Positions 1-48,569 of a stretch of DNA of 48,569 bases are shown here, one piece after another. The stretch covers positions 1 through 48,569 of the forward strand of contig CAXYYA010000028.1 of NCBI GenBank assembly GCA_964293155.1, written 5' to 3'. The notes beneath the pieces are model-generated. The model was not told the origin of the DNA, did no database searches, and worked only from the letters and a program-made list of their open reading frames with translations. Source of the DNA: an uncultured Bacteroidales bacterium (lineage in GTDB: Bacteria; Bacteroidota; Bacteroidia; Bacteroidales; Dysgonomonadaceae). Positions within the stretch are counted from its first letter, which is position 1. Every line of letters starts with the position of its first letter. The position numbers and the translations under genes are program-made.

Positions 1-1129
1 TCCCTCCCATAATGCATTTCACCAGTGTTGATTCTCCCTCGCCGTTTTTTCCCACAAAAGCACCTTCCTCACCCCGGTTGATGGTCAGTGTTACGTTTGA
101 GAATACCTGATGATCGCCATATTTTTTGGCTAAATTTTCAGTAACGACCGGATAGGAGCCTGATCGTGGTGCAGGAGGAAACTTTAAATTCAGGCGTGAA
201 TTGTCCACTTCATCCACTTCAATGCGTTCGATTTTTTCGAGTTGTCTGATGCGTGACTGTACCTGGTTGGATTTGGTGGCTTTGTATCGAAATCGTTCGA
301 TGAATGCCTCGGTATCCTGAATTTGTTTCTGCTGATTTTCGTAAGCCCGTTGCTGTTGTTCACGCCTCTCTTTTCTAAGTTCGAGGTATTTGGAGTAATT
401 TACTTTGTAATCGTGGATATTCCCCAACACAATTTCGATAGTGCGGTTGGTTACGTTGTCTAAAAAAGCTTTGTCGTGTGAAACCAGCATCACGGCATTG
501 GTTCGTGAGATAAGGAAGGTCTCTAGCCATTGGATAGATTCAATGTCCAGGTGGTTGGTCGGCTCATCCAGCAGGAGTACGTCGGGTGATTGGAGCAGAA
601 TCTTGGCCAGCTCAATGCGCATCCGCCATCCACCGCTGAATTCTTGCGTCGGGCGGTTAAAGTCGGAACGATTGAATCCTAACCCCAGTAATGTTTTCTC
701 GGTTTCGGCTTCAAAATCATTGATGCCCGACATCAGAAGCAACTCCTGCACGTCGGTGGATCGTTGAATAATATGGTGGTATTCGTCCGATTCATAATCG
801 GTCCGTTCAGCCAATTGCCGGTGAAGCACTTCCAGTTCCTGTTCCAGTTTTTTTAAGTGCTCGAACGCAAGTGCTGCCTCTTCCTTTACCGTTCGTTCAT
901 TGCTGAGCTTCATCTGTTGTGGCAGGTAGCCCACCGTGACTTCTTTCGGGTACGAAATGATGCCGCTTGTAGGCTGTTGTGCTCCCGCCATAAGTTTCAG
1001 TAACGTGGATTTTCCCGCGCCGTTTTTCCCGGCGAGTGCAATTCGTTCGTTCTTGTTGAGAACAAAAGAAATACTGTCGAGTAACGTAAAGCCGCCGAAT
1101 TCAACGGTGAGGTTATCAATGGAAATCAT
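1..1129 (-). CDS. ABC-F family ATPase (tandem ABC domains, EttA/Uup/YbiT-like); partial, the 3' end lies outside the window
   Basis: Minus-strand translation from the ATG at 1129 reads MISIDNLTVEFGG...LAGKNGAGKST (Walker A). It continues through a linker into a second Walker A (VGKNGEGKST) at the window edge. There are no TM segments. The + strand ORFs 441-767 and 936-1133 are antisense artefacts. Confidence 0.85.
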   Translation of the reverse strand, partial: MISIDNLTVEFGGFTLLDSISFVLNKNERIALAGKNGAGKSTLLKLMAGAQQPTSGIISYPKEVTVGYLPQQMKLSNERTVKEEAALAFEHLKKLEQELEVLHRQLAERTDYESDEYHHIIQRSTDVQELLLMSGINDFEAETEKTLLGLGFNRSDFNRPTQEFSGGWRMRIELAKILLQSPDVLLLDEPTNHLDIESIQWLETFLISRTNAVMLVSHDKAFLDNVTNRTIEIVLGNIHDYKVNYSKYLELRKERREQQQRAYENQQKQIQDTEAFIERFRYKATKSNQVQSRIRQLEKIERIEVDEVDNSRLNLKFPPAPRSGSYPVVTENLAKKYGDHQVFSNVTLTINRGEEGAFVGKNGEGESTLVKCIMGG

Positions 1130-1303
1130 CTGATCGAAATTTTGTGCAAAGAAACATCATTATAACCAAACACGGAATTATTTAACTTATATATTTAAGA
1201 AAACAATGTTAAAACATAAATTTAGGCAACTTCATGCAAACGATTGCATCCGATGTGAAGTACAAATAAATCAAAAGATATATATAAATCAATGAAAAAA
1301 ATG

Positions 1304-1311
1304 TAAATTTG
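1304..1311 (+). promoter_or_regulatory. Candidate Bacteroidetes sigma-A -7 box (TAaaTTTG) upstream of the susC-like gene
   Basis: Matches the TAnnTTTG consensus 62 bp upstream of the ATG at 1373. A second match, TAATTTTG, lies at 1358-1365. No clear -33 TTTG was found. Confidence 0.25.
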
Positions 1312-1372
1312 TAAAAAATGGATTTTATTGAGTGAAATGTCTGATTTTTATAACTTCTAATTTTGAACGATT

Positions 1373-4315
1373 ATGACAAAAAGTGAAAAACAAAATTTAT
1401 CACAGCTGCGGAAAGCAATCATAATTTTATTTTTATGCATGTTTTCTTTTGGTATGATGGCTCAGAGTCATACGGTTACCGGTACGGTGAAAGACAACAA
1501 AGGTGAGCCACTTATTGGTGTTACGGTTCAGGTTCAGGGAACTACAACAGGTACGGTTACGGATATTGACGGAAATTTCGCAATTCAAAATGTGAGGCCA
1601 AATGATAATTTGGAGTTTTCGTATGTGGGAATGAAATCGCAAGTTATTCCTGTTCAAGGCAAGACGAATATTCAGGTAACTTTATCGGATGATTCAGAGT
1701 TGCTGGACGAGGTGGTTGTTGTAGGTTATGGTACGCAAACAAGAAGGGAGATTACCGGATCGGTGGCGAATGTAACCGAAAAAGACTTTAATCAGGGTGT
1801 TACCCGTAATGCAGCTGATTTACTGCAAGGTAAAGTTGCAGGGTTGTCCATTACTTCTGCCAGTGGTGACCTAAACGATAACCCGATTATCAGACTCCGT
1901 GGTGTGAATACGTTACAGCGGGACAACGGCCCGTTCATCGTTATTGACGGAGTTCCCGGAGGAGACTTGTCTTCTGTGGCGCCTCAGGACATCGAATCAA
2001 TATCGGTATTGAAAGATGCATCTTCTGCAGCTATTTATGGATCGAGATCGGCCGGAGGTGTTATTCTCATCACCACAAAACGCGGATCGGGAAGCACACA
2101 ACGAATTTCGTACGATGGTTACCTGGCATTCTCGAATGCGGCGAACAAACCCGATATGTTGTCGGCGCAGGATTGGCGTGATTATGTGAACAAGAATAAT
2201 TTGCAAGAGCAAGCTAAAGCTTTTGACAGGTATAATGCCGATACCGATTGGTTCGGCGAAATTATGCGGACGGGAATTTCACACAACCACTCCTTATCGC
2301 TTTCAGGCGGCGGATCGGCTCACAATTACAGGGCTTCCGTAAACTACCGGAATATGGAAGGAATTATGAAAGACAATAGTTTCGAAAACATAAACTTCCG
2401 TTTCCAATTCAGTCAAAGGGCGATAAATAATAAATTGAGAGTAGGGTTAACAGGAGTTGCCAATATCCGGAACATATCTCCCAGTAATAAAACCAATACG
2501 ATGCTGGCATCCAATTTCCTGCCCGTTTATCCGGTTTATAATCCCGACGGTAGTTGGTTTGATTTAACGGAATGGAACCAAGGCAACCCATTGCGACAGA
2601 TCGCTGAAAATTACAGAGATATCAAAAATGTGGATTTCTATGGAAACGGCGATGTCGAGTTTAATTTTACGGAAGATTTGATTGGTAAATTAACGCTTTA
2701 CAAACAGCGCATGGGATTCGATTATGCGCAGTACGACAGTAGTGAGACCTATTCGGGAAGAGACCCGAAAGGATTTGCCAACCGCTCGGCTTTCACCAGA
2801 AATAAAGATTTGTTGGAATCAACATTAACCTACAATACCAGGTTGGGAGATGCTCACAAAATAACTCTTCTCGGAGGTTACTCGTGGGAGCAAAACGATT
2901 TTCAACGGGTTTATGCACAAAACAGGTTCTTTATTACCAATTTATTGGGAGCAAATGACTTGCAGTCGGGGCAAAATCTTTTGCCCGAAGATGTTGGATC
3001 GGAAAAGAACATGTTCCGTCTTATATCATTCTTCACCAGAGCTAATTATGCGTTTAAAGAACGCTACATGTTAACGGCTACATTGCGCTATGACGGATCT
3101 TCAAAATTCGGGCCGAATAACAAATGGGGTACTTTCCCATCAATTTCGGCTGCATGGGGAATTTCACAGGAAGAATTCATGAAAGACGTAAACTGGCTGG
3201 ATGATCTTAAATTGCGTGTTGGTTATGGAGTTACAGGCAACCAGGACGGACTTGATCCGTACAGAACGCTGGAACTTTATGGCCGGTACGGTTCGTATTA
3301 CGATTCGGGAAATTGGTACACCGCTTACAGAATTTCGCAGAATGCCAACCCCGACCTTAAATGGGAACAAACATCTTCCTTCAACATTGGTTTGGACTTT
3401 GTTCTGCTAAAAAACAGGTTGAGCGGAACGGTGGAGTGGTACAAAAAGAATACTTCGGACATGTTGTATGAATACACGGTACCAACGCCTCCTTTTTTGC
3501 ATGACAGAATTATGGCGAATGTTGGCGATATGTTGAACACAGGTATCGAGTTCGCTCTCACGGCCGGAATCATACAAACCAAGGACTTCGGCTGGACTAC
3601 ATCGTTCAACGGCGCATTCAACAGAAACAAAGTTACGAAACTTTCAAACGATTTATATTCAACCAATAGATTGTATGTGGGAGACGTTGGCGGAATTCGC
3701 GGTATGTCGGCCACCACTTCAACAATCATCGAAGAAGGTTACCCTGTAGGTCAGTTTTACATGTTGAAATGTGATGGAATTGATTCCAACGGAAAGTATA
3801 TCATAGAAGATATTGATAAAGATGGCACCATTTCCGATGCCGATCGTACGTATGTTGGAAATCCTCAACCCGATTTTGTTTTCGGTTGGCAAAACACGTT
3901 GAACTATAAGAATTGGGATTTATCGTTCTTTTTCAGAGGAACTTATGGGAATGATGTGTTGAATATCGGAAAAATAGCATACTCCAATTTGCAAAGTTTA
4001 ATCGGTGCAAATGTAAGAAAAGAAGCTATCGCAATAGGATTAAATCAAGCTCCCCAACTCTGCAGCTATTATGTTGAAGATGGTTCCCACATAAGGTTAG
4101 ACAACGCAACATTGGGATACACTTTCAATACTTCCAAACTGGGATGGCTCAATTCGGCAAGATTATACCTAACGGGTCAGAATTTGTTTGTTCTCACAAA
4201 ATACACAGGGCTTGATCCCGAAGTTCGTATGGATGGTGTCGACCCAGGGAAAGAGGAAAGGGAATTTTATCCGAAAGCAAGGACATTTACATTCGGAGTA
4301 AGCTTAAATTTCTAA
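1373..4315 (+). CDS. SusC/RagA-family TonB-dependent outer-membrane transporter
   Basis: 980 aa with an N-terminal signal and a carboxypeptidase-regulatory-like domain. A TonB plug (VVVGYGTQTRREITGSV, IESISVLKDASSAAIYGSRSAGGVILITTKRG) is followed by a large beta-barrel ending in the terminal SLNF. It is immediately followed by a SusD-like gene. Confidence 0.93.
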   Translation: MTKSEKQNLSQLRKAIIILFLCMFSFGMMAQSHTVTGTVKDNKGEPLIGVTVQVQGTTTGTVTDIDGNFAIQNVRPNDNLEFSYVGMKSQVIPVQGKTNIQVTLSDDSELLDEVVVVGYGTQTRREITGSVANVTEKDFNQGVTRNAADLLQGKVAGLSITSASGDLNDNPIIRLRGVNTLQRDNGPFIVIDGVPGGDLSSVAPQDIESISVLKDASSAAIYGSRSAGGVILITTKRGSGSTQRISYDGYLAFSNAANKPDMLSAQDWRDYVNKNNLQEQAKAFDRYNADTDWFGEIMRTGISHNHSLSLSGGGSAHNYRASVNYRNMEGIMKDNSFENINFRFQFSQRAINNKLRVGLTGVANIRNISPSNKTNTMLASNFLPVYPVYNPDGSWFDLTEWNQGNPLRQIAENYRDIKNVDFYGNGDVEFNFTEDLIGKLTLYKQRMGFDYAQYDSSETYSGRDPKGFANRSAFTRNKDLLESTLTYNTRLGDAHKITLLGGYSWEQNDFQRVYAQNRFFITNLLGANDLQSGQNLLPEDVGSEKNMFRLISFFTRANYAFKERYMLTATLRYDGSSKFGPNNKWGTFPSISAAWGISQEEFMKDVNWLDDLKLRVGYGVTGNQDGLDPYRTLELYGRYGSYYDSGNWYTAYRISQNANPDLKWEQTSSFNIGLDFVLLKNRLSGTVEWYKKNTSDMLYEYTVPTPPFLHDRIMANVGDMLNTGIEFALTAGIIQTKDFGWTTSFNGAFNRNKVTKLSNDLYSTNRLYVGDVGGIRGMSATTSTIIEEGYPVGQFYMLKCDGIDSNGKYIIEDIDKDGTISDADRTYVGNPQPDFVFGWQNTLNYKNWDLSFFFRGTYGNDVLNIGKIAYSNLQSLIGANVRKEAIAIGLNQAPQLCSYYVEDGSHIRLDNATLGYTFNTSKLGWLNSARLYLTGQNLFVLTKYTGLDPEVRMDGVDPGKEEREFYPKARTFTFGVSLNF

Positions 4316-4334
4316 CATTTTAATAATTACGATT

Positions 4335-5906
4335 ATGAAAAGAAAGTTTATATATATAATTAATATAGCAATTGCAGCACTGCTTTTTTCATGTACGAAT
4401 CTTAACGAAGATGTATATGATAAAATACCCGCAGACGAATTCGGAAACACTCAGGCTCAGATAAACTCCATTATTGCACCTATTTACAGGACACTGACAG
4501 GTCTGTGGCCCGGTGATGGTTTTGTTATTGCGGAAGAAGTTGGAGATATGGCCATTACACCGACAAGAACCGGTGGTGACTGGTGGGACGGCGGTATTCA
4601 CATGGAACTCGGACGTCACGTTTGGCAACCCCGAAACGGCGCGATTAACGGTTTGTGGAATACGGCAAGTAACGGCACGTCAACCTGTAATAAAATTATG
4701 GCCATTATTGAGGCAAACAAGTCGCTCGATGAAACTCAAAAACAGGCTGTGTATGCCGAGATCAGGGGCGTAAGGGCATTTTGGTATTATATTTTTCTGG
4801 ATTACTTTGGAAATGTACCTTTAGTAACGAGTTTCAATGATCAGGAGTTGCCTGCAACCAAGACCAGAAAAGAAGTATATGATTTTGTTGTAAGTGAGTT
4901 GAACGCGATAAAAGACCTGCTTCCCGCCGATGTTTCAGCCAAAACATACGGAAAGTTTACCAAAGGAGCCGCATATTTTCTGTTGGCGAAAATGTACCTC
5001 AATGCCGAGATATTTACCGGAACATTAACAGCTAACTCCTTTACAAAAGGAGCAGCCGAATGGCAAAAAACCATTGATGCCTGCGATGCGGTTTTGGACT
5101 TGCCTTATATCCTTGAACCAACATGGACACTGAATTTTGCCGTGAATAACGAAGCATCGAAAGAGATAATCTTCCCGTGTGTATTCACAAAGAAAGAATG
5201 GGGTAATTACATCCTTCACCGCACGTTGCATTACAAAGATCCCATCGCGTTGGGCATAAGTATCAGTCCTTGGAACGGTATTAGTGCAGTGCCGGATTAT
5301 GTAAACAGTTTCGATAACGCTGATAAGCGAAAAGCATGGTCGTTCCTTACCGGACCTATGATTGATCCGGCTACGGGTACCGTTTTATATACGCAGCACG
5401 GCAGGCCGTTGATTCACACCGTGGATATTCCCATGATCGCCGGAACAACGAGTAAATATGATGGTGTTTGGGGAGAAGTGGAACAAGAAGTCGGTGCAAG
5501 ATGTTTCAAATGGGCTATCGAACCCGGTATGTCGGCAACGTCTGAAAACGATTTTGCATTTTTCCGTTTAGCAGATGTTTATCTGATGAAAGCGGAAGCA
5601 TTGGCCAGACTGGGAAGAACAGCCGAAGCTTTGCCATTGGTTAACGCGGTAAGAACGCGTGCTTTTGATGATAAAACAAAATTATTGACTGCCGTAACGC
5701 TGAATGATATTTATAAAGAACGTCGTTTTGAGTTGGCGTGGGAGTGCTATACGCGTCAGGATATGATCCGTTTTGGAACGTTCACCGCTCCGCATTTTTT
5801 GAAACCGGAAGTAACGCCAATTTATCGCATCTTGTTACCGATACCTGTTCAGGCATTGGAGGCGAATAATAAACTGACACAGAATCCGGGATATCCTGGT
5901 TTATGA
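4335..5906 (+). CDS. SusD/RagB-family nutrient-binding outer-membrane lipoprotein
   Basis: 523 aa with a lipoprotein signal (MKRKFIYIINIAIAALLFSCTN). It is TPR-like helical and lies 19 bp downstream of the SusC-like gene, the canonical SusC/SusD pairing. Confidence 0.9.
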   Translation: MKRKFIYIINIAIAALLFSCTNLNEDVYDKIPADEFGNTQAQINSIIAPIYRTLTGLWPGDGFVIAEEVGDMAITPTRTGGDWWDGGIHMELGRHVWQPRNGAINGLWNTASNGTSTCNKIMAIIEANKSLDETQKQAVYAEIRGVRAFWYYIFLDYFGNVPLVTSFNDQELPATKTRKEVYDFVVSELNAIKDLLPADVSAKTYGKFTKGAAYFLLAKMYLNAEIFTGTLTANSFTKGAAEWQKTIDACDAVLDLPYILEPTWTLNFAVNNEASKEIIFPCVFTKKEWGNYILHRTLHYKDPIALGISISPWNGISAVPDYVNSFDNADKRKAWSFLTGPMIDPATGTVLYTQHGRPLIHTVDIPMIAGTTSKYDGVWGEVEQEVGARCFKWAIEPGMSATSENDFAFFRLADVYLMKAEALARLGRTAEALPLVNAVRTRAFDDKTKLLTAVTLNDIYKERRFELAWECYTRQDMIRFGTFTAPHFLKPEVTPIYRILLPIPVQALEANNKLTQNPGYPGL

Positions 5907-5925
5907 TCATTCACTAAATATAATA

Positions 5926-5957
5926 GAAAATGCTCAGGTTTTTCCTGAGCATTTTTT
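5926..5957. terminator. Bidirectional rho-independent terminator hairpin between convergent susD-like and hisS
   Basis: gaaaatgctcagg-ttttt-cctgagcattttt is a perfect 10-bp stem with U-runs readable on both strands. Confidence 0.6.
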
Positions 5958-5973
5958 ATCATTTGCCTTAGAA

Positions 5974-6008
5974 CAAGCGAGTTCCGACTCGCTTGATTTT
6001 TTTATTTT
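5974..6008. repeat. REP-like palindrome caagcgagt-tccg-actcgcttg plus T-run (copy 1)
   Basis: Perfect 9-bp inverted repeat followed by tttttttatttt. A near-identical palindrome recurs at 7432-7451 on the other side of hisS. Confidence 0.5.
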
Positions 6009-6012
6009 AAAG

Positions 6013-7374
6013 CTATTTGGAAATCGCTTTACCCAATTCTTCACCCGAAACCAATTTCTGTTCTCCCGATTTCATATCCTTCAACGTAATTTTACCTTCC
6101 TTCATTTCGTTTTCTCCCATTAACGCGACAAAAGGGATATTGTTGCTGTCGGCATACGACAGTTGTTTCTTCATTTTGGCGGCTTCGGGATAAATTTCGG
6201 CACAAATTCCTTTGTTTCGCAATTGGGCGAGGAGAGGCAAGATATAAGATTCTTCCTTATCGCCGAAATTCACAAAAAGCACATCGGTGGCGTGTGTAGA
6301 GTTTTCGGGGAAAAGGTTGAGTTGGTTGAGCACATCGTAAATGCGGTCGGCACCGAAGGAGATGCCGACACCCGATACGCCCGGCAGTCCGAAAATGCCC
6401 GTCAGGTTATCGTAACGGCCGCCGCCGGTGATGCTACCGATCTCTGCGTCAAGCGCTTTTACTTCGATAATAGCGCCGGTATAATAGTTGAGTCCGCGGG
6501 CAAGGGTAAGGTCGAGTTCAAGTTCGCAACCGATGCTTAATAAACCGGTTTTGTTGAGAATAAATTCCAGCTCCTCCACACCTTTCAATCCGGTTTGGGA
6601 GACCGAAAGCACGCTTTTCAGCGTTGCAAGTTTGTCGTTGTTCGTGCCTTCGAGCAATATGATAGGCTGCAATTGTTGAATAGCGGCTTCGGAGATTCCT
6701 TTTTCCCGAAGTTCTTCGTTCACCTTTTCCAACCCGATTTTATCCAATTTATCGATAGCCACCGTGATGTCGGTAATTTTATCGGCTTCGCCGATGATTT
6801 CGGCAATTCCCGAAAGTATTTTTCGGTTGTTGAGTTTTACGGATACACGGATATTTAATCTGCGAAAAACTTCATCAATGATCTGGATCAGTTCCACTTC
6901 GTTGAGCAGCGAATCAGAACCCACCACATCGGCGTCGCATTGAAAAAATTCGCGATAACGACCCTTTTGCGGACGGTCGGCACGCCACACGGGCTGAATC
7001 TGAAACCGCTTGAATGGAAACGAAATTTCGTTGCGGTGCATTACCACGTAGCGGGCAAACGGTACGGTAAGGTCGTATCGCAATCCTTTTTCCGAAATTT
7101 TGTTGGCGGTTTTAGCCGAGTTTCCTTCGGTAACGTCATCGGCGTGCATACTCGACAGGAAATCGCCCGAGTTCAATATCTTAAACAGCAGTTTATCGCC
7201 TTCTTCGCCGTATTTTCCCATCAATGTGGAAAGGTTTTCCATGGCGGGCGTTTCGATCTGGCGGAAGCCATATAGGCGGTACACTTCTTTAATGGTGTCG
7301 AAAATATAGTTGCGTTTCGCCATCTCTTCGGGCGAAAAATCGCGCGTTCCTTTGGGTATGGACGGTTTTTGCAT
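6013..7374 (-). CDS. hisS: Histidine--tRNA ligase
   Basis: 453 aa. It starts [25 protein letters not shown], has class II aaRS motifs, GGGRYDNL, and a C-terminal anticodon-binding domain. ATG start confirmed. Confidence 0.95.
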
Positions 7375-7431
7375 CGTTGTTTGTGTTTTGATTCAGGATG
7401 CAAAGATAGTGATTTTTGGGTTACGGGGGTG

Positions 7432-7451
7432 AAGCGAGTTCCAACTCGCTT
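7432..7451. repeat. REP-like palindrome aagcgagtt-cc-aactcgctt (copy 2)
   Basis: Same 8-9-bp arms as at 5976-5995. It lies in the divergent hisS/ubiB-like intergenic region. A second hairpin, aacgaat-cgga-attcgtt, lies at 7462-7480. Confidence 0.4.
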
Positions 7452-7639
7452 TAAAAATTCAAACGAATCGGAATTCGTTTTCAATCAGAAATCGTTTAAA
7501 AGTGACTTTAGGGTTTTGACTATTAAGTAGAGCTACAACAATAGCCTTGTGAAGTTTTCAAAATTTCTCCCCATTGTCGTAACTTTTTATTCATCATTCT
7601 TGTTATAAGTATTATTAAAATATCCGTAAAAAGAACATT

Positions 7640-9310
7640 ATGACTATTCTTCCCGAAAAAATAGAAAATTATTCCGGCATCATCGCTTTTATGCTTAAGT
7701 ATCGTAACAGCCACGTTTTTAACACCGTTGTGGATAATGCCGCGGACTTAGACGATGACGAAAAAACCGAAAGCGATGATTCAGGAATAACTCCGCAGGA
7801 TTTTGCAAACGATCTTAAACAGATGGGCCCCGTGTATGTGAAGTTGGGACAACTCTTATCCACACGTCCCGATTTATTACCCGAAGAATATTTGGATGAA
7901 CTGGCAAATTTGCAGGACGATGTAGAACCCATTGGATATGGGAAGATTGAGCGGTTGATAGAAGAGGAATTGGGTGTAAGAATTTCCAAAGCTTTCAAGA
8001 CATTTGATCCGGCACCCTTAGCCAGCGCTTCCATCGGCCAGGTACACAGGGCGGAATTGCCATCGGGCAAAAAAGTGGCCGTTAAGGTGCAGCGTCCCGG
8101 TATCCGGAAACAGTTTACGGAAGAACTGGAAACCTTAAAAAACATGGTGGACATGGCCGTAAAATACACGAAAACAGCCGATAAATACGCGCTGGACGAT
8201 GTTCTGGATGAACTCAGCCACATGTTAATGAACGAGCTGGACTATAAAATGGAGGCTCAAAGTCTGGTTATTTTGGGACAAAATCTCAAAGAATACAAGC
8301 GTCTTATCGTTCCTCAGCCGGTGATGGATTATTGCACTCCAAAAATCTTAACGATGGATTATGTGGAAGGTAAGAAAGTTACAAAAGTATCGCCATTTAC
8401 CAAAACGGAAGTGGATTTCACTCCATTGATCGATGAGTTAGTTAAGTCCTATCTTCAACAAGTGGTTATTGACGGTTTTGCACACGCCGATCCGCATCCG
8501 GGTAATGTACATTTTACTCCTGACAATAAAATAGCGCTGATAGATTTGGGCATGGTAGCCAAATTTAGCAATACGTTGAAAGATCAAATGTTGCGTTTGC
8601 TCCTTGCCATGAGTGAAATGTCGGGCGATAAGATCGTGGATATTTTACTGGGAATGAGCACGTATGACGAGACTGCAATGATAAAAGATTTCAGGAAAGA
8701 TGTTAACAGATTAGTTCTGGATAATCAAATCAGTATCGCTAAAGATTTAAAAACAGGCCGACTGATTATTCAAATGAATCGGATGGCTGCCGAGCGAAAC
8801 ATAAAAATAGCCGTAGAACTAAATCTGCTCGGCAAAATATTGTTGAATATTGATCAGATTATTGCAACATTAACTCCCGATTATGATTTTCAGAAAGCTA
8901 TAAACGAAAATGCCGAACGGTTGATGACGCAGAAAATGACGCAGGAATTGAAACCTGAAAACATGTTTAAAATGCTGTTGGAAACCAAAAAATTGGGCGA
9001 AAATTTACCGGAACGTTTAAACAAAATTTCTCAACGTTTAGCGGACAACGAGTTTGAAATTAAAGTGAATGCGATTGACGAAAAACGTTTTACCGATGGT
9101 TTTCAGAAAGTGGCTAACCGAATTACTGTGGGGTTAATAATTGCGGCACTTATTCTTGCCGCTTCTATGCTCATGCGTATGCCCACAAGTTTTACCATTC
9201 TCGGATATCCCGGGTTACCCCTTATTTTCTTTTTAATTGCATCCGGAGCAGGGATTATGTTGGTTTATAATATCATATCGAAAGACGAATATTTCCGAAA
9301 AAGAAAATAG
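7640..9310 (+). CDS. ABC1/UbiB (ADCK) family atypical protein kinase with a C-terminal TM anchor
   Basis: 556 aa with a kinase-like lobe (VAVKVQRPG, HADPHPGNV, IALIDLGMV) and two C-terminal hydrophobic helices. Confidence 0.88.
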   Translation: MTILPEKIENYSGIIAFMLKYRNSHVFNTVVDNAADLDDDEKTESDDSGITPQDFANDLKQMGPVYVKLGQLLSTRPDLLPEEYLDELANLQDDVEPIGYGKIERLIEEELGVRISKAFKTFDPAPLASASIGQVHRAELPSGKKVAVKVQRPGIRKQFTEELETLKNMVDMAVKYTKTADKYALDDVLDELSHMLMNELDYKMEAQSLVILGQNLKEYKRLIVPQPVMDYCTPKILTMDYVEGKKVTKVSPFTKTEVDFTPLIDELVKSYLQQVVIDGFAHADPHPGNVHFTPDNKIALIDLGMVAKFSNTLKDQMLRLLLAMSEMSGDKIVDILLGMSTYDETAMIKDFRKDVNRLVLDNQISIAKDLKTGRLIIQMNRMAAERNIKIAVELNLLGKILLNIDQIIATLTPDYDFQKAINENAERLMTQKMTQELKPENMFKMLLETKKLGENLPERLNKISQRLADNEFEIKVNAIDEKRFTDGFQKVANRITVGLIIAALILAASMLMRMPTSFTILGYPGLPLIFFLIASGAGIMLVYNIISKDEYFRKRK

Positions 9311-9490
9311 CGGGAACATCATTTTAAAATTAACGTGAGTTCAATACAAGAAAAGGCTCTTAATTGATTTATAATAAGGTAATAAGGTCTTTGTTCTATT
9401 TTAATTTAACTCTACTAAGGTTGCTTTTAAAAAATAAGGTTTCCAATACGCTTTGAACCCTGCCTACCGCAGGCAAGCTTATTTACAAAT

Positions 9491-9839
9491 ATGATTATCC
9501 GCATAATGTCCTACATCAATTGCCACGTCCCTTTACAGGCTGTGTAAAAAACATCGCAACAGTATCAATTTGTCATTCCGACGATAGGAGGAATCTTATT
9601 TGTCATAAATTATAGACTCTTCACTCCGCAAAGCTGCGTTCAGAGTGACAAAAAGACACCTAATTTTCATTTTTACACAGCCTCTTTAGGGCGTGGTTTT
9701 TGAGATACAGAGCAGATAGGCTTTAGCCGAAATTTATACTATTATTGGGCTGAAGCCCGTAATTCTTAGACATTATTATCCCACGACTTAAAAATCGTGG
9801 CAATAGATAAAGCCGTTAGGACACTTTGCGGATAATCAT
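9491..9839. mobile_element. MITE-like element, family A (TIR ATGATTATCCGCAnARTGTCCTA...ATTGCCACG), copy 1, carrying a nested family-B insertion
   Basis: Terminal inverted repeats atgattatccgcataatgtcctacatcaattgccacg and cgtggcaatagataaagccgttaggacactttgcggataatcat. The internal gggctttagccgaaatttat...gggctgaagccc core is shared with the copies at 17755-17960 and 46226-46420 (the latter in reverse orientation). No ORF. Confidence 0.6.
9536..9684. mobile_element. MITE-like element, family B (~149 bp, TIR AGGCTGTGTAAAAA), copy 1, inserted inside family-A copy 1 with a TTTA target-site duplication
   Basis: caggctgtgtaaaaa...tttttacacagcctc, with an internal hairpin cactccgcaaagctgcgttcagagtg. 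It is flanked by direct TTTA/TTTA. The uninterrupted target, ccctaaaggg, is seen in the family-A copy at 46226-46420. Confidence 0.6.
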
Positions 9840-9984
9840 TTTTACGAATAATATAACCTTAATAGGAATCAACGCAAGCAAAGTTTCAGCCTTATTAGCT
9901 TATTTACTGATTCTTATGAAATGAGTTGTGTCAAACTCACGTTAATTATTTCTTTCGCATTTTACACGGATTAGAACCGATAAT

Positions 9985-11580
9985 TTAGCTACTGCACACC
10001 TGCAAAGCGGCCGGAACAATATCAATGGTTACGGGAGTTGTGCCGCTGATCTCACCGTCAATTACCAGTTTCTGCGTCGGGTGTGTATCTAACTCCACGT
10101 GTTTCCCCTGAAAATGCTTCACGAATTCGCTACCTTCGGTAGGTTTGTCTTTGAGCAACTGCACCAATGTTTCGGCGGCATTTGCTTCGTTTTCCACGTT
10201 CACGATTACCGTCACGTCCAGCAGCCCGTCGTCCGGTAACGGTTCAGAACCTCCCTGTGCAAAAATGGATGTTTTAGGTGCAGTGTTTGCGATTGTTACG
10301 CTTCCGGTTTGAAACGTGTAGGTTTGATCATCAACTTTTAACGTTGCTTCAAAAATATCTTCTTTTTTAATGTGTTTTATTCCTCCGAGAATGTATCCGA
10401 AAGCGCCCCATTCGTCTTTTAAGCCGTCTTCGGCTTCTTCGGTCATTCCGCGCTCCAAACCTGCGCCTGCAAGCAAAACCATGTAAGAGTCGTTTATTTT
10501 CGCTATATCAATTTTGCGCGTTTTTCCCGAAGTGATCACGGCGCACGCCGTTTCAATGGGTTTCAACCGGATGCCATCGCCGTACAACATGGAAGCCAGG
10601 GCGTTGCTCGTCCCGAACGGAATTATTCCCATTACTGCGTCGGTATTTACCAAGGCTTGAGCCACCTGTGTTACGGTACCGTCGCCTCCGGCGGCAACCA
10701 CAAATTGCTTCCCTTCATTCACCAATTGTTGGGCAATGTCTTTAGCCTGATTTTGCTCTGTAGCTTCATGGAACGTGAGTTCGAAAAAGCTTTTCAACAG
10801 TTCGTTGACTTTATCCAGTTTTTCTTCTTTGGCTGTTCCTGCTGCTGCATTATAGATGATATGCAGTTCATCGGATTTCTTTTCCATGGATATCCCGAAG
10901 CTGTTCAGACTGGCGAATTGTCGTGTATTCGGCTTAACGTTCGGCCTGACTTTCCGGACTTCGTCAATCAAATCCTGATACGAACGCGACGGGTCCAGAA
11001 ATTTGAGATACGCCAAAAGTACGGTCACCGACCGACCTTGTCCCAATGCGCAGTGGATCAAAACTTCTTTTCCGTCTTTTCGTTGCTGATCAATCCATCT
11101 GACAGCCATTTCCAATTGGTTTTTCCGGGGACTATTGTGATCCATTACCGGGATGTTCAGATATTCTACATCACGTCCTAAAAATTGTGTTTCAATGGCA
11201 TCGAATTCAGCCGTAACGTCCAGTATGGCATTGATAGGACTCTCTTTGAGCGATTTCAGATCGGTGAACACCAACCGTCTGCTCAACCATAATCCGTCAC
11301 GGATTTCCTGCAATGGTGGCACATTGTCTCTTGATCGGGCGATCAGATTAAAAATGGTGGCGCCCAGCAAAACCGGAAATATGGCAATTTTTATGTAAAA
11401 CGGTAGTCGCCCGCCCTTGCTTTTAAAAAGCATTTCGCCGAAGTCGGCGAAATAAGCGATCGCGTAATAAAGCGATGAGAGCGATATCCAGATTAAAATG
11501 ATCTGTAGGATAAGAGGAGTGAAAAAACTAAGTACGGCAACAAGTACCGAAAAAATCAGGTAGATGTATCCTCTGTTCAT
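9985..11580 (-). CDS. Membrane-anchored fusion: dual-specificity/tyrosine phosphatase domain (HCxxGxxRS) plus diacylglycerol-kinase-like lipid kinase (DAGK_cat, GGDGT)
   Basis: 531 aa. It has ~3 N-terminal TM helices, the P-loop HCALGQGRSVTV, then IIYNAAAG...VVAAGGDGTV...IIPFGTSNALA (YegS/BmrU/sphingosine-kinase-like catalytic domain) plus an accessory domain. Confidence 0.8.
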   Translation of the reverse strand: MNRGYIYLIFSVLVAVLSFFTPLILQIILIWISLSSLYYAIAYFADFGEMLFKSKGGRLPFYIKIAIFPVLLGATIFNLIARSRDNVPPLQEIRDGLWLSRRLVFTDLKSLKESPINAILDVTAEFDAIETQFLGRDVEYLNIPVMDHNSPRKNQLEMAVRWIDQQRKDGKEVLIHCALGQGRSVTVLLAYLKFLDPSRSYQDLIDEVRKVRPNVKPNTRQFASLNSFGISMEKKSDELHIIYNAAAGTAKEEKLDKVNELLKSFFELTFHEATEQNQAKDIAQQLVNEGKQFVVAAGGDGTVTQVAQALVNTDAVMGIIPFGTSNALASMLYGDGIRLKPIETACAVITSGKTRKIDIAKINDSYMVLLAGAGLERGMTEEAEDGLKDEWGAFGYILGGIKHIKKEDIFEATLKVDDQTYTFQTGSVTIANTAPKTSIFAQGGSEPLPDDGLLDVTVIVNVENEANAAETLVQLLKDKPTEGSEFVKHFQGKHVELDTHPTQKLVIDGEISGTTPVTIDIVPAALQVCSS

Positions 11581-11691
11581 AGGATTAGCGATTGTATTTA
11601 TTTGAACTATAACAAAGTAAATTTAAAGAATAAACATTTTTAACACGGGCAAAGTTCAGAGAGTAAAGTTGTTTTTAAGTACGAAACAAAA

Positions 11692-11725
11692 AGCGCATCG
11701 CAATATTTTGCGACGCGCTTTTTGT
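11692..11725. terminator. Rho-independent terminator downstream of the PIN-PhoH gene
   Basis: aaagcgcatcgcaa-tatttt-gcgacgcgcttttt, a 13-bp stem with one mismatch. It has an A-run before and a T-run after, so it reads in either direction. Confidence 0.55.
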
Positions 11726-11761
11726 CTTATGTCTTATGTCTTTGTTCTTTGTTCTAACTGT

Positions 11762-13153
11762 TTACAACAGATTACTTGCCAGTTCAGAAAGCTCGCTCCG
11801 TTCACCTTTCACGAGGTTTACGTGCGCGAAAATATTTTGTCCCTTCATCTTATCAATCATATACGCAAGGCCGTTGGATTGCGAATCGAGGTAAGGTTGG
11901 TCAATTTGTTGCAGGTCGCCCGTGAACACCATTTTTGTGCCTTCGCCTGCGCGGGTGATAATGGTTTTCACTTCGTGAGGGGTGAGGTTCTGAGCTTCGT
12001 CTATAATGCAAAACGTTTCCGTGAGGCTACGGCCGCGGATGTAAGCCAAGGCTTCGATTTCCAGTTGTCCCGATTTTTGCATTTCTTCAATTACGCGCAA
12101 ATCGCCGCTGTTGGTTCCAAGTTGCGATTTGATCACGTTCAGGTTATCGAAAAGCGGTTGCATGTAAGGCGCGATTTTCTGTTTTTCGTCGCCGGGCAGG
12201 AATCCCAGGTCTTTGTTGGACAATGATACAATGGGGCGCGCAAGCAGTATCTGATGATACAGTTTGTTTTGTTTGAGCGCCGATGCCAGCGCCAAAAGGG
12301 TTTTTCCGGTTCCGGCTTTTCCGGTGAGCCCCACGAGTTTCACTTCGGGATCGTTCAACACCTTAAAAGCAAAAGCTTGTTCGGCGTTTCGCGGATGGAT
12401 GCCGAAATTGTTGTCTTTATCAACCTTTTCAACCGTTTTGGTGAACGGATTGTAGCGTGCCAATACGCTGTTGCGGTCGCTTTTAAGTATAAAACACTGG
12501 TTTGGCGCAATTTCCGTTTGAAAATTGAATTCGTCGAAATCCACCCCTTTTTGCTGTGCATAGATCTGATCAATCAAATCGGGATTCACACCCTCAATAA
12601 CGAGCTCTTCCTGTTCAAATATGTCAATGTTGGTAACTTTGTCAGTGATATAATCTTCGGCCAGCAATCCGAGCGAGCGCGCTTTCATGCGCAGGTTAAT
12701 ATCTTTGGATACTAAAATGGCTTTGGTTTTCGGATATTTTTCCGTGATGCTTTGCAAGGTGGACAGTATGCGATTATCAGGGACTCTTTCGGGGAAAGCT
12801 TGCGTAATTTTCGGATTATCAGGAATATTAACAATGTATAATTTTCCGCGTCCGACACCGAGTTCGGCTCCGTTGGTAAACAGATCATCGTCTGTTATCA
12901 GGTCCAGTTCCCGCACAAATGCGCGAGCATTAAAATTTATTTGTTCGTTGCCTTTTTTAAATTTATCCAATTCTTCCAATACCACAAAAGGAATATAAAC
13001 ATCGTTCTCTTCAAAATTATCCAAACACTTGTAGTCGTGCAGGATAACGTTGGTGTCGAGAATGAAATTCTTTTTGGGATTCCGTGAAGTTGATTTAGTC
13101 TTTACGGTTGACTTTTCGGTTGTAGCTTTCGTAGTCTTACCAGTTGTTGCCAT
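11762..13153 (-). CDS. PhoH-like ATPase with an N-terminal PIN domain (YlaK-type)
   Basis: 463 aa with a PIN signature (ILDTNVILHDYKCL...VVLEELD), then Walker A (GLTGKAGTGKTLLALA) and a PhoH core. Confidence 0.9.
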   Translation of the reverse strand: MATTGKTTKATTEKSTVKTKSTSRNPKKNFILDTNVILHDYKCLDNFEENDVYIPFVVLEELDKFKKGNEQINFNARAFVRELDLITDDDLFTNGAELGVGRGKLYIVNIPDNPKITQAFPERVPDNRILSTLQSITEKYPKTKAILVSKDINLRMKARSLGLLAEDYITDKVTNIDIFEQEELVIEGVNPDLIDQIYAQQKGVDFDEFNFQTEIAPNQCFILKSDRNSVLARYNPFTKTVEKVDKDNNFGIHPRNAEQAFAFKVLNDPEVKLVGLTGKAGTGKTLLALASALKQNKLYHQILLARPIVSLSNKDLGFLPGDEKQKIAPYMQPLFDNLNVIKSQLGTNSGDLRVIEEMQKSGQLEIEALAYIRGRSLTETFCIIDEAQNLTPHEVKTIITRAGEGTKMVFTGDLQQIDQPYLDSQSNGLAYMIDKMKGQNIFAHVNLVKGERSELSELASNLL

Positions 13154-13263
13154 GTTTCGTTGCGTTTAAAGTTTTTGTACGTTTTTTCATTTCAATAAAA
13201 ACGTAAATATACTAAGAATGTTTACACGAAACGCATTTATTTCGTTTTTTGATGCGTCGTTCC

Positions 13264-13290
13264 ACAAAAAAAGCGCCATTGGCGCTCTTT
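13264..13290. terminator. Terminator hairpin downstream of the lipocalin-like lipoprotein gene
   Basis: agcgcc-att-ggcgct with a flanking A-run and T-run. On the minus strand it is followed by UUUUUUUU. Confidence 0.6.
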
Positions 13291-13312
13291 ATTTTCCGAT
13301 CATTATCTTCCG

Positions 13313-13720
13313 TTATGTGAAAGTGATTTCCTGAAGCCCAAGGTCGCCAATTGTCATTTTAAGCACCAGTTGGGTTAATGAGACCGAAACCACTTCGTAT
13401 CGCGTAACAATGGCCCCGTTTTTCAGGGTAAGCAATTTTCCGTCGGTTGATAATTGCCATTCTCCGCTTTGGTTGGTTTCTGCGAAACAAATATCGGAGC
13501 CAACGTTGATGGTGTAGGTGCCATCCGCTTTAAAATCCCAGACATCGTCTTTCTGACAATCCAACAGGTCAATCGGCGCTTGCGAAGTCATTTTCCAGTT
13601 TTTTACCATCATAGCCGCTTTCGTGAGGTCGCCCTGTATTTCCTCTTTCGAGCAGGACGAAACCAATATTCCGATGAGGCTGGTTAGCAGGAAAAGCGCT
13701 AAATAATTCAATTTTTTCAC
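13313..13720 (-). CDS. Lipocalin-like-domain lipoprotein (hypothetical)
   Basis: 135 aa. Lipobox LVSSC follows a signal peptide, and the fold is beta-rich. The start codon is GTG (revcomp of cac at 13718-13720). No in-frame ATG is available. Confidence 0.55.
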   Translation of the reverse strand: MKKLNYLALFLLTSLIGILVSSCSKEEIQGDLTKAAMMVKNWKMTSQAPIDLLDCQKDDVWDFKADGTYTINVGSDICFAETNQSGEWQLSTDGKLLTLKNGAIVTRYEVVSVSLTQLVLKMTIGDLGLQEITFT

Positions 13721-13916
13721 AAGGATTACTTTTTTTGATTAATAAGTATAAAAATAGAAGTTGTGAACTTCAAAAACAGTTTCTTTTTAATATAAACGCG
13801 TGAAGCTTTGTGAATGTTAATGCTTTAAACATACTTTACGATAACATCTCGTTTTTTTGCGTTTACTAACGCTTTGTCGGTTTCTTTCACATCATTCCTT
13901 GTTTTCAGGATAAAGT

Positions 13917-13950
13917 TTTGAGCAGAACAATACAAAAAGTATTATCTTTG
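13917..13950 (+). promoter_or_regulatory. Candidate Bacteroidetes promoter for dcp: TTTG at ~-33 (13917-13920) and TAtcTTTG at -7 (13943-13950)
   Basis: The spacing and motifs fit the TTTG/TAnnTTTG consensus. The predicted TSS lies ~25 nt upstream of the ATG at 13981. Confidence 0.35.
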
Positions 13951-13980
13951 TCATCATTTTTGACTTTAAATAAAACGTTT

Positions 13981-16074
13981 ATGAAGAAAATCTTATTAGC
14001 AATTTGTTTTATGACAGCAATCACAGCTCTCCACGCGGAAGAGAATCCGTTTTTTAAACCGTACGCCACGCCTCACGAAACGCCACCGTTCGATAAAATT
14101 AAAACCGGACATTTTGAACCGGCTTTCGATAAGGCGATACAGGAACACGAACGTCAAATTGATGCTATCGCAAACAACGCCCAGGCGCCTACTTTCGCGA
14201 ACACTATTTTGGCTATGGAGTATTCCGGCGAATTGTTGAACAAAGTGAGCAGCGTGTTTTTCAATCTGTTAAGTGCCGAGAGCAACGATGAGATGATGGA
14301 AATATCGCAACGCTTGAGCCCGAAACTTTCGGAACACGGCAACAACATCAACCTCAACGAAAAACTTTTCAACCGAGTGAAAGCGGTTTATGATGTCCGC
14401 AACACATCGGGACTTACGCCGGAGCAGATCCGCTTGGTGGAAAAATATTATCAGGGGTTTGAAGACAGCGGCGCTACGCTTTCTCCCGAAGACAAAGCGA
14501 AATACAGGAAATTATCAGCGGAGTTGAGCCTGGCATCGTTGGAATTCGGGCAAAACAGTTTGAAAGAGACCAATAAGTACGAGATGCTGCTTACCGATAA
14601 AGCCGATCTTGCCGGACTTCCCGAAAGCGTGCTGGACGCCGCTGCGGCCAAAGCCAAATCGAAAGGAAAGGAAGGCTGGATGTTCGATTTGTCTGCGCCC
14701 AGTTACATCGGTTTTATGAAGTACTCATCGCGTCGCGATCTGCGCGAAAAACTCTACATGGCCTACAATACCAAAAGTGTGATGGGTGGCGAGTTCGATA
14801 ACCAACAGAACGTGGAAAAGATCGTTAACCTGCGGTTACAGATCGCTAACCTGCTCGGATACAAAACGTATGCCGATTATGCGCTGAAATACCGCATGGC
14901 AAAAAATCCCGGTGGCGTTTACAACCTGCTCAACGATCTGGCAAAAGCCTATGGCCCCGTTGCCGCAAAAGAATTCAACGATGTGCAGGCTTACGCCTCC
15001 GAAATGGAGGGAAAACCGGTTGATATTCAGCCGTGGGACTGGAGTTATTATTCCGATAAACTGAAAGACGAACGTTTTAGCGTGAACGATGAACTGGTTC
15101 GCCCGTATTTCGAGTTGGAACGTGTGAAAAAAGGCGTTTTCGGACTGGCTACCGACCTTTACGGTTTAACGTTTGTGAAAAATCCCGACATCCCCGTTTA
15201 TCATCCCGAAGTGGATGCGTATGACGTGATGGACGAAAACGGCAACTTCCTCGCCGTGCTTTTCACCGACTTCCATCCCCGCGATGGCAAGCGCGCCGGC
15301 GCCTGGATGACGGAGTATAAAAGCCAGTGGGTGAGAGACGGAAAAGACAGCCGTCCGCACGTATCGCTGGTGATGAATTTTACCCGTCCTACCGAAACCA
15401 AACCCGCATTGCTCACTTTCGACGAGGTAGAGACTTTCCTCCACGAGTTTGGACACGCCCTGCACGGAATGCTTTCGCGCGGAAACTACGAATCGCTGAG
15501 CGGAACCAACGTTTACCGCGATTTTGTGGAACTGCCGTCGCAAATCATGGAAAACTGGCTGGTGGAAAAAGATTACCTCGACAAATTTGCCGTGCACTAC
15601 AAAACAGGTGAGAAAATGCCTGCCGAACTGGTTCAAAAGATCATTGACGCGGCCAACTACAACGCCGGTTACCTTTGCCTGCGGCAATTATCGTTCGGCT
15701 ACCTGGATATGGCCTGGCACACGTTAGATAGCCCTTTCGCCGGCGATGTTCGTGCATTCGAGCATGCCGCCATGGATAAGGTGAAAGTGCTTCCGGTGAT
15801 ACCCGAAACCTGCATGTCCACATCGTTCGGACACATTTTCTCGGGCGGATACGCCGCCGGATACTACGGTTATAAGTGGGCGGAAGTGTTGGATGCCGAT
15901 GCATTTTCGGTATTCCGTAAAAACGGTATTTTCGATAAAAAAACGGCCGCATCGTTTCGCCGCAACATTCTTGAAAAAGGCAACTCGCAAGAGCCGATGA
16001 CGCTGTACAAGAATTTCCGCGGGCAGGAGCCTTCCATCGAAGCTTTGCTCCGGAGAAACGGCGTGAAAGAATAA
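13981..16074 (+). CDS. dcp: M3-family zinc metallopeptidase, peptidyl-dipeptidase Dcp / oligopeptidase A-like (secreted)
   Basis: HEFGHALHGM zinc motif and an M3 fold. The signal peptide MKKILLAICFMTAITALHA starts at the ATG at 13981. The six-frame track begins at an upstream TTG (13918), which is probably not used. Confidence 0.9.
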   Translation: MKKILLAICFMTAITALHAEENPFFKPYATPHETPPFDKIKTGHFEPAFDKAIQEHERQIDAIANNAQAPTFANTILAMEYSGELLNKVSSVFFNLLSAESNDEMMEISQRLSPKLSEHGNNINLNEKLFNRVKAVYDVRNTSGLTPEQIRLVEKYYQGFEDSGATLSPEDKAKYRKLSAELSLASLEFGQNSLKETNKYEMLLTDKADLAGLPESVLDAAAAKAKSKGKEGWMFDLSAPSYIGFMKYSSRRDLREKLYMAYNTKSVMGGEFDNQQNVEKIVNLRLQIANLLGYKTYADYALKYRMAKNPGGVYNLLNDLAKAYGPVAAKEFNDVQAYASEMEGKPVDIQPWDWSYYSDKLKDERFSVNDELVRPYFELERVKKGVFGLATDLYGLTFVKNPDIPVYHPEVDAYDVMDENGNFLAVLFTDFHPRDGKRAGAWMTEYKSQWVRDGKDSRPHVSLVMNFTRPTETKPALLTFDEVETFLHEFGHALHGMLSRGNYESLSGTNVYRDFVELPSQIMENWLVEKDYLDKFAVHYKTGEKMPAELVQKIIDAANYNAGYLCLRQLSFGYLDMAWHTLDSPFAGDVRAFEHAAMDKVKVLPVIPETCMSTSFGHIFSGGYAAGYYGYKWAEVLDADAFSVFRKNGIFDKKTAASFRRNILEKGNSQEPMTLYKNFRGQEPSIEALLRRNGVKE

Positions 16075-16162
16075 TCGTCTTAGCGCGAGCGTCGTGCGGT
16101 TTTGAGCCGCAAGATGCATTCCGGAACGGCAGAAGAATGATAATTTGACAGAAATTGTCCGT

Positions 16163-16199
16163 AAACGTCCTCAAATATCGGGGGCGTTTTTCTTTTTTA
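16163..16199 (+). terminator. Probable terminator after dcp
   Basis: aaacgtcc-tcaaatatcg-gggcgttt (one G-U pair) followed by ttttcttttttt. Confidence 0.45.
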
Positions 16200-16386
16200 C
16201 GTTTTTTACCGAAAAAAAACAACTAAAAACGTAAGACTTAGTTTTTTATTCCTATCTTTGCTGCGCAAAAGTTTTTATAGCAGAATCGTTTTCAAATTTC
16301 TTCTCGCAACGTTAAGCAATTGGTTAACCTCTCTTATACATTATCTTTCTGCGCAATTTTTAATTTATTTATTTTAATTTTTTTAC

Positions 16387-16704
16387 ATGAACATTTTCGT
16401 TGCAGGCTTGAGCTATCAGATTAGCGATGCCGATTTAAAAGAGCTTTTTGAGGAATATGGAGAAGTATCCTCAGCAAAAATTATTACAGACAGGGAAACG
16501 CGCCGTTCTAAAGGCTATGGCTTTGTAGAAATGGCTGATGAAGACGGACAACGTGCTATTGATGAATTAAACGGAGCAGAATACGACGGACGTACATTAT
16601 CGGTATCCGTGGCTCGTCCACGCGCCGAAGGCGGCGATCGCCCGCGCCACAACAACCGTGGTGGTTACGGAAATCGCGAAAACCGTGACAGAAACAGATA
16701 TTAA
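16387..16704 (+). CDS. RRM-domain RNA-binding protein with an RGG/Arg-Asp-rich tail
   Basis: 105 aa with RNP2 (NIFVAGLSY) and RNP1 (KGYGFVEM) motifs. Confidence 0.9.
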   Translation: MNIFVAGLSYQISDADLKELFEEYGEVSSAKIITDRETRRSKGYGFVEMADEDGQRAIDELNGAEYDGRTLSVSVARPRAEGGDRPRHNNRGGYGNRENRDRNRY

Positions 16705-16728
16705 GGAACAAAAACTTCGATAGTATGA

Positions 16729-16764
16729 AAGACTGCTTCTGAAAATGATGCAGTCTTTTTTTAT
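16729..16764 (+). terminator. Rho-independent terminator after the RRM gene
   Basis: aagactgc-ttctgaaaatgat-gcagtctt followed by ttttttt. It overlaps the track ORF start at 16745, which argues for the later tsaB start. Confidence 0.65.
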
Positions 16765-16813
16765 TGAACTATTTAACAGATCGAGTGTTATTAAACCAAA
16801 TTGCGACGCGCTC

Positions 16814-17509
16814 ATGAGCACTTTTTTACAAATTGAAACAGCTACACCGGTTTGTTCGGCTACCCTTTCAAAAAACGGAGAAATCGTTTACAATAAAGAA
16901 GACTTTACGGGACAATCGCATGCGGTAAAACTCGGCGTGTTTGTGGAAGAAACAATGCAACACGTCCGCCGTGAAGGGCTGCATGTGGATGCCGTTGTGG
17001 TGAGTAGCGGCCCGGGCTCTTATACCGGATTGCGCATTGGCGTGTCCGAAGCAAAAGGCCTCAGCTATGGCCTCGGCGCGCCGCTGATCGCTATCCCCAC
17101 GCCTTTGATCATGGCGCACATGTTGAAAGACGAAGTAGAAGAAGATGCTCTTCTTTGTCCGATGATAGATGCGCGGCGAATGGAAGTCTATGCCACTTTC
17201 TTCGATACTTCGCTGAACGTTGTTCGCCCCACAGCCGCCGATATTGTAACGGAAAACAGCTATTCCGACCTGTTGGAAAACCATCGCGTGGTGTTTTTCG
17301 GTAACGGAGCCGATAAGTGTAAAACGATGATCACACATCCCAACGCCCGATTTTTACCGGATGTTTATCCGCTCGCTTCGGCCATGACGGCGCTCGCCGA
17401 AAAATCTTTCACAGAAAAAGATTTCGTGGACACGGCTTATTTTGAACCTTTTTACTTAAAAGAATTTGTGGCCACCGTGCCGAAAAATAAAGTATTGTCT
17501 AATATATAA
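16814..17509 (+). CDS. tsaB: tRNA threonylcarbamoyladenosine biosynthesis protein TsaB (YeaZ-like)
   Basis: MSTFLQIETATPVCSATL...VVSSGPGSYTGLRIGVSEAKGLSYGLGAPLIAIPT. The ATG at 16814 is chosen over the track start at 16745, which lies inside the upstream terminator. Confidence 0.8.
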   Translation: MSTFLQIETATPVCSATLSKNGEIVYNKEDFTGQSHAVKLGVFVEETMQHVRREGLHVDAVVVSSGPGSYTGLRIGVSEAKGLSYGLGAPLIAIPTPLIMAHMLKDEVEEDALLCPMIDARRMEVYATFFDTSLNVVRPTAADIVTENSYSDLLENHRVVFFGNGADKCKTMITHPNARFLPDVYPLASAMTALAEKSFTEKDFVDTAYFEPFYLKEFVATVPKNKVLSNI

Positions 17510-17520
17510 ATTAATTGATT

Positions 17521-17703
17521 ATGAGCGATTTTAAAATTAAAGTTCAGCCCAACGGCCCGCTTATCGTGACCGGAAAATTCAAATTGGAATTACAAAACGG
17601 AACAGTTGAAGAAAAAGAAACGGCCACGCTTTGTCGTTGTGGACATTCGCAGAATAAACCTTTTTGCGACGGATCGCACCGGAAAGTTGGTTTTGAAGGG
17701 TAG
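17521..17703 (+). CDS. CDGSH iron-sulfur domain protein
   Basis: CRCGHSQNKPFCDGSH signature. The ATG is at 17521; the track start at 17515 is TTG. Confidence 0.75.
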   Translation: MSDFKIKVQPNGPLIVTGKFKLELQNGTVEEKETATLCRCGHSQNKPFCDGSHRKVGFEG

Positions 17704-17754
17704 AGGGAAAAGGTCTGTACAACATTTGTTATAAAATTATTTTTATGATTATCC

Positions 17755-17960
17755 GCAAAGTGTCCTAATATCAATTGCCACGGCTTTCAAGCCGTGGAAG
17801 GTATGAATTTAATTAAATTGGCTTTAGCCGAAATTTATGTAAACTTCCCGATTGCGGAATAAGTTGGGCTAAAGCCCATCTCATAGATACATCTAATTAT
17901 CCACGCCATAAATGGCGTGGCAATTGACACGGTTAATTAGGAAGGTTTGCGGATAATCAT
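17755..17960. mobile_element. MITE-like element, family A, copy 2 (206 bp, intact TIRs, no family-B insert)
   Basis: atgattatccgcaaagtgtcctaatatcaattgccacg ... cgtggcaattgacacggttaattaggaaggtttgcggataatcat, with the internal ggctttagccgaaatttat...gggctaaagccc core. Confidence 0.6.
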
Positions 17961-18455
17961 TATTATTTTAAACGCTAAGACGCCAAGCCGCTACGTTATT
18001 TTCTCATTTAAAAGAAAGCCTGTCTCTCAGATTATTAGTGAGGTGAAAAATAACTCTTTGCGCCTTCCCGTCTTTGCGCCTTTGCGTACATAAAACGCTT
18101 TTATATGCTGATGTGCGTTATTTTTTGATGAAATGTTGTTAGCGATGTAGTCCCTATAATTATCGGATCACTTCAAACAATGATAAATTGAAAAGATTAT
18201 CATGATTTTGATACAACTTCTTCAATTAACCATAAACTTAGAAACTGTTTTGAATTTTTTCTGACGATGTTTTTTATTCATTTTTTGATGGATTTGGATT
18301 CCTGCCTGCGGCAGGCGGGTTCGTTACGAATCAAATAGCGGGCTATTTGGAAGAAAGGAAAATTCAAAGACGCAAAAAAGGGCAAAAAACAGTCTGAAAG
18401 AATCAGAAAAATAGTTAAAAAACAAGATTCGTAAAATTCAAAACAGTTTCTTACA

Positions 18456-19535
18456 ATGCAAATGAAAACAAAATCATTTTTTTTACTCTGTTGTCTTCTG
18501 TTTGTTTCACTGGTGATTTATGCCGAAACACCTCTCACCGTAAGGGGATTATGCTTAGGTGCACCGGCTAAGGACGATGTTCCCGCATTTGTGAAACTGA
18601 TTGACGAAAAACTAGCGCCCGACAGCGTGAACACGTTGGTGCTGCGCATTGATTACCGCTACGAATACAAATCGCATCCCGAGCTGAGAGCCGATAACCC
18701 GTTATCGGAAGCCGATGTGAAAAAAATTGTGGCCGCTTGCAAGCGGCACAATATTAGGGTGATCCCGCAGGTGAATTTATTAGGGCATCAATCGTGGGCA
18801 AGCCAGACAGGCAAGTTGTTGGAAGTTTATCCGCAATTCGATGAGACCCCGTCCATTAAACTGCCGAAAGATTATAAATGGCCGAATGCCGACGGATTGT
18901 ACTGTAAAAGTTACTGTCCGCAGCATCCAGAAGTGCACGATGTTGTATTCGAGGTAGTGGATGAAATTGTGCAGGCGTTTGAATCGGATGCGTTTCACGC
19001 GGGAATGGACGAAGTGTTCTACATTGCGCATCCCGATTGTCCCCGGTGCAAAGGTGAAGACCCTGCTGTTCTGTTCGCGGGCGAAGTAACGAAAATTCGC
19101 AACCATTTAGCCGATAACGGCAAGGAGCTATGGATTTGGGGCGACCGGCTGATTGATGGAAAAACAACCGGTATCGGTTTGTGGGAAGGCAGTTACAACA
19201 ATACACACCGGGCTATTGATCTTATTCCCAAAGACGTGGTGATCAACGACTGGCATTACGAAAAACCGCATCCAACACCCGTGCTTTTTGCTGCCAAAGG
19301 TTTCGATGTGATTATTTGTCCCTGGAGAATACCCGATGTTGCCGTAAAGGAGGCTGCGATGATGAAGATGCTGCGTGAAAACGCTTCGGACGAAATGCGG
19401 CCGCGATATGCAGGCATCATGCATACCTTCTGGAGCGATGCACGCACGTTTATAGACGGGATGAACAATACTACAGAAAAAGGCAAAAACGATCCTTCCG
19501 TTCAAACATTCAAGGAATTGGTGAAGGTTTGGTAG
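18456..19535 (+). CDS. Secreted glycoside hydrolase family 20-like (beta-N-acetylhexosaminidase catalytic-domain-like) protein
   Basis: Signal peptide. IPQVNLLGHQ resembles the GH20 IPEID-PGH motif, and FHAGMDEVF resembles H-x-G-G-D-E. The fold is TIM-barrel-like. Confidence 0.55.
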   Translation: MQMKTKSFFLLCCLLFVSLVIYAETPLTVRGLCLGAPAKDDVPAFVKLIDEKLAPDSVNTLVLRIDYRYEYKSHPELRADNPLSEADVKKIVAACKRHNIRVIPQVNLLGHQSWASQTGKLLEVYPQFDETPSIKLPKDYKWPNADGLYCKSYCPQHPEVHDVVFEVVDEIVQAFESDAFHAGMDEVFYIAHPDCPRCKGEDPAVLFAGEVTKIRNHLADNGKELWIWGDRLIDGKTTGIGLWEGSYNNTHRAIDLIPKDVVINDWHYEKPHPTPVLFAAKGFDVIICPWRIPDVAVKEAAMMKMLRENASDEMRPRYAGIMHTFWSDARTFIDGMNNTTEKGKNDPSVQTFKELVKVW

Positions 19536-19554
19536 CGAATGGCCGAAAAACAAA

Positions 19555-19577
19555 TAAAAAATCCCGGGATTTTTTTA
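19555..19577. terminator. Bidirectional terminator palindrome aaaaaatcccgggattttttt
   Basis: Perfect palindrome between the convergent GH20-like gene (+) and lipoprotein gene (-). Confidence 0.55.
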
Positions 19578-20090
19578 TTACTGATTCTGTCCGTAATAAA
19601 CGTCCTTTTCTGTTTGCGGGATGAGGGTGGGAGAGTACTCAACCGGAGAAAGAACGTAACTGTCGCCGAAGATAACGCGTTCGTTCTCTCTGAACGTCAG
19701 TGTTGTGTCGTCCACCATCACAAACGCGCCGGAGCCTTCCAGCAGTTTATTGTTCTTCAACAGAAAGTATTTGTCAATGTTGGAAACAAATCCTTTGGAC
19801 ATGAACCGGTAAACGCCTTTCAGCGTATCGCCCGAAATAGTGCCTTTGTATTCGCCCTGCGAGTTTTCGGCGTTGCGTAGCTTATAGAACAAAAAGCCCT
19901 TAAAATTATCGCCGGTGCGTTCCAGTTCCAGTTTAACGGTGTCTCGTTTTATTGAACCTACGTAAGACAGATACTCCGTTTTCGGAGTTGTAAGCGCCGT
20001 GGAATCAACCGTTTGGGATGTTTCGCCTCCTTTTTTAGAGGTACACGAAACTGCCATCACAAGCGCAAGTGCGAAAAATAATTGTTTCAT
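19578..20090 (-). CDS. Hypothetical lipoprotein (paralog 1 of a tandem pair)
   Basis: 170 aa with lipobox AVSC. It shares blocks with the next gene (RD-VKLELERT---F-GFLFY, GEY-G--SGDTLKGV--FMS-G--SN-DKYFL-K---LLEG). Confidence 0.6.
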   Translation of the reverse strand: MKQLFFALALVMAVSCTSKKGGETSQTVDSTALTTPKTEYLSYVGSIKRDTVKLELERTGDNFKGFLFYKLRNAENSQGEYKGTISGDTLKGVYRFMSKGFVSNIDKYFLLKNNKLLEGSGAFVMVDDTTLTFRENERVIFGDSYVLSPVEYSPTLIPQTEKDVYYGQNQ

Positions 20091-20134
20091 AAGATAAGGA
20101 AATGAAGTGGGTATAAAAAATGAGCTAAAGTTGG

Positions 20135-20659
20135 TTATTTGTTTGTTTTCAGCTTATAGTAGAACTCCCTGTTTTGGCGGGAAATAAATTCATCCGCGCA
20201 AGTTGCCGGTTGGAGGATATAACTTTCGCCGAACTTCACCCGAGCCGTATCGGTAAAAACCAGCGAAATGGAATCTTTTTCGGTGAGCGGGCCGATTCCT
20301 TCCAACAAGTTTCCGTCTTTCATCAGAAAGTATTTATCCACGTTGGATATCATTCCTTCCGACATAAAATTGAATACACCTTTCAGCGTATCGCCCGAAA
20401 CCTTGCCGTTGTATTCTCCGATGGAACTATCGCTCTCATAACGGTCGTAAAACAGAAATCCGTTGAAATCACTATCGGTGCGTTTCAGTTCCAGTCTCAC
20501 GGAATCCCGGTTTGCCGTTCCTAAAAAACAAAGTTTTTCCGTTGCCGGAACAAGTGTTGCCACCGAGTCGGTTTGAGCTGCGCTATTCCCGCTTTTGTTG
20601 TTGGTGCATGCCATCGCAAGCAATGCGATGCTTACCAGCGGCACAAAAAAATATTTCAT
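20135..20659 (-). CDS. Hypothetical lipoprotein (paralog 2 of a tandem pair)
   Basis: 174 aa with lipobox AMAC. It is clearly homologous to 19578-20090. Confidence 0.6.
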   Translation of the reverse strand: MKYFFVPLVSIALLAMACTNNKSGNSAAQTDSVATLVPATEKLCFLGTANRDSVRLELKRTDSDFNGFLFYDRYESDSSIGEYNGKVSGDTLKGVFNFMSEGMISNVDKYFLMKDGNLLEGIGPLTEKDSISLVFTDTARVKFGESYILQPATCADEFISRQNREFYYKLKTNK

Positions 20660-20729
20660 CAGTTAAGGGTATAAAATTAATTTTCCGATGTATTAACAAA
20701 TAACTGTTACCGAATGTTCTTTCGCCCCG

Positions 20730-21611
20730 TTATTTGTATATCAGTTTCTTCCCGGCCAATAAGGTGTTTTTCATCAATGAAACAATGGTCATTGGGCCAA
20801 CGCCTCCGGGAACGGGAGTGATGTACGAACATTTGGGCGCAACCTCGTCGAATGCCACATCGCCTTTCAATTTGAACCCCGATTTGGTTTTGTCGCTCGG
20901 CACACGTGTTGTGCCCACGTCAATAACCACAGCGCCTTCTTTTACCATATCGCCTTTCAAAAATTCGGGAACGCCCAGCGCAGCGATGATAATATCGGCT
21001 TGCAGACACATATCTTTGATGTTTTTTGTGCGGCTGTGGCAAACGGTTACGGTGCAATCGCCGGGATAGGCTTTTTGTAACATGAGCTGCGCCACAGGTT
21101 TACCTACGATATTGCTCCGCCCCAGCACAACACAATGCTTGCCACGGGTTTCAATTTCGTATCGTTTCAACAATTCCACGATTCCCGACGGCGTAGCCGA
21201 CAAAAAACACGGCATGCCGAGCGACATGCGGCCTACGTTCACGGGATGAAAGCCGTCAACATCTTTGCGGTAATTGATGGCTTCGGTGATTTTGTCTTCC
21301 GAAATGTGTTTGGGCAACGGCAGTTGCACGATGAAACCGTCAATATCGGCATCGTTGTTCAACCGATCTACGCAAGCGAGCAGTTCCTCTTCCGTAACAT
21401 CGTCTTCATAACGGATGAGCGTGGATTTAAAACCCACTTCTTCGCACGCTTTTACCTTGTTGGCCACGTAGGTTTCGCTGCCTCCGTCGTGTCCCACGAG
21501 AACGGCGGCCAAATGTGGCGTTTTTCCACCGTTGGCTCTAAGTTGCGTAACTTCTTCCGCGATTTCTTTTTTTATTTGGGCGGCTACGGCCTTTCCGTCG
21601 ATTAACTGCAT
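20730..21611 (-). CDS. folD: Bifunctional methylenetetrahydrofolate dehydrogenase/cyclohydrolase
   Basis: [21 protein letters not shown]... with a C-terminal NAD(P)-binding domain (GRSNIVGKP). The ATG at 21611 is preferred. The alternative upstream ATG at 21641 lies inside a hairpin. Confidence 0.9.
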
Positions 21612-21661
21612 AATTATATTTTTTATTTGAGACGCAAGCATTGCGTCTCTACAACCCGCAA

Positions 21662-22987
21662 CTATCTTCTTCTCATATTTTTCATCATCGCTTTTCCGCC
21701 GCCGGTAGTCATCATACGCATCATTTTGCGGGTCTCGTCGAACTGTTTGAGCAGTTTGTTCACTTCCTGAACACTGGTTCCGCTTCCCAAAGCGATGCGT
21801 GCGCGGCGGCTGCCGTTCAGTATCTCGGGATTGGTGCGTTCTTTCGGCGTCATTGAGCGGATGATGGCTTCGATGCCTCTGAAAGCATCGTCGTCAATAT
21901 CCATATCTTTGATCTGTTTTCCAACACCGGGTATCATGGATGCCAAATCCTTGAGGTTACCCATTTTTTTGATTTGCTGGATTTGGGAAATGAAATCGTT
22001 GAAATCGAATTGATTTTTGGCGATCTTTTTCTGTAGGCGACGGGCTTCCTCTTCGTCGTATTGTTCCTGCGCTTTCTCAACCAGCGAAACAATGTCGCCC
22101 ATGCCGAGAATACGGTCGGCCATACGTTCGGGATGGAAAACATCAATCGCATCCAGCTTTTCGCCCGTTCCCACAAACTTAATAGGTTTGTTCACAACCG
22201 AGCGAATGGAAAGCGCGGCTCCGCCGCGGGTATCGCCGTCCAGCTTGGTAAGCACAACGCCGTTGAAATCGAGCCTGTCGTTAAATTCTTTTGCGGTGTT
22301 CACCGCATCCTGTCCGGTCATGGCATCCACAACGAAAAGGATTTCCTGCGGATTTACGGCATTCTTGATGGCGGTGATCTCGTTCATCATCTGCTCGTCA
22401 ATGGCCAGACGTCCTGCCGTGTCAATGATCACGAGGTCTTTACCGTGCTGACGGGCGTATTGAATGGCGTTTTGCGCGATCTTGACCGGATTTTTGTTCT
22501 CTTCTTCCGAATACACCGGCACGCCGATTTGCTCGCCCAGCACTTTCAACTGCTCAATGGCCGCAGGACGATATACGTCGCCGGCAACCAACAACGGATT
22601 TTTGCCGCGCTTGGATTTGAGCATGTTCGCCAGCTTTCCCGAAAACGTAGTTTTACCCGAACCTTGTAACCCCGACATCAGAATAATCGCCGGATTGCCC
22701 TTGATGTTAATATCGGTGGCGGTACCGCCCATGAGGGTTGCCAACTCGTCGTGGACGATCTTAACCATCAACTGGTCGGGTTTCACGGCGGTAAGCACGT
22801 CTTGCCCCATCGCTTTCTCCTTGACGGTTTCGGTGAAATCTTTGGCAGTTTTATAGTTCACGTCGGCATCGAGCAACGCGCGGCGCACTTCTTTTAGCGT
22901 AGAAGCAACGTTAATTTCGGTGATTCTTCCTTCACCTTTCAGTATCTTGAACGACCTTTCGAGCCTGTCACTTAAATTTTCAAACAT
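21662..22987 (-). CDS. ffh: Signal recognition particle protein Ffh (SRP54)
   Basis: [24 protein letters not shown]..., an NG domain (GLQGSGKTT), and a Met-rich M domain. Confidence 0.95.
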
Positions 22988-23142
22988 CGTAATTTATCCT
23001 ATATTTTTATTGGGCTACAAAGATAGTGAAAATGCTTTATTTGGCAAAGACGTAAAGTTTATCCGCAATGTTTCGAGGCTGAGAATTTTCAGTAGTCATG
23101 GCTAAAGCCGGTGTTCACGTTTGCTGGGTTCTCCGCTTTAAA

Positions 23143-23292
23143 CAGGCTGTGTAAGAAACATCGCAACAGTATCATTTTGTCATTCCGACGATAGGAGGAA
23201 TCTTTATTTGTCATAAATTATAAACTCTTCACTCCGCAAAGCTGCGTTCAGAGTGACAAAAAGACACCTAATTTTCATTTTTACACAGCCTC
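23143..23292. mobile_element. MITE-like element, family B, copy 2 (TAAA target-site duplication)
   Basis: ~95% identical to 9536-9684 and flanked by direct TAAA/TAAA. A solo family-A right TIR remnant (ttgcggataatca) lies at 23317-23329. Confidence 0.6.
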
Positions 23293-23650
23293 TAAAAGCA
23301 GGGTTATTAAGACGTATTGCGGATAATCAAAAAAATGACTATTTTTGTGAACGGGAAAAACATTTGTAAATGCCCATTAATTTGGTTGATTATTAAATCG
23401 CATAAATGAAGATGTTGGCAACGATTTGTAAATGTAAACTACAAAAATTTGGTAAATGGACAAGATTTGGTTAATAACAATAGCAACTGCAATTTTTTTG
23501 ATCATAAATTTTCTTTTTTATAAAACGCTCAACGTGTATTACAAAGAGGAATTTGGCAAAAAGACGTGAAAATTAGGAGGAGGGAGAATATACTTTTGGC
23601 AGGCATCAATAATTGTCAGCACAATAGGTGCGTTGATAGCAATTTATTTT

Positions 23651-23850
23651 TTAAAATAGTAAACGTTCATCACACCCTTCCCGCTTACGCGGATTTCTCG
23701 TCATAACGAGCGCACAGGTTCGAGCGGTAATCGGTGTGTGCCGCAGGCAAGAGTTTACTTCGTAACACACGCTTTGCAAAAGCGCGCGAGCACAAGCGGG
23801 ACACGAAGTTTGTAACTTCGTGAACGAAGGCACAGCCATCGTCTCCCAAT
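23651..23850. repeat. GC-rich cluster of five short hairpins (BIME-like), related to 45780-46110
   Basis: ccgc-ttac-gcgg, ctcgt-cata-acgag, cgcttt-gca-aaagcg and cacgaagtt-tgt-aacttcgtg. It shares motifs (ttgtaacttc, tgccgca, ttcgtaac) with the 45780-46110 array. The local GC is well above the genome background. Confidence 0.35.
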
Positions 23851-23892
23851 AAAAAAATCCGCCAAACGCTTCATCGCTTGGCGGATTTTTTA
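23851..23892. terminator. Strong bidirectional terminator at the end of the minus-strand gene array
   Basis: aaaaaaa-atccgccaa-acgcttcatcgc-ttggcggat-tttttta, a 9-bp perfect stem. Confidence 0.7.
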
Positions 23893-23912
23893 TACAGTTG
23901 ATCTTTAAATTT

Positions 23913-24743
23913 CTACAAAGGTATTAAGTAAAATGCCGACACGGAAAACCCTGAACTTACTTTATAATCGGCAGCGCTATCTTTCGTAAACGGGAAATTG
24001 AGCGAATATCCAAATTGCAGCTCAAAATTGCCCAAATTTACACTCAAGGGGAGAAACAGCTGGACGTTTAACAAGCCGAATACTTCCTCGGGAGTGGTTG
24101 CAAGGTTTATGGTTTCTTTGGCAAAATAGCCCGAAATTTCAGGGCCGAAATAAAAACGGTTGTTTTTCCCAAAATCTAAAAAATAAAAACCGGCAAAAAC
24201 GCTCGGACTGAGCGTATAGAATGTCTGACTCCCGAAAAGCAAATTGTTGGAGATACGTGCTCCATACCAGTCTTTTCGGTACGAAAGCGTTAAGTTGGCA
24301 TTGTTTTCATAGGGATAAATGGCTGTGGTGTCGGAATTGTAAATGAGACGGCTGTATGAACCGCTGGCTCTGAAGTGCTTGCTTTTATCCAGGTAAAGGC
24401 CGTATCCAAGCGTCAGCATTGTTGTGGTGTAGCCGGGCGAAAGCTGGTCGTACCATATTCCGGATGCTCCTGCAAAGAGTCCGTATTTGCTGAAATAATA
24501 AACGTGACCACTTACATTCGCTAAGTCGGTACCGATTTCTCTGCCTGCAAAGAACGTTTTATTATTGTAATTAAGGCCTGCGTACAAAAAGTCTTTCTTT
24601 TCACTAATTATTTCAGACAATAAAGTTTCATCACTAAATATCAAATCATTTAGTAATGAGTCAATTCTATCGGTTTGAGCGGCGGCTGAAATACCGTATA
24701 GAAGGAACAATATAAAGAATGCTTTTTTCATATGTTTATTCAT
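23913..24743 (-). CDS. Hypothetical outer-membrane beta-barrel protein
   Basis: 276 aa with a signal peptide (MKKAFFILFLLYGISAAAQ). Amphipathic beta-strands alternate with aromatic girdles. Alternative ATG at 24731. Confidence 0.55.
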   Translation of the reverse strand: MNKHMKKAFFILFLLYGISAAAQTDRIDSLLNDLIFSDETLLSEIISEKKDFLYAGLNYNNKTFFAGREIGTDLANVSGHVYYFSKYGLFAGASGIWYDQLSPGYTTTMLTLGYGLYLDKSKHFRASGSYSRLIYNSDTTAIYPYENNANLTLSYRKDWYGARISNNLLFGSQTFYTLSPSVFAGFYFLDFGKNNRFYFGPEISGYFAKETINLATTPEEVFGLLNVQLFLPLSVNLGNFELQFGYSLNFPFTKDSAADYKVSSGFSVSAFYLIPL

Positions 24744-24916
24744 TGATTTTTACATTATGGTCACATAGCTCATTCGAACGTACGAGAGAACACGCGTTTT
24801 AATTAATCCCCTGTTTCAAAATTATTCCGGTATGGCAGTTATTCCAATACCTTTAATAAAAACTTTTGAAAGAGCGTGAGCTCTTTCAAAAGTAATTTAA
24901 TTTTCATAATTAAGGT

Positions 24917-25558
24917 TTATTTGCCGCCACCTTTCATGCCGCCACCTTTTCCACCACCTTCGCCAAGCTGCTGCATTTGTTGCTGCATTTGCTGTTGCTG
25001 GCTGCCGGTAGATATATTCTGGTGTTCTCTGATTTGGTTGCGTTGTTGTTCCTTAACCTGTTCTTTGGTTTGCGTTGCAACTCCTTTGTTCAACCGGTTT
25101 TGATCTCTATACTGCAATTTCAGCATATTGCGTTGTTCTTCCGACAGAGAATTCATAAAGGCTTCTCTTTTTTCAGCTCTGGTCATCGTTTGGTTTTGAA
25201 GCAATTCAATTTGTTCGGGGGTAAGAGAGTTCTTGAATTGTTCGCGATTTCTCTGATTTACCATGCTCTGAATATCAGCATTTACCTGATTCCCTGTTGC
25301 TGAATGTAACCGATCCCGATCCCTCTGTTGCAATTGGTCAGCATCTTCAAGCGGATCGTGAATGCGGTCTCTTGTCTGGTCTTTCAACTGATCTTTCAGT
25401 TGATCTTTAGTTTGATCTTTGGTCTGATCTTTCAATTGATCCTTTTTTTCAATTTTGGTTTGGTCTTTTGCTCTTATAGGTGTGGTTTGAGCAAATGTAT
25501 TTGCGGCTAAAAAAAGAAAAGCTACAAATAAAACTCCGAAGATTGATTTTGTTTTCAT
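24917..25558 (-). CDS. Secreted LTXXQ-motif (Spy/CpxP/ZraP-like) periplasmic protein with an N-terminal KDQ[T/L] repeats and a Gly/Lys-rich tail
   Basis: Signal peptide, then (KDQx)n, then NSLTPEQIELLQ...REAFMNSLSEEQRNMLK (two LTXXQ motifs), then GGGKGGGMKGGGK. Confidence 0.65.
   Translation of the reverse strand: MKTKSIFGVLFVAFLFLAANTFAQTTPIRAKDQTKIEKKDQLKDQTKDQTKDQLKDQLKDQTRDRIHDPLEDADQLQQRDRDRLHSATGNQVNADIQSMVNQRNREQFKNSLTPEQIELLQNQTMTRAEKREAFMNSLSEEQRNMLKLQYRDQNRLNKGVATQTKEQVKEQQRNQIREHQNISTGSQQQQMQQQMQQLGEGGGKGGGMKGGGK
25375..25475. repeat. 12-bp tandem repeats (gatctttnnntt) encoding the KDQ[T/L] repeats
   Basis: tctttcaactgatctttcagttgatctttagtttgatctttggtctgatctttcaattgatcc. Confidence 0.5.
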
Positions 25559-25691
25559 AATTCTTGTTTTTAATAATTAATTCGTTTCCGTTTTGTATAA
25601 GATAACCGAACAAGTCTTGTAATACCCTACTTTTTTATTGAGATTTTTTCAATTAAATACTTTTTTTACTTTGAAAGGCGGTTCCAGCGGT

Positions 25692-26948
25692 TTATCTTGG
25701 AGATTGTTTTCCGCCTTCTCTTCTCATTCCGCCACCTTCTTTTTCAACCGGAGTGTTGGACAACTGGTTTTTACGATTCCGTTGTTCATCTTTCACGTTC
25801 TCTTTTATTCCGTCTTTGTGAACATCTTTGCCGAATTCTATTTCAGTGTTTTGATCCCTGAGCAATTGTCTTTGTTCGTTTGTAAGGGATTTAATGAACG
25901 CTTTCTGTCTTTCAGTTCTGCTCAACGTTTTGTCTTCCAGAATGTCGAGTTGCTTTTGGGTCAGTGAGTTTCTGAATCGGTTTTTAGCCGGTTCCGCATT
26001 ATTGTCTGCTGTTTCCCCCTGGCGATTTTGAAGATTCGTGCGTTCCTGATTTTCGGTTTGCAGTTTTGTCTCCGCTTCGTCTAGTAAGTTTTTAATTTCG
26101 TTTAAATGATTTTCCTTTAGCTCATTCGACAAATTCGGTTCTACTTTTAACGGGGTTGGCTCCTGCAACTGAATTTTCTCCTGACTCATCGTTCTCTGCC
26201 TTTCCGGTTCGGGTTTCATTTCGTCTTTTGGAATGACGGCAGGTTTTTCTTCCGTGATATTCATATCTTTTTCTTCTACGGCTACAGTTACTTCCGGAGT
26301 TACCTCAGTAGGATTGTTGTGATGCTGAGAAATAATTTCGAACTGTTTATCCGCCTTCAGCCTTGCTTTCTGACCGGTCGTTATCACAACTTCGTTTTTT
26401 TCGGCAAACTCCACAAGCATCACTTTTCCATGTTCGCAATTCACCTGGTATTCATTTTCGCGAGCCGTTACCAAAAATCGTGTTCCTAAAACCACCGTTT
26501 TGGCCTTTTCAGAAACAACTTCGAACCTACTTCCGCTTTCCACTTCAAAATAAGCTTCGCCGTTTAGCTTTGTTGTCCGGCTGAACTTCCACAGCAAAGG
26601 TTTGTAGCTCAGCGACGAATTGGCGTGCAACACCACCTTGGAATTGTCCGGCAAAAGAAAACTCTTTTCAGCTATCACGGTTTTCACATTCTTTGTATAT
26701 AATGTTGCTGTAACAGCAAATGAAACCAATAAAGCGATCGAGGCTACTGCCGCGTATTTCAACAGTTGGAAATACCGGACGGGCTGAACTTTCTTCCCGG
26801 TTGGGTTAGCATCCAGTTTTGCTTCCATTTCCATCCAAATATCCTCTTTGGACCTGATCCATTGAGGTCGGGTGTTGGAAATGATATCTTCTACTTCCTT
26901 CGAAAATACGATATTTTCTTTTTCGGAATATGTATGTTTAATAATCAT
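25692..26948 (-). CDS. FecR-family anti-sigma factor with a C-terminal LTXXQ (Spy/CpxP-like) extension
   Basis: 418 aa with a cytoplasmic N-terminus, one TM (LLKYAAVASIALLVSFAVTATLY) and a FecR domain (GEAYFEV...VVLGTRFLV). After a ~180-aa Glu/Lys/Gln-rich linker comes NSLTQKQLDILEDKTLSRTERQKAFIKSLTNEQRQLLR. This segment is homologous to the protein encoded at 24917-25558, including the Gly-rich end. It starts 9 bp after the sigma gene. Confidence 0.75.
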   Translation of the reverse strand: MIIKHTYSEKENIVFSKEVEDIISNTRPQWIRSKEDIWMEMEAKLDANPTGKKVQPVRYFQLLKYAAVASIALLVSFAVTATLYTKNVKTVIAEKSFLLPDNSKVVLHANSSLSYKPLLWKFSRTTKLNGEAYFEVESGSRFEVVSEKAKTVVLGTRFLVTARENEYQVNCEHGKVMLVEFAEKNEVVITTGQKARLKADKQFEIISQHHNNPTEVTPEVTVAVEEKDMNITEEKPAVIPKDEMKPEPERQRTMSQEKIQLQEPTPLKVEPNLSNELKENHLNEIKNLLDEAETKLQTENQERTNLQNRQGETADNNAEPAKNRFRNSLTQKQLDILEDKTLSRTERQKAFIKSLTNEQRQLLRDQNTEIEFGKDVHKDGIKENVKDEQRNRKNQLSNTPVEKEGGGMRREGGKQSPR

Positions 26949-26957
26949 AGGGTTTGG

Positions 26958-27440
26958 TTATAATAATGATTTTTTCAAAAATTGTAATGCTGCACTCATT
27001 CGTTTTTCTACAGCTTTCACACTTAAGCCCAGACGTTCGGCAATTTCCCAGTATTTCAAGCCCTCAATCCTCGACATTAGAAATACGGCTCGTTGCTTTT
27101 CGTTCAAACTGTTAAGTGCGATTTTATACTTTTCAAGTAACTCTTTGTGACTCAATGTATCTTCTGTCGAAGGCTCGTTACCGTAATAACGGATCGAAGC
27201 TATATAGTTCATTTCCAATACATCACGTCTATATTTACTAACAAACATGTCACCGGCAATTTTATAGAGGAGACGTTTTGCTGTTGTTTTATCTACCTCG
27301 AATTGTTTCTCCCAAAGCCGCATAAAAACCTCCTGTGCTATGTCTGAAGCATCATCCGGCCCCGCACCTCTATAATACAGGTAACCCCGTACCGAATCGA
27401 AGTAGGTATCGAACAAATATTTAAAATCCTCTTTTGTCAA
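26958..27440 (-). CDS. ECF-type RNA polymerase sigma-70 factor (copy 2)
   Basis: 160 aa with region 2 (DIAQEVFMRLW) and region 4 HTH (LKYWEIAERLGLSVKAVEKRM). The start codon is TTG; an in-frame stop lies immediately upstream and no ATG precedes region 2. Confidence 0.8.
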   Translation of the reverse strand: MTKEDFKYLFDTYFDSVRGYLYYRGAGPDDASDIAQEVFMRLWEKQFEVDKTTAKRLLYKIAGDMFVSKYRRDVLEMNYIASIRYYGNEPSTEDTLSHKELLEKYKIALNSLNEKQRAVFLMSRIEGLKYWEIAERLGLSVKAVEKRMSAALQFLKKSLL

Positions 27441-27708
27441 AATACAATGTACTTAACTTTGTTAGTATCCGAATGAATAAGCAAATACCCTACAATTTTT
27501 ATTATTATTCTTAATAAATTCCCGAAAATTATGAAAAATCAGGCATTTCAGGAAGATACCCATGAGTTTATTTCAACTTTTTTGACGATAAATAAACCGG
27601 CATTTTAAGTGGCACCGTGCTCAGCTATTTTTTCGCTGAATAAGGAATGGGCAATGCCGCAAGAAACGTTAGTGCCCGGTTTTATAATAAACAATATAAA
27701 TAAAGCGC

Positions 27709-28323
27709 TTATTTCACCAAATTCAAACCATCCTTTGCCGATTGATCCGTTGGCGAGATAATGAGAACCGTGTTGAAAAGCCGTTGCGCATCGTTCTTTT
27801 TCCCGAGGAAATATTTTGTCCAGGCGCTCATCAGCGTAGAGTAATAATCGAACGGATACATCTGTTGCACCAAATCGAAATATTTCTCGGCTTCCATAAA
27901 GTTTTTCCGATAATAATAAATGTTTCCCAGCGCGTAATTTACCCGCGAATTCACCTTGTCCAGCAAAAGAATTTTTTTGTAAACCGCTTCCAATTCATCG
28001 GTTTTTTTCTGCGCTTCCAGCGGATAGCACAGGCCGAGCAGCGCTTCAACCGCTTTAGGAGCTATGTCCACCGCTTTTTGGTAAAATTTCTTGCTGCTTT
28101 CGTAATCTTTGGAAAGATAATACAACCAACCCATTCTCAGAAATTTATGATAATCGAATCCATTCAGGCTGTTTAATTCGCTGATGGCTTTCTGGTAATC
28201 GCCTGACGACTCGTACTGATAACTGTTTGCAAAAACCTGCGAAGGATTCACCTGTGCCGATGCGGTAATTAAGCCCGCCGCCAGCAGAAAGGTGAGTACC
28301 GTTTTTTTAATTAAAAGTTCCAT
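27709..28323 (-). CDS. Tetratricopeptide-repeat secreted/lipoprotein
   Basis: 204 aa with a signal peptide and 4-5 TPR-like helical repeats. Confidence 0.6.
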   Translation of the reverse strand: MELLIKKTVLTFLLAAGLITASAQVNPSQVFANSYQYESSGDYQKAISELNSLNGFDYHKFLRMGWLYYLSKDYESSKKFYQKAVDIAPKAVEALLGLCYPLEAQKKTDELEAVYKKILLLDKVNSRVNYALGNIYYYRKNFMEAEKYFDLVQQMYPFDYYSTLMSAWTKYFLGKKNDAQRLFNTVLIISPTDQSAKDGLNLVK

Positions 28324-37293: not shown

Positions 37294-37579
37294 AATCGTC
37301 GAAATTATAATAGCCTAAATTCTCGATCTGACTGTCGTTTATGTTCATCGTAAACTCGTGAGAAACGCTTTTCTGGTAACTGTTACCGATGCTTACGCCT
37401 AAAAATGCAACGGCAGCAAGGCTGGCAGCCACAACCACAGTTTGCCAAACGGGCGTTCTGCGACGCTCCGGTTGTTGCCTTTTTTCGATTTCGGCCATCA
37501 CCCGCGTACTCAGGAACGGATTATGTTCCGTTTGCTTTTCGCGTTTGATGAAATCGTCTATGTACTGTTCCGTTTTCAT
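37286..37579 (-). CDS. Small single-TM anti-sigma factor (putative)
   Basis: 97 aa with an N-terminal cytoplasmic helix, one TM (VVVAASLAAVAFLGVSIG) and a short periplasmic tail. It lies immediately downstream of the ECF sigma gene. Confidence 0.5.
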   Translation of the reverse strand: MKTEQYIDDFIKREKQTEHNPFLSTRVMAEIEKRQQPERRRTPVWQTVVVAASLAAVAFLGVSIGNSYQKSVSHEFTMNINDSQIENLGYYNFDDYE

Positions 37580-37615
37580 TTTTTGTTCGTTTTATAGGTT
37601 AGACATTTGTATTGA

Positions 37616-38161
37616 TTATTTCCTACGGTCATATTCTAATTTTTTTTGCAGAGTGCTTTTTGCACGTTGTAAAAGTTGTTCCACAGCGCCTTCCGATTTT
37701 TTCATGACGGCGGCAATTTCTTTCTGCGGTAATTCTTCGTATTTACTCAGGATGAAAGCTGTTCGTTGCGAATCGGGCAGGGAATTGATGGCGTTTTTTA
37801 TCCGCTTGTCCCGTTCCGATTGTTCCAATCGTTCCAACGGCGTCTTTTCCTCACTCTGTTTGTGAAAGATGTTTTCCAACGATTCCACCACGCGGTTCTT
37901 CTTTTTTCGATTCACAAAATTGATACTCGCGTTTACGGTAATCCGGTACAGCCATGTAACAAATTGGGCTTCGCCCTTGAAATCGGGCAACGATTGATAT
38001 ATTTTAATGAAAACTTCCTGCGTGATATCTTCCGCATCTGCTTTGGAGTGCACAAAACCCAACGTCGTTCGGAACACCATACCCTGGTATTTCTCCATAA
38101 GTTCTTTAAAGACAATGGTGTTACCTGAAATTATTTCTTGTATGAGTTGCTCGTCCGACAT
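37616..38161 (-). CDS. ECF-type RNA polymerase sigma-70 factor (copy 1)
   Basis: 181 aa with region 2 (DAEDITQEVFIKIY...FVTWLYRITVN) and region 4 (LPDSQRTAFILSKYEELPQKEIAAVMKKSEGAVEQLLQRA). Confidence 0.85.
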   Translation of the reverse strand: MSDEQLIQEIISGNTIVFKELMEKYQGMVFRTTLGFVHSKADAEDITQEVFIKIYQSLPDFKGEAQFVTWLYRITVNASINFVNRKKKNRVVESLENIFHKQSEEKTPLERLEQSERDKRIKNAINSLPDSQRTAFILSKYEELPQKEIAAVMKKSEGAVEQLLQRAKSTLQKKLEYDRRK

Positions 38162-38392
38162 GTGCAGCAGTTCTTTTTCGTTTGTTTAGACAACGAAGAC
38201 CGGTTTTTCCTACGGTTGGTGATAATTTAACATTGCAATTTCGTTAAAAAATTTGGAACTAAAAAAAGTTTTTTTATTTTTGCAAAAGATAATGTTCTAT
38301 CGAACAACCGATATCATGATGTGTTAGTTTCTCTTTCGACTGCCGTCTCAGGCAGGTATTTTTTTAGCGCTACTGATTTAAACCAACCAGCT

Positions 38393-39664
38393 ATGAAAAC
38401 GAATTTTTTTATTTTTGGCATAATATCCCTTATGCTTGTATCCTGTTATCAGGAATATCCTGCACATTTTAGGCAGTATATTGATGTGAATGCTTCCATT
38501 GATGGGCTGAAAACCCGCGCCACAAATGCCTCATGGGAAGCGAATGATGCCATCGGAATTTATATGAAAATCAGTGGAGAGGGTTTGTCTGTACCAGCTT
38601 TGGCTGAAAATTCGAAATATATTACCGACGGAACGTCCGCTTTTCAGTCTGCTACGGCCGATGGAGCTATCAGCTTTCCGCTCGACGGCACTGATGTGGA
38701 TTTCATCGCGTATTATCCACATCAAACAACAATCACGGACTTAACGTATCCGGTAAATGTTTCCGATCAAAGCAGCCTGCCGGCTATTGACTTGTTGTAT
38801 TCAAACAATGCCGCGGGGCTAAATTCTCAAAATCCGGATGTTGGGCTGACTTTCGTTCACCAATTATCGAAGATAAACGTGCTAATTATGCCCGAAGATG
38901 CAACGTCTGATTTAAGCGGTTTAACCGTAACGATGACCGGTGTGGGAACCTCCGCAACATTTTCATTAGCCGACGGAACGCTTTCGGCGCCCGCTATCAC
39001 GGGTAATGTCGCATTCAATATGAGTTCCGACGGACGCACTGCTCAGGCTATTCTATTGCCGATGGCCGATTTCACGGGTAAATCGCTTATTATCGCTTTT
39101 GGATCCAATTCTTACGAATTCCCGTTGACTCAAGGGGTAAATATCACTTCTTTCGAAAAAGCAACGCAATACACGTATAACGTTACGCTTTCATCGCAAG
39201 CACTGTCGGTTTCCAACGCAACCATCACCGATTGGGTTACCGGCCCGTCGGAAAATGTGATCATCGGAAGCGTCGGAACGGCGCCTGTAACCGGCGGAAC
39301 ACTCGATGATCCGTTTACTATTGAGGAGGCAATTGCCAATCAGGGGTTGATGGATAGATGGGTAAGAGGGTTTATTGTGGGTTACTATAAAACGACTTCC
39401 TATAAATCATTTACCACAAGTGTAGATGATGTGACGAGCACCACCAACATTGCTTTAGCAACAGTTAGCACAGAGACCGATTCAACCAAAACGTTTCCTG
39501 TACAATTGTCTGCTACCCAAATCAGAGATACACTCAATCTGCTGGATCATCCTGAAAATTTGGGCAGAGAAGTTCTGGTACGAGGAGATTTGGCAACTTA
39601 TCAATACATTGCCGGAATGAAGGCGGCTGATGGAGCAGTAATTAACGGAGATACCATTCCCTAA
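38393..39664 (+). CDS. Fimbrillin-family (Bacteroidales FimA/Mfa-type pilin-like) lipoprotein with an extra C-terminal ~130-aa domain
   Basis: The lipoprotein signal MKTNFFIFGIISLMLVSC starts at the ATG at 38393; the track ORF starts upstream at 38321. The body is beta-rich. The C-terminal segment (DPFTIEEAIANQG...WVRGFIVGYY...VLVRGDLATYQ) looks like a separate small beta domain. Confidence 0.5.
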   Translation: MKTNFFIFGIISLMLVSCYQEYPAHFRQYIDVNASIDGLKTRATNASWEANDAIGIYMKISGEGLSVPALAENSKYITDGTSAFQSATADGAISFPLDGTDVDFIAYYPHQTTITDLTYPVNVSDQSSLPAIDLLYSNNAAGLNSQNPDVGLTFVHQLSKINVLIMPEDATSDLSGLTVTMTGVGTSATFSLADGTLSAPAITGNVAFNMSSDGRTAQAILLPMADFTGKSLIIAFGSNSYEFPLTQGVNITSFEKATQYTYNVTLSSQALSVSNATITDWVTGPSENVIIGSVGTAPVTGGTLDDPFTIEEAIANQGLMDRWVRGFIVGYYKTTSYKSFTTSVDDVTSTTNIALATVSTETDSTKTFPVQLSATQIRDTLNLLDHPENLGREVLVRGDLATYQYIAGMKAADGAVINGDTIP

Positions 39665-40782
39665 TTTACGTGATACCCCTGGCTATGCATTTCCGATGCA
39701 CGAAAGAGGGTGTATTTTTCCTCGTTTAGCGGATAATCCCAGCAACCGAGGCTGTGATAGATTTCGCCGCCGAAACCCGATTTGAATTTATACAACCCGT
39801 ACATCGGGTGTTCGGGATCGGGCGTGGGCGATATGCCGAACATATCATACTGGGTGCAGCCTGCGGCTTTCGATAGCCGGATGGCTTCCCACTGCAACGC
39901 GTATGCAGCCATCAGGTTCCGGTTTTCCGACGAAGAGGCGCCATACAAATACGAACCCCTGTTTCCCGAAATTACCAGAAACATGGCTGCGAGCGGTTTT
40001 TGGTTATATTCCGCAATCAAAAGACGCACACGCGCCGGTGAACGTGTATTATCGGCTTTTGCCGAAAGCACGGCTTCAAAGTATTTTATATCGTTTAGCA
40101 GGATACCGTTTCGTGCCGCCGTCTCTTTGTAGAGTTCATACCACGTGGAAATTTCCTCCATCCCTGCCGATTTTACGGTTGCGCCGCGACGTTGTGCCAG
40201 ACGGATGTTGTAGCGGGTTTTCGGTTTCATGCGTTGCAGGATGCTTTCTTCGTCTTGTCTTAGGTTCAGATAAACGGTACTTGCCGGAAGTATGTTGGAA
40301 AGCGCTTTTTTGAAATTCCAGTTTTCCGTATTGAAATTGAACCGGAATTCTTGTGTGCGTAATTCCGGTTCGCCTTTCCATAAGCCGTTTTCATCAAAAT
40401 TATCGGCTTCTTTTGTCCAGTATGATTCCCAACAAAGATCATAGCGAATGAGGATGCAGTTATTCGGTAAATACGGGCGAATGCTTTCCGATAATTCTTC
40501 CAGAAAAAGGCTTTGAAATTCATCGGATGGTTCCAGTTCAGGGCCGTAAGGCACATACGCCACAGAATGATTCCTGTCGATTTGTTGCAGGACGATCAGC
40601 AGGTCTGAAACCAGCAATTTATCGCTCCTGGAATGAAAAATATCCGACTCCCTCGATTTAAACCCGACAGCAAGCGTTTCGGCGCCCAGCTTGTTCTTTA
40701 CTTCCGACCAAAATGCCGTCTGTTGCAGAATGGGCGTTTTGTTCAGTTCGTCCGTGTCTTTTTTCCGAATATCTAACAGCAT
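39661..40782 (-). CDS. FemAB-family (GNAT-fold) aminoacyltransferase-like protein
   Basis: 373 aa. The C-terminal YDMFGI...LYKFKSGFGGEI resembles the FemAB YDFGG/KxxFG motif. Confidence 0.55.
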   Translation of the reverse strand: MLLDIRKKDTDELNKTPILQQTAFWSEVKNKLGAETLAVGFKSRESDIFHSRSDKLLVSDLLIVLQQIDRNHSVAYVPYGPELEPSDEFQSLFLEELSESIRPYLPNNCILIRYDLCWESYWTKEADNFDENGLWKGEPELRTQEFRFNFNTENWNFKKALSNILPASTVYLNLRQDEESILQRMKPKTRYNIRLAQRRGATVKSAGMEEISTWYELYKETAARNGILLNDIKYFEAVLSAKADNTRSPARVRLLIAEYNQKPLAAMFLVISGNRGSYLYGASSSENRNLMAAYALQWEAIRLSKAAGCTQYDMFGISPTPDPEHPMYGLYKFKSGFGGEIYHSLGCWDYPLNEEKYTLFRASEMHSQGYHVN

Positions 40783-40847
40783 GATTATTTTTATTTTACG
40801 GGTGCAAAGGTAGGCATTATTTCCATGTAAACAAAACGGCGCAAACC

Positions 40848-40871
40848 CGAAAATTTGCGCCGAAAGCTTTT
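40848..40871 (-). terminator. Terminator hairpin after the TonB-dependent receptor gene
   Basis: ggcgcaaa-cccgaaaa-tttgcgcc, a perfect 8-bp stem. The minus-strand RNA is followed by guuuuguuu. Confidence 0.5.
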
Positions 40872-40872
40872 C

Positions 40873-43191
40873 CTATATTGTGAATTTTAACCCGGTAAAG
40901 AACGTGCGCGGTAAAGACGGGCCGTACATGTAGCCGGCGTCGCGAAGCGCTCCCTGATCAAAATCCTGCTGAAAGCTATTGAAAAGGTTCTGTATACCTG
41001 CGTTAAGTTGCACAAAAGTGCTAGTCGTTAAGCGAAAATCTTTTGCTACTTTAACAGTAAGGTCGAAAAAATCCGGTGTTCGCACCGCGACATCTTCCGG
41101 CACATACCCGGCAAAGTGTTGTACCCACATAGGTCCTGTATATACGCCTGAAACTGAAATGTTGAACGTTTCAACCGGTAATATATTGGCAGTAAGGTAG
41201 CCATAAACATCTGGTGTGCGAAACATATTTCGTTTCGGTACCACATCGGGATTGTTGCTCCACGATTCAGCTTCGTCATACAAACTCTCTTGAACTGTTG
41301 CGCCCAACTGAAGTTGAAATTTACGGCTTGGAGCTATTTTTCCTTCCATGTTTAGGCCTTTAACCACTGCCCCTGATCCGTTTCTCCTTTCCTGTAATAA
41401 ATTTCCTTGCTCATCTCTTCCGATCTCTTCCAGCAGAAACACGTCTTTCAGGTGCGTATAAAACCCTTCGATCAGCAGGTTGGCTTGCACAACGCCGAAT
41501 GTTCTGTAGATATCGGCCGATATACTGAAAGTTTGTGACCGCTCGGGTTTGAGATCAGGAGAGAGCTGAATGATGCATACCTCTCCGCCTACGGCGGTAA
41601 TGTGCAAGTCTTCATCGAAAGCCTGCGGAGCCCGAAAACCAGTGGAATATCCGCCGCGAAACACGATAAACGGGTTAGGAGTATAACGCACGTTTATCCT
41701 CGGACTAAAAATAGCATCCTGTATCAGGTTGTGCTTATCTAAGCGGGCGCCTAGTAAGATACTCCATTGCTCGTTTTTCCATTCGTTCTGGGCAAAAACA
41801 CTCTGTATATTCACCGATTGATCCAGAATGCGGTTATATCCGAGCATTTGGTCGTGCATTACGTTATAATTCATTTCCAATCCAGCGGTGATTATTGAAG
41901 GCATAAACAGAAAACGATCCGCACTGTAGTTGTATTGCATGCCGCCCATCATGCTTTTATCGTTTGTTGTTCCGTAAGCATTCGGGTCTTTCTGCGCGCC
42001 GTAGTAACTTTGTCTGTCTATAAATTGCCCTGAGAGATACAGGTTTACCTTGTGTTTGTAATCGCGCGACAACACGTTATAGTTTATGTTTGCGGAGTGA
42101 ATGTTATGTTCCGCTTGTTCGGTGATATCGGTTTCGTGTGGTGGTTTATGGAGCAGATTACCGCCACGACGGAATTCGTTGATAAAATGATATTCGGCTT
42201 TGAGTTTATGATAGTTGTTGAAATTATAAAACCCGCGAAGCCCGATATTGCTGCTATTCAATTTGCCAATTTCGGTAAATCCGTCGCCGTCGTAATCCAG
42301 CGCAGCGCGCTGGCGTGAGGAGCCGAAGATCATCATGCCCGTTTTTAAATTGCCGTTTACCAGTGAGGTGTGAAAGGAGAGGTTGTTGTCCGGTGATTTT
42401 CCGTTGATAATATTTGTAACATTGTTAATAGATAATGAGTTGGCTTTGGGCTCTTTTGTTATGATATTTATAGTCCCCGCTATAGCGTTAGAGCCGAACA
42501 AAGCCGATCCGCCGCCGCGTACAACTTCAACACGCTCAATCATATTGGCGGGAATCTGCTCGATGCCGTACACGCCGGCCAATGCGCTAAAGATAGGACG
42601 GCTGTCAATAAGGATTTGTGAATATGGACCGTCTAGTCCGTTGATGCGAACCTGCTGAAATCCGCAATTCTGACAGTTGCTTTCTACACGTAATCCCGGC
42701 TGAAAGTTCAATCCCTGCGCCAGCGTTACGGAATTGGTGTTTTCCATAAGCAACGGAGTGATAACGTTTACTATCGTGGGCGCTTCTCTGCGTTTAGTTT
42801 CTGTGCGGTTGGCAGATACAACTACCGTTTCAAGTATTATCTCGTCGTCATCTACTTCGAAATTTACTTCAATGGTTTCACTCTCCTGTAAAGTAACAGA
42901 TTTTTCTACCGGCTTATATCCTATACCGGAGACCATTAGCGTGAAATTTCCTTCGGGCAGGTTTTTTAGGTAATAATGTCCCGATGCGTCGGTTGAAGTG
43001 CCGAAGTGGGTTCCTTTTAAAGATACAGTTACAAAGGGAATATGTTCCTTTGTGGATTTATTGAGCACGTGTCCAATAATATTGGCATCGCTACTTCTTT
43101 GTCGATTACGATGCTGATGTCTGTTTTGTTGTGGAAATACAGCGGTTGTTATGCTGAACAAGATGCACAGCACTATAATAATTTTTTTCAT
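40873..43191 (-). CDS. TonB-dependent outer-membrane receptor with an N-terminal carboxypeptidase-regulatory-like domain
   Basis: 772 aa with a signal peptide. The mature N-terminus is His/Arg-rich (QQNRHQHRNRQRS). It has a CarbopepD_reg-like domain (VTVSLKGT...SGHYYL), a plug (ETVVVSANRTE...) and a 22-strand barrel. Confidence 0.85.
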   Translation of the reverse strand: MKKIIIVLCILFSITTAVFPQQNRHQHRNRQRSSDANIIGHVLNKSTKEHIPFVTVSLKGTHFGTSTDASGHYYLKNLPEGNFTLMVSGIGYKPVEKSVTLQESETIEVNFEVDDDEIILETVVVSANRTETKRREAPTIVNVITPLLMENTNSVTLAQGLNFQPGLRVESNCQNCGFQQVRINGLDGPYSQILIDSRPIFSALAGVYGIEQIPANMIERVEVVRGGGSALFGSNAIAGTINIITKEPKANSLSINNVTNIINGKSPDNNLSFHTSLVNGNLKTGMMIFGSSRQRAALDYDGDGFTEIGKLNSSNIGLRGFYNFNNYHKLKAEYHFINEFRRGGNLLHKPPHETDITEQAEHNIHSANINYNVLSRDYKHKVNLYLSGQFIDRQSYYGAQKDPNAYGTTNDKSMMGGMQYNYSADRFLFMPSIITAGLEMNYNVMHDQMLGYNRILDQSVNIQSVFAQNEWKNEQWSILLGARLDKHNLIQDAIFSPRINVRYTPNPFIVFRGGYSTGFRAPQAFDEDLHITAVGGEVCIIQLSPDLKPERSQTFSISADIYRTFGVVQANLLIEGFYTHLKDVFLLEEIGRDEQGNLLQERRNGSGAVVKGLNMEGKIAPSRKFQLQLGATVQESLYDEAESWSNNPDVVPKRNMFRTPDVYGYLTANILPVETFNISVSGVYTGPMWVQHFAGYVPEDVAVRTPDFFDLTVKVAKDFRLTTSTFVQLNAGIQNLFNSFQQDFDQGALRDAGYMYGPSLPRTFFTGLKFTI

Positions 43192-43364
43192 TTTTATTTG
43201 TTGTCAATTATACGATTAATGAGAGTGCATCAAAAGCAAGACTATCGCTTTAAATTGTTATAGCAACGTGAAAACCATATTCACTTCGCGAACGAGCAAA
43301 TAGTGATACGATAACAGTTTTTCACTTCTGGCAGTCTCTGTGAATTATGTGCGAAAAAATCCGC

Positions 43365-43739
43365 TTAAAAAGAATAAAACGTAGAATTGAAAGGTGGAGC
43401 GCGCAATCCGTTAGAGTGAATGAAAATGTTTTTTTGCGCGATATGTTGTGCTTTTGGGTATCGTGAAATGCAGATGTAACGGTTAAATGCATCAACGGAA
43501 ACATCGAAATGCAAGCCGAGAGAAAAGAAATGAGACAGAACATGAATAAGATTAAACGACGACGTGTTGTGTTGATGATCGGCTTTGTTTCCGTCGTGAA
43601 CCGGAAAATGCAGATGCGAGTGTATTACGCGTTCGCCGTTAACGGTATGAGTGTGAGTAAATAAAGAAATACTTCCGTAATAGCTTGCAAAAAGCATTAA
43701 CAGAAAATATCCCGATAGTATTCTAACCCTTTGTCTCAT
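43365..43739 (-). CDS. Hypothetical small His-rich membrane protein upstream of the TonB-dependent receptor
   Basis: 124 aa with an N-terminal hydrophobic helix, then HTHTVNGERVIHSHLHFPVHDGNKADHQH. The ATG start is confirmed. It is only an ORF-level call. Confidence 0.3.
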   Translation of the reverse strand: MRQRVRILSGYFLLMLFASYYGSISLFTHTHTVNGERVIHSHLHFPVHDGNKADHQHNTSSFNLIHVLSHFFSLGLHFDVSVDAFNRYICISRYPKAQHIAQKNIFIHSNGLRAPPFNSTFYSF

Positions 43740-43844
43740 TGCGATGGCAAAGATACGATTATTTAGAATAAGTTTAAATAGTATTGATAAAATTGATTAC
43801 AAACCGACCGTAATTGCGAGCGCCTATGCCGTAAAAAAACTCCT

Positions 43845-44831
43845 TTACAATTTCGATAAAACCTCTTCTGATAATTTAAGGGAAGGCTTTGACTTTTTTG
43901 CCGACACCGCAAGCACTTCGCACGCGAGGTGTTCTCCCGGCCTCATTTTCCGGAGATAAAGCCTCACGGTATCTATTTTTTTGCCATAGATACTTTCGGT
44001 TATCTCCAGCGAACACCGGTACTTGTCTTGCAGCAGGTAAGCTTTGCCGTTGTATTCATCGGCAATGACGGTTATATCTACAACCGTGTTTACGAGGGCG
44101 GCAAGTTGCTCCCGCTCTTCCTGCGACAGATCGGGTTCGGCTTCCTCACGTGGTTTGCGCCTGTTGAAACATCTTGGCGAGACATATTGCGTGCTGTCCG
44201 TGGTATTACGAATACCGTCAACGGCAACGGGAACGACTTCCGCGGCAGTTTCTCGAAATTCAAGGGTCTGTTTCTTTTCTGAAAACGCCAGAAAACGCAC
44301 TTGCCCGGCTTTCATGTTGGCAATGGTAGCTTTTCCTTTCAGGTTTTCCGCCGGAATAAAACCGTGCACTGATCCGCATTTCCATCCGAAATGAAGCCCC
44401 AGCTCTACGTGCACGCCTTTAGATGATGTTTGCAGGATGATCCCCTTGTATATGCTGCCCGGTTTCAGGTCGGGCACACAGGCTCTGTTCACCACTGCGT
44501 CCACAAGAACGAAATTCCGTTGCGGAAAGGCTTCATATACCGAGCCGAGGAAAGAGTGCATCACCAGATAGGGCGCAGCGTTGTGCCACCACTCCATATT
44601 GGGGTACGACCATGCCATGTGGCCATACGATACGAAACCGGAAATTTTTTCAACGCGTATGTTGAATCCTTTTTTGTTAAACGACCTTATCTCGAAAGGG
44701 AAAATTTCACCCGATGCTTCAGCCACGAGCATCCGGTTAAACTTGTCTTCTTCGGGCTCGTCTTTCTGTTTCCAGAAATCGTTGCGCTCTGACGGGCGAA
44801 ACCATCGCGCCAATATATCAATTATTTTCAT
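43845..44831 (-). CDS. Hypothetical protein
   Basis: 328-aa ORF with an ATG start and no recognisable motif. It lies in the same orientation as the two downstream genes. Confidence 0.45.
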   Translation of the reverse strand: MKIIDILARWFRPSERNDFWKQKDEPEEDKFNRMLVAEASGEIFPFEIRSFNKKGFNIRVEKISGFVSYGHMAWSYPNMEWWHNAAPYLVMHSFLGSVYEAFPQRNFVLVDAVVNRACVPDLKPGSIYKGIILQTSSKGVHVELGLHFGWKCGSVHGFIPAENLKGKATIANMKAGQVRFLAFSEKKQTLEFRETAAEVVPVAVDGIRNTTDSTQYVSPRCFNRRKPREEAEPDLSQEEREQLAALVNTVVDITVIADEYNGKAYLLQDKYRCSLEITESIYGKKIDTVRLYLRKMRPGEHLACEVLAVSAKKSKPSLKLSEEVLSKL

Positions 44832-44952
44832 TTGGGTTTATAACAGGTTTGCCGACCGATGCCGCGGTTTACGGCAAAGGGGAGGAACTAAAAACGGATG
44901 CGGATCGTAAAACCCGCACCCTTTAATAACAGAAAATTCCAATCTTCTTTCC

Positions 44953-45702
44953 TTAAGCGCCCGGCGGCAACGGAATATCGGGTTCGCTGCTTCCCTTACC
45001 GTCTTTTGCTTTGCGTATGGCCAGCATGTTTTTGTAATAGCTGATCAATTCATTTATCTTCCCAATGATGTTTTGGTACACTTCCGCATCGCCCACCAGC
45101 GAAAGGCCGTTTATGGCGGTTACAATTTTTTTGTAAGCTTCATCAACTGCTCCGCGGGTTTTGGAAACGTTGCCGCTACCGCGGGAGGCCTGCTCGTCGT
45201 TGCGCGAACCGAATCGGGTGATGAAATCGTCGTTGGCTTCTTTTAATTTGGTAACCAGCGTTGTTTGTTCGGTAACGGCAAGGTCACCGGCATAATTGGT
45301 TATAAGTTGATCTACGAGGCTGGTAAGGGCTTTACTTTCCTCCGGATAGGGGTCGCGGCTCACGTATCCCACCTGATCTACGATGCGCCGGATGTTATCG
45401 GCGGCGGCGCGCACATCGGGGTCAAACCAATTGATCTTGGCATTAAGATCGTTAATGAAAGCGCTGTAAATCTCGTCGCGATACTCATCGGCGGCAGCGA
45501 TGCCTGAGGTCAGGCGGCTGCCCGATTCCACGTTAATGGTGTTGATTTCGGTTTGTAGCGCTTTCACATAGGCAGGGTAGATTTTGATAATACCCAGTTT
45601 TTCGGCAGTTTCTTCCTCTATATATTTTTTCACCAAGTCGTGAAATTGTGCATGTTCTTTGTCACGGTAGCGTGAGAGGTCAAATCGTTGAATCTGTTCC
45701 AT
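44953..45702 (-). CDS. Hypothetical helical protein
   Basis: 249-aa ORF with an ATG start, predicted all-alpha. No catalytic motif recognised. Confidence 0.45.
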   Translation of the reverse strand: MEQIQRFDLSRYRDKEHAQFHDLVKKYIEEETAEKLGIIKIYPAYVKALQTEINTINVESGSRLTSGIAAADEYRDEIYSAFINDLNAKINWFDPDVRAAADNIRRIVDQVGYVSRDPYPEESKALTSLVDQLITNYAGDLAVTEQTTLVTKLKEANDDFITRFGSRNDEQASRGSGNVSKTRGAVDEAYKKIVTAINGLSLVGDAEVYQNIIGKINELISYYKNMLAIRKAKDGKGSSEPDIPLPPGA

Positions 45703-45779
45703 TGTATTCCAATTTAGTTAAAAATTTATTCAGCGGCAGCATTGCCGGTAACAATAAAGAGCATCAGCTCTTTCTTTAG

Positions 45780-46110
45780 TGCGATGCTGCGGGATGCTTT
45801 CGGGTTGCCCCGAAGAGGCGCCGCATGACCGCAGACTGCATTGTAACTTCCCGATATCGTGCCGCAATCGTGCGGCTGTCTTTCGTACATTCCCGATGGT
45901 TCCCCGCACGCGTGCGGGAACATTTCTGGGCGCCCCCAAAGTGGGCCGCCCGCCTGCGGGAAGGGTTCGTTAATTCCCCCAAACATGCTGCAAAGCTGTG
46001 GCTTAATTTCGGGGTTTTACGGATGCGGCCGCACTGTTTTTCTCCTTTCTTCTGCCGCATGCCCTACGTTAATCCGCGTTTGCAGCCCGGTTCCGGGCAT
46101 CTAAAGATCG
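45780..46110. repeat. GC-rich degenerate tandem array (~7 units of ~42 bp), each unit carrying a short cccgc-N-gcggg-type hairpin (BIME-like)
   Basis: Units begin ttccc[ga]...; the hairpins are gccgca-atc-gtgcggc, cccgcac-gc-gtgcggg, cccgc-ctg-cggg and cccgg-ttc-cggg. Local GC is >55% against a ~45% background. No long ORF is credible here. Confidence 0.4.
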
Positions 46111-46225
46111 CTTATGCGCAAATATATATGTTAAAAACGTCATTTGCAAGTAAATTAACAGATAATATTTTATGTTTTAGAGCAGGTTTTTTGGGAAAAA
46201 TGATAAGGTTAACCATCAATTTTTC

Positions 46226-46420
46226 ACATTATCCGCGAAGTGTTCTAACGGCTTTATCCATTGCCACGACTTTTAAGTCGTGGGATAATGATGTCTAAGA
46301 ATTACGGGCTTTAGCCCAATAATAGTATAAATTTCGGCTAAAGCCTATCTGCTCTGTATCTCAAAAACCACGCCCTAAAGGGACGTGGCAATTGATGTAG
46401 GACATTATACGGATAATCAT
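46226..46420. mobile_element. MITE-like element, family A, copy 3 (reverse orientation, left TIR slightly degenerate)
   Basis: ...cattatccgcgaagtgttctaacggctttatccattgccacg ... cgtggcaattgatgtaggacattatacggataatcat. The core is the reverse complement of 9690-9760, and it carries the uninterrupted ccctaaaggg site. Confidence 0.55.
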
Positions 46421-46523
46421 ATTAAATTATTATTCATGTCATTTCCTCTTTATGCCCAATTTTGGGTGGGGACGTGACAAGATGAAACTGTTCTTGCTCT
46501 TTTGATACTGCCTCTTTTATTGT

Positions 46524-48569: not shown

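What the first reader, a model, noticed from the sequence alone, without database searches (positions are those of the whole stretch)
9536..9684. 149-bp miniature inverted-repeat element (family B) with clean 4-bp AT target duplications, two copies
Copy 1 (9536-9684) is flanked by TTTA/TTTA and copy 2 (23143-23292) by TAAA/TAAA. The TIRs are aggctgtgtaaaaa / tttttacacagcct. The interior folds into a long hairpin (cactccgcaaagctgcgttcagagtg). The empty site ccctaaaggg is preserved in another family-A copy at 46226-46420, which supports real transposition in trans by an absent transposase.
Basis: seen in the sequence. Interest (0 to 1): 0.6.

Follow-up and report, generated by a model that had tools for sequence, protein, structure and literature searches.

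The report
Small IS1182-type transposon in hairpin loops
This is a real 149-bp non-coding "hitch-hiker" transposon (a MITE) whose ends match insertion sequences of the IS1182 family and which lands in the tips of DNA hairpins; it is a clean example of a known kind of element.

Summary
Two 97%-identical copies (9536-9684, 23143-23292) have perfect 14-bp terminal inverted repeats and 4-bp direct duplications (TTTA, TAAA).

Copy 1 splits a family-A repeat. An intact family-A copy (46226-46419) shows the unfilled site, so the insertion is exactly 149 + 4 bp.

A related strain (L121) has the orthologous site without copy 2. Two others (L122/L123) carry a third copy in the homologous hairpin of another family-A element, in the opposite orientation.

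The ends, S-AGGCTGTGTAAAAA, are the ends of full-length IS1182-family insertion sequences. About 25 such elements were retrieved by protein similarity alone, down to 36% identity, and carry this terminus. Most have a 4-bp duplication at the same boundary.

Across the 32 tabulated elements, 20 have a perfect 4-bp duplication. Their targets are significantly palindromic (4.66 of 8 flanking positions complementary, against 2.6 expected).

Hairpin targeting is already published for IS1182 members (IS1272/TnSha1), and IS1182-derived MITEs with 4-bp repeats are known in Methanosarcina.

The host is a Dysgonomonadaceae-like Bacteroidales bacterium. The window holds no transposase, and the cognate partner in this genome was not found.

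Verdict: a real MITE, a new member of a known kind, of modest interest.

The parts
9536..9684 (+). MITE family B, copy 1 (149 bp)
   Evidence: Clean 153-bp insertion relative to the intact family-A copy.
9536..9550 (+). Left terminal inverted repeat of copy 1 (C+AGGCTGTGTAAAAA)
   Evidence: Identical to the termini of IS1182-family elements L127, L170 and L162.
9670..9684 (-). Right terminal inverted repeat of copy 1 (read inward: G+AGGCTGTGTAAAAA)
   Evidence: Identical to the termini of IS1182-family elements L154 and L210.
9532..9535 (.). Target-site duplication TTTA, left of copy 1
9685..9688 (.). Target-site duplication TTTA, right of copy 1
9572..9595 (+). Left sub-terminal module GTCATTCCGA..GGAATC (short hairpin ATTCC/GGAAT)
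   Evidence: Read from the sequence. The same module is found in MITEs L125, L126, L135, L133 and L047.
9622..9647 (+). Right sub-terminal hairpin CACTCCGCAAAGCTGCGTTCAGAGTG
   Evidence: Predicted in the minimum-free-energy and centroid folds.
23143..23292 (+). MITE family B, copy 2 (150 bp)
   Evidence: Absent from the orthologous site in strain contig L121.
23139..23142 (.). Target-site duplication TAAA, left of copy 2
23293..23296 (.). Target-site duplication TAAA, right of copy 2
9492..9838 (+). Family-A repeat that hosts copy 1, split at the loop of its hairpin ccacgtccc-TTTA-gggcgtgg
46226..46419 (-). Intact family-A repeat. The unfilled site TAAA is at 46376-46379, in the hairpin 46368-46388
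   Evidence: The fold places TTTA in the loop.
23056..23329 (+). Degenerate family-A-like element that hosts copy 2. The insertion is at the tip of the imperfect hairpin ccgcttt-a-aaagcagg

Best explanation
Family B is a non-autonomous miniature transposon (MITE). It is built from the two ends of an IS1182-family insertion sequence and is moved in trans by an IS1182-family DDE transposase encoded elsewhere in the genome or community.

Inferred mechanism: the transposase recognises the 15-16 bp termini S-AGGCTGTGTAAAAA(C). It inserts the element at the centre of a palindromic or hairpin-forming target with a 4-bp stagger, and repair of the stagger duplicates the 4 bp.

In this genome the hairpin-rich family-A repeats supply such targets, which accounts for B being found nested in A.

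Shown here: the anatomy, the clean insertion, presence/absence between strains, identical termini, duplication length and palindromic target in full-length IS1182 elements.

Inferred, not shown: which transposase moves B, and that recognition is of DNA structure or symmetry.
For: 1. Real insertion.
- Copy 1 equals the intact family-A sequence plus 149 bp plus a 4-bp repeat.
- Copy 2 is absent from the orthologous site in L121, a contig encoding an identical Ffh protein.
- A third copy end (94% identical) abuts CTTTAGGGCGTGG of another family-A copy in L122/L123. It is in the opposite orientation and shifted by 1 nt.

2. Termini equal IS1182 termini.
- L127 is a 1.67-kb element with a 481-aa transposase. 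It scores 459 bits on NCBIfam NF033551, IS1182 family (cutoff 270), and hits Pfam DUF772 and DDE_Tnp_1_6.
- Elements found by protein similarity only carry S-AG[GA]C[TC]GTGT[AGC]AAAA at both tips. They include L138 (Ralstonia, annotated IS1182 family), L142-L160, L170, L172, L194, L210 and L213, down to 36% identity. Several match B's 15-mer exactly.

3. Same duplication. 20 of the 32 tabulated elements (7 of 13 MITEs, 13 of 19 full-length elements) have a perfect 4-bp direct repeat abutting S-AGG...CCT-S. Many are non-palindromic (GACC, GGTC, AACC, TGCC, GGGT, CACC, AATG, TTCA), so they are true direct repeats.

4. Same target type. 4.66 of 8 flanking positions are complementary across the duplication, against 2.6 (sd 0.2) in two nulls; 0 of 5000 permutations reach this. 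Clear examples are B1 ccacgtccc-TTTA-gggcgtgg, L126 ccccgata-TTTA-tatcgggg and L066 ggaat-TGT-attcc.

5. Literature.
- IS1182-family members IS1272 and TnSha1 target hairpins, with repeated hits on one hairpin in both orientations (PMC4923244, PMC5678879).
- Those papers report that Siguier et al. note palindromic targets for some IS1182 members.
- IS1182 (ISMac2)-related MITEs of 160 bp with 4-bp repeats are listed for Methanosarcina acetivorans (PMC3852290).

6. No coding capacity and no transposase in the window.
Against: - No full-length partner with B's sub-terminal sequence was found in a Bacteroidota genome. All confirmed full-length relatives come from other, mostly GC-richer, contigs.
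- Only the terminal 15-16 bp are shared with them.
- Twelve of the 32 elements lack a perfect 4-bp repeat. They show 0-3 bp, or 6 bp.
- L127, L132 and L137 were fished with a DNA pattern taken from B, so they are not independent evidence. The protein-ascertained set is.
Confidence: 0.85

Rival explanations
1. B is a MITE, but it is mobilised by a transposase of another family with GAG/GG-type ends and 2-4 bp duplications (for example the IS427 or IS1031 groups of IS5). The resemblance to IS1182 termini would be convergent or reflect the common IS4/IS5/IS1182 ancestry.
For: - The IS1182 transposase of L127 also gives weaker hits to IS5-type models, so the families are related.
- Only about 15 bp are shared with the full-length elements.
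- From memory, IS5 subgroups have GAG/GG ends and 2-4 bp repeats. This was not checked here.
Against: - Every full-length element found with these exact termini encodes an IS1182-family protein.
- Duplication length, boundary position and palindromic target all match that clade.
- No IS5-family element with these ends turned up in any scan.
Confidence: 0.07
2. B is a decayed relic that no longer moves. The two copies and the strain differences reflect old insertions plus later deletion or recombination, not current transposition.
For: - No partner transposase is in the window.
- The copies differ at 4 of 150 positions.
- The L121 allele also differs by several substitutions around the site.
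Against: - Presence/absence and a third, different insertion are seen among strains whose Ffh proteins are identical.
- All four inverted repeats are intact, with one mismatch in one of them.
- Precise loss of 149 + 4 bp by deletion is less likely than gain.
Confidence: 0.06
3. B is primarily a structured regulatory or RNA element (a terminator, attenuator or small RNA) that was duplicated, not a transposon.
For: The single strand folds better than shuffles (z = -4.7). Both copies are intergenic, and copy 2 lies 156 bp upstream of ffh.
Against: - No Rfam family matches.
- No terminator-like site lies within B, and promoter-like matches are not informative.
- The fold is mostly the inverted termini pairing.
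- Target duplications, unfilled sites and termini shared with transposase-bearing elements are not explained by this reading.
Confidence: 0.02

Closest known systems
IS1182-family insertion sequences of the clade with termini S-AGRCYGTGTNAAAAC (for example the annotated IS1182-family element on Ralstonia solanacearum plasmid CP052121.1, locus L138; metagenomic L127)
   Same: Identical 15-bp termini at the very tip, 4-bp target duplication at the same boundary, and palindromic targets.
   Different: B is 149 bp with no transposase gene. Its sub-terminal sequence (TTTGTCATTCCGA hairpin modules) is not shared with these elements, apart from the motif used to fish L127 and L137. The hosts differ: Bacteroidales here, mostly GC-richer contigs there.
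IS1182 (ISMac2)-related MITEs of Methanosarcina acetivorans (PMC3852290, table of new MITEs)
   Same: Same class: roughly 160-bp non-autonomous derivatives assigned to IS1182, multi-copy, with a 4-bp direct repeat reported for one family.
   Different: Archaeal host and longer inverted repeats (25-26 bp). I did not compare sequences. Hairpin targeting is not described in the passage I read.
IS1272 and TnSha1 of staphylococci (IS1182 family; PMC4923244, PMC5678879)
   Same: The family-level transposase is the same. Both insert into hairpin-forming inverted repeats with little primary-sequence preference, and both hit one hairpin repeatedly in both orientations, as with B1 and the L122 copy.
   Different: IS1272 is reported to delete part or all of the target stem-loop and to make no duplication. 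B1 leaves the hairpin intact and duplicates exactly 4 bp at its tip. That outcome corresponds to the loop-duplication route those authors drew as a hypothetical alternative.
Insertion sequences that target repetitive extragenic palindromes (survey: PMC1525189)
   Same: A mobile element lands preferentially inside another short palindromic repeat family, giving nested repeats.
   Different: I did not read that paper beyond its abstract. The transposase families named there may differ, and family A is not shown to be a REP.

Membership tests
Bacterial MITE (miniature inverted-repeat transposable element) | Short (about 50-500 bp) with no coding capacity | tested here: met
   149 and 150 bp. No ORF of 100 aa or more overlaps either copy.
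Bacterial MITE (miniature inverted-repeat transposable element) | Terminal inverted repeats | tested here: met
   14-bp perfect repeat at copy 1, one mismatch at copy 2. Four matches against 0.57 expected.
Bacterial MITE (miniature inverted-repeat transposable element) | Target-site duplication, verified against an unfilled site | tested here: met
   TTTA and TAAA. Unfilled paralogous site at 46376-46379 and unfilled orthologous site in L121.
Bacterial MITE (miniature inverted-repeat transposable element) | Multiple dispersed copies | tested here: met
   Two copies in the window and a third at a different site in L122/L123. The genome-wide count is unknown.
Bacterial MITE (miniature inverted-repeat transposable element) | Ends shared with an autonomous element | tested here: met
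   15-bp termini identical to those of IS1182-family elements. Shown at family level only, not in the same genome.
IS1182-family-derived element | Termini match those flanking an IS1182-family transposase gene | tested here: met
   NF033551 at 459 bits for L127. About 25 protein-ascertained elements carry the motif at both tips.
IS1182-family-derived element | Same duplication length and boundary as the autonomous relatives | tested here: met
   4 bp abutting S-AGG...CCT-S in 13 of 19 full-length elements and 7 of 13 MITEs tabulated.
IS1182-family-derived element | Palindromic or hairpin target preference reported for family members | tested here: met
   4.66 of 8 against 2.6 complementary flank positions, 0 of 5000 permutations. 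Literature: PMC4923244, PMC5678879.
IS1182-family-derived element | Cognate transposase present in the same genome and able to mobilise it | not testable with these tools
   The window has none. The source genome is seen only as short Logan/ENA contigs.
IS1272-type stem-loop-replacing transposition | Deletion of the target stem-loop and no target duplication | tested here: not met
   B1 leaves both hairpin arms intact and duplicates 4 bp.
IS630 / Tc1-mariner-derived MITE | TA target duplication | tested here: not met
   No boundary choice gives TA at both copies. The duplications are 4 bp and of varied sequence.
IS200/IS605-derived palindrome-associated element or REP | No terminal inverted repeats and no duplication; sub-terminal hairpins next to a fixed tetranucleotide | tested here: not met
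   B has perfect terminal inverted repeats and a duplication.
IS5 family (IS427 / IS1031 groups) derived MITE | Termini shared with an IS5-family element | not tested
   No IS5-family element with these ends appeared in any scan, but none was specifically sought. ISfinder was not available.

The most novel reading that the evidence does not exclude
In this IS1182 clade and its MITEs, integration would be guided by target symmetry or structure rather than by sequence. The length of the duplication would equal the spacer between the two palindrome arms.

Supporting pattern:
- Where the duplication is short, the stems abut it directly: 2 bp in L047, L113 and L127, and 3 bp in L066.
- Where it is 4 bp, it sits at 4-nt loops (B1, L126).
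- Where there is none, the arms abut each other (L138, L129, L134, L135).

This would link the clean loop duplication seen here, the variable direct repeats of the family, and the stem-loop deletion of IS1272 as outcomes of one mechanism. Family A would then act as a self-propagating landing pad for B.
Probability: 0.3. Interest if true: 0.5.

Novelty: new member of a known kind. Interest (0 to 1): 0.3.

Why it matters
- It gives a named family (IS1182) to a widespread set of small repeats in Bacteroidota and metagenomes that share the terminus GAGGCTGTGTAAAAA. This helps repeat annotation, and it accounts for the short-read contigs of these strains ending inside or next to the B and family-A repeats.
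- It adds natural, base-precise examples of hairpin-tip insertion with a 4-bp duplication for a family whose hairpin targeting has so far been documented mainly as a deletion-causing process in staphylococci.
- The strain-to-strain differences upstream of ffh show that the element has moved recently in a Dysgonomonadaceae population.
- None of this changes current understanding of transposition.

Tried and rejected
- **Genome-collection scan** with SAGGCTGTGTAAAAAWSA. The pattern was too loose and the scan stopped at 120 rows. Most hits are a coding motif in a conserved ~685-aa gene. It still yielded six to seven MITE-like pairs (L013, L047, L051, L066, L067, L113, and doubtfully L012). The 1.2-kb pair in L094 encloses ordinary genes and was rejected.
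- **Viral-contig DNA scans** with two B-derived patterns: no hits.
- **Rfam and tRNA scans** of the window: nothing.
- **Literature search** for the terminal repeat and for the sub-terminal module as text strings: nothing relevant.
- **blastn of B against plasmids**: only a Calothrix element that shares the interior module but has different termini.
- **Search for a Bacteroidota full-length partner.** The AT-rich IS1182 relatives L163-L167, L214 and L215 have other termini or none matched, for example AGGCCGTCCGAAAAC. A protein search with L160 gave 8000 unnamed hits and no way to select by taxon.
- **Orthologous site for copy 1.** Contigs carrying the neighbouring gene all end inside family A before reaching B1, so they are uninformative.
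- **Promoter and terminator scans** around both copies: nothing above background within B.
- **L131**, a single B-like end, has no partner and no transposase.
- **TA, 2-bp and 3-bp duplication readings** for B1 and B2 were considered. They were rejected once the family-wide boundary was fixed.

Full report
**1. The observation**

Reading the window confirms the finding at the stated coordinates.

- Copy 1 is 9536-9684, flanked by TTTA on both sides.
- Copy 2 is 23143-23292, flanked by TAAA on both sides.
- The two copies align at 97.3% identity, with three substitutions and one 1-nt indel. Similarity stops exactly at the element ends.
- The 14-mer AGGCTGTGTAAAAA occurs four times at up to 2 mismatches, at the four ends in inverted orientation. 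Shuffles of the window give 0.57.
- Copy 1 lies inside another repeat, family A (9492-9838).
- The intact family-A copy at 46226-46419 aligns to both halves with only 4 bp repeated. The insertion is therefore exactly 149 bp plus a 4-bp duplication into ccacgtccc-TTTA-gggcgtgg.
- Folding the intact family-A copy places TTTA in the loop of that hairpin.
- B itself folds through its termini plus a short inner hairpin at 9622-9647. The energy is -21.7 kcal/mol, z = -4.7.

**2. Context**

- The window is a Bacteroidota chromosome segment. It carries a SusC/SusD pair, hisS, ffh, folD and other housekeeping genes.
- The Ffh protein is 92-95% identical to those of Petrimonas, Proteiniphilum, Fermentimonas and Dysgonomonadaceae.
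- Thirty ORFs were scanned with Pfam and none is a transposase. tblastn with an IS1182 transposase finds nothing in the window.
- Rfam and tRNA scans are empty.
- Copy 1 lies between two convergent genes. Copy 2 lies 156 bp upstream of ffh.
- Copy 2 is also nested in a degenerate family-A-like element at 23056-23329. It sits at the tip of an imperfect hairpin.

**3. Evidence of movement between strains**

Contigs that encode an identical Ffh protein were retrieved.

- L121 carries the same family-A-like element upstream of ffh but without copy 2. The sequence runs straight through ..ccgctTTTTaaagagg...
- L122 and L123 have a different arrangement upstream of ffh. There, the end of a third B copy (94% identical) abuts CTTTAGGGCGTGG of another family-A copy.
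- That is the homologous hairpin to the one hit by copy 1. The insertion is in the opposite orientation and shifted by one base.
- B has therefore inserted at least three times into family-A hairpins, and it is polymorphic among very close relatives.
- Short-read contigs of these strains end inside or next to B and family A, as expected for dispersed repeats.

**4. What it derives from**

The genome-collection scan was too loose. It still showed MITE-like pairs with the same termini and unrelated interiors in Bacteroidales, Cytophagales, Chitinophagaceae and Chryseolinea contigs.

A metagenome scan requiring the terminus plus the sub-terminal TTTGTCA gave 14 loci.

- Several are closer relatives of B. 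L125, L126 and L135 have duplications TTCA, TTTA and TTAA/TTGA.
- L126 sits in a perfect hairpin, ccccgata-TTTA-tatcgggg.
- One locus, L127, is a full-length element of 1.67 kb. Its 481-aa protein is an IS1182-family transposase. It scores 459 bits on NCBIfam NF033551 (cutoff 270) and hits Pfam DUF772, DDE_Tnp_1_6 and DDE_Tnp_1.

Because L127 was fished with B's own sequence, I then looked for relatives by protein similarity only.

- A plasmid tblastn gave an annotated IS1182-family element in Ralstonia (L138) with termini GAGGCTGTGTGAAAAC.
- Two protein-guided scans of viral contigs gave about 25 further elements, down to 36% identity.
- These carry S-AG[GA]C[TC]GTGT[AGC]AAAA at both tips, about 60 nt before the start codon and about 150 nt after the stop.
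- Several (L154, L162, L170, L210) match B's 15-mer exactly.
- Only these 15-16 bp are conserved between sub-lineages. That is the level of similarity B shows.

**5. Duplication and target**

The boundary was set as S-AGG...CCT-S. On that basis 20 of the 32 tabulated elements have a perfect 4-bp direct repeat abutting the element: 7 of 13 MITEs and 13 of 19 full-length elements.

- Many of these repeats are non-palindromic: GACC, GGTC, AACC, TGCC, GGGT, CACC, AATG, TTCA.
- This settles the 2-, 3- or 4-bp ambiguity that B1 and B2 alone leave open.
- It also shows that AT-richness reflects the host rather than the element.
- The 8 nt on either side of the duplication are complementary at 4.66 positions on average. 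Two nulls (shuffled arms, and arms paired across sites) give 2.6 (sd 0.2), and 0 of 5000 permutations reach the observed value.
- Targets are therefore centres of imperfect palindromes.
- The remaining 12 elements have 0-3 bp, or 6 bp. Several of these have arms abutting the short repeat or each other. This prompts, but does not prove, the idea that repeat length follows the spacer of the palindrome.

**6. Comparison with what is known**

- IS1272 and TnSha1 are IS1182-family members in staphylococci. They are reported to insert into hairpin structures with little sequence preference, repeatedly and in both orientations. They delete the stem-loop and make no duplication (PMC4923244, PMC5678879).
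- Both papers note that the review by Siguier et al. mentions palindromic targets for some IS1182 members.
- PMC5678879 draws a hypothetical route in which only the loop is duplicated. B1, L126 and L066 look like that outcome.
- MITEs assigned to IS1182 (ISMac2), about 160 bp long with 4-bp repeats, are listed for Methanosarcina acetivorans (PMC3852290).
- B is therefore a new member of a known kind.
- It fails the defining feature of IS1272-type stem-loop replacement, because there is no deletion and there is a duplication. It also fails those of IS630-type (TA) and IS200/IS605-type elements.

**7. What remains open**

- I did not find the cognate full-length element in a Bacteroidota genome.
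- The copy number in a complete genome is unknown.
- The nature of family A was not resolved.
- An IS5-family origin was not specifically excluded.

**8. Verdict**

Family B is an IS1182-family MITE that targets hairpin tips. Confidence is 0.85, interest is modest (0.3), and it is a new member of a known kind.

Noticed in passing
window 9492-9838, 17746-17959, 46226-46419, 23056-23329: Family A is a 195-215 bp repeat with ends (A)TGATTATCCGC. Its body is a string of short GC hairpins (ggctttagcc, gggctaaagccc, ccacgNNNNcgtgg). There are three clear copies plus one degenerate copy. I saw no consistent target duplication, so its mobility mechanism is unresolved. It serves as the landing site for B.
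   Followed up: partly
L140 about 385-520 (Calothrix sp. PCC 7716 plasmid AP025020.1 166967-167057); also L125, L126, L133, L135, L047: B's sub-terminal modules (TTTGTCATTCYGA-hairpin-GAATC, and CTTCACTCCGC..GTTCAGNNTGAC) recur in a cyanobacterial element. That element has different terminal repeats (GGAGCATT). The hairpin modules are therefore more widely shared than the termini, and I have no explanation for this.
   Followed up: partly
window 23000-27700 versus L175 9871-10001 and L122/L123 1-240: The region upstream of ffh varies between strains. The window has about 4.7 kb (two unknown ORFs, a FecR-like gene and an unscanned 160-aa ORF at 26958-27440) between ffh and a TPR gene. These two genes are adjacent in the relative L175. 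The MITEs sit at the edge of this variable segment.
   Followed up: partly
window 36145-36473: There are about three tandem copies of a 117-bp unit (72-80% identical) inside overlapping ORFs at 36084-36668 (+) and 36124-36687 (-). The ORF at 36124-36687 (-) has no Pfam hit; the (+) ORF was not scanned.
   Followed up: no
L012 284-726 and L014 6852-6872 (Calditrichia MAG contigs): Two contigs of one MAG carry 21 nt identical to B's right end. In L012 the 443-bp stretch between the ends contains family-A-like hairpin modules. This may be another nested arrangement in a different phylum.
   Followed up: no
L001, L009, L017 and about 37 other loci: The 18-nt pattern SAGGCTGTGTAAAAAWSA also lies in frame inside a conserved ~685-aa gene of Acinetobacter and other bacteria. 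This is a coding coincidence unrelated to the element, and it swamped the genome scan.
   Followed up: yes
L138 (GGTC/GACC), L129, L134, L135: Four elements have no direct duplication, and their flanks are inverted complements abutting the termini. Either they inserted into a spacer-less palindrome or their inverted repeats are longer. This cannot be decided without unfilled sites.
   Followed up: partly

Follow-up and report, generated by a model that had tools for sequence, protein, structure and literature searches.

The window, that is, the whole 48,569-bp stretch of DNA analysed here, is a contig of a Petrimonas/Proteiniphilum MAG (Dysgonomonadaceae, Bacteroidales), named after the NCBI members of the protein clusters. 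Its chromosomal genes are ordinary ones; those for SusC/D, HisRS, an ABC1 kinase, a peptidase M3, TsaB, Ffh and an SPFH protein are among them. Among these genes lie four copies of a short repeat, called family A here (c1, c2, c3 and the decayed c4). All four are intergenic: c1 is situated between convergent genes, c2 41 nt past a CDGSH gene, c3 downstream of the SPFH gene and c4 68 bp upstream of ffh. Intact family A elements are non-coding and 195-218 bp long. Direct sequence reading revealed no conserved ORF in the copies, and a candidate central micro-ORF (19 aa in c2) was rejected on account of a stop codon in that frame in c1.

The three repeats reported in the original prediction at 9491-9839, 17755-17960 and 46226-46420 (inverted) were all recovered, both on reading and by a repeat search. 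Their limits were right for c1 and c3, apart from the single nucleotide by which the true ends lie further out on both sides, while c2 begins at 17745 in the same numbering and not at 17755. The best-preserved copy is c2 (17744-17961, forward strand), 218 bp long, with terminal inverted repeats (TIRs) at 17745-17768 and 17937-17960 and four hairpins, H1 (17778-17797), H2 (17820-17829), H3 (17866-17877) and H4 (17901-17920). The copy c1 (9490-9840, forward strand) is made of a 202-bp putative MITE, a nested 149-bp element of a second family (family B) and the 4-bp duplication belonging to the latter. Its TIRs are found at 9491-9514 and 9816-9839. H1 is split by family B into arms at 9523-9531 and 9689-9696, and is followed by H2 (9719-9728), H3 (9747-9758) and H4 (9781-9800). 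The third copy, c3 (46225-46421, reverse strand), is inverted, 197 bp long and devoid of a family B insert; its end at 46226 is mutated (ACATTATCC). What had been described as a solo TIR at 23317-23329, next to the three copies, is the right end of the fourth copy. This c4 (about 23054-23331, no strand assigned) is decayed and measures ~124 bp once a second family B element (B2) and one copy of its target-site duplication (TSD) are subtracted. Its left TIR (AAGTTTATCCGCAATG, at 23055) and its hairpin are both degenerate; a GGCTAAAGCC core is situated at ~23090, and the right TIR is also present.

The copies c1 and c3 belong to the same subfamily, with 95-96% identity when the insert of c1 is removed. 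In a repeat search of the whole window, they share two blocks of 48 nt (98%) and 153 nt (96%), between which c1 has ~150 extra bases. The similarity of c2 to both is about 70% (67.9-69.3% by BLASTN), or about 85% over the aligned columns of a gapped global alignment, and its architecture is the same. An HMM built from the copies finds c1, c2 and c3 again with E values of 1e-39 to 1e-52, and matches c4 weakly (E about 4e-6, for a tiny target). Similarity among the copies is lost precisely where the TIRs end, their flanks being unrelated. The window contains six exact matches to the TIR core GATTATCCGC, and 17 matches when one mismatch is allowed; at this tolerance, shuffled sequences contain 3.7 ± 1.9 matches, and 17 was reached in none of 100 shuffles.

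The family A TIR is 24 bp long, ATGATTATCCGCAAAGTGTCCTA(A), with one variable terminal base outside it. The ~38-bp imperfect TIRs proposed originally are thus real but too long, as only ~24 bp form the conserved part and the remainder consists of the spacer and the foot of a subterminal hairpin. From left to right, intact copies are composed of the variable base, the TIR ATGATTATCCGCAAAG(T/C)G(T/A)CCTAA, a short spacer, (C/T)AATTG and H1. After ~25 nt, these are followed by H2 (GGCTTTAGCC), RAAATWTAT, a variable stretch, TTG and H3 (GGGCTRAAGCCC). Another ~25 nt leads to H4, CAAYTG, a spacer ~7 nt longer than the left one and the right TIR. The central pair GGCTTTAGCC / GGGCTAAAGCCC is present in each intact copy. 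Every copy scores far higher with the family A HMM in the forward than in the reverse direction (161 versus 108 bits for c2), which indicates that the element has a polarity.

Family A is not restricted to the window. When one genome per species was scanned for exact matches to the pattern, its architecture was detected on four contigs of the Paludibacteraceae MAG 5N463, at three unrelated loci plus one copy within a duplicated region. In this genome, the full copy is L001, the copy in the duplicated region is represented by both L002 and L004, and L003 is a 94-bp derivative reduced to a TIR, one hairpin and a TIR. With the TIR and the hairpin foot as the pattern, only one other species genome among 185,579 was found, in addition to the doubtful L005 and L006. 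In metagenomes, the TIR plus a full hairpin gave three true and three chance matches; the true ones are three contigs from two metagenomes, with L013 and L015 on two contigs of the same metagenome and L017 as a 91-bp derivative. The strict TIR-plus-hairpin signature is rare in public data, where such exact-match patterns probably undercount diverged family A copies. A BLAST search of a plasmid collection with family A gave no match.

Short-read contigs of sister strains (99% identity), obtained from several samples, end inside the family A TIRs: L007 stops 26 nt into c1, L020-L026 stop 42-64 nt into c3, and L192-L194 stop 4-25 nt into c2. This is how assemblers behave at a repeat. These contigs, which break inside the element, provided no orthologous empty site, and in relatives at 86-89% identity the intergenic DNA is unalignable. 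The mobility of family A is therefore deduced from its TSDs.

The true ends of the element lie one variable base outside ATGATT...AATCAT, and in this register 8-bp direct repeats are found. In c2, the 8-mers at 17736-17743 and 17962-17969 are both ATTATTTT (8/8). In c1, TTTACAAA on the left (9482-9489) faces TTTACGAA on the right (9841-9848), with seven of the eight bases identical. Perfect duplications also flank L002 (ATATTTTT) and the short derivative L003 (TTTTATTT, or AAATAAAA in the element's own orientation), both 8/8. Among 156 mismatched pairs of left and right flanks used as a control, none matched at eight positions and three matched at seven. A clear TSD is absent from the flanking 8-mers of c3, c4, L001 and L013 in the same register, and the ends of c3 and c4 are also mutated. 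Copies that have an intact TSD represent separate insertion events.

Four copies within 48.6 kb, two of which (c1 and c3) are 95-96% identical, could be read as a local segmental duplication limited to this part of the chromosome, with no mobile family involved. However, the likeness stops exactly at the TIRs and has no continuation in the flanks, c1 and c2 carry their own, different 8-bp TSDs, and the BLASTN identity of c2 with c1 and c3 is as low as about 70%. In addition, contigs of another genome and of metagenomes contain family A, and its TIRs are the ends of insertion sequences (see below). The same architecture at unrelated loci in 5N463 and in two metagenomes argues directly against confinement to the window, and we attach practically no probability to a local duplication. 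The proposal of a dispersed, MITE-like family is borne out instead by the TIRs, the 8-bp TSDs, the unrelated flanks and the identity of the TIRs with the ends of IS1595-family insertion sequences.

This identity is clearest for a Proteiniphilum insertion sequence of 1086 bp (L189, 174-1259), located within an IS256-type transposase gene. It encodes P0189, named by NCBI as an IS1595 family transposase of unclassified Proteiniphilum, which carries PF12762, as does P0150 of a Bacteroides eggerthii-type insertion sequence. Both ends of the L189 element read ATGATTATCCGCAAAGTGTCCTA. They are identical to the left end of c2 and the right end of c1 over all 24 bases, match the left end of c1 and the right end of c2 at 21 of the 24, and the left end of c3 at 20. 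The likeness stops at base 24, and the interiors are unrelated. The element is flanked by a perfect 8-bp duplication (TTATCTTT), in the same register as that of family A.

A search of IMG/VR with the bare 16-nt TIR led to a single locus, L031 (the L045 element), with an inverted partner 1 kb away. The 316-aa ORF between these two TIR ends encodes an IS1595-family transposase, of the Zn-ribbon plus DDE_Tnp_IS1595 type (NF033547, 213.7 bits; PF12762, 3.6e-23; PF12760, 4.3e-07). In IMG/VR, ends of this type also flank relatives of the protein; besides the L189 element, the independently found IS1595-family insertion sequences with such ends are L031/L052, L054, L058 and L064. Among them, L054 is a 2.3-kb element, and the TIR of L058 (AAATGATTATCCGTATAATGTCCG) matches the left TIR of c3 at 21 of 22 positions. 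The insertion sequences in L031 (AAAATAAT) and L054 (TAATCTTA, not of low complexity) both have an 8/8 TSD. It is the L031 element that places the end of family A 1 nt further out; an earlier reading of the flanks, as a 2-bp 'AT' duplication or none, was dropped. Members of the L031 transposase clade are abundant in Bacteroidales, for example in Bacteroides eggerthii and Proteiniphilum. No IS1595 transposase gene is present in the 48.6-kb window. An 8-bp TSD is usual for members of the IS1595 family (PMC8101967).

Family A shares its 24-bp ends with an IS1595-family insertion sequence and has an 8-bp duplication in the same register, and we consider it highly likely to be a MITE, a non-autonomous DNA transposon belonging to the IS1595 family. 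Judging from these sequences, it is very probably moved in trans by a transposase of the P0189 type, and we infer past or present activity in the source genome. Family A resembles the Bacteroidales IS1595 insertion sequences in its terminal 24 bp (ATGATTATCCGCAAAGTGTCCTA), the register of its 8-bp duplication and its A/T-rich targets; it differs from them by the lack of a transposase gene, a length five times shorter and the possession of four palindromes that they lack. As far as could be checked, it has not been catalogued before, and its origin would be a Bacteroidales insertion sequence of the IS1595 family; a literature search with the TIR string returned unrelated primer matches only. 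The nearest described counterpart is the IS1595-derived MITE of Haloquadratum walsbyi (partner ISHwa6, 165 bp, IR 25, DR 8; PMC3852290, Table 4). It is similar to family A in size class, in its TIRs of ~25 bp, in the 8-bp duplication and in having an IS1595-family partner, but it resides in an archaeal host. The comparison is with its description in that table, which mentions no conserved multi-hairpin interior.

In family A, H1 and H4 are two subterminal hairpins with the layout CCACG-stem-loop-CGTGG. Their inner stems vary between copies yet stay complementary (TCC/GGG, AC/GT, GC/GC, CCA/TGG, CCT/AGG). Over the alignment, 98.8% of the cells are paired, and double compensatory changes occur in two of the eight pairs; sliding the pairing by one column reduces it to less than 45%. 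The covariation score, obtained from a small data set of 10 rows with about five distinct stems, is 0.269 compared to 0.095 ± 0.03 in shuffled alignments and was reached in none of 500 shuffles. The H1 and H4 hairpins are structural. As single-stranded DNA, c2 folds with -51.9 kcal/mol (z = -9.4), and the L001 copy folds as RNA with -99.1 kcal/mol (z = -14.2). The interior is conserved, with fixed polarity, between Dysgonomonadaceae and Paludibacteraceae copies, and this conservation exceeds the needs of a purely selfish MITE. The ~90-bp derivatives, which keep one hairpin and in one case (L003) an 8/8 TSD, suggest from their sequence that the central part is dispensable.

Two inverted subterminal hairpins with covarying stems are also what REP/REPIN sequences and the ends of IS200/IS605 elements look like. 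Family A might accordingly be a relic of a hairpin-recognized, single-strand system (REPIN/RAYT or IS200/IS605-type), in which the subterminal hairpins, and not the TIRs, are the recognition sites. A relative genome (L011) even has a Y1_Tnp gene flanked by REP-like repeats, but these repeats (GGCGCAAGTTTGCAACTTGTGCC) are unrelated to family A. Moreover, long conserved TIRs and 8-bp TSDs are not made by HUH/Y1 elements, the TIRs are identical to those of a DDE-type IS1595-family insertion sequence, and the ~90-bp L003, with only one hairpin, still has an 8/8 TSD. Membership of REPIN/RAYT failed on the 8-bp TSDs, the DDE-type TIRs and the different sequence of the L011 repeats. An IS200/IS605-type element, which has no TIRs, no TSD and asymmetric hairpins, likewise failed, as family A has both TIRs and TSDs. 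Such a relic is thus very improbable, and the IS1595-type MITE is retained. Other short, intergenic, structured and dispersed inverted-repeat elements are the Correia elements of Neisseria, the enterobacterial ERIC sequences and the REPINs. Correia elements duplicate TA and have different ends, and REPINs, which require a RAYT (Y1) protein, lack a TSD. Family A is like these elements in being short, intergenic and able to fold back, and unlike them in its 8-bp TSD and its IS1595 ends.

The copies had also been suspected to carry outward-facing hairpins acting on the transcription of their neighbours. The sequence lends no support to this suggestion: the hairpins are internal and symmetric, and no T-tracts follow them. 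When c1, c2 and c3 and their surroundings were scanned for intrinsic terminators and sigma-70-like promoters, the results were at or near the shuffle expectation, with 1-2 terminator-like matches per region versus 0.3-0.6 expected, all of them with 5-bp stems only. One promoter-like match, TTGCCA-17-GATAAT, is recurrent; it faces inward and is absent from the Paludibacteraceae copies. This sigma-70-like arrangement is not the Bacteroidota promoter type.

A role in cis is nevertheless compatible with the MITE interpretation. The element could carry, or have been exapted as, a functional cis-acting module, in the form of a bidirectional terminator or attenuator, an mRNA-stabilizing fold-back or a small structured RNA affecting neighbouring genes. 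Several features would fit such a module, namely the four-hairpin interior, which has nothing in common with that of the insertion sequences and is conserved with its polarity across Dysgonomonadaceae and Paludibacteraceae, the very stable fold and the intergenic position of all copies, with c1 flanked by convergent genes and c4 68 bp ahead of ffh. The T-G pair in H1 of c1 and c3 would be a G-U wobble only in the RNA of one strand. Against this stand the lack of a T-tract after any hairpin and the 5-bp stems of the terminator-like matches, as well as the inward direction of the TTGCCA-17-GATAAT match and its loss in Paludibacteraceae copies. Rfam gave no match at gathering score in the window, L001 or L003, the orientation of the copies relative to the neighbouring genes is inconsistent, and an intergenic position is expected anyway from purifying selection against genic insertions. 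Overall, a cis-acting module appears unlikely. In the MITE as we interpret it, the internal hairpins would matter for transposition or persistence and not for the control of host genes.

The hairpins of family A are themselves targets of a second element. Family B is 149-150 bp long, with 15-bp TIRs (CAGGCTGTGTAAAAA / TTTTTACACAGCCTC) and a 4-bp duplication. The first copy, B1 (9536-9684, forward strand, 149 bp), lies in the H1 loop of c1, flanked by TTTA at 9532-9535 and 9685-9688, and the junction reads CCACGTCCC-TTTA-[B1]-TTTA-GGGCGTGG. In the paralogue c3, H1 is uninterrupted (CCACGTCCCTTTAGGGCGTGG) and contains TTTA once, which serves as the empty-site comparison for B1. One family A copy as the target of family B, as originally proposed, is hereby confirmed. 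The second copy, B2 (23143-23292, forward strand, 150 bp), is 97% identical to B1 and interrupts the degenerate hairpin of c4 at its loop, with TAAA duplicated at 23139-23142 and 23293-23296. In the sister-strain contig L028, the c4 hairpin is free of family B, and the 100 bp around it are unusually diverged. Two other sister-strain samples (L029 and L030) contain a better-preserved family A copy upstream of ffh, in which family B starts in the H1 loop, in an orientation relative to family A opposite to that of B1 and shifted by 1 nt. All three family B copies seen (B1, B2 and L029) are thus located in family A hairpin loops, and their placement points to at least two, probably three, independent insertions.

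The family B TIR resembles the ends of larger elements. The 15-mer SAGGCTGTGTAAAAA is the TIR of elements of 1.4-1.8 kb in IMG/VR (L073, L100, L164 and L173), and it ends many elements there, both MITEs of ~159 bp and insertion sequences of 1.4-1.8 kb, all with a 4-bp TSD. The transposase of the L100 insertion sequence belongs to the IS1182 family (NF033551, 419 bits). Family B may therefore be an IS1182-type MITE, a link resting on a TIR of 15-17 nt, the TSD length and the type of target; the end match covers these 15-17 nt only, and the 15-mer was itself the search pattern. Reconstructed targets of the B-type MITEs and insertion sequences are centres of imperfect palindromes with a 4-bp TSD, a feature clear in 20-nt reconstructions and not evident in the 4-nt flanks. 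One of these elements (L087) is inserted in a perfect terminator hairpin, at its AACT loop. In a plasmid collection, BLAST with family B gave one weak Calothrix match (73.6% over 87 nt).

The IS1182 family has been reported to target palindromes and stem-loops (IS1272/TnSha1; PMC4923244, PMC5678879). It is the nearest described counterpart of family B, with which it shares matching ends and insertion at palindrome centres. IS1272, however, removes the target stem-loop without duplication, whereas family B and its IMG/VR relatives keep the stem and duplicate four loop bases. Such a loop-only duplication corresponds to pathway c drawn in PMC5678879. Family B would thus use the hairpin loops of family A as landing sites, inserting at the apex of the palindrome with duplication of the four loop bases. 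The conserved four-hairpin interior, common to Dysgonomonadaceae and Paludibacteraceae copies but missing from the parent insertion sequence, could even be functional cargo, either as a portable fold-back acting on neighbouring transcripts or as a landing pad that attracts IS1182-type elements such as family B, all three copies of which were seen in such loops, and spares host terminators. We regard this cargo role as improbable.

Taken as an IS1595-type MITE, family A would be mobilized by an IS1595-family DDE transposase provided in trans from a full-length insertion sequence elsewhere in the genome, or from an earlier resident, which would bind the 24-bp ends. The element would be excised or copied by the transposase and placed in A/T-rich intergenic DNA cut with an 8-bp stagger, and repair of this cut would produce the 8-bp direct repeats. 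The interior is not derived from the insertion sequence, and the four polar, conserved palindromes in it give the whole element its extremely stable fold-back structure.

IS1595-derived MITEs are already known as a kind, and family A adds a member. The general understanding of MITEs is unchanged by this ordinary case of selfish DNA. Family A is useful for genome annotation, as the short-read contigs of sister strains break at its repeats. For Bacteroidales of anaerobic digesters, it provides a clean pair of a MITE and its parent insertion sequence, with ends identical at 24 of 24 bases and the same 8-bp duplication. The nested family B elements offer natural examples of IS1182-type landing in a loop with loop-only duplication, the outcome drawn in PMC5678879.

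A sigma-70-like motif, TTGCCA-17-GATAAT (a 10/12 match), occupies the same position in three of the family A elements (IS1595-type MITEs) of the window. It is found at 9775-9803 on the minus strand in copy c1, at 17896-17923 on the minus strand in copy c2 and at 46261-46289 on the plus strand in the inverted copy c3. In each of them it covers hairpin H4 and is directed into the element. The match is not kept in the Paludibacteraceae A copies and, to our knowledge, does not correspond to the Bacteroidota promoter type.

Three extra features were observed beside the A copy on the Paludibacteraceae MAG contig L001 (regions 640-800, 1000-1020 and 1496-1924): a 48-bp unit in about four tandem copies, a lone TIR of the A type (TGATTATCTGCAAAGCAAC) and an ORF of 142 aa. 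The latter covers no more of an IS1595-type transposase than its N-terminal Zn-ribbon region (24.5% identity, E = 4.5e-6); it could be a remnant, either truncated or domesticated. A larger element with 27-bp TIRs of the family A type, 2.3 kb in size, is present in an IMG/VR locus (L054, 1352-3658), flanked by a perfect, non-low-complexity 8-bp TSD (TAATCTTA). As this is roughly double the length of an ordinary IS1595-family IS, a passenger gene is probably present. In Candidatus Merdivivens pullistercoris (L006, 1300-1476), a long inverted repeat of ~165 bp lies within an ABC transporter operon, between the substrate-binding and permease genes. Its ends read ATGATTATCCGCAAAATCACC... and ...GGTGGTTCGCGAGTAATCGT, with a TTGCCACGG motif inside. 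The repeat could be distantly related to family A, or the resemblance could be due to chance.

The interior of family B, the shorter MITE with ends matching the IS1182 family (window 9560-9660 and 23170-23265), contains the hairpin motifs GTCATTCC-N10-GGAATC and CACTC...GAGTGAC, as well as three occurrences of the word TTTGTCA. Similar motifs are also found in a relative's genome (GCA_023424395.1, L011, 1150-1180 and 1500-1600), and a Calothrix plasmid gave one weak match; these may represent a short dispersed motif of wider distribution. Among the IMG/VR loci L071-L182 (e.g., L087, L073, L100 and L151), a widespread clade with GAGGCTGTGTAAAAAC ends comprises both ~159-bp MITEs and IS1182-family ISs of 1.4-1.8 kb. 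Their target duplications are 4 bp long, GGCC in most, and their targets are the centres of imperfect palindromes (GNCNGC...GGCC...GCNGNC type). In L087, the element occupies the loop of a perfect terminator hairpin.

The relative represented by L011, whose ABC1 kinase gene (the one adjoining c1) shows 86% protein identity, carries in the region 4400-6320 a gene for a 182-aa Y1_Tnp (RAYT-like) protein. This gene adjoins a duplicated 84-aa piece of the hisS 3' end and bears on both flanks REP-like palindromes, GGCGCAAGTTTG(C/T)AACTTGTGCC..., a repeat family with no relation to family A. Within the window, 117-bp tandem repeats (36145-36554; 3-4 units, 72-83% identity) lie within overlapping ORFs at 36084-36687, an arrangement suggestive of either a repetitive protein or an array of repeats.

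The ~300 bp upstream of ffh are hypervariable between strains that are 99.4-99.7% identical elsewhere. The window (23034-23340) contains the decayed A copy c4 with the family B element B2. The sister-strain locus L028 (1-200) has a diverged c4-like allele that lacks B and differs on its right side. In the sister-strain loci L029 and L030 (1-200), a different, better preserved A copy is present, with a B element within the H1 hairpin loop. This stretch has the appearance of a hot spot for recombination or insertion, situated in a promoter region of an essential gene.

Follow-up and report, generated by a model that had tools for sequence, protein, structure and literature searches.

A membrane-anchored dual-specificity phosphatase fused to a DAG kinase-like domain in a Bacteroidales bacterium: architecture, modularity and a putative role in phospholipid metabolism

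Bacterial lipid kinases of the DgkB/BmrU/YegS/Rv2252 group are soluble proteins of about 300 aa, which share a two-domain kinase fold and the motifs GGDGT, GxxPxGTxN and DGE. They reach the membrane via amphipathic helices or with the help of a partner; in the recycling of diacylglycerol (DAG) to PG, the access of soluble DgkB to its substrate depends on the membrane protein GdpS (PMC11962490). The same GGDG superfamily includes the P. gingivalis kinase dhSphK1 (PG1348) and the Caulobacter ceramide kinase CpgB, one of which comes from Bacteroidales. According to published descriptions, both are stand-alone kinases, unlike the protein considered here. Their carriers are sphingolipid producers, whereas most carriers of the family considered here are not known to be. 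Among phosphatases with the dual-specificity phosphatase (DSP) fold, a bacterial membrane-anchored PGP phosphatase exists, and PTPMT1-type enzymes have been described with basic residues in the CX5R motif (PMC3576122). PTPMT1 and its ortholog from Rhodopirellula baltica combine the Cys-based DSP fold with an N-terminal hydrophobic anchor and act on a lipid head-group phosphomonoester (PMC3576122). Archaeal PTPs (Tk-PTP, SsoPTP) and the eukaryotic MKPs and atypical DUSPs are soluble protein phosphatases with neither a membrane module nor lipid-enzyme partners.

The window analysed here, a stretch of 48,569 nucleotides, belongs to a Petrimonas-like member of Bacteroidales. It carries a complete ORF with an ATG start (9985..11580) encoding a protein of 531 aa; this gene and all its features listed below lie on the reverse (-) strand. 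According to the alignment, the start of the protein, MNRGYIYLIFS, is common to its orthologs. In a profile search, the protein scored 526.2 bits against the NCBIfam model NF009025 (PRK12361), for which the curated cut-off is 505. The match spans residues 3–529 and model positions 6–538 of 546, i.e., nearly the whole model, and the order of the parts is helices, DSPc, DAGK_cat and YegS_C. On this basis, the protein is assigned to the NF009025/PRK12361 equivalog family, which is named "hypothetical protein" and from whose architecture it differs in nothing; family members are labelled "diacylglycerol kinase family protein" in GenBank. The layout of membrane helices, DSPc, DAGK_cat and YegS_C recurs in 29 of the 29 aligned homologs, each of which has the three Pfam domains. 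The initial annotation, made from the sequence alone, had proposed a kinase with GGDGT and a Cys-based phosphatase with HCALGQGRS in one polypeptide. This was borne out by the Pfam domains DSPc, DAGK_cat and YegS_C, with both catalytic domains scoring far above the cut-offs. It had also placed the architecture outside the well-characterised bacterial lipid kinases. In the literature on the family, its domain combinations, annotation names and carrier genera, we found no experimental paper on the PRK12361 architecture and no bacterial lipid kinase that has been characterised and carries a covalently attached phosphatase; nor did we find a bacterial membrane-embedded DSP module of this kind whose substrate is known. 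To that extent the statement stands; however, the architecture is already catalogued as NF009025/PRK12361, with relatives in at least 352 species, and hence is not new to databases.

Hydropathy analysis revealed hydrophobic stretches at residues ~2–45 and 59–83, and the AlphaFold2 model (pLDDT 85.6, pTM 0.81) contains helices at residues 3–18, 23–44 and 61–84, i.e., three hydrophobic helices near the N-terminus. Helix 1 (aa 3–18; 11527..11574) and helix 2 (aa 23–44; 11449..11514), the latter with the invariant residues W31 and Y43, are followed by a conserved basic loop (aa 45–60; 11401..11448) with the signature F-[KR]-K...G-x-[LI]-P, in which K53, G57 and P60 are invariant among the orthologs. 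Helix 3 (aa 61–84; 11329..11400) is modelled as two segments, 61–66 and 68–84, with a kink at the invariant P69/G73. It may re-enter the membrane instead of spanning it, and the topology given here is a predicted one. Three transmembrane helices had been claimed in the initial annotation; three hydrophobic helices are indeed present in both hydropathy and model, and the third of them could be either spanning or re-entrant. With three true transmembrane helices and the N-terminus inside, the catalytic domains would face the periplasm.

The membrane part is followed by a DSP domain (aa 89–235; 10876..11316), which was identified by Pfam, PDB and Foldseek searches. The Pfam DSPc match covers residues 108–228 (E 1e-18, 67.8 bits against a cut-off of 33.5). 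The best PDB sequence match was Tk-PTP 5z5b (E 3e-13), and the closest fold comparison, with Tk-PTP 5z5a, gave a TM of 0.85 and an rmsd of 2.4. The P-loop HCALGQGRS (aa 176–184; 11029..11055), found by motif search and alignment, has the HCX5R(S/T) form and contains the catalytic Cys177 and Arg183. About 30 residues upstream, Asp147 of the PVxDH loop (11140..11142) is presumed, from its role in the DSP family, to be the general acid; it is kept in the stand-alone and PAP2-fused relatives described below too. In the P-loop H-C-A-L-G-x-G-R-S, the variable position is Q in the 531-aa protein; most Gammaproteobacteria have R there, and a K is seen in a few cases. The same CX5R motif and Asp are found in the top PDB matches of the domain (archaeal PTPs such as Tk-PTP and SsoPTP, MKPs and atypical DUSPs), all of which are protein phosphatases.

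Comparison with PTPMT1 gave a mixed picture. The DSP fold combined with an N-terminal membrane anchor is shared with the PTPMT1-type enzymes (PMC3576122), but the basic residue in CX5R is absent from C-A-L-G-Q-G-R of the 531-aa protein, and the P-loop is not rich in basic residues even in the majority of orthologs, where R or K takes the place of this Q. Furthermore, the membrane part is a conserved three-helix unit instead of a single anchor, and the phosphatase is fused to a kinase. Nor did PTPMT1 come out as the nearest relative in sequence: the 60 top-ranking PDB chains for the DSP domain, from a searched copy that may contain no PTPMT1, include none of that name, and archaeal PTPs and MKP/DUSPs come first. 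Homology to the Bacteroides PIP-DAG phosphatase BT_1525 was also considered and rejected, BT_1525 being of the PgpA type and not of the DSP type (PMC9246714).

The C-terminal half starts with a DAGK_cat nucleotide-binding domain (aa 239–362; 10495..10866; Pfam E 4e-25, 88.1 bits against a cut-off of 23.6), which aligns to DgkB (2qv7) and BmrU (3t5p). It contains a GGDGT motif (aa 298–302; 10675..10689) aligned to GGDGT of DgkB, and a GIIPFGTSN motif (aa 318–326; 10603..10629) aligned to GVIPMGTVN of DgkB. Then comes the YegS_C beta-sandwich, or substrate, domain (aa 384–529; 9994..10431; PF19279, 52.8 bits, E 5e-14). Within it, D508-G509-E510 (10051..10059), the presumed catalytic base, is aligned to VDGE of DgkB, and we take it to be the counterpart of the catalytic DGE motif of that enzyme. 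DgkB and BmrU are the closest solved relatives both in sequence (E ~1e-16) and in fold (TM 0.82–0.85, 20–24% identity), with the whole DgkB/BmrU/YegS/Rv2252 group giving TM values of 0.76–0.85 in Foldseek. Sphingosine kinase 1 (SphK1) ranks below DgkB, BmrU and YegS (TM ~0.70, 14% identity).

Based on the DAGK_cat score, GGDGT and the C-terminal beta-sandwich with DGE, membership in the DAG/sphingosine/YegS lipid-kinase superfamily, and not among NAD kinases, is supported. The score against TIGR00147 (YegS/Rv2252/BmrU), 113.7 bits, falls just under the cut-off of 118.65, and the best subfamily model, PRK00861 "putative lipid kinase", gave 272.6 bits against 293; these scores mark the kinase as a divergent branch that belongs to the YegS/Rv2252/BmrU family or lies close to it. 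ATP-dependent phosphorylation of a lipid would be expected here, as in the soluble members. What distinguishes this kinase from those is its covalent link to a phosphatase module embedded in the membrane. Since members of the kinase family act on DAG, PG, ceramide or sphingoid bases, the specificity cannot be read from the sequence. An identity as NAD kinase was rejected because of sub-cut-off scores, the lack of a C-terminal NAD-kinase domain among the Pfam matches listed, and a fold similarity to NAD kinases of TM <=0.59 against 0.82–0.85 for DgkB and BmrU.

To assess conservation, we aligned 29 orthologous sequences with 34–79% identity to the 531-aa query. The phosphatase residues D147, H176, C177, A178, L179, G180, G182, R183 and S184 are invariant in all of them, as are the kinase residues G298–T302, G318, P321, G323, T324, N326, D508 and G509; E510 is conserved in at least 90%. 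Conservation of the catalytic Cys and GGDGT in orthologs was the point on which, as set beforehand, the initial annotation was to stand or fall, and both proved to be invariant. Relative to the nearest ortholog, dN/dS was 0.03 overall and similarly low in the membrane, phosphatase and kinase parts. The gene is intact and under purifying selection. Neither the Cys and Arg nor the general-acid Asp varies in the 29 orthologs or in the stand-alone and PAP2-fused forms, which indicates that catalysis is under selection. Thus, behind its membrane helices, the polypeptide unites two apparently active catalytic domains.

The membrane helices and the phosphatase also occur without the kinase. In an exhaustive HMMER search with residues 1–235 (helices and DSP) as the query, this unit recurred in three contexts: full-length kinase fusions (~46 of the 56 best representatives), many stand-alone TM-DSP proteins of 225–260 aa, and some proteins of 420–480 aa that have, instead of the C-terminal kinase of the 531-aa protein, an N-terminal membrane domain of the PAP2 superfamily of lipid phosphatases/phosphotransferases. 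The last group includes WP_051310999.1 from Zooshikella ganghwensis and HEY8669038.1 from a Tepidisphaeraceae MAG. In the membrane part, Y43, G57 and P69 do not vary in any of the three architectures, and the PAP2-TM-DSP proteins further share D147 and HCALGxxR[ST] with the 531-aa protein. Both the stand-alone and the PAP2 forms match positions ~5–240 of the PRK12361 profile at 105–177 bits. The membrane helices and the phosphatase therefore form one conserved module, which is newly recognised here.

The surroundings of the PAP2-TM-DSP genes are conserved. At 7 of 7 loci, which belong to different lineages, the gene immediately upstream on the same strand encodes Hydrolase_4 and Methyltransf_20 domains, and the Hydrolase_4 part is closest to lysophospholipase L2. 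A PlsC-type acyltransferase is adjacent at three of the seven loci, CdsA at two and, at one, a phosphatidyltransferase resembling PgsA, which scores 98.8 bits against a cut-off of 109.1. The module thus recurs in the company of glycerophospholipid enzymes, both as a fusion partner of PAP2 lipid enzymes and within gene clusters for phospholipid synthesis. A lipid as the substrate of the phosphatase, which the initial annotation had supposed, gains support from this. The neighbourhoods of stand-alone TM-DSP genes are heterogeneous. It should be noted that in the PAP2-TM-DSP proteins the PAP2 domain itself could be the lipid phosphatase.

Carriers of the full fusion are mostly marine Gammaproteobacteria, centred on Alteromonadales, and Verrucomicrobiota, with Bacteroidota represented only rarely. 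When ORFs were called and clustered at 80 loci and in the window, none of the neighbour families proved common to more than 25 loci, and the sharing of neighbours tracks taxonomy. The lack of a conserved operon partner in the 80 loci is what would be expected of a self-contained fusion. In addition, no recurrent Pfam family was found among the +/-2 neighbours at 27 loci, taken at approximately one per genus: SDRs made up 4 of 81, sigma-54 activators 3 and phospholipase A1 2. The association with CdsA and the PgsA-like enzyme is limited to the PAP2-fused relatives and to a few lineages; in contrast to the clustered PAP2-TM-DSP genes, the kinase fusion stands alone.

As a tentative reading, to which we give a probability of about 0.4, we suggest that the protein is a bifunctional inner-membrane lipid enzyme, a DAG kinase combined with a head-group phosphatase, carrying out steps of DAG-to-PG salvage. 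Both the kinase and the phosphatase domains would face the cytoplasm. With ATP as donor, the kinase at the C-terminus, of the DgkB/YegS/BmrU type, would phosphorylate a membrane lipid at its free hydroxyl; the likeliest reaction would be the conversion of sn-1,2-diacylglycerol to phosphatidate (PA). The helices and the Cys-based phosphatase would anchor the protein in the bilayer and hydrolyse the phosphomonoester of a head group, probably that of a lipid; its most probable reaction would be to cleave off the terminal phosphate of a phosphatidyl-alcohol phosphate, e.g., phosphatidylglycerophosphate (PGP), as PTPMT1 does. In that case, one polypeptide would provide the first and the last steps of the route from DAG through PA, CDP-DAG and PGP to PG, and its built-in anchor would stand in for the separate membrane recruiter required by soluble DgkB. 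The similarity of the DSP domain to protein phosphatases and a P-loop with at most one basic residue argue against the PGP-phosphatase part of this proposal.

A wider interpretation, which we regard as doubtful, concerns the module as a whole. The helices and the DSP might represent a hitherto unrecognised, widespread bacterial class of integral-membrane Cys-based lipid phosphatases, a counterpart of PTPMT1 and the "missing" phosphatase for phosphatidyl-alcohol phosphates of the PGP or PIP type in lineages without PgpA/B/C. Such a module would have been recruited by fusion at least twice, by a DgkB-type kinase to give a "bookend" DAG-to-PG enzyme and by a PAP2 enzyme within a conserved lipid-remodelling operon with the lysophospholipase-methyltransferase.

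Other explanations for the fusion have to be weighed. The two activities may oppose each other on one lipid pair, DAG and PA or another, being reciprocally regulated as in PFK-2/FBPase-2 and setting the DAG:PA ratio, for instance in marine membrane remodelling. The presence of a kinase and a phosphatase in one polypeptide, with the catalytic residues of both retained, fits this scheme, as does the prevalence of marine heterotrophs among the carriers. In marine heterotrophs, DAG-based non-phosphorus lipids substitute for phospholipids under phosphorus stress. However, we know of no DSP-fold PA phosphatase, the protein has no regulatory domain or conserved regulator gene, and Pho-box-like sites upstream of 66 gammaproteobacterial orthologs were no better than in random controls. 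The TM-DSP module is found joined to PAP2 domains as well, and beside these another PA phosphatase would be superfluous. We therefore consider such opposed action rather unlikely, and the phosphorylation/dephosphorylation cycle on a single lipid put forward in the initial annotation was overstated, being one among several possibilities. It is also conceivable, but less so, that the kinase alone acts on a lipid. The DSP would then dephosphorylate proteins (pTyr/pSer/pThr) or serve in regulation or scaffolding, its main task being to anchor and control the kinase at the membrane. The nearest relatives of the DSP in sequence and structure are protein phosphatases, and GdpS serves DgkB purely as a recruiter, its own catalytic residues not being needed (PMC11962490). 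Two observations make this unlikely: Cys, Arg and Asp are invariant in the 29 orthologs as well as in the forms that stand alone or carry PAP2, and the partners with which the module is repeatedly linked are lipid enzymes, not protein kinases.

The Bacteroidales host suggests a sphingolipid enzyme, with the kinase acting on dihydrosphingosine or dihydroceramide and the phosphatase on the matching 1-phosphate. The related stand-alone kinase PG1348 of P. gingivalis phosphorylates dihydrosphingosine, with residual activity retained in the mutant (PMC9045371), and SphK1 is a clear structural relative. Nevertheless, SphK1 is not the best match, its fold similarity being weaker than that of DgkB and BmrU; no sphingolipid gene was found in the neighbourhood of the kinase-fusion gene; and the family, rare in Bacteroidota, has its main carriers among Alteromonadales, other marine Gammaproteobacteria and Verrucomicrobiota. 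To our knowledge, these main carrier taxa are not sphingolipid producers. A sphingolipid function is thus quite improbable, and the same distribution and fold comparison weaken the reasoning of the initial annotation, which had derived sphingolipid or isoprenoid substrates from a Bacteroidetes context. An isoprenoid version, in which the kinase converts undecaprenol and the phosphatase undecaprenyl diphosphate to undecaprenyl phosphate at the cytoplasmic face, has the advantage that both reactions converge on one product, which would rationalise the fusion. In its favour, too, the superfamily of the PAP2 partners includes C55-PP phosphatases (LpxE, PMC6581854). However, the undecaprenol kinases known to us are of the DgkA type, an unrelated family. 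No cell-wall or polysaccharide genes were found associated with the kinase-fusion gene in its neighbourhoods, and the clusters of the relatives indicate glycerophospholipid synthesis via PlsC, CdsA and a PgsA-like enzyme, so that polyprenyl recycling seems highly improbable. Hardly credible, finally, is an enzyme whose NAD-kinase-like domain and DSP act on NAD(P) or a related nucleotide. There are weak matches to PF22741, "DSP-PTPase fused to NAD+ kinase" (19.4 bits; E<=1e-3 in 13 of the 29 orthologs), and to the Pfam NAD_kinase family (23.0 bits). These lie below the respective cut-offs of 27 and 25.5, against 88 bits for DAGK_cat and 53 bits for YegS_C, and a conserved membrane module has no obvious role with a soluble nucleotide substrate.

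Returning to the preferred reading, a DAG kinase with a head-group phosphatase, its significance depends on the phosphatase. If the phosphatase acts on lipid head groups, it would be a new enzyme class in bacterial phospholipid metabolism. The module could then fill gaps where a PGP- or PIP-type phosphatase is unidentified, and covalent anchoring would be a second solution to the problem of how DgkB-type kinases reach diacylglycerol. An ordinary DAG kinase with a regulatory phosphatase would be of modest interest. Because hundreds of species carry the fusion and many of them are culturable and genetically tractable (Shewanella, Alteromonas, Pseudoalteromonas), the question is directly testable.

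The 675-bp ORF-free gap downstream of the gene gave no Rfam match above noise and contained no tRNA-like element, no gene remnant and no conservation in relatives. As a check for horizontal transfer, the GC content of the gene was compared with that of the window, and the two values, 46.3% and 44.0%, are close.

The target ORF (9985..11580, minus strand) begins with ATG and comprises 531 codons. Based on Pfam annotation, the encoded protein includes DSPc (residues 108-228, E 1e-18), DAGK_cat (residues 239-362, E 4e-25) and YegS_C (residues 384-529, E 5e-14) domains, all well over their gathering scores; in the translation, HCALGQGRS occupies residues 176-184 and GGDGT residues 298-302. Kyte-Doolittle hydropathy revealed hydrophobic segments at ~2-45 and 59-83. 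The AlphaFold2 model, for which 29 homologs served as input (mean pLDDT 85.6, pTM 0.81), contains helices 3-18, 23-44 and 61-84, the last of them kinked at Pro69, followed by two globular domains. Pfam, hydropathy and AlphaFold2 thus bear out the initial annotation, with three hydrophobic helices, a Cys-phosphatase and a GGDGT kinase following one another in one protein, and the domain search proposed there found both domains. It should be noted that a terminator scan picked up a perfect 10-bp-stem hairpin with a T-rich run (TATTTCGCCGACTTCGGCGAAATG CTTTTTAAAA) within the ORF (window 11431-11454, minus strand). It spans codons ~43-54, the conserved YFADFGEMLFK loop, and is probably a chance by-product of the coding sequence.

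Loss of motif conservation, named initially as what would speak against this assignment, was not found in an alignment of 29 homologs sharing 34-79% identity with the target protein. The phosphatase P-loop H-C-A-L-G-x-G-R-S and Asp147 in the PVxDH loop, where DSP enzymes carry their general acid, were invariant, as were GGDGT, G318, P321, G323, T324, N326, D508 and G509 in the kinase and Y7, W31, Y43, K53, G57, P60, P69 and G73 in the membrane part; E510 was conserved in at least 90%. The kinase motifs align to GGDGT, GVIPMGTVN and VDGE of S. aureus DgkB. The nearest ortholog, from the Bacteroidales MAG UBA1035, is 91% identical; in this comparison dN/dS was 0.03 and equally low across the membrane, phosphatase and kinase segments. 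The gene is functional, and selection acts on all three of its parts.

By sequence, the closest solved relatives of the kinase half were DgkB (2qv7), BmrU (3t5p) and other "DAG kinase" structures, followed by YegS. The fold comparison gave TM 0.82-0.85 for BmrU and DgkB, 0.76-0.80 for YegS, ~0.70 for sphingosine kinase 1 and no more than 0.59 for NAD kinases. The best subfamily model, PRK00861 "putative lipid kinase", scored 272.6 against a cut-off of 293, and TIGR00147 scored 113.7 against 118.65. The domain belongs to the lipid kinases of the DgkB/YegS/BmrU group, and these scores below the cut-offs mark it as a divergent branch. Since DAG, PG, ceramide or sphingoid bases serve as substrates across the DgkB/YegS superfamily, its own substrate is not readable from the sequence. 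A nucleotide substrate was rejected on the fold and on the NAD-kinase scores, as both Pfam NAD_kinase (23 bits) and "DSP-PTPase fused to NAD+ kinase" (19 bits, cut-off 27) fell under their cut-offs.

Over its full length the protein scored 526 bits, above the cut-off of 505 for NF009025 (PRK12361, "hypothetical protein"), an NCBIfam equivalog. A search of a 5.8-billion-protein collection yielded 518 proteins at E<=1e-10; the best 120 had a Pfam domain set identical to that of the target and nearly always a length of ~540 aa, and where named were called "diacylglycerol kinase family protein" or "dual specificity protein phosphatase family protein". When each GTDB species was represented by one genome, at least 352 species encoded a relative. 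Among the matches listed, the carriers were mostly Alteromonas, Pseudoalteromonas, Shewanella, Colwellia, Idiomarina, Rheinheimera, Psychromonas and Marinomonas, together with Verrucomicrobiota (Opitutales/Puniceicoccales), one Desulforhopalus and a few Bacteroidia and Cytophagales MAGs. The 90% protein cluster of the target contains a GenBank protein of a Petrimonas sp. MAG. The initial annotation set the architecture apart from the well-characterised bacterial lipid kinases, and our literature search found no paper describing or testing it; the NF009025 match and the species count show that it is already catalogued and widespread. The window protein is a new member of a catalogued family of unassigned function, which differs from characterised soluble DgkB-type lipid kinases in its covalently attached, membrane-embedded Cys-phosphatase.

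The helices and phosphatase (TM-DSP, residues 1-235) served as the query for an exhaustive HMMER search against 1.84 billion cluster representatives. Full-length kinase fusions made up about 46 of the top 56. Ranked after these were many proteins of 225-260 aa, aligned over query positions 5-228 including the helices, and proteins of 420-480 aa with a C-terminal TM-DSP unit also matched. The N-terminal half of the latter (PAP2-TM-DSP) is a PAP2-superfamily membrane domain: one member, P0225, matched PAP2_3 with 40 bits (cut-off 27), and others gave weaker PAP2, PAP2_3 and PAP2_C matches. PAP2_3 and PAP2_C are the sub-families to which inositol-phosphorylceramide and sphingomyelin synthases belong. 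In a 17-sequence alignment spanning the three architectures, Y43, G57 and P69 were invariant, and W31, F-[RK]-K...G-x-[LI]-P and P-x-L-L were common membrane-part signatures. The stand-alone and PAP2-fused proteins also matched the PRK12361 model at positions ~5 to 240 with 105-177 bits. These shared features make a membrane-embedded TM-DSP module the evolutionary unit, and this module recombines with different lipid enzymes. In the chlorarachniophyte alga Amorphochlora amoebiformis, a protein of 416 aa (P0250) matched query positions 74-224, from the C-terminal part of helix 3 through the DSP domain, so DSP relatives of the module also occur in a eukaryote.

PAP2-TM-DSP loci were compared in seven lineages (Zooshikella, a Tepidisphaeraceae MAG and five metagenomic contigs). 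In all seven, Hydrolase_4/Methyltransf_20 gene(s) lay directly before PAP2-TM-DSP on the same strand, often with a 4-bp overlap (L081 4235-7404, L088 1284-8181, L090 4921-8056, L091 4425-8410, L092 1294-4403, L093 4968-9806 and L095 5144-8347). The preceding gene encodes an alpha/beta-hydrolase closest to lysophospholipase L2, with Methyltransf_20 fused or following. Three lineages have an adjacent PlsC-type acyltransferase and two an adjacent CdsA; the Tepidisphaeraceae cluster also has a PgsA-like CDP-alcohol phosphatidyltransferase (98.8 bits, cut-off 109.1). The conserved gene pairing looks like a putative lipid head-group remodelling operon. It spans Gammaproteobacteria, Planctomycetota and several metagenomic lineages and is apparently uncharacterised. 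The neighbourhoods of stand-alone TM-DSP genes were heterogeneous. The fusions of the module and this operon association place it in glycerophospholipid metabolism; the most useful new result here is this link between a mobile TM-DSP module and genes of phospholipid synthesis.

Based on the above results, we suggest a bifunctional lipid enzyme, with a probability of roughly 0.42 for the proposal as a whole. Like DgkB, the kinase would phosphorylate a neutral lipid of the membrane, with DAG as the most probable substrate. TM-DSP would remove the phosphate from a phosphomonoester on a lipid head group, for which a phosphatidyl-alcohol phosphate such as PGP is the most probable candidate. One polypeptide with a built-in anchor would then catalyse both the opening and the final step of DAG -> PA -> CDP-DAG -> PGP -> PG, which would be coherent. 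Two precedents agree with this proposal: PTPMT1 and its Rhodopirellula ortholog are membrane-anchored PGP phosphatases of the DSP fold (PMC3576122); the physiological role of DgkB is recycling DAG to PG, and this soluble enzyme reaches its substrate only with the membrane protein GdpS (PMC11962490). It is rather probable that both domains act on membrane lipids, while the exact pair of DAG and a PGP-type lipid is a doubtful assignment. An ATP-dependent kinase must be cytoplasmic, so that either the N-terminus would be outside with three TM helices, or there would be two TM helices plus a re-entrant third. As PAP2 domains normally terminate on the cytoplasmic side, we think the re-entrant topology is the more parsimonious.

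The nearest relatives of the DSP domain were Tk-PTP from archaea (E 3e-13; TM 0.85) along with MKP-type and atypical DUSPs, and PTPMT1 was not found in its top 60 PDB sequence matches. Taken alone, these relatives suggest a protein phosphatase or scaffold, but the invariant catalytic residues and the partnership of the module with lipid enzymes argue against such a role. The lipid-enzyme fusions and phospholipid gene clusters uphold the membrane-lipid context of the initial annotation. Its phosphorylation/dephosphorylation cycle, in which both activities would act on one lipid pair as a DAG/PA rheostat, fared less well, since neither a regulatory domain nor, upstream of gammaproteobacterial orthologs, a Pho-box signal was found. 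A sphingoid-base or ceramide kinase/phosphatase could be imagined in a Bacteroidales host, as P. gingivalis has a stand-alone dihydrosphingosine kinase of this superfamily whose mutant keeps residual activity (PMC9045371); the taxonomic distribution of the family and the weaker SphK1 match speak against it. Undecaprenyl carrier recycling is a further, unlikely rival. The sphingolipid or isoprenoid substrates suggested initially were not supported.

No conserved neighbour of the kinase fusion was found. Synteny is confined to closely related carriers, which share PhoH-PIN and HisRS in Bacteroidales and different gene sets in Alteromonas or Shewanella, and a Pfam census of flanking genes gave no recurrent family. 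In the window, the target is accompanied by convergent UbiB/ABC1, PhoH-PIN, a lipocalin-like lipoprotein, M3 peptidase and HisRS. The PIN_4 + PhoH fusion (11762-13153, minus strand; 463 aa), a PhoH2-type putative RNA helicase/RNase, is encoded 181 bp upstream of the target and in the same direction. This linkage is present in the kinase-fusion loci L002 and L003 but absent from L001 and L004, so a functional tie is unlikely. The ABC1/UbiB family is linked to membrane isoprenoid-lipid handling. Its member here, an atypical kinase-like protein of 556 aa with a hydrophobic C-terminal tail (7640-9310, plus strand), is convergent with the target in the window and in L002, and the family also occurs ~6 kb from the homolog in the Desulforhopalus locus; as it was seen in only 3 of 81 loci, the adjacency is probably a coincidence. 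Between the two convergent genes lies a 675-bp AT-rich stretch (9311-9984, 35% GC), unusually long for such a region, with no ORF of at least 60 aa, no Rfam match above noise, no protein remnant and no conservation in related Bacteroidia loci. Further away, and in keeping with a host from the Bacteroidota, a SusC-like TonB-dependent receptor and SusD-family gene pair (1373-5906, plus strand) forms a polysaccharide-utilisation-locus core.

Follow-up and report, generated by a model that had tools for sequence, protein, structure and literature searches.

A FecR-type anti-sigma factor of uncultured Bacteroidales carries a paralogue of the secreted LTXXQ-repeat protein encoded downstream

Introduction

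FecR-type regulators are understood as relays, in which an outer-membrane transducer and the force supplied by TonB strip away a protective C-terminal fragment. CpxP is a member of the Cpx regulon which inhibits CpxA, and both CpxP and Spy are dimers. LTXXQ-clan proteins such as CnrX and ZraP act as ligand sensors.

The autocleavage site of FecR has been described in E. coli, where the C-terminal fragment protects from cleavage and its removal leads to constitutive signalling, periplasmic proteolysis being required by FecR-type pathways (PMC12036975). In Phocaeicola vulgatus, the ECF sigma/anti-sigma pair CirY/CirZ has been shown experimentally to control a Spy-like gene, deletion of the anti-sigma factor inducing the sigma gene, the spy-like gene and the downstream genes (PMC13114119). 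ECF241 regulators have been reported with a PF13801 domain (PMC7826278).

Here we describe a Bacteroidales locus in which elements of these systems are combined. It lies in a stretch of 48,569 nucleotides from a Petrimonas MAG, referred to in its entirety as the window.

Architecture of the locus

The cassette has the following features, from high to low coordinates.

27469..27493, minus strand: promoter-like motif P1 (GTAGGGTA-N13-TCGG) upstream of the sigma gene; one of two matches in the window, recurring before the sigma gene in related loci
26958..27440, minus strand: ECF sigma factor, 160 aa, FecI-like Bacteroidetes type (Pfam Sigma70_r2 and Sigma70_r4_2)
25692..26948, minus strand: FecR-type anti-sigma factor, 418 aa (Pfam FecR only; AlphaFold model; homologue alignment)
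26481..26486, minus strand: codons for Gly155-Thr156, aligned to the E. coli FecR autocleavage site Gly181/Thr182 and invariant in all homologues
25848..25982, minus strand: anti-sigma copy of the 45-aa two-motif LTXXQ core, residues 323-367 (alignment; model)
25606..25630, minus strand: promoter-like motif P2 (GTAGGGTA-N13-TCGG), after the stop codon of the anti-sigma gene and before the secreted gene (window scan; equivalent second site in nearly all related loci)
24917..25558, minus strand: secreted LTXXQ-repeat protein, 213 aa (signal peptide; BLASTP paralogy; AlphaFold model)
25109..25243, minus strand: secreted copy of the 45-aa LTXXQ core, residues 106-150 (alignment to the anti-sigma core)
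24862..24893, minus strand: hairpin resembling an intrinsic terminator behind the secreted gene, its stem of 14 bp leading into a U run (folding energy -21.4 kcal/mol, z=-6.8)
23913..24743, minus strand: fourth cassette gene, whose product is a secreted protein of 276 aa from a family as yet uncharacterised; in every cassette type it is conserved immediately after the secreted LTXXQ gene
23852..23891, minus strand: hairpin with 17-nt arms just after the fourth gene, the probable end of the cassette

The first two genes resemble the E. coli FecI/FecR/FecA and Pseudomonas cell-surface signalling systems in placing a FecI-like ECF sigma factor beside a regulator that spans the membrane once and bears its FecR domain in the periplasm. 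The sigma factor matches a FecI model at E=7e-22 and scores 112.6 bits against NCBIfam TIGR02985, under the cutoff of 126.4 bits; its gene lies upstream and ends 9 nt before that of the anti-sigma factor. A preliminary description of this DNA had given correct coordinates for the anti-sigma and secreted genes. Its designation of the former as FecR-type is borne out by the Pfam FecR domain (PF04773) at residues 95-176 (E=1.2e-12), the single-pass topology placing this domain in the periplasm, and the adjoining sigma factor. The anti-sigma factor, which is 100% identical to 'FecR family protein [Petrimonas sp.]', has a cytoplasmic N-terminus, a TM helix at about residues 57-84 and a periplasmic FecR beta domain (86-207), followed by a disordered linker (208-320), the LTXXQ core (323-367) and a Gly/Lys/Arg-rich tail. 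As in other FecR systems, a putative Gly-Thr autoproteolysis site is conserved, G155/T156 matching G181/T182 of E. coli FecR.

The anti-sigma factor has no Pfam match to FecR_C (PF16344), and a FecR_C HMM built for this study matches relatives of about 290 aa, not the window protein. The cassette encodes no TonB-dependent transducer, and in place of FecR_C the anti-sigma factor ends in the disordered linker and the LTXXQ-repeat domain. Furthermore, the sigma gene appears autoregulated, and the product of the second transcription unit is a small secreted protein, not a transporter.

Relationship between the anti-sigma C-terminus and the secreted protein

The two proteins had been proposed to be paralogues, and pairwise alignment confirms this. 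The C-terminal third of the anti-sigma factor shares 31% identity over 155 aa with the secreted protein (BLASTP, E=7e-14), residues 246-391 being aligned with residues 27-174, nearly the entire mature secreted protein. The local alignment score of 192 far exceeds that of 500 composition-preserving shuffles (61 +/- 9.6, maximum 97; z=13.7), so that the similarity goes beyond a shared Gln/Glu/Lys-rich composition; a low-complexity artefact is ruled out by this result together with a gap-free conserved core in which motif spacing is preserved. This core of 45 aa aligns with 42% amino-acid identity and contains two S-L-T/S-x-x-Q motifs, 26 residues apart in both paralogues (LTQKQ at 329 and LTNEQ at 355 in the anti-sigma factor, LTPEQ at 112 and LSEEQ at 138 in the secreted protein).

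Similarity at the DNA level, which had also been claimed, is present but weak: the two core copies are 61% identical over 135 nt (blastn E=0.008), falling to 42% at third codon positions. This third-position divergence, and the grouping of anti-sigma cores with each other rather than with the secreted copy of the same genome, rule out a recent duplication or gene conversion, and the duplication is on this evidence judged to be old. In a core tree the anti-sigma cores form one clade whose branching mirrors that of the secreted cores, consistent with a domain captured once, long ago, and two sets of cores that then diverged together. Fused and free cores of the same genome are only 35-64% identical, and their heterodimerisation is therefore not to be assumed.

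The secreted protein has a signal peptide (residues 1-23, with cleavage predicted before Gln24), a disordered region of KDQ repeats, a helical domain at about residues 93-195 and a Gly-rich C-terminal tail. The AlphaFold models give pLDDT values of 87-94 over its core and 82-89 over that of the anti-sigma factor. Conservation in the C-terminal half of the anti-sigma factor peaks by far in the core, where F325, S328, L329, Q333, I336, L337, F351, L355, E358, Q359, L362 and L363 are invariant among 15 homologues. The sequence of the linker around the core is variable, its length being kept at about 100-135 aa. The 14 homologues aligned to the window's anti-sigma factor share 31-83% identity with it.

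Assignment to the LTXXQ family

The preliminary description had called the shared region an LTXXQ domain. Both proteins have at least two L-T/S-x-x-Q motifs of the PF07813 type and helical models (pLDDT 82-94 over the core), and both copies are placed in the periplasm, by the signal peptide in one case and by a modelled position C-terminal to the single TM helix in the other. Neither full-length protein is matched by PF07813 in Pfam, however, and when scored as isolated segments the secreted copy reaches 17.2 bits and the anti-sigma copy 12.9, against a gathering threshold of 24.3. The name is upheld through relatives: P0067 (29.5 bits), P0068 (24.8), P0078 (27.2) and P0077 (33.6) exceed the threshold, the core profile reaches threshold-passing Bacteroidota proteins at E=1e-16 to 1e-25, and 22 of 59 family members match PF07813 at E<=0.01. 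Only through these relatives, then, does the assignment of the window's two copies appear to stand. The family was collected by exhaustive profile search with a 55-column core alignment in place of a word-indexed search, since the latter, given the full secreted protein, found one relative and missed the query itself, probably because low-complexity words swamped the candidates.

The nearest relatives of the core are Bacteroidota proteins of about 150 aa (for example P0078 and P0113) with four motifs in an exact 26-residue period, several of which exceed the Pfam LTXXQ threshold. Their second and third repeats match the window core at E=1e-12 to 1e-16, whereas the first and fourth motifs are degenerate in the window (for example TQTKEQ for TLTSEQ), and the window's two proteins add long low-complexity regions and Gly-rich tails. 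In E. coli Spy (57, 130) and CpxP (51, 124), by contrast, the motifs are 73 residues apart rather than 26. Homology to CpxP is at the level of the motif only (hhalign probability 5.7%), hhalign alignments to E. coli Spy and CpxP being limited to one motif and part of a helix. PDB profile searches with core and extended-domain alignments gave chance matches only (TFAM, designed helical proteins, lethal factor) and recovered no Spy/CpxP fold match for the window domain. Likeness to Spy and CpxP, the basis of any dimer analogy, is not established at the level of the fold.

A shared promoter-like motif and the fourth gene

Within the 48.5-kb window, the motif GTAGGGTA-N13-NCGG is present at just two places, one ahead of the sigma gene and the other ahead of the secreted gene. 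Across 1.03 Mb of related loci, with both strands counted, it occurs 63 times against roughly two expected by our own estimate, and almost all of these sites are on the operon strand at the sigma-gene and secreted-gene positions. We regard it as a candidate ECF promoter. Since it is common to both genes, the secreted gene probably belongs to the sigma regulon. A scan for sigma-70-type promoters gave no excess over shuffle expectation. In related sigma/FecR loci the second promoter-like site also precedes genes for DUF2202 ferritin-like proteins, and a separate ECF operon of the window encodes a PF13801 heavy-metal-resistance protein and two DUF2202 proteins.

The fourth gene encodes a protein of about 280 aa which is possibly an outer-membrane beta-barrel, given its beta-amphipathic segments and an aromatic, Gly- and Ser-rich, Cys-free composition. 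All 105 clusters of its family are annotated 'hypothetical' and a Pfam domain was found in none of them; a profile search returned no PDB relative. Weak matches to streptavidin (E>=0.005) were treated as chance. Hairpins comparable to the terminator-like one at 24862..24893 are present in other loci. Rfam returned nothing at gathering thresholds across the whole window, sub-threshold matches being confined to the terminator hairpin near 23850.

Distribution and origin of the cassette

The sigma factor, FecR-LTXXQ anti-sigma factor, secreted LTXXQ protein and ~280-aa secreted protein form a conserved four-gene cassette. It was found complete in 10 independent loci with unrelated flanking genes, all from MAGs or metagenomes of a small group of uncultured Bacteroidales. 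An HMM built from the receptor of related loci had no match to a TonB-dependent receptor in the cassette or the rest of the window, nor in the nine other receptor-less loci. The closest relatives are still FecR-like: in these sister loci a FecR anti-sigma factor retaining FecR_C lies next to a TonB-dependent receptor with a weak N-terminal match to an STN/FecR_C-like domain, and the two precede the same secreted LTXXQ and ~280-aa genes. One organism with the receptor-coupled cassette, Mangrovibacterium diazotrophicum, is in culture. The receptor-less type forms one clade nested among receptor-coupled systems in a tree of the FecR N-domain. Because the sister systems keep FecR_C, the receptor and the same downstream genes, the receptor-less type is the derived one, with loss of the receptor and a copy of the secreted protein in the position once held by FecR_C. 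The preliminary description had overlooked this loss of receptor and FecR_C, as well as the fourth gene and the promoter-like motif common to the sigma and secreted genes.

In the sister systems the secreted LTXXQ protein accompanies anti-sigma factors without an LTXXQ domain, which indicates that its primary role is independent of the fused copy. In three cassette types the LTXXQ gene is invariably found next to the ~280-aa gene; one of these types has an unrelated ECF sigma factor and a short membrane protein of 127 aa.

Comparison with other LTXXQ-linked systems

The CpxA/CpxR-CpxP and ZraS/ZraR-ZraP systems resemble the cassette in having a secreted LTXXQ-motif protein, in the cassette probably encoded within the regulon of the pathway which it could inhibit, a logic of negative feedback by titration. 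In contrast to these two-component systems, the window has an ECF sigma/anti-sigma pair, and the periplasmic domain of its sensor is itself a paralogue of the accessory protein. CirY/CirZ offers the parallel of a Bacteroidales ECF sigma/anti-sigma pair followed by a gene for a Spy-like periplasmic protein. It is set apart by its published description, in which neither a FecR-type regulator nor an anti-sigma factor carrying a copy of the chaperone is described (PMC13114119), and by downstream genes which encode hydrolases instead of a ~280-aa protein.

In CnrY/CnrX/CnrH and ECF241, an ECF anti-sigma factor is either under the control of, or joined to, a periplasmic protein reportedly of the CpxP/Spy-like structural group. 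The sensor and anti-sigma factor of CnrYXH are separate proteins, however, and in ECF241 regulators two TM helices are combined with a putative anti-sigma domain at the C-terminus, whereas the window protein keeps the canonical FecR N-terminal architecture and is accompanied by a free secreted paralogue. To have called the fusion of an LTXXQ domain to an ECF anti-sigma factor unusual is fair, the core profile search finding the FecR-LTXXQ fusion in about 20 clusters at 50% identity among 1.84 billion representatives, yet precedents exist in the ECF241/PF13801 regulators and in the P. vulgatus Spy-like gene.

Proposed mechanism and alternatives

As the best-supported reading we propose, with a probability of about 0.4, that the locus is a self-contained four-gene ECF cassette, derived from TonB-dependent cell-surface signalling, which operates a CpxP-like product-sensing feedback. 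The LTXXQ copy on the anti-sigma factor may let the switch sense its own product. The sigma factor would autoregulate and drive the secreted paralogue. The C-terminal fragment left by self-cleavage would, as in E. coli FecR, shield the membrane stub from further proteolysis, and its stability would be set by the pairing of its LTXXQ domain with the secreted paralogue. When free paralogue is scarce, through titration by clients or ligand or through degradation, the fragment would be lost, the stub cleaved and the sigma factor released; more paralogue would then be made and the pathway would shut off. The preliminary description had suggested that the secreted copy could compete with or titrate the sensor domain, as CpxP does with CpxA; this idea is supported indirectly by the promoter-like motif common to the sigma and secreted genes and by retention of the fused and free copies together at all loci of the receptor-less type. 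On the other side stand the 35-64% identity of the fused and free cores and the presence of the secreted protein beside anti-sigma factors which lack such a domain. More tentatively still, and with rather more doubt than confidence, the cassette may represent a TonB-independent FecR pathway created by effector capture, in which the fragment is kept or released by LTXXQ pairing with the paralogue, so that the cell measures its free pool of periplasmic stress protein by means of a homeostat evolved in one step from a receptor-coupled system.

The fused domain could instead bind not the paralogue but the client or ligand of the secreted protein, either unfolded envelope proteins or a metal as in ZraP and CnrX, binding then destabilising the C-terminal fragment and setting off the proteolytic cascade, with the secreted copy as effector. 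A copied effector domain would bring the ligand specificity of the effector from the moment of capture, and the precedent of CnrX and ZraP as ligand sensors points the same way, as do the DUF2202 proteins behind the second promoter-like site in related loci and the hint of a metal or oxidative-stress theme in the window's PF13801/DUF2202 operon. We consider this unlikely, however, as the core and homologue alignments contain no conserved metal-binding His or Cys in the core, and shared ligand binding leaves unexplained why the whole mature protein is mirrored, disordered regions and Gly-rich tail included.

An improbable arrangement is one in which both LTXXQ copies dock on the ~280-aa protein at the outer membrane, this protein replacing the TonB-dependent transducer as partner and the disordered linker of about 115 aa giving the necessary reach. 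It would account for the invariant adjacency of the LTXXQ and ~280-aa genes in three cassette types and for a linker retained in length but not in sequence. Against it, the ~280-aa protein has a putative fold and a putative location, a terminator-like hairpin lies between its gene and the secreted gene, no sigma-type motif lies upstream of its gene, and the arrangement has no source of force equivalent to TonB.

Least probable, at long odds, is that the shared region and its Gly/Lys/Arg-rich tail are a protease-recognition or spacer element, the paralogue being a competing site-1 protease substrate or the fused copy a tolerated remnant without a signalling role: similar Gly-rich basic tails end both paralogues and other second-promoter products such as the DUF2202 proteins, and FecR-type pathways do rely on periplasmic proteolysis (PMC12036975), but peak conservation falls in the 45-aa helical core rather than the tails, and maintenance of the fusion across 31-83% identity among the 14 aligned homologues disfavours a neutral remnant.

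Significance

Docking domain and transducer have both been lost from this clade, which keeps the FecR core and the cleavage-aligned residues and has acquired a copy of a protein that it most likely regulates. The analysis defines two uncharacterised Bacteroidota families, the LTXXQ-repeat proteins with a 26-residue period and their invariant ~280-aa partner, together with a candidate ECF promoter. If the paralogues interact, the cassette would be a natural example of a signalling input rewired by copying the output protein onto the sensor, and CpxP-type logic, in which an accessory protein reports its own availability, would extend from two-component systems to ECF sigma factors.

Organisation of the cassette and its surroundings

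Four consecutive genes make up the cassette, arranged on the minus strand in the order sigma, anti-sigma, secreted protein, 276-aa protein:

26958-27440, minus strand: ECF sigma factor, 160 aa, FecI-like Bacteroidetes type
25692-26948, minus strand: FecR-type anti-sigma, 418 aa, starting 9 nt past the sigma stop codon
24917-25558, minus strand: secreted protein, 213 aa, with signal peptide
23913-24743, minus strand: 276-aa protein, with signal peptide

The 418-aa protein matches the database entry 'FecR family protein [Petrimonas sp.]' at 100% identity, and its sole Pfam match is the FecR domain at residues 95-176. Searches of Pfam and NCBIfam gave no significant match for the secreted protein or the 276-aa protein. 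Tandem KDQ(T/L)(K/R)DQL-type units make up the disordered N-terminal part of the secreted protein (~25385-25470); their copy number differs strongly by genome, with a few in the window and ~13 in the related locus L051 (5399-6196).

Two TPR-containing signal-peptide proteins are encoded just upstream of the sigma gene in the same orientation (27709-29696). The second, 461 aa long, contains a Gly-rich insert and gives a faint beta-barrel-like match to DUF2490; the pair is not conserved beside the cassette in other loci. The ~750 bp that separate ffh from the cassette (23105-23850), partly GC-rich, contain no ORF longer than 62 aa and no Rfam match at gathering score. A second ECF operon is found ~9 kb from the cassette (34440-38161, minus strand):

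37616-38161, minus strand: sigma factor
36718-37293, minus strand: membrane-anchored PF13801 heavy-metal-resistance protein (30.4 bits)

It also encodes a 97-aa single-TM protein, two DUF2202/rubrerythrin-like proteins, a PqqD-like protein and a 187-aa secreted protein in which FVDADKDGVCDNFENGTP units are repeated. A similar operon lies directly upstream of the cassette in loci L002 and L050.

The anti-sigma C-terminus and the secreted protein are paralogs

The preliminary description regarded these two segments as paralogs, and pairwise comparison bears this out. BLASTP aligns them at E=7e-14 with 31% identity over 155 residues, pairing residues 27-174 of the secreted protein with 246-391 of the anti-sigma, so that the match extends beyond one motif to nearly the entire mature secreted protein. 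A low-complexity or purely compositional match is ruled out, since the local alignment score of 192 compares with 61 +/- 9.6 when the secreted sequence is shuffled 500 times (z=13.7). At the centre lies a gap-free core of 45 residues with 42% identity (NRFRNSLTQKQLDILEDKTLSRTERQKAFIKSLTNEQRQLLRDQN in the anti-sigma, EQFKNSLTPEQIELLQNQTMTRAEKREAFMNSLSEEQRNMLKLQY in the secreted protein), each copy carrying two L-T/S-x-x-Q motifs at the same 26-residue spacing. The similarity said to be visible in the DNA is indeed detectable over the core (61% identity, 42% at third positions, blastn E=0.008), though it is old. The core has 12 invariant residues across 15 full-length homologs of the anti-sigma, which share 31-83% identity with the window protein, while the ~115-residue linker preceding it is unconserved.

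Nature of the shared domain

An exhaustive search with the core profile among 1.84 billion representative proteins yielded 276 at E<=1e-3. About 20 are anti-sigmas of 400-450 aa with the architecture seen in the window, and another subset are secreted proteins resembling that of the window. Most of the remainder are Bacteroidota signal-peptide proteins of 130-170 aa in which four LTXXQ motifs recur exactly every 26 residues (43/69/95/121 in the homologous protein P0078). Repeats 2 and 3 of these proteins are the counterpart of the window core, and their repeats 1 and 4 can still be recognised, in degenerate form, in both window proteins.

The name 'LTXXQ domain' stands in so far as several four-motif relatives exceed the Pfam LTXXQ threshold of 24.3 bits and 22 of 59 aligned family members match that model at E<=0.01, but the isolated window segments reach just 17.2 and 12.9 bits and the family assignment is softened accordingly. 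Profile searches of the PDB returned no Spy, CpxP, ZraP or CnrX among the matches, and hhalign gave 4-6% probability against E. coli Spy and CpxP, whose two motifs are 73 residues apart rather than 26. Given how faintly it connects to characterised LTXXQ proteins, the shared domain is described here as a Bacteroidota LTXXQ-repeat family at the edge of Pfam LTXXQ, with a Spy/CpxP fold at most putative.

Three types of cassette

Scanning the anti-sigma alignment against one genome per species returned 41 loci; component HMMs were run on all their ORFs, and targeted contig look-ups were added. Type B, that of the window, occurs in ten independent loci (the window, L001, L002, L004, L006, L007, L050, L051, L052 and the contig of homolog P0020) in the order sigma, FecR-LTXXQ anti-sigma (404-452 aa), secreted LTXXQ protein, ~280-aa protein. 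No TonB-dependent receptor is present in any of the ten, and neighbouring genes bear no relation from one locus to the next. In type A (L003, L009-L012, L016, L021, L022 and L045, the last being the cultured Mangrovibacterium diazotrophicum) the sigma gene is followed by a ~290-aa FecR with FecR_C, a ~840-aa TonB-dependent receptor with a weak N-terminal FecR_C/STN-like match, and secreted LTXXQ and ~280-aa proteins of the same families as in type B. In type C (L046, Ochrovirga pacifica, 5331-7948) an unrelated ECF sigma and a single-TM protein of 127 aa come first, followed by a canonical LTXXQ protein with four motifs and a ~280-aa protein homolog. Together the three types identify the LTXXQ and ~280-aa proteins as a conserved pair that turns up behind differing ECF sigma/anti-sigma modules.

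Two distant loci (L003, 7116-8819; L045, 8057-9772) have a PNGase F-like gene after the receptor-coupled cassette, a possible clue that the signal of the ancestral system was related to glycans. In L005 (5689-6732) a single 334-aa ORF, P0010, joins sigma-70 region 4 to a FecR N-domain, which might reflect either an artefact (frameshift or assembly) or a genuine fusion of sigma and anti-sigma.

Neighbour-joining trees of these short sequences are to be read as indicative. That of the FecR N-domain places type B as a single clade nested among receptor-coupled systems, suggesting that the loss of FecR_C and receptor is the derived state. In the core tree the anti-sigma copies form one clade beside the type-B secreted copies with mirrored branching, which would fit a single ancient duplication and fusion, after which the two copies diverged together.

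A shared promoter-like motif

Across loci the same motif, with the consensus aaaGTAGGGTAaa...attttcgTtCGGtttaa and a fixed 13-nt gap, lies 5' of both the sigma gene and the secreted gene. A pattern scan found exactly two matches in the window, and past the end of the secreted gene there is a strong hairpin with a run of U:

27469-27492, minus strand: motif match upstream of the sigma gene
25606-25629, minus strand: motif match upstream of the secreted gene
24862-24893: hairpin and U run (-21.4 kcal/mol, z=-6.8)

Related loci totalling 1.03 Mb contain 63 matches when both strands are counted, almost all on the operon strand, against ~2 expected by our own estimate from the information content of the pattern. 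We infer that the motif is the cognate ECF promoter, and that the sigma factor would be autoregulated with the secreted gene as a direct target. No such motif precedes the 276-aa gene, which may thus be expressed by read-through or independently.

In eight sigma/FecR/receptor loci described as being without an LTXXQ gene (L013, L014, L016, L017, L025, L029, L030 and L032), a second GTAGGGTA-N13-NCGG site lies past the TonB-dependent receptor, ahead of a ~298-aa lipoprotein, a DUF2202 protein (E=2.6e-50) or both. The Gly/Asn/Lys/Arg-rich tails of these DUF2202 proteins resemble those of the LTXXQ proteins and the anti-sigma.

Implications for signalling

CpxP-CpxA, ZraP-ZraS and CnrX-CnrY are functional analogies. 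In full-text literature searches neither a FecR-LTXXQ fusion nor a paired secreted paralog was found described. Of the systems with experimental support, CirY/CirZ and the accompanying Spy-like gene of Phocaeicola vulgatus come closest; deletion of the anti-sigma there leads to induction of the sigma gene together with the spy-like gene and two genes downstream (PMC13114119). In ECF241 regulators, of the FecI-like clade, a PF13801 periplasmic domain and an anti-sigma domain are predicted together (PMC7826278).

E. coli FecR undergoes autoproteolysis at G181-T182, after which the C-terminal fragment stays bound and blocks further cleavage until TonB and FecA strip it away and RseP frees the sigma-activating fragment; deletion of the C-terminal fragment gives constitutive signalling (PMC12036975). 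The invariant G155-T156 of the window anti-sigma align with G181-T182. Since type B is without a transducer, its C-terminal fragment is expected to be controlled by something else, and in that fragment the LTXXQ core is the sole conserved element besides the FecR domain.

The observation is real, supported by the conserved cassette, the derived architecture and the shared promoter-like motif; how the fused copy acts we infer. The most economical reading, to which we give a probability of about 40%, is product sensing, in which the fused copy would pair with free secreted protein. Rather doubtful is that the fused copy serves as a sensor for a ligand shared with the secreted protein, and docking to the ~280-aa protein via the long linker is improbable. 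Competition for a protease, or no sensory role, is the least probable. Product sensing would have been available from the moment of fusion, since a secreted protein that associates with itself would also pair with a fused copy of itself. The free protein being apparently sigma-induced, a CpxP-like negative feedback would result, which titration by a client or ligand could relieve.

What the first reader, a model, noticed from the sequence alone, without database searches (positions are those of the whole stretch)
45780..46110. GC-rich array of ~42-bp degenerate units, each with a short GC hairpin; related to a second array at 23651-23850
Seven consecutive units carry cccgc-loop-gcggg style stems. 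They are spaced regularly in a region ~10 GC points above background and flanked by a family-A MITE. The 23651-23850 block shares sequence motifs with it and is also a string of 4-5 short hairpins near a MITE remnant. The units are not identical, so this is not a CRISPR array. They resemble enterobacterial BIME/REP clusters, or alternatively a structured non-coding RNA family.
Basis: seen in the sequence. Interest (0 to 1): 0.5.

Follow-up and report, generated by a model that had tools for sequence, protein, structure and literature searches.

The report
Gene-linked 42-nt hairpin repeat array
The GC-rich block is a worn copy of an apparently undescribed 41-43-base, hairpin-containing tandem repeat that sits just upstream of one uncharacterised gene family (DUF6261) across many Bacteroidia, probably as a structured mRNA leader; the second block is unrelated.

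Summary
The 42-nt periodicity at 45780-46110 is real: lag-42 identity is 0.42, above all 1000 shuffles. The array is degenerate. It has four head-to-tail units on the minus strand (45964-45798), plus one or two eroded units on either side.

It lies between a Bacteroidetes-type promoter box (46149-46119) and a DUF6261 gene (45702-44953, minus strand). This arrangement is not local. In 55 of 56 DUF6261 loci from other genomes and metagenomes, the upstream 800 nt repeats with a period of 41-43 nt, against 1 of 51 control regions.

Unit sequences differ between lineages. The period, position and hairpin content persist. In the window's clade, 101 distinct units share hairpin A (CCGCA-GTTT-TGCGR). 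Hairpin B is a 7-bp stem whose sequence turns over with compensatory changes at all seven pairs. Periods of 41 and 43 exclude coding.

Rfam, PHROGs, PADLOC, NCBIfam and the literature searches returned nothing. The block at 23651-23850 shows no significant similarity, no periodicity and no model match.

Best reading (about 0.5): a transcribed 5' leader made of tandem hairpin modules, acting as RNA. RNA versus DNA action is unresolved, because G·U and A·C mismatches are equally frequent. The architecture resembles type III toxin-antitoxin loci but fails two of their criteria. It is not REP/BIME and not CRISPR.

The parts
46119..46149 (-). Promoter-like site: TTGCAA-17 nt-TATATT, overlapping the Bacteroidetes -7 box TATATTTG (46126-46119). 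The inferred transcription start is near 46112.
Evidence: The same box lies within 300 nt upstream of the array in 30 of 50 related loci. Only 2 hits fall between array and ATG. Function is inferred.
46016..46112 (-). Non-periodic, GC-rich leader segment ahead of the array. It has hairpins (CCCGGaaCCGGG, TGCGGCCGCA) and the motif GAAAGGAGAAAAA, which Limibacterium shares.
   Evidence: The sequence is. No 42-nt register is seen, and the model has no hit on the minus strand here. It is identical in the near-identical strain L007.
45965..46015 (-). Degenerate first unit(s) of the array. They are in phase with the units that follow but are too eroded to match the model.
   Evidence: The row layout shows the phase. 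The model has no hit here. Five of the 17 differences from strain L007 fall here.
45923..45964 (-). Unit 1: CCTTC-CCGCAggcgGGCGG-...-TTTGGGggcgCCCAGAAA.
   Evidence: Covariance model R1 scores 16.1 bits, E=0.11. The window units were among the 101 seed sequences.
45881..45922 (-). Unit 2: TGTTC-CCGCAcgcgTGCGG-...; the best-preserved unit.
   Evidence: R1 scores 23.4 bits, E=0.003. The 8+8 palindrome is at 45903-45918.
45839..45880 (-). Unit 3: GACAG-CCGCAcgatTGCGG-...; hairpin B is lost.
   Evidence: R1 scores 21.8 bits, E=0.006.
45798..45838 (-). Unit 4: weak hairpin A (CTGCggtcatGCGG) and a strong hairpin B, TTCGGGgcaaCCCGAA.
   Evidence: R1 scores 14.4 bits, E=0.23. The hairpin appears in the folds.
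45756..45797 (-). Terminal partial unit (TCCCGCAgcatCGCA), followed by the hairpin AAAGAGCtgatGCTCTTT (45753-45776).
   Evidence: R1 scores 7.1 bits, E=8.4. The inverted repeat is I18. It does not meet the terminator criteria.
45703..45755 (-). AT-rich spacer between the array and the start codon.
   Evidence: The sequence is. Related loci have AT-rich spacers of 20-400 nt.
44953..45702 (-). DUF6261 family gene (249 aa). It is the only gene conserved next to the array.
   Evidence: Pfam PF19775, E=2.4e-30. It is the only ORF cluster shared by 20 of 20 loci. The AlphaFold2 model is all-helical, with pLDDT 87.

Best explanation
The block is the window's eroded copy of a conserved, gene-linked tandem array.

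What it is:
- The units are 41-43 nt long.
- Each unit carries a short GC hairpin. In this clade it is CCGCA-N4-TGCGG, with consensus TGTTC-CCGCAGTTTTGCGR-CAAGR.
- Most units also carry a second hairpin: a 7-bp stem with a 4-nt loop and free sequence.
- Units are repeated 2-8 times head-to-tail on the coding strand, 20-400 nt upstream of a DUF6261 gene.

How it most likely works:
- It is transcribed from a promoter about 100-230 nt upstream of the array. In the window this promoter is at 46149-46119 and would give a leader of about 410 nt.
- It then acts as RNA, as a row of hairpin modules in the 5' leader.
- The modules would offer several equivalent binding sites for a partner. That partner would set the translation or stability of the DUF6261 mRNA, or would bind the DUF6261 product itself.

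Shown: the array, its period, its exclusive linkage to DUF6261, covariation in hairpin B, the position of the promoter box, rapid turnover of units, and variation in copy number.

Inferred: transcription through the array, action at the RNA level, and the identity of the partner.
For: Periodicity in the window is significant.

Linkage to DUF6261:
- The best repeat lag is 41-43 in 55 of 56 upstream regions of DUF6261 genes. These come from Limibacterium, Paludibacter, Prolixibacter, Maribellus, Gaoshiqia, Sunxiuqinia, Tenuifilaceae, Prevotellaceae, Dysgonomonadaceae, Tannerella and metagenomes.
- The same lag is best in only 1 of 51 control regions.
- DUF6261 is the only conserved neighbouring gene.
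- All 215 model hits at E<0.01 in about 260 kb lie upstream of DUF6261. Direct units are on the gene's strand.

Hairpin structure:
- On 101 distinct units, 73.3% of cells are paired, against 62.4% when shuffled (0 of 500 shuffles as high).
- The covariation score is 0.322, against 0.156 shuffled (0 of 500) and 0.07-0.15 for slid partners.
- All seven pairs of hairpin B change on both sides. Pair 29-38, for example, is AU 32, GC 17, CG 14, UA 6.
- RNAalifold recovers the core of hairpin B without being given the structure.
- Stems of 5-7 bp are too short to extrude as cruciforms (my own knowledge). That favours a single-stranded carrier.

Coding is excluded: periods of 41 and 43 occur.

Transcription through the array:
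- The TAnnTTTG box lies within 300 nt upstream of the array in 30 of 50 loci (33 hits in 14.4 kb). Between array and ATG there are 2 hits in 5.8 kb.
- In several loci the array ends 19-50 nt before the ATG, which leaves no room for a promoter.

Units differ between DUF6261 lineages while the geometry is kept. A co-evolving local partner would explain this.
Against: - No strand signature of RNA selection was found. G·U versus A·C counts at paired positions are 40 versus 38 across 18 arrays. They are 55 versus 64 in the clade alignment.
- The sense strand folds better than the antisense in only 7 of 18 arrays.
- The RNAalifold consensus energy is weak (-1.08 kcal/mol) and omits hairpin A.
- Many arrays start with 1-3 units in inverted orientation. 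That is easier to explain for DNA sites.
- The period equals four turns of B-DNA.
- DUF6261 proteins are acidic to neutral, with median pI 6.0 and 5.1 in the window. They are all-helical with no recognisable nucleic-acid-binding fold.
- No expression data were available.
- In the window only 2-3 units keep both hairpins.
Confidence: 0.5

Rival explanations
1. The array acts as DNA. It is a row of short inverted-repeat protein-binding sites, phased every four helical turns. It would work as an operator array, a nucleoprotein scaffold or a centromere-like site in front of DUF6261, comparable in layout to F-plasmid sopC (12 x 43 bp, each with an inverted repeat).
For: - The period is held at 41-43 bp (about 4 x 10.5) while the sequence turns over.
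- G·T and A·C mismatches are equally frequent, as expected for symmetric duplex sites.
- Units in both orientations occur at the promoter-proximal edge.
- Hairpin A is conserved in sequence rather than by covariation.
- Copy number varies between strains.
Against: - Hairpin B changes its whole sequence between close lineages but stays self-complementary, while hairpin A stays constant. That is not expected of a binding site for a protein.
- The canonical promoter box lies upstream of the array, not within or after it.
- No ParA/ParB, HTH or other DNA-binding gene is conserved nearby.
- DUF6261 is acidic.
- The genomic contexts are chromosomal and varied.
Confidence: 0.2
2. The locus is a type III toxin-antitoxin-like (or other RNA-protein) module. 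The repeat transcript would be cut into units of about 42 nt, and each unit would bind and neutralise or assemble with one DUF6261 protein.
For: - The architecture matches the published criteria in part: a promoter, then tandem repeats, then a protein gene. Published repeat sizes are 31-62 nt with 1.9-5.6 copies, and gaps reach 340 bp (PMC3401426).
- The fixed unit length with lineage-specific sequence resembles cognate toxin-antitoxin pairs.
- One MAG carries several loci: L018, L022 and L032.
- The genomic contexts vary and include a conjugative-transposon neighbourhood.
Against: - A terminator-like hairpin between array and gene occurs in only 8 of 50 loci, against 4.5 expected by chance. 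None is found in the window.
- DUF6261 is not ToxN-, CptN- or TenpN-like. It hits only PF19775 and has no PADLOC hit. It is all-helical and acidic.
- Arrays as eroded as the window's, about 50% identity between units, sit next to an intact gene.
- Type III loci do not contain inverted units.
Confidence: 0.15
3. The array is a neutral or selfish minisatellite. It persists and is homogenised by slippage and unequal recombination, and has no function of its own.
For: - Sequence turnover is rapid.
- Copy number is 2, 5, 7 and at least 7 among Limibacterium assemblies that encode the identical protein.
- Ten of the 17 differences between the window and a near-identical strain fall within the array.
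- The window's own copy is eroded.
Against: The place, strand, period and hairpin content are kept across at least two orders of Bacteroidia and more than 60 loci, while the sequence is replaced. Compensatory change is seen in hairpin B. The array is absent everywhere else in the loci searched.
Confidence: 0.08
4. The block is a REP/BIME-type dispersed extragenic palindrome cluster.
For: It contains short GC-rich imperfect palindromes in an intergenic region next to a MITE.
Against: - It is not dispersed. There is one locus in the window, and elsewhere it occurs only upstream of DUF6261.
- The units are head-to-tail with a fixed period, not alternating Y/Z palindromic units.
- The supposed second cluster at 23651-23850 is unrelated.
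Confidence: 0.02

Closest known systems
Type III toxin-antitoxin loci (toxIN, cptIN, tenpIN)
   Same: A tandem array of short nucleotide repeats lies directly upstream of, and on the same strand as, one cognate protein gene, with a promoter ahead of the repeats. The repeat length is family-specific (31-62 nt). The repeat sequence is specific to the cognate protein (PMC3401426).
   Different: - There is no consistent terminator between the repeats and the gene.
- The protein is an all-helical, acidic DUF6261, not a ToxN-fold endoribonuclease.
- There are more copies, up to 8.
- The units are built of simple hairpins.
- Inverted units occur at the 5' edge.
- Neither toxicity nor RNA processing has been tested.
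F-plasmid sopC centromere (12 x 43-bp repeats, each with a short inverted repeat bound by SopB); recalled from my own knowledge
   Same: Direct repeats of about 42-43 bp, each carrying an inverted repeat, with variable copy number, next to the genes they serve.
   Different: No ParA/ParB-type genes are nearby. The contexts are chromosomal. One hairpin evolves by compensatory change rather than by conservation of a site sequence. The array lies between a promoter box and the gene.
REP/BIME elements of enterobacteria
   Same: GC-rich imperfect palindromes in extragenic, probably transcribed DNA.
   Different: REP/BIME elements are dispersed in hundreds of copies and alternate in orientation. This array is tied to one gene family, is head-to-tail, and has a fixed 41-43-nt period.
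Multi-hairpin protein-sponge RNAs (CsrB/RsmZ type); recalled from my own knowledge
   Same: Many repeated hairpin modules in one transcript would offer equivalent binding sites.
   Different: Those are free-standing sRNAs with a conserved GGA loop motif that binds a conserved host protein. Here the repeats form the leader of one gene, and their sequence differs between lineages.
CRISPR arrays
   Same: Regularly spaced short palindromic repeats.
   Different: There are no spacers, since the units abut. The copies are degenerate. No cas genes are present. The array is linked to DUF6261.

Membership tests
REP/BIME | Many dispersed extragenic copies per genome | tested here: not met
   The unit model hits only 45756-45964 in the 48.5-kb window. 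In about 260 kb of related loci it hits only upstream of DUF6261. The whole genome was not available.
REP/BIME | Palindromic units in alternating orientation within clusters | tested here: not met
   The units are head-to-tail direct repeats with a period of 41-43 nt. Only 1-3 units at the 5' edge of some arrays are inverted.
Type III toxin-antitoxin | Tandem array of nucleotide repeats upstream of the protein gene on the same strand | tested here: met
   The criteria are taken from PMC3401426.
Type III toxin-antitoxin | Short palindromic terminator between the repeats and the toxin gene | tested here: not met
   A hairpin followed by a T tract occurs in 8 of 50 loci, against 4.5 expected from shuffles. 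The scan of the window finds none on the minus strand.
Type III toxin-antitoxin | Toxin of the ToxN/CptN/TenpN endoribonuclease families | tested here: not met
Type III toxin-antitoxin | Repeat RNA is processed to single units that inhibit the protein | not testable with these tools
   This needs northern blots or RNA-seq and toxicity assays.
CRISPR | Near-identical repeats separated by unique spacers of similar length | tested here: not met
   The units abut without spacers, and the window's copies are about 50% identical.
Any Rfam 15 family | Score at or above the family's gathering threshold | tested here: not met
   There are no hits in the window or in 16 related loci. At E<=10 the region gives only two chance-level hits outside the array.
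sopC-type partition site | Adjacent parA/parB (sopA/sopB) genes | tested here: not met
   The window's neighbours are DUF6261, a weak S1-domain protein and an SPFH protein. No gene other than DUF6261 is shared among the loci.
DUF6261 (PF19775), for the adjacent gene | Pfam score above the gathering threshold | tested here: met
   105.9 bits against a cut-off of 27, E=2.4e-30.

The most novel reading that the evidence does not exclude
The array and DUF6261 form a previously unrecognised RNA-protein module of Bacteroidia. The leader would be cut into two-hairpin RNAs of about 42 nt. These would assemble stoichiometrically with the DUF6261 protein. That would make it a new type III-like toxin-antitoxin or defence family, or a new ribonucleoprotein, with a helical protein unrelated to ToxN. 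The unit length would be fixed by the geometry of the complex.
Probability: 0.18. Interest if true: 0.85.

Novelty: new variant of a known kind. Interest (0 to 1): 0.62.

Why it matters
DUF6261 is a family of unknown function in anaerobic Bacteroidia from sediments, digesters and guts. Here it gains an almost invariable partner: a tandem array whose period (41-43 nt) and hairpin content are kept while its sequence is replaced.

Strict gene-repeat linkage of this kind is what first exposed type III toxin-antitoxin systems. It gives a concrete handle on the protein's function.

It would also add a structured element to Bacteroidia, a group in which few cis-acting RNA elements are known. The element is missing from Rfam.

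Several cultured species carry clean arrays: Limibacterium fermenti, Prolixibacter, Sunxiuqinia, Maribellus and Gaoshiqia. The RNA-versus-DNA question can therefore be tested directly.

Tried and rejected
- **Rfam.** Nothing at gathering thresholds in the window or in 16 related loci. Nothing relevant at E<=10 on either block.
- **TRF on the window.** It misses the array because the units are too divergent.
- **First genome scan with the single protein.** It found nothing. The scan with a six-sequence alignment worked. The 33-sequence alignment was too diverse for the metagenome scan.
- **Strand tests.** Sense versus antisense MFE and G·U versus A·C counts gave no signal in either direction.
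- **Folding concatenated consensus units.** This gave only long-range artefacts typical of tandem palindromes.
- **PHROGs, PADLOC, NCBIfam.** No hits.
- **Literature searches.** Searches on DUF6261, PF19775, 42-nt repeats and tandem hairpins in Bacteroidetes found nothing relevant.
- **Profile search of 1.84 billion proteins.** It was swamped by the C-terminal repeat domain of long DUF6261 forms and says nothing about family size.
- **Downstream S1-like gene.** It is conserved only in Limibacterium, so it is not part of the module.
- **Coding repeats (42 = 14 codons).** Rejected because periods of 41 and 43 occur.
- **A promoter inside each unit.** Considered and dropped, because TAnnTTTG occurs within only 2 of 50 arrays.
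- **One Python script timed out**.

Full report
**1. What is in the window.**
- The stretch 45780-46110 has 58.6% G+C, against 44.0% for the window.
- Its self-similarity peaks at lag 42 (0.42) and lag 84 (0.385). No lag reached more than 0.38 in any of 1000 shuffles.
- The repeat finder reports in-phase motif families spaced 41-42 nt apart, and short perfect palindromes such as CCCGCACG/CGTGCGGG.
- Tandem Repeats Finder reports nothing, because neighbouring units share only about half their bases.
- Laid out in rows of 42, the periodic part runs from about 45756 to 46015. The part 46016-46110 is GC-rich and has hairpins but is out of register.
- The flanking MITE is real: 46228-46423 is a 96-98% inverted copy of 9488-9535 plus 9684-9836.

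**2. Strand and setting.**
- The array lies immediately upstream of a minus-strand ORF, 45702-44953. This is a DUF6261 protein (PF19775, E=2.4e-30).
- Upstream of the block, on the same strand, is a promoter-like site: TTGCAA-17-TATATT at 46149-46121. It contains the Bacteroidetes -7 box TATATTTG.
- If that promoter is used, the gene has a leader of about 410 nt, and the array is the core of that leader.

**3. The arrangement is conserved.**
- The closest named homologue is in Limibacterium fermenti, at 57% identity. There, five near-identical 41-nt units occupy the same place.
- Scans of genome and metagenome collections with a DUF6261 alignment gave 28 and 37 loci. Four more came from exact-protein look-ups.
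- In 55 of 56 loci with at least 400 nt of upstream sequence, the best repeat lag between 20 and 70 is 41, 42 or 43. The median identity at that lag is 0.74.
- In control regions of the same loci the figure is 1 of 51, with a median of 0.40 (details).
- The carriers span Limibacterium, Paludibacter, Prolixibacter, Maribellus, Gaoshiqia, Sunxiuqinia, Tenuifilaceae, Prevotellaceae, Dysgonomonadaceae and Tannerella.
- Unit sequences are unrelated between distant lineages. Nearly every unit nevertheless contains one or two hairpins. Examples are CGCCcgcGGCG plus CTTGTATATagcATATACAAG, TTTCCCCgagtGGGGAAA plus TCGCAcggTGCGA, and GCGCAttgaTGCGC plus an AT-rich stem.
- Periods of 41 and 43 rule out a coding repeat.
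- No other gene is conserved next to DUF6261. It is the only ORF cluster common to 20 of 20 loci, and the next best cluster covers 3. The S1-like gene downstream in the window recurs only in Limibacterium.

**4. Unit anatomy in the window's clade.**
- Loci related to the window share a 42-nt unit. These are the Paludibacter-type MAGs and most of the metagenome loci.
- The unit reads TGTTC, then CCGCA-GTTT-TGCGR (hairpin A), then CAAGR, then a 7-bp stem with a 4-nt loop (hairpin B).
- I aligned 101 distinct units, including four from the window (A3). I then counted pairs for this structure.
- 73.3% of cells are paired, against 62.4% in shuffles (0 of 500 as high).
- The covariation score is 0.322, against 0.156 for shuffles (0 of 500) and 0.07-0.15 for slid partners.
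- All seven pairs of hairpin B change on both sides. Stems seen include TTCCGG/CCGGAA, ATTATT/AATAAT, TTTGGG/CCCAAA, TTCGGG/CCCGAA and ATCATC/GATGAA.
- Hairpin A is conserved mainly as sequence.
- RNAalifold, run without my structure, recovers the four inner pairs of hairpin B. All four show compensatory changes, but the consensus energy is weak at -1.08 kcal/mol.

**5. Model search.**
- A covariance model of the unit (R1) finds four abutting units in the window, on the minus strand: 45964-45923, 45922-45881, 45880-45839 and 45838-45798. It finds a weak fifth at 45797-45756, and nothing comparable elsewhere. These window units were part of the seed.
- In 147 kb and 113 kb of related loci, all 50 and 165 hits at E<0.01 lie upstream of DUF6261.
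- Many arrays begin with 1-3 units in inverted orientation at the promoter-proximal edge.

**6. The second block.**
- 23651-23850 is not related to the array.
- The best local alignment score is 22. It was equalled by 9% of shuffles and by 27 of 234 control windows.
- It has no periodicity and no R1 hit.
- It folds well only when the adjacent bidirectional terminator is included: z=-5.15 with it and -1.99 without.

**7. RNA or DNA?**

For transcription through the array:
- The TAnnTTTG box is found within 300 nt upstream of the array in 30 of 50 loci (33 hits in 14.4 kb).
- Only two hits fall in the 5.8 kb between arrays and start codons.
- In several loci the array ends 19-50 nt from the ATG.

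For single-stranded structure:
- Hairpin B is replaced completely while it stays self-complementary and hairpin A stays constant. That is unlike a protein's duplex binding site.
- Stems of 5-7 bp are too short for cruciform extrusion (my own knowledge).

Against, or neutral:
- G·U and A·C mismatches are equally common: 40 versus 38 and 55 versus 64.
- The sense strand is the more stable in only 7 of 18 arrays.
- Inverted units exist.
- 42 bp equals four helical turns.

I therefore hold the RNA-leader reading at about 0.5 and the DNA-site reading at about 0.2.

**8. Comparison with type III toxin-antitoxin loci.**
- The published criteria are a tandem repeat array, then a short palindromic terminator, then the toxin gene, preferably with a promoter ahead. 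Published repeats are 31-62 nt in 1.9-5.6 copies (PMC3401426).
- The repeat and promoter criteria are met.
- The terminator criterion is not: 8 of 50 loci have one, against 4.5 expected, and the window has none.
- The protein criterion is not met either. DUF6261 is all-helical and has only generic helical-bundle neighbours. It has no PADLOC, PHROG or NCBIfam match. It is acidic, with pI 5.1 and a family median of 6.0.
- The locus may work somewhat like such a system, but it is not a member of the known families.

**9. Dynamics.**
- Limibacterium assemblies that encode the identical protein carry 2, 5, 5, 5, 7 and at least 7 units. Their sequence downstream of the array is identical. Short-read assembly may have collapsed some arrays.
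- The window and a 99%-identical strain (L007) differ at 17 positions in 3307 nt. Ten of these fall in the 260-nt array and none in the promoter, the leader segment ahead of the array or the spacer.
- All ten are transversions, so sequencing or assembly error cannot be excluded. However, read by eye from the sequences, several of them change one hairpin-B stem into another that still pairs.

**10. Verdict.**
- The element appears to be undescribed. There is no Rfam family, no paper mentions DUF6261 in this context, and there is no report of such repeats.
- The window's own copy is a decayed example. The interest lies in the family it reveals.

Noticed in passing
window 23591-23893 (+): The GC-rich 200-nt block at 23651-23850 is unrelated to the array. 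On the plus strand it lies between a TACTTTTG promoter-type box (23591-23598) and a strong bidirectional terminator (23851-23893). It may be an independent sRNA of about 290 nt. Fold z is -5.15 with the terminator and -1.99 without. Rfam has no match.
   Followed up: partly
window 45756-46015 vs L007:253-512: Ten of the 17 differences between the window and a near-identical strain fall inside the 260-nt array, nine of them within 45927-45994. All ten are transversions. The flanks are identical. This could be hypervariability, gene conversion or an assembly artefact.
   Followed up: partly
window 9479-9851, 17739-17960, 23142-23336, 46228-46425: This is a MITE family with terminal inverted repeats like ATGATTATCCGCAAAGTGTCCTAAT. 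The copy at 9479-9851 holds a nested insert of about 150 nt (9535-9685). That insert recurs at 23142-23293 with 97-99% identity.
   Followed up: partly
L012:2666-2765, L020:296-564, L064, L065, L074, L040-L043 (upstream of DUF6261): Many arrays start with 1-3 units in inverted orientation. With the first direct unit they form long near-perfect palindromes. In L012 this is a stem of about 27 bp centred on hairpin B. In RNA this would be a long duplex.
   Followed up: partly
proteins P0006-P0061 (about 316 aa); search: Long DUF6261 forms carry a C-terminal domain of about 75 aa. The same domain recurs up to 66 times in giant proteins of up to 7646 aa. It dominated the profile search, and it hints at a cell-surface link.
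   Followed up: no
L075:1-1054; L076:2523-3951; L077:2454-3894; L011/L014/L018/L022 upstream genes: The contexts of DUF6261 loci vary. One lies next to TraQ_transposon, Toprim and phage-lysozyme genes, which is a conjugative-transposon neighbourhood. Others are followed by choice-of-anchor-L or LRR_5 surface proteins. Others are preceded by a protein that appears to have a T9SS C-terminal sorting domain, judged by eye from its translated 3' end.
   Followed up: no
window ~46030-46045 (-) and L002:~5495-5510: The motif GAAAGGAGAAAAA is shared by the window and Limibacterium in the leader segment ahead of the array. In the window it opens a 94-aa ORF (46060-45776) that runs through the array. 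That ORF is probably spurious, because the Limibacterium reading frame stops before its array.
   Followed up: partly
20-30 nt upstream of the DUF6261 ATG in L011-L018, L022, L027, L029, L030, L035: A recurrent ATTATTAAT-like motif lies just before the start codon. It could be a translation-initiation region or an alternative promoter element.
   Followed up: no
window 36145-36473: 117-nt tandem repeats (about 1.9-3 copies, 72-83% identical) lie within what looks like a coding region.
   Followed up: no
window 43845-44831 (-): The 328-aa protein downstream of DUF6261 has a weak S1 RNA-binding domain hit (E=5.7e-5) and pI 8.8. It has a 33%-identical counterpart in the same position in Limibacterium, but not in other loci.
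   Followed up: partly
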